A DNA stretch of 50,999 nt, counting the filler, from Jimgerdemannia flammicorona (lineage: Eukaryota), in the NCBI GenBank assembly GCA_003990765.1. It is 2 parts of 2 records of this genome, joined end to end, with 100 filler letters (N's around TTAATTAATTAA, not from the genome) between each part and the next. Parts side by side here need not be neighbours in the genome. Positions count along the whole stretch, not along the records: positions 25,551 to 50,999 come from RBNJ01000831.1; 1 more part is not named here. One strand, given 5' to 3'. Below are positions 1-50,999 of this stretch, piece after piece. Under the pieces are notes generated by a model. That model searched no databases, was not told where the DNA came from, and saw nothing but the letters and a program-made list of their open reading frames with translations. Position 1 is the stretch's first letter, and each line of letters starts with the position of its first letter. Position numbers and translations under genes: made by a program.

Positions 1-570
1 CGCCTGTGAGTTTGCCAGGCTTTGTTGGGTGGAACTGTCCTTAACGGGGCACCAGTTTGGACATGTGAAAGGCAGCTTGGCTAGTAATGGCCAATGTTGT
101 CTATCTGTGTCCGACTTCAACCATCCGTTCGAAGTGTCACATGGTGAAACTCTGAAGTTGTGCATATCGTGTGTAATGTCTCAACAATTAAATTCTCGAC
201 TTCGAAGGTATCCCAAGATGACGTTGCCGACAAGGTGCAGTGGTCTAGGCTCCTTACTATAGCGTTACAGTGACGCATCCGCATAATCGAATACGACCTT
301 TCAGCTCCGTAAAATTTACATTTATCCACTAACACTGTAATTATGCGCTTAGTAACATAGACGACGTATCATGCGATCACGAAATCTCACTTCACAGTAA
401 TTTTTGCAAGTGCGGCACTGCTTTGAGATATTTATTCACAGTGGAACTCTAACCAAAATATATTACAGAGAGATGCACAGAACATGGAAAAGGCGAGGCA
501 AGTGTTCTATACAGTACACACGACTAGCTATAAAATCAGCATGAAGATTAGGATATGATACAATGAATGT

Positions 571-2181
<1,611 letters not shown>

Positions 2182-2583
2182 TCAGAAATTCTGATTTGTT
2201 TAGCTAGAACATTTCCAACCGTATTCGTGTACTTGTACTCGCTATCTAGCACCTCTTTCACAATTTTTTTAATGTATATTTCTCGCACGTTAATCCGTTT
2301 TGTGCTTCGTGCGTGTGGGTTTTGTATCTTTGGCATTTGTATAGATCCTCCTGCCTTTGTACATCTTTTTAGCGATTTTTTTCTTTTCATTTTGCTGCAT
2401 CCGATATTTGACCTAGGTCCTGTCATGTATAGAAAATAAATCTTCCGTGGCCAGTTCGCGGTGGCTGTCGAAAGATAATTATCGCATTAGTGTTTGCCAT
2501 CATGTGATCTGTGGTATTGTTGATTGCGTCACATGTGTTCAAAATTAGGACGCTTTCCGTTGAACATATCCAATATTGCAATC

Positions 2584-3538
2584 ATGGTCAGTTCCCTGTA
2601 AAAGGCTGTAGAGAGGTTATAGGAAGTATTTTAATTTTGTTACGACCTTTAGGCGTCAGGACAGATTTGTGATATCGACCCCAAGGTGCTCGAGAAGTTG
2701 AAACAGTTCCGTTTCGCCAAGAAATCCAAGGGCAATGCGGCCTATGTCTGTGGGTATCTTTATCCTCAACTTTTGTTTACTCTGGAACGCTGAACACATG
2801 TTGGAAAACTGTGAGGTTGTCTGTTTTAACTCTCGTCGTTTTACGGCCGTTCCCAACGTCAGTGAAGATTGATCGTAAAAAATTGCTAGTTGAGGAGGAC
2901 GAAATGTATGACGACATTACCGTGGAGGATCTTGTGGATGGTATCTACTCGATTCTTTTTATTTCTTGCATCTGAAGGGGAGTTATGAAATAGACGTGTT
3001 GGCTTTAAACGACAAAACTCATCTGTTGTAGTACTTCCTGAAAATTCGCCGCGCTATATCGTTCTCAGCTATGAGGTAAGCCATTCATGTGACGAAGGGC
3101 CTTGCGATGCCGACCATTCAGCTCACGAAATTTTGTGGTTCGTCCTACCTGCTCCATGATTCGTGTAGCTCCATCACCATGACGGACGCAATAGCTTCCC
3201 ACTCGTCTTCATCTACTGGTCGCCCAACACCGTGAAATCCGAAATGCACATGTTGGTAAGTGGTTATGAGGATACGTTTGGCACCGCATTTATTTTATTA
3301 ATTTTCATCATATCATCATACTCTTTGTTCGTGTAGTATGCTGGTGTGAAAACATATTTACAGTCACAGGCTGATGTATCAAAGGTAAGCCTTTCATTTG
3401 GTTCGGATTGGCATGGCCTCGATTAGACTAGTAATACCTTCATTTCTCCATTGTTTGCCTAACGCTACCGCTCAGTCTTTTGACATCCGCGATGCCGGAC
3501 AACTCAGTGATGAGTGGCTGAAGGAGAAATTACTCTAA
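2584..3538 (+). CDS. GMF1: Glia maturation factor (ADF-H family, GMF/Aim7), 7 exons
   Basis: Manual splicing gives MASGQICDIDPKVLEKLKQFRFAKKSKGNAAYV..KIDRKKLLVEEDE..LPENSPRYIVLSYELHHHDGRNSFPLVFIYWSP..MLYAGVK..SFDIRDAGQLSDEWLKEKLL*. All introns are GT-AG. Not captured by the ORF track. Confidence 0.92.
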
Positions 3539-4180
3539 TTGCTCTCGAAGAATCTGGGTATGGGATAGAAGGAATGCGGGAAGAGGAGTTAGTTATTAGG
3601 AGGACAATCAATGATGTATTTAAGCGCAGACCGGGACACTACTTGAGTGAAAATTTGCGTCTGTTGTATTTTCCCGCAATACGCATTCTGTTGGTCGAAA
3701 CCCATTATACGCAGCATAATATGCTTCAACAAGCCTATTAAAAGCACGTCATTCATTAGAATCAGGATAACTCCTATCTGTTTATTTCACTCTTCGACCA
3801 CCTGATAAATGTGATCACGGACGGTCATAACTCCAAAATGATGACATTACCCCCTCAAAAGAAACCGTATGTATAAAGAAGAAAAATTGAACCACGTTTT
3901 TGTACAAAAATCAACAAAATATAAAACGATTGCAGGAATAACCAAAGTAACCGAATGTGAAAAATATATAGTGTGCATTGTTGGGGGTGGAACAAATGTC
4001 TTATTCTGTCATGGATGTTTTGTGTTCAGGAGGCTCGTGTAACAAAACGTAATCCAGCTAAGAATAAGCAAAGAGAAAGGAAGCAAAACTTGCAGCACGA
4101 CCGAGGGTGGGGAGAGTTCGGTACATGAAGGTATGGTTGTAGACGTCCTTTCCGAAATGGGGGACGGTATTGTGGTCGAA

Positions 4181-5024
4181 TTACGCGTCGGCGATGAGAG
4201 CGACAATCATTCGGTACAGATAGAAGAAAAAGCACTGTCGGTGTGGGATAACGTGAGTATGAACATGCAACTCGCGCTGAACAACACAATTCTGAAGCTC
4301 CCACGTCACCATATTCCCTATAGCATGACTTTACTTACAAGAAGATAAAAGGCAAGCTTGATGAAGCATTCCTTCTTGTGTTGCGATAATGTGCGGAAGA
4401 TTTCAGTGGCGTCATACATGTGGCGGTTATTGGTGATCCTGACGAGCATTGGTGAAGAGACACAGAACCCATAAATATTTCTCATATGAGAATATCACAC
4501 AAACTGGCAGCAACTAGGCGGCCCAATATGCATGTATGTATGTATTTTAACCAATACTCACTTCTGCACGTTGAAAGCGACCAGAGGTAGATTGATAAGG
4601 GCCGCAATCCAACTTCCGTTAAGGAGGAACATGAGGAAGAGGAACGCTTGCGCACCCATCTCGGGCAAGACAAACTATTATGTAAACGGATATAAGCAAG
4701 GTGAATAATTTGCTTGATGGTTAACATAGAACCACACAATCCTAGCGACATGTCTAATTCTGTGCTCTCCACTTCACAATTAGCCCATTCCATGATTTGG
4801 CGCCCTTTCCGTGATGATAAAGAAAGCTTAGCGTAGCCCGTTGAAACTTTGTTCCTTGGCAGTTTGTTCGAGACACGTACCTGGTTCAGTTTGTTGCAAA
4901 GATCGATTGGGTTGATGTAGTCGCATTCCAAGTCGGAAAACATGATCACGAAGAACACCATCATGAACAGCAGCAGCGCCGCCATGATGACACCGAACAA
5001 AAACAGCAAGCCTTCTCCTGGCAT
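4181..5024 (-). CDS. ERV14: Cornichon/Erv14 ER cargo receptor, 4 exons
   Basis: MPGEGLLFLF...FSDLECDYINPIDLCNKLNQ|FVLPEMGAQ...INLPLVAFNVQK..HMYDATEIFRTLSQHKKECFIKLAFYLL|CFFFYLYRMIVALIADA*. Confidence 0.95.
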
Positions 5025-6077
5025 GGCGATGGGGTTGACTAGTGGGTGGGGTGAGAGGTGTTGGGGGGGGGGACAGGAATGCAGTGTTTCAAGGTTGTTG
5101 GCGCGTGTGTGCGACGGCGGGCGAGGGTCTGTTCCCCGATTGGCCACAAATTTCGGCTACGTGGCTGCGGGCCTGACATACCATGGTGACGAATCACGCC
5201 GTCATCCGCCAGAGATAACGTCACGCGCCTTTGCTCCCAGAAGATCCGGACTATTCTTTGGAGATAGGGGTCCATATACCAACCAGAGTTTGTCAAAGAC
5301 ATCTCTGACATCACCGTTCGCTTTTAACGCTCAGGCAAAGCGGTAGCCATCCGACTTGCTCATGAAAGGTGAGTGTGTTCAAAGTCAGCAAAGCTCCCAT
5401 CTTGGATCCTCTTAGGTGCCATCTCGCACTCATTGCACGCACTGAAGAGTTGCTTCACGAGAATGTCGCATCGTGAAAGGCGTGGGCAAGGGTCAAAAAC
5501 TTGATGGATCACACTAAATTCATTCGACCCGAGGGCGTTGCTCACACGGTGGCCTTCGTTTGTAAGGTGAAATGGACATAATCAAACAGTATATCCAACA
5601 ACCCTTCACATCTGCAGTTCCCGGAATCTGGATGTCTCACGACGATCCACACAAAGTGCCTGAAGTTTTATGTAGCTGGCGTAATTTACAATATATAAAT
5701 ATATGCTGATCAAAAACTTTGAAGATAAAAAGAGCTGATTAGTAATAAGGGGACCACCTACTACAATACGGCTTTTTTGTCCGCTGAAATGCCTACGTTA
5801 ATAATATACTCGCAAAGCCACTACTGCGAGAATCCATCCCGCTATTAATACGAGAGCGAATCACGGGATTACAATAGTTATTTGACCTTCGACTTTATTT
5901 TACAAGGACCACCCACACATTAATGTATGCAAGAAATATTACAAAAAGGTAAGAAATAAAAAATCTATACATCGTTGGCCACGTCAATGGGTCAAAAAAA
6001 AAAAAAAAAAACATCAAGTGCAGATGTATAGTATACATGCAGGATGAAAGTGAAAGACGCGCCAGATTTCAAGCACT

Positions 6078-6473
6078 TTACTCTTGGGCACCAGGAGTCT
6101 TCTTCGTCTTCTTTGGCAGCAGGTTGGCGTGGATATTTGGCAGGACACCGCCTTGAGCGATCGTGACGTGACCGAGAAGCTTGTTCAATTCCTCGTCGTT
6201 GCGGATCGCCAGCTGCAAGTGACGGGGGATGATACGGGACTTCTTGTTGTCGCGGGCGGCATTACCAGCCAACTCGAGGATTTCCGCCGCAAGGTATTCG
6301 AGAACGGCGGCAAGATAGACGGGCGCGCCGGCGCCGACACGCTGGGCGTAGTTGCCCTTGCGGAGCAGACGGTGGATACGGCCGACGGGGAACTGAAGAC
6401 CGGCCTTGGCGGAGCGAGATTGCGAGGATTTGGCGCCAGCAGCGGCCTTGCCACCAGATTTTCCACCAGACAT
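6078..6473 (-). CDS. HTA1: Histone H2A (intronless)
   Basis: [43 protein letters not shown]...[16 protein letters not shown]-terminus TPGAQE*. Confidence 0.98.
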
Positions 6474-6966
6474 TATGAGTTTTTGGCGTTCGGAGGGGGG
6501 GGGATTTGATGGTTTGGTTGCGAAGGTCAGGTCGATCTATTACGATGGTATGGGTGGTGGATGAGGGCCAAAATCCAATCTGAGCTTTATACGGTAGGGC
6601 AGACGGGAGAGGAGCTCTGCGAAAAACGAGGGTTTGTTTACTGTAGGATATATCGACAAGGGGCCAATGGTAGGGGGAATGGCCACGCTGACCCAGTTTG
6701 GGATGTCGTGGAAATCGCGGTCGCGTTCCGTGTCGGCGACACCACAGCCTAAACGAGCGTGTTTTCGTGTTTCGTGACAGCCTCGCGACCGTGTGCATTT
6801 CGCGATCGAGACACCAAGACCCAGTAAGGAATCGCCCAAATAGACGCTGAAATTTTCACAATATAAAGCCTTCCCAAATGGTCCCCTGCTCTTCTTACCG
6901 ACAAAGTTTCCGAGCAGTTTTTTTTTGTGTCCCCAAACTCCCATCCCAACCCACAAACACTCAAAT
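6474..6966. promoter_or_regulatory. Bidirectional H2A/H2B promoter
   Basis: Between divergent starts. CCAAT at about 6575 and 6664, several CGCG cores including TTTCGCG near 6798, and TATAAA near 6862. Confidence 0.65.
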
Positions 6967-7496
6967 ATGCCCCCCAAGTCCGCTGAGAAGAAGCCCTCCA
7001 GCACTGGTGGCAAGGGTAAGCGTTCGCCTTATGGCTGACTTGCGCGCTTCTCACTACGGCTCGTTCGATTGTTGCGAGTTACGCGTTTTTCCTCACCAAG
7101 TTTGTAAATCTCGATGGTTCACAAATAGCCCCGGCTAAAACCGCTGCCGCTGCCCCCGCTGAGAAGAAGGAGAAGAAAGCCAAAGCCGAGGGAGGCAAAA
7201 GCAAGAAGAAGACCCGCAAGGAGACCTATTCTTCGTACATTTACAAGGTGTTGAAGCAGGTTCACCCTGACACCGGTATCTCCAACAAGGCTATGTCCAT
7301 CCTTAACTCCTTTGTCAACGACATTTTCGAGCGTATCGCCACCGAGGCCTCCAAGTTGGCCGCCTACAACAAGAAGTCTACCATCTCGTCACGCGAAATC
7401 CAGACTGCGGTGCGTCTCATCCTCCCTGGTGAGCTTGCTAAGCATGCCGTTTCTGAAGGAACCAAGGCCGTTACGAAGTACACTTCGTCCAAGTAA
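6967..7496 (+). CDS. HTB1: Histone H2B (2 exons: 6967-7015, 7129-7496)
   Basis: [20 protein letters not shown]...[29 protein letters not shown]...[15 protein letters not shown]...TAG intron 7016-7128. Confidence 0.97.
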
Positions 7497-8354
7497 AAGA
7501 ATGTTGTGAGCTGCGAATCTGTCGCCCAAATCCACTTGTCATCACACTTCAAACACCTTGTACAGTTTTCTATCCCCCTTCCCTTCTTGTTCGCTTCAGA
7601 ACCGCATTTTGGCCTTTTGCGCCCATTCATGTATTGTTTTTATTAGTTCATAGATGTGTATAATTTTTGGTGTGTGTAATGGACGATGATCAAGTTTCTG
7701 GTGGTTATCAAATGTGAGTTTGTTGTGAATAAATCATTGAGAATCCATAACAATATGCTATTTCGTGTGTTGAATATTATGCGTTAATTTTTGATGTGCC
7801 ATTACCGTAATCTCCGTGACTTTCGGATGAAACTGGTTTTACCAACACTAGCGTTAATCACATGCTGATGGAAAGATTGGCCATGCTATTGGTTATGTGA
7901 AAGTGAATTGCACATTTGGCGGTTTTTGGATGTCTCGCTGTTAGAGACAAGTCATTCCACTGAGCAGGGTGTTATTATTTTTTTCGCGTAATACCATGCG
8001 AAGAATGTTAATTCATCTAAACAGGGATCTTGAATCTAAATGGAATAAGCAAGGAATGTATGGAAGGCTGGCTATGCTACGATTTCGGGGGCACATCGCG
8101 AATAAGTGTTCCATTATATATCAGCGTAGCGATTCGACAAATTGTAAACCTCGTACTCTAGCCCTATCATGTTTCAGAATCCCACGCACCAACTCTGTAT
8201 TCATTACACTCGATCACCGCCACCCTGATCGAAACACTGAAAACCGCAAAAACACATTCGCACATGCCTTCAGTTGGATTATTTTTGAGAGAAAACAATG
8301 TACACATGCAGTGAAACGCACATTTATTAGGACCATTTTGGGGCACTATGTTGC

Positions 8355-9641
8355 TTAGGCGACGAGCTCGACAACTGATATTTCCATGCACAAGAAAGCA
8401 AAGGAGAAAAGATATATATCAGAACTGCAACACAAATAGTATATAAGCAAAAGTCGAAGAGTATAAGAGGCCATTGGTGAAATTAATCCCTTACCACCGC
8501 CAGCTTCCTTAATCTTGTTCTCAGCACGACGGCTGACGAAACGAGTCCGCACGATAAGGGGCCTCGCCGGCAGATGACCCTTACCCAAGACCTTGCCGTA
8601 GCCCTGAAACAGTGAGCAGATAAAAATTTGGGTCAATGACTGCTACAAACAAAATTCAACGATTCAAAAAGCATATAACACAAATATACTTACAGCGCGG
8701 AGGGTATCGATGACGGGGACCTTATCGCCTTTCTTGTACTTTTCCTTGACTTCATCGCTGACCAGAGTCCACAGCTTGTCGAGGTTGACAGTAGGGCGGT
8801 GGGTGGTGTTGCGCGTCAAGTGGAAGTGGCGCATACCGACCTTACCAAAGTAACCAGGATGGTACTTATCGAAGTTGATGCGGTGGTGGTGCTGACCACC
8901 GGCAAGACCGCGACCTCCGGGATGTTTTCTGTGCTTGCCTGTGATGATAGCAATGTGCGGCGTAAGTTTCCAGAAGCCGTTTCAAATAATAATAAAAATC
9001 CTATGTCCCATACAGTGGATCCCGTTCACTGTGCCACAATTTTCCCACCGTCCGCCGATCCCACCAACTCATTGACTGGTCCTCTTCAAGGTCTCCAAGG
9101 TTTCCATTTCCTCCATTTCCTCCATTGACGACACACATCCAACCACCGCCAACCAAACCGCACGAATACCCCACTCCACGCGCAAGTGATTCGCTTTTCC
9201 CAGGTTGATCCAGTTTAAACGCTAGGAATCCGAGAAACTCACCAACACGGCCGTGACCGGCGGAAACGTGTCCGCGCTTCTTCCTGTTCTTGCTAAGTCT
9301 GGAAGGCTATAGGTGACACGTAAGTCGTGGAGGCTCGTCAGTTGATGTGGTCATTGCAGATTCATATCAACGGTTCTCAGTCGGCATAGCCCTCCATTTA
9401 TTGATGGCATTTGGTTCCAAGTTGCTGTTACGGATAAATTGGTTGATTTGGATGGGATGGTCGTCATCGAAGGGAATTGATGGATGGATGGATGGATGGA
9501 TGGAGGGATGGGTGTAGCGTTGTTTCGCTCCGCAGTCATTGTTGGAATGCAAGATAAACTACGCCATCAATCCATTGTTCTCGAGGGAGCATGGGATATA
9601 TATAATCCACAACATTGTTGTGAGTGTCATATACTCACCAT
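8355..9641 (-). CDS. RPL28: 60S ribosomal protein uL15 (L27a / yeast L28), 5 exons
   Basis: ATG at 9641-9639, then intron. [61 protein letters not shown]...|GYGKVLGKG...IKEAGG|VVELVA*. Confidence 0.95.
9478..9512. repeat. (GGAT)n microsatellite in uL15 intron 1
   Basis: tgatggatggatggatggatggatggagggatgg. Confidence 0.85.
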
Positions 9642-9834
9642 GCTACGTTCCTCGTATGCGAAAGAGAAGGAAATCGATAGGACCGAGTCCCAACACCTTC
9701 AAGCCGCATGGTCACGATGACGACATTGAATTGTCATGTGACATAACAGATCTTCGGAATTGTAATAAAAGTAAGATACCAATCGATACACAATGTACAT
9801 TACAATTCTATGTATAAATGTCAACACGAACTAT

Positions 9835-12800
9835 CTACATCGTTCGTTGCAATATTGCCTTTTGTATTTGTTCGATCACATCCCACCTCAGATCCGGTAA
9901 TGTAAACTGAAGCATCACACGTATCATTCCGACCTCTGGTCCCACGTGCTCTTCCCCAACATTCCTAATCAACTGTAATAGTTCCTGCAGCGTATCGGGT
10001 CCGGGGACATCATTGTACATCAAATACATACCCAGCATGGCAAAATATTTACTATTGAGGGTCGACGATACTCTAGGAAACTCGAATAAAGTGAAGTATC
10101 GCTTCAGCGAAGCTATTCGCTGATCATCGTGGATATCCTCATCACCATCTTTCAACGACGCGAGTCGTAAGAGAATATCCATTTCTTGTCTCAGCGCTTC
10201 GACGAAAGACTCCCTTATCAAAGGTTCTTGTTTGTTCTCGCCTCGATGCATTCCAATTAAGGATCCCTGCTCGTGATATGCCAGAACTAATTTGATGTTC
10301 CACATAGTTAGCACATTCGGGTTTGTTTTTAGCGTCTCTTGTCCCTGGTACAGGGACAGATAGACTTGAATCGCCTCCGGTTTATCCATCGTTAGACACT
10401 CGTACAGGATTGACGTGCAGAAAGACGCGAGCTTTGACGAGCGGATGTCATCGACAGTAACGTTGCACATATATTTTGCAAATGCAAGAATTTGGGGATC
10501 CGCAGAAAAGGCCTGGACAAAGTCTTCCCTGTTACGCAGTTGGCGTTCGACGGACAATTCATCAGTGACAAGATTGTTCGGAAAAGACCGCGCAAATATG
10601 CTCTGGAACCCCTTCGGATCCTACATCAGCATCATCATATGAATGCGGTCAATGAGGTTGCTTGTCAAGCAACTCTAGAAATATTCTGTTCTACCGGAAT
10701 AGATTAAATATACTCACTTCTTGGTAACTCAAATGCCCCGTCTTCCTCTTCACGTATACGGTTCTAGTGGAAACAAGGCTTTTCAAATGTGCACGATTCT
10801 TTGCCAAGTCCAACGTGATGGGCCAATACCTCGGACTGTCGATCTTGATCATCTTGATGGACTTGAAATCCGGTAACAAGCACGGGGCCACTACCGACAC
10901 GTCTTTCGTCGGCCTCTCATGTGAAGATTCCTCACAATCATCGTCAAACAATGTCAATGTCATCGGGATGTAGCACGCTTTCCGGGTCTCAATGTCCCGT
11001 GGCACCAGACAACGAGGCTCAACAGCCAAAACCCATAGATGCCGAAATGCTTGCAAATGAGATCTATTGTCAGTAGGCGAGGTCGGGAACCGTGGGAAGA
11101 GTGCACATACAAGCGCAGCGACGGCCTTGTTCGATGTGCCGAGAGTGTAGTTGCCTGCCCCCAAGAACAAAAAACCGATCGCCATGTGGCAAGCCATATG
11201 GCTGCCATAGGTAACATCCCAGCTTATTCTTCCGTGAAGTTTCCGCAATCTGCGCAGAACCTCTAAATTTCCTGTTCCCGCCATCACAATAGCCACTGAT
11301 GTGACCAGAACATCGAGGCAGGACTTGACGGTGGTTCGCGTGACCTTCTCTTCGTAAGAGGTTGCTGGGTGCAGAGACGAACAGAGACGATGCGTGAATT
11401 GCCGTAACTGACATAAGGTCATTAGCCCAGCGAAATATTACAGGTAACGTCACCCACCTGGCGTAGCAGAAAGCCCCACAAAATAATCCAGATAATATAA
11501 TAAACATTGGAAAGCGCGCTCATGTGCTGATCCCGCATACCGGATCGCAATACTGAAACATGCTCCAGCCACAATGTGATAATAAGCCTGACGAACCGAC
11601 TCGATATTGGGATCATCAGTATCTTCTTGCTCCTTCGTCAATGCCGCTTTTATGAAGACAGGAACCTGCTCTTCTACCCAGTTATTGGAAGGCGTGATAC
11701 CGTTCCACAAAATAAGGTTCCGGCTCAAAATTCTCAGAAGCAAAAAATCAGGTCGAACATAGTCCAGTAACACCATCGTATCAGGGATGTCAATTTTGCT
11801 TGCAACATCAACTTTGTTCGTCTTTAGAAACATCAATCCCAATGCGATGGTGGCACCGGGAGATGTGACATTGACGTTAATGTTCTCGCTTTCTTTCCAT
11901 CCTTGTGTCTGCAATACGGGGGTTTTCAATTCAGATACGGTCTTTCGAACACCTTCGTCCTTACCACCGATCATAAACCTTCGTAATTCATCTTTTATGT
12001 GCAGGTCTGCCAATCCTGTTGCCTCATTACCCCGCCCAAGAGTGATGAAACCCAAGGCAAATCCAGCCGCCAGCGAGTAGCTTTCTTTGTGTATGCTAAC
12101 TGCGTCCGAGACATTCAACTCACGTTTACCAATTTCGGCGAGCATGACCTCCGTCATTCGTCGATGTGAAGTCCCCATATACAAAAGACCCATGCCCAAG
12201 ACGCATGTCGTCTGCGTCAATGCGGAATGATAAAGCTCCGTTGAGTTGGGAGGGAGCAAAGCAGGGATGTGAATCGAGAGTAGGCGTGTCACCTTGCCAT
12301 CCATGGACCCACAGTAAGCCGAAGATAGGCCCAACAGCAAGCCAATCGAGGCAAGATCATGTTTTTGTGCGAGATACTTATACCATTCAACGCTGGCTAC
12401 TCGACGTAGATGACCGCTAAGTCCCATGGCCAATAAGAAACCGGCGTGCTGAGCATTCAGTTCCTCTGGCTTGTTGAAGAGAATCCACGAGCCGCTGATA
12501 TCGCAGTCGGATGAAATGCGAAGACCTGCAGCCACGCCGTCATGGAAGTCGGCCCAATCCAAAAGGTCATGCGGTTGTGAGTGCATGTCCAAGGCGACGA
12601 CGGCATTCAATGGTAACACTTTAGCCGAAAGATTGATGCCTGGTATCGGAAATCCCTCCATGAATACGGCCGTGGAGGTGCCCATGGTGAAGATCCCGCG
12701 TCCCACTGGTAGCGATAGGGTTCGATTTGACAATGCCGTCACATGTACTTGATGTTCGATTGCCAAGTCCTGTTCACTATAAACCACACACAATATACTA

Positions 12801-15800
12801 TAAAAATACATCGCCACAGGACGCAACTGCTCGTTGATCGTTGGAAGTGGTATAAATAGGGACAAACCTCAGTTCTGGCCGCTCAGTGATTCGCAGTTTA
12901 ACTGGCTTGGCGGACTGTAACAATCTTTGTACTTCTTCGATACGTAAATCCATGCCGAAACGCAAATCGGTGACCTCGCTCATAATTATTTCTGTCCCAT
13001 CTTCCTTGGAGTTTGCTACATCGGCAGACTGATCGGCTTGGGCGATAGTTTGGATATCTTTTGGCTGAGACAATCCATAATATTGACATGGAGGAGAACC
13101 AAAGGTATCACGACAATATGTACATGAGGGGAGACTGTTACAGAAAACGTATAAACCGGCAGCTCAATGCAAATAAAATAAGAACTAACCAGCTTTGATT
13201 CATCCAAGGATCCGACATTCAGCACAGGCATTGGTGTTCCAAGAATTTGCTCCGCTAGATCTTCCCTACCTGGCAAAAAATCACATCTGAGGTCAAACCA
13301 AATAACCCCGCCAAGATTTTTGACAAATGGTGGAAAGCAGTGGGGCAAGGTCTATTACATACCTATCAAAACGTAAGCTTCTCCGGGCCAGTTTCCAGGG
13401 GGGGAATTTCGACACCTCCGAATCGCTTCTCGCAACGGCAAAGCTACACCAAATGGAACGCTATGTAGATCGCACAACCGGAAGCCCTCTCTGACCATCT
13501 CGAGAATGACGGCCTCTGGTCCACGGTGTGCGTTTGTCAAAGCCATATAAAATAAACAAATTTTTCGAGTCTGTTCACAACATGTAAACTCGCGGAGGAT
13601 GCCATCGGCGAGGAATTCCATCATTCGAGGAATGTGAGTGACGTTCCAAAATAGAGCGGGGTTGCGTTGCCGGATGCGGTCATAGATCCAGCGGTTGATA
13701 TCAGGCGGGGAGGATTTTAGTTCCTCGAATTTAGAATCAGTGTCCACCTGAAGGACTAAATAACATGAAAGATTAGGTAAATATGTGGCGTAGAAGTAAT
13801 AGAGAAGATCAATGCCATGACACACCTACCCTCCACCAGCCGCAACAATCCGATATCGCTGCCTTGTCTTGCGTAATAGTCTATCCATGTGTCCCATCCC
13901 AAGAACCGCGCCAACTGCACCAAAATCGGGCTCAAATCACTCACGTACTTCTGAGTGATTACACTCAGCTTCAAATCCTCGTAAACTAAATGCAAAGCCA
14001 GAAGAACAGAGTGGAAATAATCAAAAAGGCCAGATTGTTTATGATATCGCAAAAACACTTCCTTGGATTTCGAGAACCATCTGGTTAATGTGCTATCGAT
14101 CTTGGGCGATGCAGCGCTGTTCTTCAGATCAGTGTTCAGCGCGCGCAATGCAGGGTCATTCAAAGCTCGCCGATGATGTTCCGAAGACATCATAAATTCC
14201 CAATCATCCCCTTCCTCGAGATCATCTTCTGAAACGTCGGTCGTCACCACGTTGACCGCTTCACCGGGGGAGGGATGACAAAATGACAGCAAGATGACCA
14301 CAAAGTCCTCCCACTCGTCTCCGGCAGAGAAGCTGCCGCCGTATTTAGCTTCGTGGCCATACTCATACTCAAGGAAGCGGACATGAAAATTGAAAAACAG
14401 GTCGGAGGGCATGGCGTAGCTGAGCGCTGTGATACAGGAGCGGACCAGTGTGGACCTGGGTATAAAATTCACGAAGGCACGGAACACCAGATCATTGGAG
14501 AGGATTATGTTCAGTCGATTATCGACGGCGTCACGGAGATCCACCACGTGCGAGCTTCGCGATGGAGATCGAAACAAGGTGGACGATCCCGAAAACAACT
14601 TCGATGACGCGGAGGAACTAATACCCAGTCCGTGATCGTCCGTCCATGAGCCCCGTCCCCGCTTCGCCGACTTAGGGCCCCTGTTATGCATAGCAGGAGA
14701 ATCTTTGGGTACGGCACAAGGAATCCAGACATTGGGAAGACCAATCCACAGCTGCATCGTACCGTCTGGTTGCAGCAGCAGAATATCATATAGGCTTCGT
14801 CGTGTTGCACAAACAGGTACGGCGGAGACGGCTTGATGCTGAAATGCATTTCTCACTCTAACGCCCGTTTTATCGCAGGAAATATCAAGACCGACAAGAA
14901 TCTTTTGTGCTTTCTTAAATATACACAGGACTTCCGAACCGTCGATGTTGTGGGCAAGGAAAACGGAAAAATCTACCGCGGTACCGCTTATCAAATAAGA
15001 GGCCAAGTGAAGAGAAGGGTTTCAGCAATATACACGGGATGTTTCCAAAACATGATAGCGGCAACGATAACAGGTTATTGGGTGATTTCAAACGTTTGCT
15101 CATACCTGACGGTCCCGCCCTCTATCCAAACCGATTCCAAATACGTTACCGATGTCATTTGCTTGTCCTGTTGGCTCTGCACATTATCATTGTGCACAAC
15201 GCGATCTAACACAATGCTCGTATCGGTATTGGCCCTGGGCAACGAATTCCTGCGAGCAATAGGCGACAACGATAAAGAGGGGGATGTGGTTCCAGCAGCA
15301 GATGCCACAATGCTCGGCTGTCTCTGCAGTGTTCTTCCTGCAGCTGTCATTTCTTTTGGATAATCGCCCTCGTTCGGCCTCGTCGCGTACCGCCACACGT
15401 AGTGCCGCATTTGTTCGCGGTGGAATGTAACCACGACGGGCGTGCCGCCCGCCCTATTCCCTTCACTGACGAACAAAACCTCGTGGTTGTGGTCCGTGAA
15501 CGGGGTCGTGGGTTCGGCTATGCTGATGTGCTGCGTGCCAGCGACAATGATCTGCTCCGTCCTAGAGACCATCGTGATCTCGTCGAACGGATCGAGCAGG
15601 CTGAAGAGGATAGCTGTGGGAGGGACCTCCGGAAGGCCGAATGAGGATGGTTGCAGCTCCTCCGTCTCCGGAAGACGTTGCAGCAAGATCCCGACGTCGA
15701 GGGGCCAGGCTCGGTAAACGACAAAAGGCAGGTGGACGGTGTAGGAAAGGCCGCTGGGGAAGTAGATCTTCGCGGTTCTTTTAAGAAGGACGCAGAGTGC

Positions 15801-16385
15801 TCTTTGCAATTTCCGTTTGGGTGACGGACTGGCGGCAGGAGCAGCCTTTCCGCCGGGACTTTTGGAGGCTTTCGCGGGACGAGGTGTGTGGGAACGATCG
15901 GCGTACATTGCGTCTGTCTGCTCCAATAGATCTTTCCATGGCGGGTTTTGTGATGAAGCCAAAGCCGTGGTATTAGTCTCCTCGAAGGGGAACCAAGCGA
16001 ATAATGCCATCAACACGGGCTCCATCTCGTCCTCAAAATTGAAGCTCTTTTTCAACATGTAACCCTGGCTCCATATGACCGTTGAGCCGACTATGTAAAG
16101 CTCCTCGTCGAACCCGTTTTCGTTCTCGTGTCGCAACCGACCACGCTCGTTGCTTTTGCGAGATCTCATTGACATGGGGTGAGATTCGTCGTCTTCAATG
16201 TCGCGGGAGCTCGTGAGGCGGTAAGATTGCTTGGGTGCGGATGCTCCCCATGGCTTGGGTGCGTTTGGTATGAAAGCCGAGAGGTCTATGTCGTCGAATT
16301 TACCTATCGCGTCTGTCGAAAAGGGATTTTTTTTTATGTAATCTTCGCCGAACGGCGCGAACTCACCTAAAATGCGCACTTCCAT
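9835..16385 (-). CDS. APC1: Anaphase-promoting complex subunit 1, about 8 exons
   Basis: N-terminal DEELYIVGSTVIWSQG; PFGVALPLREAIRRCRNSPPGNWP..YVLIGREDLA; PC repeats HAGFLLAMGLSGHL and SPGATIALGLMFLKTN; DNRSHLQAFRHLWVLAVEPRCL. The ORF pieces join through GT-AG introns. Confidence 0.96.
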
Positions 16386-16522
16386 GGCCTCAACGCTTTA
16401 AAGCCTTCACGTTGTCTGCGTGTCTGCGACGCGCGAAATATTGCGTTCTGTTAGCGATGACGTCACCCTCCAAATTTGAAGCCACAAAACGGATCAACAG
16501 GTGGCTTGGTTCCAGTATCATC

Positions 16523-17022
16523 ATGTCCTCCCAAACAACTGCCTCCAAGGACGAACCCTTTTCTTTTGATGACTTCGTTACCAAAGACGATCCAGATTTC
16601 AAAACGTGCAACTTATCCCAGTCCTTTGATCGGCTGTTTATGTGCTACGGTATGTGGTTTGCCTTTCGCCGCTGCCTGGCCGCTTCAACAGACTAAATCA
16701 CTGTTCCACCCCAACCGTAATAAAGCACTGGGGGGTCAGGCGATGCACTATTACCGGTACGGCACTGCCAAGAATTGCTCGAGCACGTATGAGGATTTGA
16801 AACTCTGCATGAAAATTAAGACAAAACCGCAAGATGTTGCCAAGGTATGTAATAAGGGTTGAGGTCGTCGGACTGGTAGACTATGAGGTGATATAGATTA
16901 ATCAAGTTGCATCGATCAATGTTTCCTTTATATAGAAAATGTGGGCAGAACGCGAGGCTGTGAAAGAGGCCGCGCGGAACAAGGAACAAAGCTCATTGGA
17001 TGTCTGGACGTTACGGGAGTGA
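16523..17022 (+). CDS. EMI1: Emi1-like small twin-Cys protein, 3 exons
   Basis: Spliced MSSQTTASKDEPF..CNLSQSFDRLFMCYALGGQAMHYYRYGTAKNCSSTYEDLKLCMK..|KMWAERE..SSLDVWTLRE*. Matches the C..FD..CY..GGQ..YYRYG..C......C and S-DVW pattern of the Emi1/DUF3128 family. Confidence 0.85.
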
Positions 17023-17550
17023 GCATCCGGCATTACGAGATACATTGGGCTCACAGAAACCTTTCTCTCCCTTCCTGATATTGATGACACTCTGATACCA
17101 TCCCACCCACAGAACACCTCCCGTATTCCCAGCTTCGCCATTCCCGTCTTCGTGACGTCCGCATTGCGAATCGTACATACTGAAAACTGCCATGTCATCT
17201 GGATATAGAATAGCACTGTCCAAAACGTGGATGTAGAATATATATAATGAACGTGGTTAGAGCCCATCCCCTATGCAAAGAAGAAAATATCCACTTGCAT
17301 TGGCGATTTTAATTGACGAATGGTTTTTGTTCAGAACAATCCGAGTTTTATTAACCCCTCTCCAAATCGCGAGGGCCCCATATCCGACGAGATCCGATCG
17401 AGAAAGCGGGAAATGCATTACGGGTAGCCACGATAAAAATACACCCTACCGCAACCAATCAACTCAAATATCCGATTACCACACTAGGCCACACCCGCAG
17501 ATTACAGCAGGTCTCTCCGCATCGCTAAAAACCAAGTCTCTAAGGCCTAT

Positions 17551-18950
17551 TTACACGATACGTTCCAGCTCCCTCGCGTAAGTCAGGGTCTGCTTGATGA
17601 TCTTCTCGGAGGGTATTTCTGTCTTGATGTCGTCATTTGCTGTCGCAAAGTAGATCTTCTGCTCTGCCGGGTTAACGTTCCAACCGCGCTACATAGCATG
17701 AGGATGATTATTTAACATGAGATGTATCAAGAGGAGATGACGCGGATAGATACATATAAAAACACCGAAATAGCAGACGCTTCTACCTCATTGGCAAAGT
17801 TCAACACCTCCTCGAGCGACTTGAAGAATAGCAAGGTCGCTGCATCTTGCAATGGCAGCGCGTCGTAGGCCTTTTCGCTGCAACTTGCGATCTCGTTCCT
17901 GGATCAGAGAGATTGTCGGTATCACCCATGGGATATCAGCAAGTTGTCAATTGAACTTCCATTATATCATAAACCCTCTTGACATGAACACCAGACTCAC
18001 CGAATGGTTCCCATAAGAATGTCATAAAAGAACAAGAACTCCTCGCCGGTGACTTTGCTCCTTGAGTTCCACACCTTATTATAGCTGCCCTCCATAAGAT
18101 ATTGTTCTAAGAATGCGAAACGGGGGCATTGGGAGAGTGGTCTTAGATGGAATGCCAATAGCACATCGGGTATTAATGAAAGAAATCCTACCTAGATCAA
18201 CTGCTTGCTTGATATACAGATTGTTGTGAAGCTGCTCGGGGTCGATAACTTCCAGCGCCGTATGGAATTCGGACAACCGGTTTTGCGACAGGAGGCGAAG
18301 AAGGTTGAGGCCAATGAGAGGGTACATTTGCTGTGACGGAGTCAGCTCGGCGCTGCGCGGAAAGAAGATCGAGACATTATGGATAAGGCCACGGGAATAA
18401 GAATGCCCAAAATTCCATTCACCCTAGATCACATTGAGGTTTGCATCAATTAAGACATGAACAGCTTGTGTGCTCACCTGTAGTCGTGGTAGTATGTATT
18501 CAACTGTGCAGTGTATCGTTCAAAGGAGGTGATATCCTTGACGCGGAGACTCCAAAACGCGCCGATTTCAAGGACATCACCTGCAAAAAAAAAAAAAAAA
18601 AAAAAAAGGCAGAAAGCAGGTTAATGCCGTCCTCAGGAGTCGAATTCGATGTTTGGTCCAAAGCATGAAAAAAGGCACCGACACGTACGCGCAAGCAACA
18701 ATGCCTTAGGATCCGTCTTGCCTGCCTCGGGAATGAACACGCCCAACATTGTTAATTCGATCTGAAGGGGTCGAAGATATGCGTGTTAGTTCAACGCTTC
18801 GACTTGAACTGGGTTTGGATGTCTGGATGGTGAGGTAGGTACCTTCAACTTCGCCAGCAGAGCTCCGCATTTCTTCAGGTCAGGGTTGCTAGAGGCAAAG
18901 CTGGCCTTCAGTTGGTCATGAAGCTTTGTGGTTTGTTGGAGGTTTGACAT
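17551..18950 (-). CDS. RPN12: 26S proteasome lid subunit Rpn12
   Basis: [101 protein letters not shown]. Confidence 0.95.
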
Positions 18951-19112
18951 TTGGGTGGAAGTAGTTTGGTTTGGGTTGAACGTGTCGGAGAGGGAACGGG
19001 ACTGCTCCTTGAATGTTTGCGTGTACTGTGGTGACGTCATTGATTGCAAATGTGTGGCTTGGCTTTGCATCTGATAACGAAATTACATTGTCCGTTCCAT
19101 GCTCCTTACATC

Positions 19113-20752
19113 ATGTCGTCCAACCTCATCGAAATCACAAGCGACCCTCAGTTCACAGAGCTCATCACCGACAAAGCAAACGTCCTCGTTCTCAACTTCT
19201 GGGCAAGCTGGGCCGAGCCATGCAAGCAAATGAACGACGTGTTTGCCGAACTGGCTTCAAAATCTCCTTCGTTGAAGTTCCTAAAGGTGCGCGCTTGCTT
19301 GGACCTGTTGAAATTGTCGTCAATCTTGTCAAGGCTGCAAATTTTGCTCATACCCATCCATCCCCATTCAGATCGAAGCTGAGAGCTATCCAGACATCTC
19401 CGAGGCCTTTGAAGTCGCTGCTGTGCCATTCTTCGTCGTGCACAAGGTGATTGGACATTTCCACTGCCCATATCGATCCATTCATTCTTTGAGACAATTT
19501 ATATTCATTCTTCATTCTCGTTTGGTTCACAATTCGACCTGGCCTTTGTCACGGTCTCCTAGAACGGCAAGATTGTCGACCGTGTCGAAGGAGCCAAAGC
19601 TGCCGAGCTCACCGCCGTCGTCGAGAAGTATACCAAAACTGCGACGAGCAAGGCCACGCACTCCGTTGCCGGCGCCGCCACCACGGGTCCCAAGAAGGAT
19701 CTCACTGCTAGGTTGACCGCGCTCGTGAATAGTGCGCCGATAATGGCTTTTATCAAGGGCACCCCGAGTGAAGTACGTTGCGTGTGTTTGGGCGCAGGTG
19801 CATTGATCGGGCTTTGCAAACCGTTGATGCGAGCTACTCTTCTGCAATCCTCATATAGCCGCGCTGTGGTTTTTCGCGCCAATTGGTCGACATCCTCGCT
19901 GAACAACAAGTCAAGTATAGTTCGTTCAACATTCTGGCAGACGATGAGGTCCGCCAAGGTAAGATAGCCCTCATGCGGCATTGATCTTCACAAACTTTTC
20001 AAGCGGATTACGCCATGATTGATCCGAGCCACGTATGATTATCTTCGTCTGGTTGTCAGGTCTCAAGACTTTCTCCAACTGGCCAACATTCCCACAAATC
20101 TACATCAACGGCGAGCTTGTCGGCGGCCTTGACATCGTCAAAGAGCTGATCGCGTCGGGCGAATTCCGCAACATGCTACCCAAGGACGATGACCTGCCCA
20201 CACGGTTGAACAAGCTGATCGCCCGCGAGCCCGTCATGATCTTCATCAAGGGCACGCCCTCAGCACCCAGATGCGGGTTCTCCAAGCAGCTCGTCAACAT
20301 TTTGAATGAGAAGAATGTGAAGTACGGACACTTCGACATCTTGTCGGATGAGGAGGTCAGGCAAGGTGAGTGTTGGTTGTCGTGGTTATCGATGGATTGA
20401 TAAACCTGTTAACTGGTTCGAGGAGGGGGGGGGGGGGGGGGGTCATTGACTTACGTTGCATATTGGATTTTGTTACAGGTCTCAAGACACATGTCAACTG
20501 GCCGACATTTCCCATGCTCTTCTACAAAAGCGAGTTGTTGGGTGGCTTGGACATTGTCAAAGAGCTGGTGAGTTTCGTATTTTTATTTTTGTTTATTTTA
20601 GGCAGGGGACTCGGATGATGGGAACGCGAGCGTCGCTAAAGTGTGGAATACAAACAGTACGGGAATTTACATCCACATACATGTACTTATTTACTCGTTT
20701 ATGTCTGACTCAGGTCGCGAGTGGTGAGTTCGACCAGGCGATTGCCGCTTAG
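19113..20752 (+). CDS. GRX3: Monothiol glutaredoxin GLRX3/PICOT (Trx domain plus two CGFS Grx domains)
   Basis: [13 protein letters not shown]rx-like domain. Two copies of FIKGTP..PRCGFS..L..F(N/D)IL.D.EVRQGLK..NWPTFP..[12 protein letters not shown]. Confidence 0.95.
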
Positions 20753-21022
20753 GCGTGAAGGCGTAGTTTCTCCAGACAAACAACAGCGGAGATTTATCTC
20801 TCTGGATGCCATGTTCTAAAGCATATATTGTAATTTACCATATGAATATGTGTTTGTTTGAGTGGGTGGGCCGGTGCCCGATCAATGCTGGTAAATAAAT
20901 CATTCTTGCTGTATGAAGACCGATCGGAAATTGACGTTAAAGCCGTACTGTACGGGAATCGAACTGATAACCAAATGGCTTTTTGGTCCTGTAATTTTTG
21001 GCACGACTTACAAGCGTCCATT

Positions 21023-22193
21023 TCATAATCCCTCGGCATGGGCAAGTAACTCCTCTATTTGCATCACCTCGAATCGCGTCTTGTCGCTATATGCTGAATC
21101 ATCATCGGGCCTCTTGGCCAAGGCCACAGCGACGCAGTGATCATCGGCCAAATCGGACAGTTCGAAATGCCATGAGAGGTTGGGGATGCCGTTGAGTCTC
21201 AAAGTGATTGGAGCATTTGGCTTATTGTAATACCGAATGGTCATTAAAACGGTGTCAGGAAAGTGAATATACGCAATTCGTTATAATATATGCTTCGCCT
21301 CGATATAACTTACTTGAGTAATATTATCATCTTCTGGCAGCCCACCGAATTCAATTGATGCCAACTTCACAACGATTCCAACCCCAATTGCCTTCACGTA
21401 GCTCTCTTTCAGGCACCAGTATTGAATGAATCTCCTCAGCTTCTTCTTGTCATCCGCAGGACGGTTGATGTAATCCCATTCAGATTGAGTGAACTATGAA
21501 TAGGTTTAATCAGAATCAAATGCCACTGGGCCAAGAAGAAATGGATGGAAAGTGTGACGTAGCAGAGAGAACAAAAATAAAAATCGCGTCCAGCGTTCAA
21601 AAACGATAGCTAGATATGTTACCTGATCCTGGAAACTCACGAAGAAATCCTGCACCGGGATTGCTCTCTTCCCTGGTATCTCGAGTGTCATCACATCAAT
21701 CCCTACAGCGCATGATTCCGCGGCTGCCAAAACCACCCAACCTCCATGGTGTGAGATATTGAAGATCACGTTAGTAGCTTTAAACACATTGGTCTCTGAG
21801 CAGCGCTCCTGGTATTGTAATAAATATATGATGATGAGTGCGAGTTTTTTTATTAAGGATTGCTCAAATCCTCGAAACTTACCAGGTACGGTTTGCCCGC
21901 CTTTGTCCTCGAGAACCTTAATTCTTTCCATGAGCAACTGTACTCTTTCACAAACATTGCAGAAATCAACAGCCGTCCCACGAGCGCCATTTTTGCGTCT
22001 TCCCGCACGAGCTTCCGCGTGATGCGAGCGCGTTCGTCGGGGTGGATGCAGCTGAGTGCATGTTGGAATTCCTGCGTAGATGAAGCGTTCAAGAAGCTTT
22101 CTAGCGCGTTTGGTGCATTGAGTCTTTTTTTTTACCTACTGATTCAGACGGATCCCAATGATGGGTGTTGATGGCCAAACGGATCTGCTTCAT
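21023..22193 (-). CDS. LYS5: Sfp-type 4'-phosphopantetheinyl transferase (Lys5/AASDHPPT)
   Basis: MKQIRLAIN..DAKMALVGRLLI..RTKAGKPYL..FNISHHG..VGIDVM..FTQSEW..YWCLKESYVKAIGVG (W-x-x-KES motif). Confidence 0.92.
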
Positions 22194-22284
22194 GAGGTAG
22201 AAGCAATCGGTGGCTTAGGGACACGTCACAACACATTTGTTAGCGTTCCCACTCAATTCCCCTTCGGCCCTTCGGAAGAACAAG

Positions 22285-24320
22285 ATGAGCCACTCAGTCC
22301 ATCATGATGCTCGACCGGTCTCTTCTCTCAATTTGAATCCTTCGTTGCGCGCTAAGCTCGCCAAATCAGGATACAGGACAGTACATGATCTCGAAGAGGC
22401 GTCTCCTGTGGAGTTAAGCAAAGGTAAGTTAACCATGTTATATGAATCAGCTGAATATATATGAAGTTATGGTACCCTCTAGAAGCCCTATTCTGAATGC
22501 ATATAATTCAAAATCACATGCGCAGAACTGGGAATACCGAACGAAGAAGCTGTCCGTATCTTTCAGCAAATTCGCAAAGGTAAGCTTGATGAATCAGTTT
22601 GTTCTCATAGAGATTCCTCAGTGTGGAGTTATCAGCCTGCTTAATCTGTCAGCAACAAACTCTCCTGTCACAGGCATAACCCAGACCTTCTCCGCCGCTG
22701 AATCCCTCGAACGTGAACGTCAGCGGCGGGGCATATCCACGTCGTCGACTGCACTTGACGATCTTTTGGGCGGTAGTGGTGTACCCGTCTGCAAGATCAC
22801 TGAGTTCTGTGGGGAACCGGGAATAGGCAAGACGCAACTTGGGTGTGTAAACAGCCATCCCAATTTTCTCGGACACATCGTGACAAAAATTGCCGCTATG
22901 TGCTAGTTTCAGCCAAAGAAACATGCCGGCCAAAGATTTACTGAATCAATCTTCCCATTACATGTACAGAATTCAACTCTCCGTCAATGTGCAGATCCCA
23001 GCTGCATTATCAGGAGCAGCGGGCGAGGCGATATATATTGGTATGAAATGCCTTTCTGGATTACACGGAGATCATTGTATATAGCATTGACAATGCTATG
23101 TCATTTTACAGATACTGAGGGTAGCTTCATTGCGCAACGTGTCGCCGAGATGGCCGGTGTGATGGTGGAGAGGGTGAACGGACAGTTGAGGGATGGCGTT
23201 GGTGAGCCTGTTTATTACCGTTGATTACTATTCGCGATACTGCTGTTGTTCCACATAATAATGATTACATATATATCCTTACCACGGAACATGGATGCAT
23301 TCACGCAGATGGCATGCTAACCCTAGACACAGTTCTTTCTCGGATCCATTACTTCCGGGTACATGACTTTGTTGAACTCCTTGCACTGATGAGGATCTTA
23401 GATGAATTCCTTAAGTCACATCCTAAGGTATGCATTTCTGTCCAAAATCTCCGGCACCAACCCACATGTGAATGTGTTTATTTATTTATTTATTACCAGG
23501 TCAAACTCGTCGTTGTCGATAGCATAGCATTTCACTTCCGCCTCAACTTCCCTGACATGGCCCTGCGGACGCGGTTACTGAACAGCGTGGCACAGACATT
23601 GATGCAGCTCGCGAGCGATTTCGATTTGGCAGTGAGTTTATGATTGAAGCTTCAAGGTTTCACTGTGATCCCTGGCTCGTTTTTATCTGTCTAACGTGAC
23701 GCGTCCTCATCACGATAGGTTGTGCTCATGAACCAGATGACAACAAAACTGGAGCAATCGAAGCTTGTTCCTGCATTGGGTATGTGGATTTTGCCCATGC
23801 CTGTCATTCCTGGGCATATATGCACACAACGACCCATTCTCGCGAACACCCCGTCGAATGCTATCTGTATTGTACATTGTGATAAACAACAGGGGAAAGC
23901 TGGGGTCACGCAAGCACGAACCGCGTCATCCTCTATCAGCGAAGCAATATGCGGTAAGAAACAACTTGTGAGCATTGCCGGACTCTCTTAGATCAGAGAA
24001 CCCGATATATTGATAAACAACTTAGGATACTAGTAACGTATTCTGTTGTCATTCATTTCTGTACTGGATTATTTCCACACTATTTGATATAGGCATGCCC
24101 TTTTATACAAATCGCCCAATCTTCAAGAGCGCACAATTCAGTATCAGATTGTGGTGAGATTTTAAATTCATTCCACACGAGGCATTTTCGCATCTCTGGA
24201 AATAAGGTTGACTTCGCCATTCTCTTCTATATCCAGGCTGCGGGGATAACAGATGTAATCAAATTGGACAATCTCAGTTCCAGAAAGCGACCATTGGAAC
24301 CAGATGATGATGCTGTCTAG
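22285..24320 (+). CDS. RAD51C: RAD51 paralog RAD51C, multi-exon
   Basis: Walker [31 protein letters not shown]; Walker [51 protein letters not shown]. These are RAD51C-type motifs. Confidence 0.9.
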
Positions 24321-24649
24321 TATTGGGTTGAAATATATCTAATTCTTTGTCTGTAAAAATTTGTTCTCATTTATATTATAGTAGTATAGTGAGCAAATTA
24401 AACTTATAGTCTGATTGTTTTACCTTTTTTTCATACTTTTATAAAGTTAGAATTTAAAATATAAAAACTATATTTATATAAATAGATATTAATTTTATAA
24501 TAGTTAGATCATTTTTAAATTGAATTTATATTTATAATATATAAATATTATTTTCTTTCTCTGCTATCATATTGATTACAAGGTTTTGATAGGCAATTTT
24601 TTGAGTTTTTTTTTTACAACTTATTTTCCCTCTATCTTAGATTGATTTG

Positions 24650-25450
24650 TTTTTTTTTTTTTTTTAATGGACTCATGTCCCGCAGATTTTTATTGGAAGG
24701 GAACCTAGACTATATAGGCCAAAACCCTCCCCCACCACCCACCAAGCACTGCCCCCCTATTAACCTAGACTAGCTATTGTCCAGCAGCTTGACCATACCA
24801 GGTGTAGCAGGGCTGATAAGCCCACACCTCATTCTGCACACCATGCTCTCCCTACCACCAGGGGAAACCCAACCATACGCCAATGACCGAAAGCGCATGC
24901 CTGGGAACCCAATGTATGTATAAGGCCATGCCCGAGCCAAATAGAATAGCCCCTGCCACCCCAAAGAGAATGACAGGCAAATAAAAAACCCTCATCAAAG
25001 CACAACATGGTGGGTAGGGCCTGGTTCTCCCAGAGAGGGGCCACCTGTCTGCTCACTCTCCACTCCCCAATAACCTTCTAATGTCTGCCAGAATCCTTCA
25101 ATCCCTGGGCATTTAGCCAGAACATGCTCCGGCATCTGTACTACTCTGCCATCCAGCTCACAACACCACTCACATTCCTTTACACCATCCTCGATCATCC
25201 ACCCCATCCTGTACCCCAGCATGACATTCCTCCACAGAAATCACCACCATACTACCCAGAACTTAGGTGGGACAATCTTGAGTAGAGAGGTCCCCCTACC
25301 CCACACCCAGCCCCACTCTTACTCTTTGCCATATCCGGCCTTCTGCCAACCCACTGGCCACCTCTCGAGCAGTCCTGTCTGGATCCACTCCATCACCCCA
25401 GTTAAAGAATACTCTACCAATGGGTGGCTGCCAATATGAATCTCTTTTTT
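24650..25450 (-). mobile_element. 3' end of a non-LTR (LINE-like) retrotransposon, degenerate, truncated by the gap
   Basis: Minus-strand FLWRNVMLGYRMGW..KECEWCCELDGRVVQMPEHVLAKCPGIEGFW resembles the C-terminal CCHC knuckle of LINE ORF2. It is followed by AATAAA (forward tttatt at about 24689-24694) and a poly(A) tail (T-run 24650-24665). Confidence 0.7.
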
Positions 25451-25550
25451 NNNNNNNNNNNNNNNNNNNNNNNNNNNNNNNNNNNNNNNNNNNNTTAATT
25501 AATTAANNNNNNNNNNNNNNNNNNNNNNNNNNNNNNNNNNNNNNNNNNNN
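25451..25550. other. Assembly gap with artificial six-frame-stop linker
   Basis: N44-TTAATTAATTAA-N44. This is a contig-joining spacer, so adjacency across it is not established. Confidence 0.95.
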
Positions 25551-25843
25551 GGGGAGTACAATACACACACACGGCGAATGATGGCTCAGAGTGTATATAA
25601 AACAATAGTAAGAAAGGGGGTGAAAGGGGGGGGGGTGTCCCGTCGTTATTTGACTTTTTGCAGGTTTCCCTTTTGGGGATGTGTAAAAGCAGAGGAGATG
25701 GGACAAGGGCAATAAAGTGACTGCCGACGTCCCCCAATCGATTCTGCCGCGGGTACTGACTGACGCCTCCCATTCGCATAAATGCCCATCACGTGCATCA
25801 TCTGCCTACACCCTTTACACTCCTCCCATCTAAACACGCGCCT

Positions 25844-25932
25844 CTTGCTCCGACCAACCATTGTTCCGCTTGCTCCGACCAACCATTGCTCCGACCAACC
25901 ATCGCTCCAACTACCCCATTGCTCCGCCACCT
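25844..25932. repeat. Short minisatellite, about 16-bp unit TTGCTCCGACCAACCA
   Basis: Three near-perfect copies and two degenerate copies. Confidence 0.8.
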
Positions 25933-28900
25933 ACCCTTGGGAAAAATACTTCCCCAATTGGTTGCTCCCCCCCCCCCTAGGGCAAAAGTAAACCGTGTGT
26001 TACTGTGGCCATCCTTCTGCGCATTACCCACGCTTGCTCCAACCCCTGTCAATGGCTGCATGTATACCGACTGGAAATCGCTTATGAATCAGACCCCATC
26101 ATCTGCACATTGGCGTAAATTCATCGTAACCCTTAGGGGAAAACGTGCCTGTGCACCATCTATTTTTTTTTCCGCCTCGGCACCACCCACAAATCATTTG
26201 CACCCTACCCCCCCGCATCGGGGGACGGTTTTCCCATATCTGCCTCATTTATTTCGGCGTCAAAGAAAAACATGCAACTCCGCTCGTCCCCTTAAGCACA
26301 CGCCTCCCCTCAACCCTTTTTCTATCCAGTCTTTTAATGACGCCAACTGCCCCGATCGCATCACTTAAATCTTGACTGCACCGCGTCCACCACGCGACCC
26401 AACAAACCACTCAACTGACCCTCCACGTGTCCCTTTGAAAGGTGTCCTCATTCACGTAATCATGACGTCACTTCCAAACGAGGTTAAAGCAAAAATATAG
26501 ACAGCTGTACCCAGGAGGAGGACCCGGAGGACCCGGAGGACCCGTCTCTGACGAGCGGTTTTCGCGATCCGAATGGAGGTAATTCATGCGCCTTGGGACT
26601 AGAAAACCATCCACTTTCCCACGCCACACCCCATCGCGCCCTTTTTTTTGTTTTATACACAACACACCGTACAAATTCCCACAGACAAGATCGGCGCCGG
26701 GTTCGGCAGGCTGTGCACATGAATCTTTTGTACAGATTAGGTGTGCGGCGCAGCGTCGATCTGTGGTTTATAATCCGGGGCACGAGAGGCTTTTTGGTTT
26801 TGCAATGCAACTCCGATTCGTATCCGAAAACCCCGATACCGTGCATCGTATGCCGTCCAGCCTACACCACTGCTTTAGTCCCCAACGGTCGACTACGACG
26901 ACAAGTATTCGTTCGTCTCGCCGCTTTCACAACACCGCAACTCCCAAAGGCCCGCGAGTGCGACATGTATGTATACGCCGCGCGGCGAAGGGGCCTGGTG
27001 CGACGCGGCGAAAGGGATGAGGCTGAGGCGGATGCGGCCAGGAGAAAGATGCATATTATATGGTTGCACCGAGCTGTTCTATGGGGTGCCTCCCGAGGAG
27101 TTCCCTTATTATTCTTTCTTGATTGGCATAAGTTGCTTGACCGTAACGCTACGGCCACATTCCTTCTTGACTTTATTTCCCTTACCAACATTCTGTCCAC
27201 AACCATCACCATACCTTTCAATACCGGTATCCCACCCACATCCAACCATCCGCACCACAAGTTCGGAGGCAGGGGAGGAACACTGGCGGTGGACAGCGAG
27301 GACGGAAGGAGGGTCAGAACGAGACCGTAGATGGGCGAAGTCATAATACAGAACTGCGGTATTGAGTGCTCTGATGGTCGCGCATTCGCGCTGTTTCATT
27401 ACTGGGGAGTGGGTGGGTGTATAGCTAATGACGGGAAGGTGACGCACCTTCAATAAAAAATAAAATAAAATAAAAAGCCACCACCAATGCGACAAAGCGC
27501 TCACGAACAAAATCGCAGCGCTTCGTCCAAGTGTGAGGGACAGAAAAGGGATGATAGTCATCGGAGGCAACCGATTAGTATATTGGTACAGCAATAACTT
27601 AGTTATCACAGCTATATTTTATAACCAGTGATAAGGTTGCTATAATCATTGATAGGTTACAAGCTTAATAGTGATAGGTATCAGGATGCTAAATTATATG
27701 ATGATATCATTATGTATGTTGTATCAGATTATAATTTAACTGATTTTTAGAGTATTATCATAAAACAGATTAGAGTATAAGTGAAACAAAATGTATTAGT
27801 TTTATTTATAATGTATTATGTAATATATTACTTAAAATATTATTTTAAAAATTAGAGTATCTTAAATATATATATTTGCAAAATTAAAAAATCTGAACAA
27901 CTAAGTTAATTATATAAATTTATTATTATTATTTAATTTAATTTAATTTTTTTTTTTTTTAAAAAAAAAATAAAATAAAAATAAGTTATATGAATAACTA
28001 TATTAAAGAAAATTAATAATATAAAATATATCTTTCTTAAATAAGCTTTATATTTTTTAAAATTAATTAATAATTTTAAATTATATTAAATATACTTATT
28101 TAAGATTTTTTAACTTTATATTTAATATAATAGTTGATCTAAATTAGAAATAAGTATTAGAAAATAGATATTTAATTATAATATCTAAATTTGATTCTCA
28201 AATATAGTTTAGTATAGTTAATAGTTATTTAATTTATTTAATATAAAAAAAATCAATATATTATTAAAATAACTTACTATAGAAAAAGAAATTATAACTT
28301 AATTATTATATAGCTAATAAATCTATATAAATAACTCTAGTATTTAAAATAAATTAAAATAGTTAATTTTAGATTAAAATATATAATTTAAAATAAAGAA
28401 ACTAATAAGCCTATAATATAATAAAACTATATACTAATAGAATTAATATATTATAGATAATTAAGATAACTATTAGTTCTAAGTTCTAAGTTCTTATAAG
28501 GAAGTACTGAGTTCTAATTGTTTATTGTAATGATATAGTCTAAGTATCACTTTTGGATTCTTATACTAGTAAAAATACTATACTTATATTCTAAATTAAT
28601 CAGGTTCAGAATTATTAATAAGTTAGATATGAGAGTTCTCTAATAAGAATACTACTTTATTCTTATATTTGGAAAAGCAGAGCTGAGATTATAATATACT
28701 CAATATAGAGAGTATTTATATAGATTCAAAGATATAACTAAATATAATATATTGAATATATCTATATATAGTTATACTATATTTAGTATCTATAACTACT
28801 AGTGCTCTGAATAAATTGATTCAAATCAAATCTGAATTTAATTTATTATATAATAGTTTGATCTAAATCTTAAATCTGAAACAATTCAAGCTAACTTAGA

Positions 28901-29189
28901 TTAATCTGAATTACTTAATCTGAATTTTTTAATCTGAATCCTTCAATCTAAATTCTTTAATCTGAGTCTGCTATATGATTTATATACTGAATTTATCTAT
29001 AAACATATATATATAAATATATAGTATATTTAAATACTCATATTTACTAATTAATCTTCAATAATTTACAATACTGATAATACTTTAAGTTAAATATCTT
29101 TGATAGTTCTATATACTCCTCACAATCTTTACTCTGAAATCTGACAATATTGTACTAAGATTAATAATGAGATTATTATAGTTACTATA

Positions 29190-29223
<34 letters not shown>

Positions 29224-32200
29224 TTTATAATATAACTAATATATTATAAAATATATATATTGTGATGAGCAAATAGTATAATATAGCCAGATGATATGAA
29301 CTCCCAGCATAGCATAGTTACTAATATATATCACACTTATAATTAGCCAGAATGCTGAATCAGAGTTATTTATCTATATTCTAAGAATATACCTATATCT
29401 AGTAGATATACTTATATTCTGTAGATACACTCATATCTTAAAGATATATCTAAACATTATCAGAGATATTAAATCTATAATTATCCAGATAGCAACCAGA
29501 TAGCAATCACAGTATATAAAATATCTCAGAGATAAGAGTGAATAAACCTTAGTCTAAATTGAAGTATAAATCAAAGAAGTCTCTAAAGATTGAGCATTAG
29601 TTTCCTTATTTCTACTTCAGTCCACTTTCTGATATAAAGAAGAGTTTGTTATATTTTTAGTTTGCTTGCTAGATAAGCCTGAAGATTTGCTACCAAAGTT
29701 CAAGGAAGAACTTTGCTGTCTTTTGAAGCAAAATCTGCTACTTAAGAAATAAGTTGCTGATTTCAAGTTACTTATATTTCCAGAGAGCCCACTATAAGAA
29801 ATCTTGCCATAAGCCAGTCTACTAGATATAACTTCACAGTGATTCATTTATATAAATAAAGCTAGTCTTTGATATAACTTAGGAGCTATACTACTTAAGA
29901 AATATATATACTACATATCATCTCTTAAGATTGAAGTAGTTAAGAAAGAACTAGAAGAGTTACTTATACAAAAAGCCATTCAACCAAGTAAATCCCCTAT
30001 GGCTCACTAGTTTTATTTATCAAAAAGAAGAATAATATCTTATAAATATATATAGACTATTATATACTCAACAAACTTATAGTTAAGAACTGATATCTAC
30101 TACTCTTGATTGATCAAATTTTTAATACTTTCAAGAATACCAAGTACTTCACTAAGCTAGACCTCATGTCAGATTACCACCAAATCTGAATCAAGCTAGA
30201 AGATATTTTTAAGACTATATTTATAACTCTCTTTGAACTCTACAAATTTCTAATACTAGTATTTATCTTATCAATATATTCACTATATGCTAGATCCTCA
30301 TAAATAAAATATTCAAGGACTAACTATTTATATTCTTATTAGTATATCTTAATAACATTTTGATCTTTAATATATTTAAAGAAGAATACCTCAAGCATAT
30401 CTAAGTAGTTTTAGAGATCTTGCAAAAATATAAACTATATATAAAGTTTAAAAAGTATGAATTCTTTAAAGAATAAGTTGAATATCTTGATTACATTGTC
30501 TCTATATAAGGAATTCAAGTAGATCTGTACAAGATAGAGATAATTTAAGAAAGACCTATTCTATCAAATCTTATAAAACTTTAGTTCTTTTTTAATCTAG
30601 CTGACTACTACTATTACTTTATCAGAAATTTCTCTAGCATTACTGAGCTACTTATAAGGAAGAACTCTAACTTTAATTACTATATACTCTATATCAGAGA
30701 CCTCTTTTATCAATAAGCCTTTCAAGAACTCAAGTACTATCTGATCTATACTTCTAGTCTTATACAATATAGATCTGAGTCTGAAATTCACTATTACTAC
30801 TGATATATTAAATTTCACCATTAGAGCAGTTTTGTCAAAAGATGATGATAAAAGACATTGCTCTATTGTCTTTAAGTCTTACAAGTTATCTTTGATTGAA
30901 TAAAAGCTAGCTACATATTTATAAGAAGGAGCTACTGACAATAATATATATATTAGATCACTAGTAATACTATCTAAAAGGTATTGAGTTTGATATTATT
31001 ACTGATCATCAATCACTTAAGTATATTACTACCCAATCTACTCTATTATATCTATAAGCTAATTGGAGCCTTAAGCTTCAAACTTTCAATCCAATAATTA
31101 TCTATAAGCCTAACAAAACAATTATAGTTAGATATTTTATCTAGATATTCAGACCTCAATATAATTATGCAAGTCATTCTAATATTAGAATTTCTAGACT
31201 AAATTAGACAAGCTTATAAAAAAGATACTATTACTACTTGAGTTATTTGAAATAAGCTTAAGGATATATATATCATTAAGGATAATCTGATTTATCATTA
31301 AGACAGAGTCTACCTATCTGACAATATAAATCTATACTATAAGATACTACAAAAACACTATAACTCCCCACTTACTAGTAATCTTAGAATTGAGAAAACT
31401 GTCAAGAACATTCAACACTACTATTATTGACCAAATTATAGTTAAGGAAATTAAGAACTATATTGCTAGCTATAATATCTATTAGTGCAACAAGTCTATC
31501 AATCAAGTACTAGTTAGTTTACTACAATCACTGAGCAAGTTATAATGAACTTTATAACTCAACTATCATGAATATAATCTGGTACTGATGCTATTATCAT
31601 ATTTATTGACTATCTGATCAAGACTATAGTTACTGAATCCACTACTATCAATATTACTATACTTGAGATTGTAAGAATCTTTTTTAAGTCTATCTTCAAT
31701 CACTATGATCTACTATGAGTAATTGTCAGTAACTATGACCTCAAGTTCATAAGTTGCTTCTAGCAAACTCTCTTTAAGACTTTGAGAACCCAGTTGACCA
31801 TATCTATTGCCTTTTACCTACAAACTGATAGACAAACTGAGCATATGAACAGAACCTTAGAATAAATACTCAGAAACTATATTTTTTATGAGTAAGATAA
31901 TTGAGACCACTATCTGAATTATGTAGAATTTATATATAACAATACTATGTAATTATCTACTAATCTTTTCCCCTTTTAGCTACTCTATGATCAAGACTCT
32001 GAGACTCCTGTAAGTCTAGTTTCTTTTAAGAAAAATAGTCAAATATAAGTCTCTACTGCTAAGAATCTCACAGATAAGATAGATGAATTATTCAAAATTA
32101 TTACTGTAAATCTTCAGAAAGCCCAATAATACTAAGTCAAATATACTGATAAGAAGTACCATGATATCATATATACTATTGAAGATCAAGTTCTACTGTC

Positions 32201-32832
32201 TACTGAGAAACTCAAAATATAATCTCAAATCAACTATCTGTTAAATAAATTTCAATCTAAGTATATTGGACCCTTTAAGATTACTAAACAAGTCTTTGTA
32301 TTCTTCTACTATCTCAATTATGTATCTAAAATCATAAGAATATACCCAGTCTTTTATATATCACACCTCAAGATCTGAAACCAATCACTACTCTACTCTG
32401 GTCAAATTTCTAAGCCATCTGCCTCTATAATTATAAAGATCATATTAAGTATAAAGTTAAGAAAATCATTAATAAACAAATCCACTACTATTGTTCTGAA
32501 TATCTGATCAAGTAGATGGACTACTCTAAATATGATACTATCTAAAAACTACTAGTTAATCTTAAGAACTCTTAAGACCTAGTCCAAAACTTTAAAATAA
32601 AATATATTATCTAATCTCTTAGTAACTTCCTTAAATTATTAATGATCTATAGTAATAACCAGTATCTTATATATTAAAAGTTTACTTTAGAATCTGAGAA
32701 CTAGTAGAATGTTTAGTAAATAAGAAGTCTACTGAAATAAAGCTACTAGCTAGATTTAAATCTCTCTTAGATAGTTAGTTTAATAATAGGACCTCTGTTC
32801 TATATAAGAATAGTTAGTTCTTATTAATATAC

Positions 32833-33299
32833 TGTAACGTAGCAGATGCTTACTCTTGAAAGTATGTCAGATTTCTGTATCTTGAAGACTTGACTGTTCT
32901 GACTCTCACAGAGTCTCTTGAAGTTGCAGGGGAGGGTAGGTAAGTTCGAAGTGTATCTGCCTGCAGGCTTACTAGTTTCTTTGCTATCTCTTTGCTTTGA
33001 ACTATTTCAATCTGAGGTTTATTCACTTGAGGATACTGGGTTATTTATACAAGTTTGCTAGCTATGAGATAGTTACTGGGTTATGTGGCTAAGTTATGAG
33101 TTATTTAACACTTTGCGAAATGTTTCACCAGTTGCGAAATGCTATACTATATCGGGGAGCTTGATTTTGCACTCTGCGAAATATTTAGCAAGTTACGAAA
33201 TCGAGGACTGTTAACTATGTGGCTATACTACTTTGGGACTAGGTGCAATCAAGTGTCTATTCCCTATTTCCTTCTTCCAAATCTGGCTATACCATTACA
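32833..33299 (-). repeat. 3' LTR of family B element
   Basis: 467 bp, TG...CA, direct repeat of 39069-39534, PPT adjacent. Confidence 0.95.
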
Positions 33300-33798
33300 A
33301 CTTCCTCCTGAATAGATGATCTCGTCCCTAAAGCATCTATTCAAACTCTCAAGCTTCAATAGTCTGTATGGTCTTATATTGTGCGATTTGTTGCATCACT
33401 GTTTCCCAATGGTGTTGTCTGACTCAGTCGAAGTCTGAGGGGGTCACTCCTCGCAGGTGAGCTAGTGCTAATTCATCCTCTTAGAATAGCTTGTGGATTC
33501 TTTTGGCAATGGTGATCTGAGAATAGGAGAGCTGGCATTCTGCGATCCAATTTTCTTTAGTCATTTCTGGGTCTTGGTTGAGTACTTGGCCGAGTTTGAA
33601 GTACTCCTGGAATTTGTTTCGATGCTGATAGGCCTTGAAGTATGAGATCCAAGAGAGATGAGTCTGCACAATACTTTGGATACTGTCATAAGATTCCTCT
33701 ATAGTCAGAGGCTCAGTGGTACATTATTGTCTCTCGATGGCTCTTTGGGCAGCACTAGTGATCTTGAGTGCTATCACAGTACTTTTGTTACTGACTAT
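33295..33798 (-). pseudogene. ORF3 of family B element, unknown function (about 167 codons, transition-type stops)
   Basis: One frame from ATA (probably ex-ATG) overlapping the integrase stop, through FQEYFKLGQVL..QITIAKRIHKLF..LAHLRGVTPSDF, to the LTR. Each stop can be explained by a single C>T or G>A change. Confidence 0.6.
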
Positions 33799-34981
33799 GA
33801 TATTTCTTGAGTCAGTTTCGGTGAATGGTGGTGGGAATTATTGTGCCTGAGGGTTTTCATAGCCAAAAGGTGGTTTCTTTTATATCTTACATAAGGTAAG
33901 GTCCTTTCCACTTGGGCTCCAGTTTTCGTGACCATGAAGCTTCAACCATATTCCAATACACCAGGACTTTGTCTCCTATCTTGATAATCTCCAAGGGTTT
34001 GTGGGTCTTTTCCACATTCTTCCATTATAGTGTCTGTGCCTTCGTTATGTAATCCTCAGCCTTCTTCCTGATTTGGTGTAGTCTCCATATTTCTATATCC
34101 ACATGTTTCCATACAATATCTCCATTGGATGACAGCATTCTCTGAGAACATTCTTCTCCAAACAGTATTTCTTAAGGGGTAAAGTAGGTGCTTTGTGATT
34201 GGATATCCTGGAGAGCAGATAATGCTATTGGTAGATAGTGATCCCAGTTCTCATAGTTATTGCAGATCTTGGCAATAACATTCTTGAGGGTTTTGTTGGT
34301 TCTTTCTACTTATCCATTTCCTTAAGGGTGATATGCTGTAGTTCGAATATACTGGATCTTGTACTTCTTGTAGAGAACTTTGAAGAACTGATTCATGAAT
34401 TCAGTTCCTCTATCTGTAGTTACTTGTGTTGGGGTCTTGAACCAGCAGATGATTTCTTTGTGGAAGAAATCGGCAATTGACTGTGCATTGGCTTCCATAA
34501 GGGGTCCTGCTTCTATCCATTTTGTAAAGAGGTCTACAATGACAATGATGTATTGATTGCCAGTCAAGATCAAGGGTAGGGGGCCGATTATATCCATTGT
34601 AATGTGGGTGAATGGTACTGGTTCTATGTGTGCTGATCCCAGAGCTTGATTTCATTGGTCTTGTTTCTGTTTCTGGCATTTTTCGCAGGTCTTGACAAGT
34701 TGTCTGATATCTTCCTCCATCCCTGGCCACCATATTGTTCTTCTTGCTTTGTTGTATGTATTTGTTCCTCCTAGATAGCCAAGTTCATGTACTGATTTCA
34801 TTGCTTGCTCCTTCTTGTGTTCTGGTATGACTAGTAGTTTTCCTTTCTTCAATGTTTCTCCATCGGTTTTGAATTGTTTCCATGTTCTGTTGATAATCGT
34901 TTGTGTCCATTCTTCCAGATGTTGGGGCATCTTTCGCTGTCCCAGGTATGTAATAATTCTGTAGTAGAGCTCCTTATTCAT
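33788..34981 (-). pseudogene. Integrase ORF2 of family B element
   Basis: GCC-ATG MNKELYYRIITYL..VHELGYLG..CEKC..MDIIGPL..TDRGTEF..KWKGPY..LKKYHSQ*. One 398-codon frame with internal stops. Confidence 0.85.
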
Positions 34982-37900
34982 GGCAATTTTGTGGGGGTGG
35001 GGTCCTTTGGGGTGTCCATGAGAGGGCATCTGCATTGGCATTAGTTCTTCCAGAGCGATGTATGATAGTTACATCATAAGCTTGCAACTTCATTATCCAT
35101 CTGGCATAGATTCCTTTGGGTTGTCCAGTTGTCAGTAGTCAGGTAAGAGCTGAGTGGTCTGTTTGGATGGTGAAGTATCTTCCAGCCAAGTAGTAGTGGA
35201 ACTTTTCTATGGCCCAGATGACTGCAAGGCATTCCAACTTATAGTATTCATATTCTTTTTCAGCTCCTCGGGTTCTGCGGCTAAGGTATGTGATAACATA
35301 CTCCACTTTATCTTTCTTTTGAGCTAGGACTGCTCCTAGTCCTTGTGTACTTGCATCAGTCTGTAGGATGAATTCCTGAGTCCAGTCAGGTCTTCTGAGG
35401 ATGGGTGCCTGGGTCAGTCTGACCTTGAGTTCATCAAATACTTTTTGTTGTCTGCCGGTCCACTGGAACTTGGTATCCTTCTTGTTAAGTTCATAGATTG
35501 GTCCTACGATGTTGGAGAATCCTCTAATAAATCTGCAATAATAGGAGGTGAGTCCCATGAAGGCTTGGGCTTCTGTAACAGTGGTAGGTCTTGGGTATGC
35601 TGCCACTGCTTGTATCTTGAGGGGGTCTGTGTATGTTCCATCTTGATTAATAATATGGCTGAGATAGGAAATCTTGATTTCTGTGAACTTGCACTTCTTG
35701 GGTTTGATGTAAAGGCCATGTTGTCTTAGTCTCTCCATTATCTGCTGTATATGCTGCAGATGTTCCTCAGGTGTCTTGCTGTAGATGATTACATCATTGA
35801 TGTAGACCATCATTCATCTTCCCATATCATAGCAGAAGATTTTGTTCATCATTCACTGGAAGCTTGCTGGTGCATTGCACATTCCAAATGGCATTTGTAG
35901 GTAGACGTAGGTTCCGTCTGGAGTGATGAAAGCTGACTTTTCACTTGCTATGTCTGTGAGTCCGATTTGGTAGAATCCTGAGTATAAGTCCAAGGTGCTG
36001 TAGTATTGTGCTTCATCTCCCAGTATTATGAGGATGTCATTGATGAGGGGCAGTGGTTGGCGATCCTTCTTGATAACCATGTTGAGTTTTCTGTAGTCAA
36101 CACAGAGTCTTGGGGCGAATTCTTCAGACTTGCTATCTTTTTTCGGGGCCAGTACAACAGGTGAGGACCAGAGACTGCTGGCTTCTTTAATGATGCCGGC
36201 TTCTTCCATCTGCTTGATTTCTTCCCTGAGCCATTCTCAGTAGGCTGGTGGGACAGGTCTTGCTTTCTGATAAATTGGTTCGGTGTCTCCAGTGTCTACT
36301 TTGTGGTAGTAGTGTGGGGTCTTTTCTTTGATATCCTTGAAATCTGTGGCAAGGACATCTTCAAATTCGTGGAGTATTTTCTTGAGTTCTTTCTTGAGTG
36401 GAAATTTATTTCCGATGGTGTAGCTGTGCTTGCTTGTGTTTTCCTCCTTCTTATGCTCGAGTTCGGTGATCTTGGTGTTGGTGAATACTCCTCTTCCTGT
36501 GGATCCAAATCCTTTCTTTTCTCTTCTTGTTTCCTCCAGCTTCTTAACTTCTATAATCTTTGGTTATAGGATCAGAAAGATCAATATTTGTGCCAATCAG
36601 TCCTTCTTCTTGACTGGAAATAGGATTGTAGGATTGTGATTCCTAGCAATGAGTAGGATTTCTCTAATATAGTCTGAATCGATGACTCCTCCTTCGATTG
36701 TAATTTCACTTCTAGCCAGGCTACTTCTTGTCTTGAGAATCCTGACATGATCCTTTGGGATGGTCATCTCCAGTCCAGTTGTGAGTAGGGTGGTTGTCTG
36801 GGGTTCCAGTACAGTCTCTTCTACCATAGCAATGTCCATTCCAGCTGCATTTTCTGACTTGTATTCTGGTAAGACTGCATCAGGGTGGATCTTTTGAATC
36901 TTGACCTTGATTTCTTCTTCATCATCACTGTCCTCCAGGAGGGCTGGTGGTTCGTCATCTTCCTCCTTCTCTTCTTCCTTGATCTGTTTTTCGAGAGCTT
37001 TCTGCCTTCTTTCCTGGTGAATCTTCTTGATTCCGATAGTGTACTGGTAGCAATTATTGATATGCTCCATATAGTATATCTTGATCCTGTGAGGATAGAC
37101 TCCTTGTGGTGCATAGCCTTCTGCCATCTTCTTGCACCATTCTTCTTCACTCATCCATCCAACTTTCTTCTTCCTTGGAGTAGTCACTATATAAGCTTCC
37201 TCTTGCTCGCTCTCTTCTTCCTCCATGTTGGGCAGGACTCCTTTGTTGACATTGATGGAAATTTGTATCTTCTGTCCTCGGTAGGTGATCTGCATCTTCT
37301 GGGCATTGAGATTGATTACTGCTTTGGCTTTGTGAAGCCATTAATTGCCAATGAGAATGTCATAGTTGGTAGCATTGGTTATGATTACATCTACTGGAAT
37401 TGTTGCTCCTCTGATCTTGATGGGAACATCTCAGATCTTTCCCAGAGGTGTGGCCCTTGTACTGTCAGCTGTAACGAATACCAGCTTAGTTGCTTCTTCT
37501 ATATTCCAACCTAGGCAGTCTGCTGTCTTCTTGCTGAGAAGACATCCTCCTGCTCCTGTATCAATGATGGCCTCAAAGATCCTATCTTCAATTTGGCATG
37601 TTGCATAAGCAGAGGTTTTGCTATTATCCTCGCTTTCTTCTCCTGAGTCCTCTTGAGTATTATTGGCCTCGGTTATCTTCCATTCTTGTTCCTTAGTTGT
37701 TTCGGCAAGTCCAAACCTCATTTGTTGTCTGAATGTTGAGATTTCTGCGAGCTGACCAAAGGTTGCATTGACCTTTTATTGGCTGAGGTCCTTGAAGATA
37801 TCATACTTGAAGGTCTTGGTCTTGTGAAGCTTCCTTTCTTTTTCTCCTTCACTGGCTGAAGTGGTTCCTTGGATGATATCTTGAACTGCTTGCTCTAGCT

Positions 37901-38966
37901 CTGTATCTTGGTCTATCTCTTTGACTTAACTTTCTGTGGTAGTTTCCATCTACTTTTCCACTGGATTCTTCTTGGGTCTTCCTGGTGGTCTCTTGTAGGG
38001 TTCTTTGCGAGCATCCTTCTTAGTGGTCTGAGCAGGATAGGTCTCCCATTCTTCTTCATCGGAATCTCCAATCTCCTTGAAGATAATTGTATTGGCCTGC
38101 TCCTTGTTTCATGTAGCATTACTTAGTTGAGCCTTGTGCTTGGTTTCACTCATGCATTCATAGGAGTAGTGGCCTTCTTCTCCACAAGTGTAGCAGGTAC
38201 CTTTCTTCTTTTCTGAGGTGGTGGCGAACTTCTAGACAGGGCGACGGTCTCTTCCTCGAATTTTCTTTACCACATCTCCCAGGTGGGCAGTCATTTCAGC
38301 AAACCTTTTGGCGAGTTCCTCCATAGGGTTACTGTTCTTTTGCTGCTCTGTAGCTTTTGGCTGAGATATATTTCGATTGATCATTATGGTAGGGATCACA
38401 CTGGTTGCCTTGGGTGCCTCAATTCTGACTCCTGTGACCCTTTCCATTGTATGGTCTTGTAGATGTCTGGCAATTCAGTATCACTGAGCATAGGTGACCT
38501 TCTGTGGCAGATCCAGAATTACTGGTGATGAGCAGATGGCCATGGCTATTTCTGGATGAACTCCTTTCATGAAGGTTGCTTCAGCTACTTGATCTCAGAT
38601 AGCAGCAGCATAATCTGTAAGGATTATCTGATATCAAATTCTGGTATAGAATGTGTTTGGATTCTCACTCATTCCTTGGCATGTTGTGTTGAGCTGATCC
38701 TTCAGGGCTTGCTTGATCTCATCTGTATAATATGTATTTTGGAGCCAGGTCTTCTGTACTGTCAGTATAACATCAGCATCATTTCCTGTATAGGTTGTGG
38801 CTGTGAATACTGCTCTGGTAGGGCCTCGTAGGCTGAAGGACATGAGGGCTACTTGCTGTGCTGCTGTCAGGGTCCTTACAGTGGCATACTGCTCAAAATC
38901 GTCAATGAAGGTGATGATCGATTTATCTGAGGTATATCCGTGGAATACTAGTAGTCTCATATCCAT
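34974..38966 (-). pseudogene. ORF1 gag-protease-dUTPase-RT-RNaseH of family B element
   Basis: ORF-track pieces starting at 38966, 38447, 37721, 37295, 36209 and 35813 are all in the same frame (1331 codons), interrupted by point-mutation stops. Confidence 0.88.
36495..36915 (-). other. dut: dUTPase domain within ORF1 (between protease and RT)
   Basis: Five trimeric dUTPase motifs: AAGMDI, TRSSLA, GGVIDSDYIREI, D*LAQIL (TGA from CGA), and LEETRREKKGFGSTG. Confidence 0.92.
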
Positions 38967-39068
38967 CTTGTCTGGATATTGGGGCTTGGTTTGGGTAGTG
39001 GTGGTTGTTCGTTGTTCAGCTTGAAAGTGAGGGATTCATCTTGAATCACCAGCCAATGGGCACCAAGT

Positions 39069-39534
39069 TGTAATGTAGTGGATGCTTACTCTTAAAAGTA
39101 CATTGGATTTCTGTATCTTGAAGACTTGACTGTTCTGACTCTCGCAGAGTCTCTTGAAGTTGCAGGAGAGGGTGGGTGAGTTCGAAGTGTATCTGTCTGC
39201 AGGCTTACTAGTTCCTTTGCTATCTCTTTGCTTTGAACTATTTCGATCTGAGGTTTATTCACTTGAGGATACTGGGTTATTTATACAAGTTTGCTAGCTA
39301 TGAGATAGTTACTGGGTTATATGGCTAAGTTATGAGTCATTTAACACTTTGTAAAATATTTCGCCAATTGCAAAATGCTATACTTATCAGGGAGCTCAAT
39401 CTTGTACTCTGCGAAATATTTAGCAAGTTGCAAAATCGAGGACTGTTAACTATGTGGCTATACTACTTTGGGACTGGGTGCGATTAAGTATCTATTTCCT
39501 ATTTTCTTCTTCCAAATCTGGCTATACCATCACA
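39069..39534 (-). repeat. 5' LTR of family B element
   Basis: 466 bp, TG...CA, PBS adjacent, followed by TSD ATAC. Confidence 0.95.
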
Positions 39535-39629
39535 ATACTAATATAAGTTTGAGAAATTTTAATTAAGTATATTTAGTCTTATATAACTTAAGAACTCAAT
39601 GAGGATATTAGTTCTTAAGAAGAGAGGGA

Positions 39630-40094
39630 TATAATAATTTTATAGTTATATTTTAGTCTTAGTACTTTTTTATATCTTTCTACTAATCTTTTCTTGTCTT
39701 TTTATAAATATTCTACTATGTTTCAGCATCTTTTAAGTATCTAGAAATCTTCTCTTAGTACTAAGACATCACTAGAACATTTTTGTCTTTTCTTGATACT
39801 AAGCTATACTAAGTATCTAGTTATAGAACCTTTTGGAATATTGTAGAATTCTATTAATTATCTTTGCTAAAAATCTATTTCTTGGCCTTTTTTTTCTTTT
39901 CCAAGATCCATTTAGATCTTTCTTTCAGATCTTATATAAATATCCTTATTCTCTGCTTGAATAAAACTTAGAATAGTTTCTCTCAGAATTCTTTTGAGAA
40001 TACTTAAACTTATAAGTATCTCTTTAAGCTACTTTAAGTCTATTAGAATTATCAGACTTAACTACTTTCTCTTAAAGAAACTAGAACTATTATA
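39630..40094 (+). repeat. 3' LTR of family A element
   Basis: 465 bp after a polypurine tract; inverted copy of 41108-41572. Confidence 0.8.
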
Positions 40095-41572
40095 ATATTA
40101 TCTAAGTATACTTAAATAAATACTTTAAGATATTTTCAAAATATATCATTCATCAGTAACTAAAAGATTACTAATATATTAGTAAGTCTAAAAGATATTA
40201 TATAGAATTTAAAATATTCAAATTTTGTTTAAAATATTATTTTTGGAATATCTTCTTTCTTAATATAAATTTGGTGATATTTAAATATAAGATCAATAAG
40301 TAAAAAAGTCTTAGTATTATATATTTAGTCAAGTAGTTTATTAATTTATAGAAGTATATATTACTTCTTAACAGATATTTTGTTAAGTATTTAGTAATCA
40401 ATATATATATAGAGGCTTCTATCTTTCTTTCAAATAAAGAGGATTAGTATACTATCCTCAGATATCACTGGTAACTCAAATAGGATTGATAAGAATTATA
40501 TATTATAGTTTTGTACAGACTTGAGTTACTTGATGTTTGCTAACTTGTCTCTGGCTAGTTTGGTAGCATTAACAGGCTTGAACTGCTTGTGAAGAGCTCT
40601 CTTGAAGGCTTTCTAGTCTCTGATTCATACATATGAGTGTACAGAAGTAACTATGATATGATTGTATCACTAGATAGCTGTATTTCCTTAGAGAAGTATG
40701 GTGGTAAATTGGACTTGCATGTTATCTTCCATTCTTGTGAGCTTGAAGTATTGGTCTAACTGGAAGATTCATGCATCTGTAGATAGTCCTTCTCAATGGC
40801 TATTGAAGGTATCTGGCTTGAGTAGCTTGAAACTAACTAATGCTATAGTGGAATATAATATACTTACAGTTTGTATTTTCTGCTATTTTAGTTGTACTTG
40901 AAGTTCTTGGATTTGGTGGACTATAGTATTGATTATGTCCTTTATACTAAGTTGCTGTCCTCCTGCTTCTTCTGTAGCAGAGGGGTCTGGCTGGTAGACT
41001 GACTCTTTGTAGCTTATTTCAGATTCATGTAACTATTTGTGACTAGTTTCTGAATTCATGTGAGGTTTCTTAATAAGGCAAGGTGTAATGACACTACTGC
41101 TATCAAGTGTAACAGTTCTAGTTTCTTTAAGAGGAAGTGGCTAAATCTGGAAGTTCTAGTTGACCTAAAGTAGTTCAAAGAGATACTTAAAAGTTCAAGT
41201 ATTTTTGAAGAATTTCTGGGAGAAAAATATTCTGAGCTTTATTCAGATAGAGAATAAGAATATTTATATATGATCTGAAAGAAAGATCTGGAAGGATCTT
41301 GGAAAGAAAGAAAAATGCCAAGAAATAGGTTTTCAGCAAAGCTGACTAATACTATTCTACAATGTTCTGAAAGGTTCCATGATTAGCTAAGATAAGATAC
41401 TTAGTACCAAGGAAAGACAAGAATGTTCTAGTAGTGTCTGGATGCTGAGAGAAGGTTTCTAAGCAAGTAGAAGATAGTGGAACATAGTAGAATGTTCAAG
41501 AAATGATAAGAAAAGACTAACTAAAAGATGCAAAAATGTACTAAGACTAAATATGACTGTGAAATTGTTATA
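40095..41572 (-). mobile_element. Second family A copy: 5' LTR (41108-41572), PBS and degenerate gag
   Basis: PBS TGATAGCAG (compare tRNA-iMet-type TGGTAGCAG). Gag-like KPDTFNSH..IFQLDQYF..KAFKRALHKQFKPVN..ARDKL. Confidence 0.75.
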
Positions 41573-42752
41573 ATATTTCTCTGATTTCCTTTACCACATC
41601 TCTTAAGTAAGCAGTTATTTCTGCAAACTTCTTGGCTAGTTTCTCCATGAGATCATTGTTTCTTTGCTGCTTAGTAGCTCTTAGTTGAGATATATTTTGA
41701 TTGATCACTATAGTAGAGATTACACTAGTTATCTTGAATACTTTGATTCTAACTTCAGTGACTCTTTTTATTATATAGTCTTGTAGATATCTAGCTATCC
41801 AGTATTGCTTAGTATAGGTGATCTTTTGTACCAGATCTAAGACTACTAGTGATAAGTGGATGGCTAAAACTATTTCTAAATAGACTCTCTTTATAAAGAT
41901 TACTTTAACTACTTGATCTCAGATAGCAGTATCATAATCTATAAGGATTATTTAATATCAAATTCTGGTATAGAATGTATTTAGATCCTCACTCATTTCT
42001 TATATAAGTTATAGTTGTAAATACTGCTCTTACTAAGTCTCAGAGACTAAAGAGCATGAGGACTACTTGCTATCATACTGTCAGGATTCTTATAATAGTA
42101 TATTGCTCAAAATCATCAATGAAGATAATGATTGATTCATCTGAAGTATATCTATAGAATACTAGTAGTCTTATATCTATCTTGTCTAAATGTCTTGGTT
42201 TAATTTATATGGTTATTCAGATAGTAGTAATTATTTATTATTTAGCTTAAAAGTGAGAAATTTATCTTAAATTACTAGCCAATAAGTACTAAGTTATAAT
42301 GTAGCAGATATATAACTGTATAAGTATGTTAGATTTCTATATCTTGAAAACTTGATCTTATAGAGTTCTTCAGATATAGAGGTAGATGAGTTTGAAGTAT
42401 ATCTGTCTGCAGGCTTACTAGTTCTCTTACTTTTTCTTTACTTTGAACTATTTCAATCTGAGGTTTATTCACTCTAGATATGTGCTGGAGATATTTATAT
42501 AAGTTTGCTAGCTATAAGATAACTAAGTTATGACTATATTTTCTGTAAGTCACTTTTTATAAGTATTAAATCTATAACATCTGTTAAATCTTAATATTTG
42601 TAAAAATGTTAACATTTGTCAAAACTTTAATATTTGTGAAATAACTGCTATTTATAAGGCTATTCTATATTTGGGAATCAGATTCAAATACTATAATTAA
42701 ATATCTATTCTCCTGATTTATATTCCTAATTCAGATCAACTATCACATTATA
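41573..42752 (-). mobile_element. Older family B copy: gag fragment, PBS and 5' LTR (about 42295-42752)
   Basis: Aligns by eye to 38260-39300 (for example ctttaccacatctc, acttgatctcagatagcag, tgcaggcttactagtt) with many more C>T/G>A changes. Confidence 0.85.
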
Positions 42753-42839
42753 TATATAAGCTATTATCAGTTAAATAGAAGTTAATTACTTATAAAAAAA
42801 AAAAACTACTAATAATCATATATATTTTAGATTTCTAGA

Positions 42840-43420
42840 GATATTATCTAGAAGATATTGAATTTAATATTATTACTAATTATCAATCTCTCAAGTATAT
42901 TAATACTCAATCTACTTTATTATATCAATAAGCTAAGTAGAGCCAAAAGCTTCAAACCTTCAATCTGATACATAATTATCTATAAGCTTGGTAAGACACT
43001 TATAGTATTAGATATCTTATTAAGATATTTAGACCTTATTATAATAATATAAGTTATCTTGATATCAGAATTTCTAGATAAAATTAGATAAAATTTCCAA
43101 AGAAGATACTATTGCTACTAGAGTTTTTTTGAACAATCTTAAGGATATATACTATTAAGAATAATCTGATATATTATTAAAATAAATTTTATCTATTAAG
43201 TAATATAAAACTCCACTATAAGATATTATGAGAATATTATAACTCACTATTTGCTAATTATCTTAGAATTGAGAAAACTATTAAAACCCTTCAGTAATAC
43301 TATTACTGGTCTAATATAATCAAGAAAATCAAGAACTATATTACTAGTTATAATCTATACTAGTATGTAAGCCTAGTAACTAAGACCAGCTAGTCTACTT
43401 TAGTCTTTGTCAATTTCTTT
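42840..43420 (+). mobile_element. Third family A fragment (RNase H to integrase Zn-finger region)
   Basis: Similar to 30970-31530 (aagcttcaaac, aagaagatacta, tcttagaattgagaaaact, aagaactatatt). Confidence 0.75.
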
Positions 43421-43575
43421 AAGTTATATAATATAACTTTCTCAAACATAAGTAGGCTTGAACTATTTCTACATCTGCCATATTGTAAATATATATATGG
43501 ATGGATTGAGGTGCAGTTCTTCATTCCTCAACCTTGATATTCATCACTACGGAATGTTGGTTTATAGTTTGCAAA

Positions 43576-43613
<38 letters not shown>

Positions 43614-43757
43614 TGCATGTAACCTGCGGTTAAAACCAAGTGAGATAAATACTCATTACTCATTTTGCCCTTGACGTTCTAAGTCCGTGAATCGGTTTTA
43701 CCTTCCACGAGAGGATTACCTTGAGATGAGGCGTAGAGCGCGATTGTATATATTTGT

Positions 43758-43792
<35 letters not shown>

Positions 43793-44137
43793 GCATAGAA
43801 TCTTACTACAAGCACTGGCTGTAGAGATCGGGTTCATTCTTTCACACACAACCTAAACAATACTGAAAAACACGAACAAGCGTAAAGGGCAGAAAGTATA
43901 CTTTATTTGCGTTGGCTCTCAAGAAAAGTAGAGTGGTCAAGAAACGGATGGAATAAGGGCCACGACGGCCGGTAAAGATGGTAGGGTACTGCCAAGGTGA
44001 TATTTCTCATCGCATTTCGGAATGTACAGATAGTCTCGGGTATTAAGGGCAAAACCTCACTCTGTAGGAAGTTGTTATGCCAGTGCAGTTTGAATTATCG
44101 AAGTATTAAGTGTTATTTGTTGATATATTAACGTCGA

Positions 44138-46058
44138 TCAATGGTACGCCGGCAGCTGCTCCCTAGTTGACGGTCCGTCATCAACGTAAGCGGGTGCCAA
44201 GCTCGACGCATCCTCGCCAAAGAGGGCGTCCAACTTGGCGACGTCTTCTTCCCCATCAAGGATCAACTCAAAGGTTCGTCGGCGTGCTGTCAGCCAGTTG
44301 CTTCGCATCTTCTTCAGAGGGGCATCATGCTGCTCTATCTGCGCGCGTGCTTGGGCTAGCGTGCTCTCGCATCGTTCAAGAGATTGCCTGCATCCTTTGC
44401 GAATCTTCCAGAAATAATCCTTGACGTCCTCCATGGATACTTTGTAATTGATAACACATAAGATAGTCTGCGTTGGTATAAAGAAATCTGTAGTGCGGTG
44501 CGAACAATAAACGTACATTGCGAAAGGATGGTTTTGCCTTTAGGAATCTCAGGCGGTGTCGGGATTTCCAGCTCCGATTCGGGAAGATACTGTCGCGCGG
44601 CTTCAATTTCTCTCTTAATGGAATCTGGAATGACAAAGTCTAGAGCGTTTTACGCAATAAATACCAGTATCTTTTTCCTAGTGCGCTGTGAGTTCTGATA
44701 GCGATAGGTGTCGGGAATACCATATATGCGTACCTTTTGCTGTGGCACTGGTGAGCGTTGTAGTAACCATCCTTACTCCCGATTGTGGGACGCGAAATCT
44801 GATTCACTGTATATATCGCCCTGGCAAAACCTTCATCAATAGTTTTCATGTGTAAAATCGCTTGAAGATACCGAGAAACATTCTCCTTTGCCTAAATGAT
44901 GATTGTCGATCAGTCACAGAGGACGAGGCCGCAAAAGAGCAAAATGTCCTGGGCATGCGCGTACCTGTGATACGGTTTGCTCGAGAAATGATACTTCACT
45001 CTGTACCGCCTTTTCGTTGCGGAAATCTTGACGAAATAAGGCGAGGGTTTGAGCATAATATCTTCGTACGAAAGGCCAAGGTGTAATAACAGTCGGTTTC
45101 GTAATAAAATATCAAATATATATAATAAAGGTATATACTGAATTCGGGATTGTCGAAGATCTTGGGAGAGTAGAACAAGTGTTAATCGACTTGATGCTCA
45201 ATCAGTGCGCGTGATTTAACACAATATATGGCACTACGATAAAGACATACCTCAGCGTAAATAACCATCAACTTTGTCTGCTCTTTCTCCAACTTCATCT
45301 TATCCTCGAAAAGGCGATCGATCTATTATACAAGGTGATTGAACCGTGAATTATGGCATCAGCGACACTGCAAGACGACAAATGTGGAAGCTGGACAATG
45401 AAATCCGAAACAGGGGACGTATATACCAGTTCGACCTCTTTGGCGTAATCAATTTTCAACTGCTCCAGCTTTTGCTTAGCGTTGTTTTCTTCTTGCATGG
45501 CGGCCTTGAATGATTCCTCCCTCTTCTCCTTACCCTACGGAACCAAGGACAGGAAATACAATAAGCCTCGGCAACAATTTGATGCAGATCAATAGTATAT
45601 GAACACAGACCTTCGTTAATTTGTCGAAGCCAAAATGACTTGTTTTCGTAGTCTTTTCCCATTGCTTTTGTCTGGTGTGCGGGATCGGCGTGGAGACATT
45701 CATAATTCGCCGGGATTATGAACGCACGAAAACATCTCCCCCATCCCCCCCCTCCCCATGCTCACGTTTTCTCCTTCAACGCAATCAGCGATTTGTCCGT
45801 CTCCGTAATCATCTTCTCCAACCCCCCCATGCTCTTGGTATGCTCTTCCAACTGATCGCACACATCATAGAAGCGATTGGCAGACGTTCGCACGGCGGCA
45901 AACTCGTCGGCGTATGCCCGTGCGATGTAGGAAAGCGTGTAGATGGCCATGAGGTTTTTTTGGTTGGAGTGATTCCTAAGCAAGAGCCTCGGTTGCTCTG
46001 TATTTGTATTTTGTATTTGAACAAGGGCTGATGGTCGATCGCACACGGAGACCTCCAT
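44138..46058 (-). CDS. Hypothetical multi-exon, probably coiled-coil protein
   Basis: Coding-like pieces with GT-AG boundaries: MEVSVCDRP..IALKEK, KAMGKDYENKSFWLRQINE, GKEKREESFKAAMQEENNAKQKLEQLK, and a terminal ..LAQARAQIEQHDAPLKKMRSNWLTARRRTFELIL..PAYH*. The exact exon structure is unresolved and no family was recognised. Confidence 0.55.
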
Positions 46059-46638
46059 TACGACATGATGTCACATGCGCTCTTCTATTGTGTGACCAGT
46101 CGACAAAAATGTTCCATGTGACTACTCAACAAATATCGAAGAAATCTAGACAGCATGTATAACTCGCTACCCGCCAGTTTGCACCGCTTAATATAGACCC
46201 TGTATTTTATTTTGTTTTGTTTTAAATCATGCGGTATTGCTCGGATGTCTGGTTTTAACTCAATCCCATTTCACATGATCGAATATGACCTGCAGGGAAT
46301 CATATTTCTCTAGGTACCGCGAGCACACAAGTAAGGTTTCGATGATCCGGTTCACTGACCAAACATGAGTATCGAAATTCTTGCCCCTTTTTGTTTTTTG
46401 TTTTTTTAAGGAGCGATAGGTTTTGGCGAGATGTTTATTGTAACAGTATTTTACACTAAATGCCAAATCACATCAAAAGACGCTACAGAAGTAGTTTACA
46501 AAAAGTGAAAGATACTTTTATACTGAAAAAGGACAAGTTTATGAACAAAACTAAGATAGTACGCCGTTTAAGATATCTATAATCCTACGTACACTGTACG
46601 TTGCCTGTATATTACATATCGGTGTCTGTACGTATGAC

Positions 46639-49354
46639 TCAATACCGCTTCTTGAATTTGATCCAGAGTTTATAGGGAGAGAGGAGACCTTGGCTGTGTG
46701 AGTTGAGCTTTAGCCCGTCTTTGTGAATCGAATCCGTAGGGAGCGACCAGTTTGAATATTTGTGAACTAAGACGGAAACCGAAAGTGGCATGTCAATGAC
46801 AAAGCAAGGGTTGCTTTTTATATTGATAACGATAGATTTATCTGAGTGCGGCTGAAACTTACGGAGCATCATCAAGACAACACGTTGTTGGATCAAGCTA
46901 AAGTTCATGCCAAGGCATTGGCGAGAGCCACCTCTGCATGAATAAGAATTTTTTGAGTTAAAACCGCGAGACAATGCATAGTGCCAGCACCACAATATTT
47001 GGCAAATGACATGCACCATTTAGTTTAAAGTTACATACCCGAAAGGCATCCATGTGCAACTCCCGGGCGCCTTCGATTCATACTCACCGCCCTCGGCAAA
47101 TCGGTCAGGATCAAATCGCTCAGAATCCTCCCACGCCTGCGGGCTATGGTGGATTGCGAATATGTCCAAAACTACGTGGCTACCCTTGGGAACAAAGTGC
47201 GAGCCCAGCTGGATATCTTCAGTTGCAACGCGTGTCATGACTGAGGCTGAAACAACAACATATCATACGTTAGAAATAGAATATTCTCAAAACCGTAATA
47301 TACCAATTTTTATATGGGATATATACCTGTCGGTGGGTTGCAACGCATTGTCTAATAAAAGTACATCTGCGACTTAGATTTACTGACAATAAGGGATTAT
47401 GTAGCTGCTTGTATGAAAGAAATTCCCTTCCTCACCTCTTTCATGACTGCGTTAACGTATTTGAGATCTTTGGTTTGCTCCAAGGTCGGAGCTACAGGAT
47501 GTAGCTCGTCGCCTAATATCCTCAAGACTTCATCACGGGCCTTTTTCTGCATATCTTGATTGACAGCAAGGTAGTACATTGCGCACGAGAGCGCAATAGA
47601 TGTTGTATCATGGCCTGTAGAGGGATAATGAGGGTTAAGTTGATATTTTCGAAGAAACGTATATACTCGTGAACACTACATTTTTGGCGCTGTGGCCTTG
47701 AGGAGGGAAAATGCTTTTTGTCACCTGCAATGAAAAATATGGCTATATTGTCCTAGATGTCCAATTGAATATGGTATTTTGGCAATGATGAGTCGGATAA
47801 AGCTTCAAAATACTGTGCGTAACAGCCATGGTTCAAATTGATCAAGGCATGAAAAACGAATTGTATACACATACCCTCAACTCCTTATCGCTTAGTCCTA
47901 TCCCATCCGCCTCCGACTGATTGGCCTCAATCATCATTGTCAACAAGTCAGTTTCCTCATCCTTGGAAATAATGTATCGGTTTTTCCGTTTCCTGAACTC
48001 ATTTTTCCTCTTTTCAATAATTGTCATGAATAACTCGTTCAGTATGTCGACCTTTTGGTAAACCTTGCGACGTTTGGGGAAAAGCCATCGGAGATTGTTG
48101 TCGATGAAAGGGAAGAGAAAAAAGAGAGGACTATCCATGCCGTTTATCACGTCGTTATAAGCGGAGGCCCAGCCACCTTCAGGGTTAGTAAGAGCCTGAT
48201 GTGTTGAAACCCAGTGGTTAGTGACAATTTTATGTGTAAGTATTTTGGAAGTGGTCAAATTATAGTTGAATGCCATAGAAGCGCTTACATCAAAGTTGAA
48301 GTTAAACGCGGCTTTTCCGATGACGTCTAAAGTAAATCTGTTGAAAAATAATGATACATGAACAATCCTTAATGTTCGATCTGATAACCTTTTGTCGCGA
48401 CCAAGAAACTGAGCTTACCTTTGTACGACACTGTTCACTTCGACAAAATTTCCCTCCTTTTCGAACACCTCGAACATTCGAGAAGCGAGGCTGCTAAAGA
48501 GCTTGATGGGCATGGCGCGGTGAAATGCTTTTATTATTTATTTTTAGAGGCAGGCGAGAAAATGGTTAATTCAGCAAGCAAACGGTAAGTGTTATTATAA
48601 TTAGACCATATAGCCCCTTAATCGTTAAATTGAGAGTAGCATCACTCACCAGGATTCGTAATTCTACGATGCCGCTTCCAGATGTCACCATTCTGGAATA
48701 CGATGTTCTGATTTCCGAGAAATCGGGCAAACAGCGTTTTTTCGCGCAAGTCTACGGCTTTGGGCAAAAGATCTTGTGTTTGATGTGGAAAATGGATAAG
48801 AGTGAGAACATTTGGCTAGGCCACGAAGAATGTCAGAATGGCATTACAAAAAGCTAGAATGTTTTTTACCGGGTCGCATGAGCAGCTTCTTGGTGTATTC
48901 CAAGTTTGATATTACGACGACCCATTTCCCTCTTCCATACTTCTGTTGAGTGATGAGTATTTTGTTTGATTCTTAATGACTTTCACGAATTGTCCCTAGC
49001 GCAAAATAACTTTCACTTTTTTTCTTGTCTACTTACCCGAGCGATTCCGTCATTGCCTTCCAGTTTCGGAATGATTAATCTCCTGTTTCTTTGAGCCGCC
49101 GACTCACCACTGAAAAAGGATTGTAACGTTGCCCAGAAAGGTATAGCAGGTATGTGCTTCAGGTTGGGCGGAACAACGATGCTTTTGTATATCTTGTAGG
49201 CGTAGAAAAGACCGATCGCCAAAATGATGTACTTCGCATGCATCATTGACCATAGCCCCGAGAAGATACCTGTGGAGGTCAAATCAGAACTTGAGTGCAT
49301 AGTGAAGTTTCTCTTGGAGGACGCCAGAGTGGTCATGAACTGTGGTGCGGTCAT
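46639..49354 (-). CDS. Cytochrome P450, many exons
   Basis: N-terminal TM segment and VPPNLKHIP hinge; WKRHR; I-helix IFFIA|GHDTTS; KE|TMR (ExxR); FDPDRF; heme motif WMPFG|GGSRQCLG. The start Met is uncertain. Confidence 0.93.
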
Positions 49355-50042
49355 GATGGCGGGAATCTGTTCTGCAATTTGGTTTGCTGTAAGCTTTATA
49401 TCATTTGACTAGTCAGAGTAATAATCACGTTGGATAAGTAACACGAAGGGAATGAATAGTATTTTGTAATCAATTTAAGTATTCAAGACCCAAAATGATA
49501 TTCCACCACCCTGCAGGCCAAACCCGGAAAACGTGACACCACATGGTCAAAGCAATTACGAGAATGGAGGTAAAAATGGATCAGTTGACAGGTTTGAGTG
49601 GGTTAAACATCCGCACACACACAGGATAACGAGGTCATGCATATGCTACAATGGATTTTGCCCAATTAGGCGGAGGCAAAATCCATAATATCAAAACCTA
49701 AGCGGATGAATGAGCGGCAGAAGCTGCTGCATCATGCACGTAGAACATTTCTGTTCCATTTACCCTCATTACAAGAGGTCACGACAACCTTATTATCACA
49801 GCAATCGGATCTACGAAGCTAATCAAGAACGTTAATAATCAGACAATGACTGGGAGAGTCCCGTTGGTTGGAAATTTCATACGTCTTTCAAGGAATGTTC
49901 GCACATGTGGGAGAATATCGGTTAAAGGGAATTGGGATGACAAGCAGAGACAAATGGCGGCGGAAGCATCCTCGGGTATACAGCGAATACAAAACTTCAG
50001 TACTGGGCTATACCGACGCGCACGGGCGGTCTCTTTCCACCA

Positions 50043-50074
<32 letters not shown>

Positions 50075-50906
50075 CGTCGCCGCACCTGAAGAATTTTGTG
50101 TTTACCGACCACGACAATCGTGTCATCCGTGCGGGATGTGACGAGAAAGGCAAACCGCAATATGCTTCGATTTTGCACATTGCCGCAGTTCACTAACGAT
50201 TACCAAAGGTGGACAAAAGTCTGCAACTTCATTCGTTCCCATGAGCTTAATTGCTATATATAGTGTAAAAGACGAAGCAAATGAAAGCGTAAAATCCTTT
50301 CCGGATTGAATCTGAATCGGGCCAAAATCAGGATTGGTGGGTTGACGGGTGGATTGATTTCCTAATTGAATACTCTTGCTCGGATTCACATACTTTTTCA
50401 AGAGATGGAGCATGTGTGAGACAAAAGCTCCTTAAACGATCCGAGTAAAATGTGGTGAGATCAGCCTCTATTATCAAGTAAAAAGTATATGTTGCTTACG
50501 CAAGAGAAGGAAGGTCGGCAGTCATAACGGCTTTCGGGATTTAGTCACCGAAAACTAGTACTGTTTATTTTGAATGCGATGACTTGCAGGTCGTGATTAA
50601 TTGTTTTTCTAGTCTGCTGTTCACTTGGTTGTTTATGAAAGCCTTTAAAAAAGTTTGTTCACGTATCCCTCTGTTGAATCACCTGTGCCGCGCACATAGT
50701 ACAGAAGACATTCTTTTTTATGTCCAAACTATGTTCTTAAAAGGGAAACAAAAAGGGTGCCGTTGCCCCCCCTCCCACTCCCTTCTTCCCCTCTTTCTGT
50801 TGAATTACGTGTGTACCGTGCGCATAATGCAGGAGCCATTCTTTTTATACCCAAGTTGGTTATCTTTCCTTACTTAGTTCGTTCTTGAGGCTGGGCGCCG
50901 TTGGCG

Positions 50907-50924
50907 CCCCCCCCCCCCCCCCCC

Positions 50925-50999
<75 letters not shown>
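50907..50999. repeat. Poly-C then poly-T homopolymer at window end
   Basis: About 26 C followed by over 60 T; low complexity, possibly an assembly artefact. Confidence 0.8.

Follow-up and report, generated by a model that had tools for sequence, protein, structure and literature searches.

A dUTPase between protease and reverse transcriptase in a non-chromoviral Ty3/Gypsy family of Jimgerdemannia flammicorona with a separate integrase reading frame

LTR retrotransposons that carry a dUTPase between protease and reverse transcriptase (PR-dUT-RT) have been described in both fungi and animals. PosPlaTy3-5 of Postia placenta has the domain in this position, PosPlaTy3-3 and PosPlaTy3-4 have it in other positions, and elements of Phanerochaete chrysosporium as well as Tmt1 of Tuber melanosporum are cited as further carriers in the available text of PMC2864245. 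According to the same text, fungal elements gained their dUTPases independently from different sources, and the role of the domain in these elements remained unclear. The fungal carriers are called chromoviruses, at least in the accessible portions of PMC2774666 and in the caption of Additional file 2 of PMC2864245. The bdelloid rotifer LTR retrotransposons Juno, Vesta, and TelKA likewise have a dUTPase between protease and reverse transcriptase (excerpts of PMC5408684), as does a giant planarian element, the position being described as common to fungal and rotifer elements (excerpts of PMC6431247). PMC3248453 contains no mention of dUTP, and an enrichment of dUTPase domains is all that is mentioned in the available part of an Entomophthora preprint. 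Outside the retrotransposons, the closest parallel is provided by betaretroviruses and non-primate lentiviruses, whose trimeric, five-motif dUTPase is part of a polyprotein and is released by proteolysis; the passages available from PMC4531489 describe its role in retroviruses.

The element analysed here is an LTR retrotransposon of 6.7 kb on the minus strand of the window (i.e., the whole stretch of 50,999 nucleotides that was analysed), at positions 32833-39534. The window joins two contigs of a 231-Mb assembly (35,354 contigs) across an N gap at 25451-25550, and the element lies on the second contig. Its 5' LTR (39068-39534, minus strand, TG...CA ends) and 3' LTR (32833-33299, minus strand) are direct repeats of each other, 467 bp each, and the same four bases flank the element on the left (32829-32832) and on the right (39535-39538). 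Of the 21 full-length sister copies listed, most likewise have 4-bp target-site duplications. A putative primer-binding site (39048-39064, minus strand) begins with TGG three bases past the 5' LTR, and a purine run directly before the 3' LTR (33300-33310, minus strand) forms a putative polypurine tract; both are conserved in the copies. Searches with tRNA-end patterns gave no convincing match to the putative primer-binding site: four matches were obtained, and the only one of them accepted by ARAGORN as a tRNA had a stop anticodon and did not match the site.

An AT-rich, heavily decayed remnant (29892-32156, plus strand), 66% identical to the pol of another LTR family of this genome (family B, see below), adjoins the element, and part of it is repeated at 42972-43364 (approx. 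42970-43360). A second, more decayed fragment of the element's own family (LTR and gag, 75%) lies at 41576-42532, and the inverted arms at 39652-40092 and 41110-41551 consist of sequences common to the flanks of family B copies. Before the N gap, the window contains genes for histones H4, H3, H2A, and H2B and, as judged by eye, APC1-like, monothiol glutaredoxin-like, and RAD51-paralog-like genes, none of which are known neighbours of the element. The H2A of the window has its best scores, one longer construct aside, with entries called H2A-alpha, H2A.1, and H2A.2, which are yeast names; these scores, together with repeats that group with Gypsy proteins bearing a chromodomain, point to a fungal host.

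Translation and Pfam searches revealed that ORF1 (34974-38966, minus strand, 1330 codons) encodes gag, a CCHC knuckle (38201-38151), an aspartic protease (RVP_2, E 5.5e-9; gag-asp_proteas, E 6.6e-9), a Cys/His-rich spacer, a dUTPase, a reverse transcriptase core (RVT_1, E 6.4e-29), and RNase H (35076-35462; RT_RNaseH, E 5.8e-33) in one frame, although with many stops in this copy (17 in the 1310 codons translated). The Cys/His-rich motif in the protease-dUTPase spacer (37041-37097, minus strand) is a possible zinc finger that is mostly decayed here but visible in sister copies. The PR-dUT-RT order in a single frame, which had been proposed in a reading of the sequence alone (hereafter, the sequence-only reading), was borne out, with protease at 37610-37311, dUTPase at 36905-36489, and reverse transcriptase at 36137-35649. 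The dUTPase does lie inside a long frame, as that reading held; however, this frame is not a full gag-pol ORF since it ends after RNase H and the integrase is encoded separately.

The identity of the dUTPase is supported by Pfam, by PDB sequences, and by other copies of the family. Its five motifs occur on the minus strand, in the frame of 38966-34974 and at the positions first proposed, in the order 1-5 over the full PF00692 model (stretch 36875-36495), as expected for the trimeric type. The stop-free part of the domain alone matches the Pfam dUTPase model with E 2e-14; when its two stops are read as X, the match covers model positions 4-129 and improves to E 7e-24, with 84.5 bits (cut-off 22) against 29.2 bits for the dCTP deaminase model (DCD). 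A stop-free sister copy matched 71 distinct PDB sequences (best E 1e-22), and the 60 of these that were listed are all dUTPases or dUTPase-bearing chains. Fourteen key residues of the enzyme are present in the window copy, and each was found in 31-40 of 40 copies. The domain is complete in length, as claimed, but not in every motif position, because motifs 3 and 5 have each lost a glycine by substitution, at 36665 and 36521, respectively. Its two stops, TGA at 36599-36597 and TAA at 36566-36564, are sense codons in 21 and 33 of 40 copies, respectively, which agrees with the earlier view that they arose by C-to-T decay after insertion. With two stops in the dUTPase, two substituted motif glycines, and 17 stops in the frame, the window copy itself is dead; nonetheless, these data support a real, in-frame dUTPase domain that was intact while the family was spreading.

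In Ty3/Gypsy elements, the integrase is usually the C-terminal part of the Pol polyprotein, an arrangement that is typical rather than defining. The window element has the Ty3/Gypsy domain order PR-RT-RNase H-integrase by Pfam positions, yet its integrase is not the C-terminal part of Pol but a separate ORF with its own ATG. This ORF2 (33788-34981, minus strand) lies in another frame and contains an H2C2 finger (Integrase_H2C2, E 4.9e-17), an rve core (E 7e-12), and a GPY motif. Its start overlaps the ORF1 stop by eight bases, ATGAATAA (34974-34981, minus strand), and the overlap is present in 34 of the 36 copies that cover the site, in two subfamilies that differ just upstream. An intact element identified in a metagenome scan (L109), which has the same domain order, shows an ATGA overlap at the ORF1/ORF2 junction, and all ten relative proteins described below end 32-49 residues past their RNase H match. 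Taken at sequence level, the junction suggests stop-restart translation. No title or abstract describing an overlap of the ORF1 stop with an integrase ATG in LTR elements was found in a thin literature search. A third frame, ORF3 (33337-33798, minus strand, approx. 153 codons), overlaps the integrase stop by 11 bases; its start codon is lost in the window copy, and an ATG is found at the expected site in all 12 listed sister copies that cover it. L109 has a third ORF in the same place (L109:5960-6652, 230 aa), for which no Pfam match was found.

Relatives were sought with a protein query that included both dUTPase and reverse transcriptase (120 of 191 matches listed). In the ten best full-coverage matches, the dUTPase is followed by reverse transcriptase and RNase H, and it is preceded by a protease in nine; the exception, P0008, is truncated. 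These ten proteins, L109, and the window family fall into one RT-RNase H clade (14 rows, support 100), nested among Gypsy-type polyproteins and apart from the chromovirus group, which contains the chromodomain rows (23 rows, support 97). The tree was a FastTree reconstruction of 128 rows, rooted on badnaviruses and free of Copia and BEL rows; 8 proteins (one of them, P0019, with a dUTPase) and 2 loci had been set aside for short coverage. Moreover, no Chromo match was found by Pfam in ORF2, in a search in which family C of the same genome scored E 4e-16. The window element is therefore a non-chromoviral Ty3/Gypsy element, as it is without a chromodomain and its reverse transcriptase lies outside the chromovirus group. 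A dUTPase, 32-45% identical, is common to 11 of 11 intact clade relatives from metagenomes, a count biased upward by the presence of the dUTPase in the query. A search with the dUTPase alone yielded no longer polyproteins at E 1e-10 among 426 candidates, which is weak evidence. Since the domain occurs in all clade relatives, it predates the window family, and the proposed independent capture is not supported. Four of the relatives (P0003, P0005, P0007, and P0008) have an additional stretch in the protease-dUTPase spacer (NPHPF ... FW ... YWDE, noted by eye) that is absent from the window family.

The PR-dUT-RT layout had been regarded as potentially novel, but it has already been published for Postia PosPlaTy3-5 and for rotifer and planarian elements (PMC2864245, PMC5408684, and PMC6431247, each in the text available). 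What distinguishes the window element from these published elements is a non-chromoviral fungal clade together with a split integrase. It shares with the Postia, Phanerochaete, and Tmt1 elements a fungal Gypsy background and a dUTPase in pol, and with PosPlaTy3-5 the order PR-dUT-RT; unlike them, it is non-chromoviral and has a separate integrase ORF, a comparison made with their partial published descriptions only. Juno, Vesta, and TelKA, as described in the available text, come close in another respect, having PR-dUT-RT, no chromodomain, and a third ORF, but they reside in animals, and the extra Zn knuckle of Juno follows the dUTPase, whereas the Cys/His motif of the window family precedes it. 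Rotifer proteins in the reverse transcriptase tree lack a dUTPase and branch elsewhere, and no close kinship was seen; the named published carriers are absent from both the reverse transcriptase and the dUTPase trees. Retroviral dUTPases differ in position, being located either before the protease (NC-dUT) or between RNase H and integrase, and their activity and benefit in non-dividing cells have been shown, whereas for the window family they are inferred by analogy (PMC4531489, in part).

Within the same genome, two unrelated LTR families (among the loci L061-L089 and L090-L108) have a dUTPase that follows the nucleocapsid knuckle and precedes the protease. Families B and C (L090-L098 and L099-L108, respectively) are, like the window family, LTR elements whose polyprotein includes a dUTPase with five motifs; in family C, a Cys/His motif of similar kind and the short spacing between motifs 2 and 3 are also present. 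However, in both families the dUTPase precedes the protease and the reverse transcriptase belongs to the chromovirus group, and in family C the integrase and a chromodomain lie in the same frame. Chromovirus-group elements with PR-dUT-RT and others with RNase H-dUT-integrase were encountered among the metagenome loci, and elements with a dUTPase after the integrase among the 120 of 191 protein matches listed. With at least four placements in this sample, the position of the dUTPase is labile, the order in the window being one of them.

Several observations bear on whether the enzyme was active. An alignment of two family copies with eight relatives that are 35-48% identical has 19 dUTPase columns without variation. 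The five motifs account for 13 of these, including the motif-3 Asp, which coordinates the attacking water in dUTPases (PMC4531489, in the passages available). Given catalytic positions that do not vary among eight distant relatives, the dUTPase of the window family was very probably functional. The whole gag-to-RNase H frame of L109 is open (1577 codons). Transversions among copies of the window family give 16 non-synonymous changes at 339 sites and 9 synonymous changes at 72 sites in the dUTPase (ratio 0.38; Fisher p 0.025, an uncorrected single test on 25 rare variants), compared with ratios of 0.40 for reverse transcriptase, 0.43 for RNase H, 0.81 for protease, and 0.53 for gag. Variants common to at least three copies (one non-synonymous and no synonymous in the dUTPase) are uninformative.

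By analogy with retroviruses, the domain would most likely have served to prevent uracil from entering the cDNA. Since gag and pol are not separated by a frameshift, every Gag would come with one dUTPase, which would thus be packaged in the particle, where the protease would free it, either alone or with the Cys/His spacer. The freed enzyme would trimerise and convert dUTP to dUMP and pyrophosphate, so that low dUTP near the reverse transcriptase would leave little uracil in the cDNA, which could then escape uracil-excision damage. After insertion, cytosine-directed C-to-T decay by the host, strongest at CpG, would ruin the copies, including the one in the window. The scheme, from the packaging of Gag and dUTPase in equal numbers through proteolytic release and trimer formation to a lower dUTP level for the reverse transcriptase, is probable on this analogy. 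Against it, the sister proteins P0023 and P0034, which also end after RNase H, are without a dUTPase, so that related elements manage without the domain, and the host has an intact dUTPase gene of its own (L190). A retained domain might instead serve a non-catalytic role: it could assist particle assembly, interact with proteins, or, jointly with the Cys/His spacer, bind nucleic acids, while catalysis would have become secondary or been lost. The conserved Cys/His motif in the adjoining spacer would suit such a role, and a lentiviral dUTPase-related gene that is needed without activity offers a precedent (PMC4261571, as far as its available text goes); nevertheless, that lentiviral domain has 74 residues whereas the window domain is full length, and the invariant columns correspond to catalytic motif residues rather than surface positions, which makes this alternative unlikely.

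The retention and decay of the domain can be followed through the other copies in the genome. The search for further copies advised by the sequence-only reading was productive: of 2407 candidates in a DNA search, 40 were scored, and the 39 other than the window copy are 92-93% identical over the query and all carry the dUTPase. In these 40 copies, the domain has no indel; 13 are stop-free in it, and 6 are both stop-free and in possession of all 14 key residues. A sample blind to the dUTPase, namely 20 copies out of 53 that match a reverse transcriptase 25-mer exactly, also carries the domain in 20 of 20 cases (two with a frameshift), which gives 60 of 60 copies examined. Exact 25-mers occur 35 times (dUTPase) and 53 times (reverse transcriptase) in the genome, and near-same 25-mers were matched in 4 and 16 of the 40 sampled copies, respectively; dividing the counts by the sampled shares suggests, very roughly, a family of 130-350 copies.

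These copies bear the marks of a directed mutational process. Across 24 LTR pairs (11,075 sites), 694 transitions, 358 of them at CpG and 205 at CpA, contrast with 42 transversions, and the LTR pair of the window copy differs by 37 transitions and no transversions in 467 sites. The CpG observed/expected ratio is 0.23 for the element, compared with 0.93 for the intact relative L109 and 1.02 for the genic part of the window. Few transversions and many C-to-T changes indicate young copies hit by cytosine-directed mutation, which may be methylation-driven or RIP-like. It might be argued that the dUTPase is a counter-defence against such mutagenesis, which would explain three carrier families in a heavily mutated genome; a first look with Pfam turned up 8265 candidate dUTPases across the genome, with 150 of them scored, and the repeats of this genome are indeed heavily C-to-T mutated. 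However, the substrate of a dUTPase is the free nucleotide, and the enzyme cannot shield cytosines already in DNA from deamination. The window family was mutated regardless of its dUTPase, a retrocopy of a host gene decayed likewise, and the domain is older than the family in this genome. Hence, a counter-defence function is improbable, somewhat more so than a non-catalytic role. The retrocopy in question is L060, an intron-less processed copy, 97-99% identical, of the intact host dUTPase gene L190, which has three introns; all 13 differences between L060 and the L190 exons are CpG transitions.

The existence of this retrocopy shows that the host dUTPase transcript has been retrocopied at least once, and an AU test did not reject a grouping of the clade with host-type eukaryotic dUTPases (p 0.087), but a recent capture of the host transcript by the window family as a near-neutral passenger is very improbable and its recency largely refuted, given that the window dUTPase shares 44-46% identity with its clade relatives but 35% with the host retrocopy, has a motif 2-3 spacing one residue shorter than host-type enzymes, is parted from these by a 98/97 branch, and has motifs conserved across the clade. 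Judged from these comparisons, the domain is an old acquisition rather than a recent host capture.

The 98/97 branch separates the window dUTPase from the host type and unites it with enzymes of phages, metagenomes, badnaviruses, and other retroelements, in a 71-row tree whose bootstraps were unsettled and in which long branches may drive the grouping; a 129-row dUTPase tree was a quick tree only. The dUTPase tree is poorly resolved. A single origin of the clade alone (p 0.22) was not rejected by the AU test either, nor was the union of all 22 short-spacer retroelement rows (p 0.27), a group named after seeing the data. Tree building, recommended earlier as a way to the donor, recovered a reverse transcriptase clade with relatives but did not single out a donor. 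The short motif 2-3 form was found in 3 of 120 stand-alone matches, 17 of 80 viral dUTPases, and 12 of 66 other metagenome dUTPases; being common to viral and metagenome enzymes, it is not a clean marker. Two badnavirus polyproteins have dUTPases with the same short spacing as the window clade (P0030, P0046, and L229). Phage dUTPases reach 49% identity to the L109 domain, which is no better than the values within the clade, and thus a phage donor is not supported.

Exchange between retroelement families is another possible source. The dUTPase of family C is 41% and that of family B 33% identical to that of the window family. By neither BLAST nor tree is the dUTPase of family C the closest to the window clade, which counts against a module swap. 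On the other hand, Cys/His stretches like that of the window family occur in the relative P0011 (620-669) and in family C (L104/L105, near 4440-4550), the motif preceding the dUTPase in the window family and following it in the chromovirus family C; such a motif beside the dUTPase in both families makes a module exchange possible. P0006 and P0012 have a shorter version of the motif. An Atlas feature search with the P0011 stretch found only matches at 0.75, i.e., at chance level, and none at or above 0.9. It may tentatively be proposed, although with less than even confidence, that the window family belongs to an old non-chromoviral clade, undescribed in the literature searched, in which the PR-dUT-RT order occurs together with a third ORF and an integrase translated on its own; that its dUTPase came from a pool of viruses and retroelements instead of a fungal host, as would be suggested by the short motif 2-3 spacing found also in badnaviruses and some chromoviruses; and that the dUTPase and Cys/His motif were swapped as a module with family C. 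If this is true, dUTPases would have spread among retroelements by recombination and not by repeated capture from hosts.

As a layout, the element adds little, given the PR-dUT-RT Gypsy elements published for fungi, rotifers, and planarians, and its separate integrase ORF is a stranger feature than the placement of its dUTPase. Nonetheless, a dUTPase that has reached fixation in a large family and is maintained throughout a non-chromoviral clade supports a selected function, a question that had been left open earlier. With three dUTPase-bearing families in two layouts, the genome of J. flammicorona is well suited for studying whether this domain is traded among retroelements.
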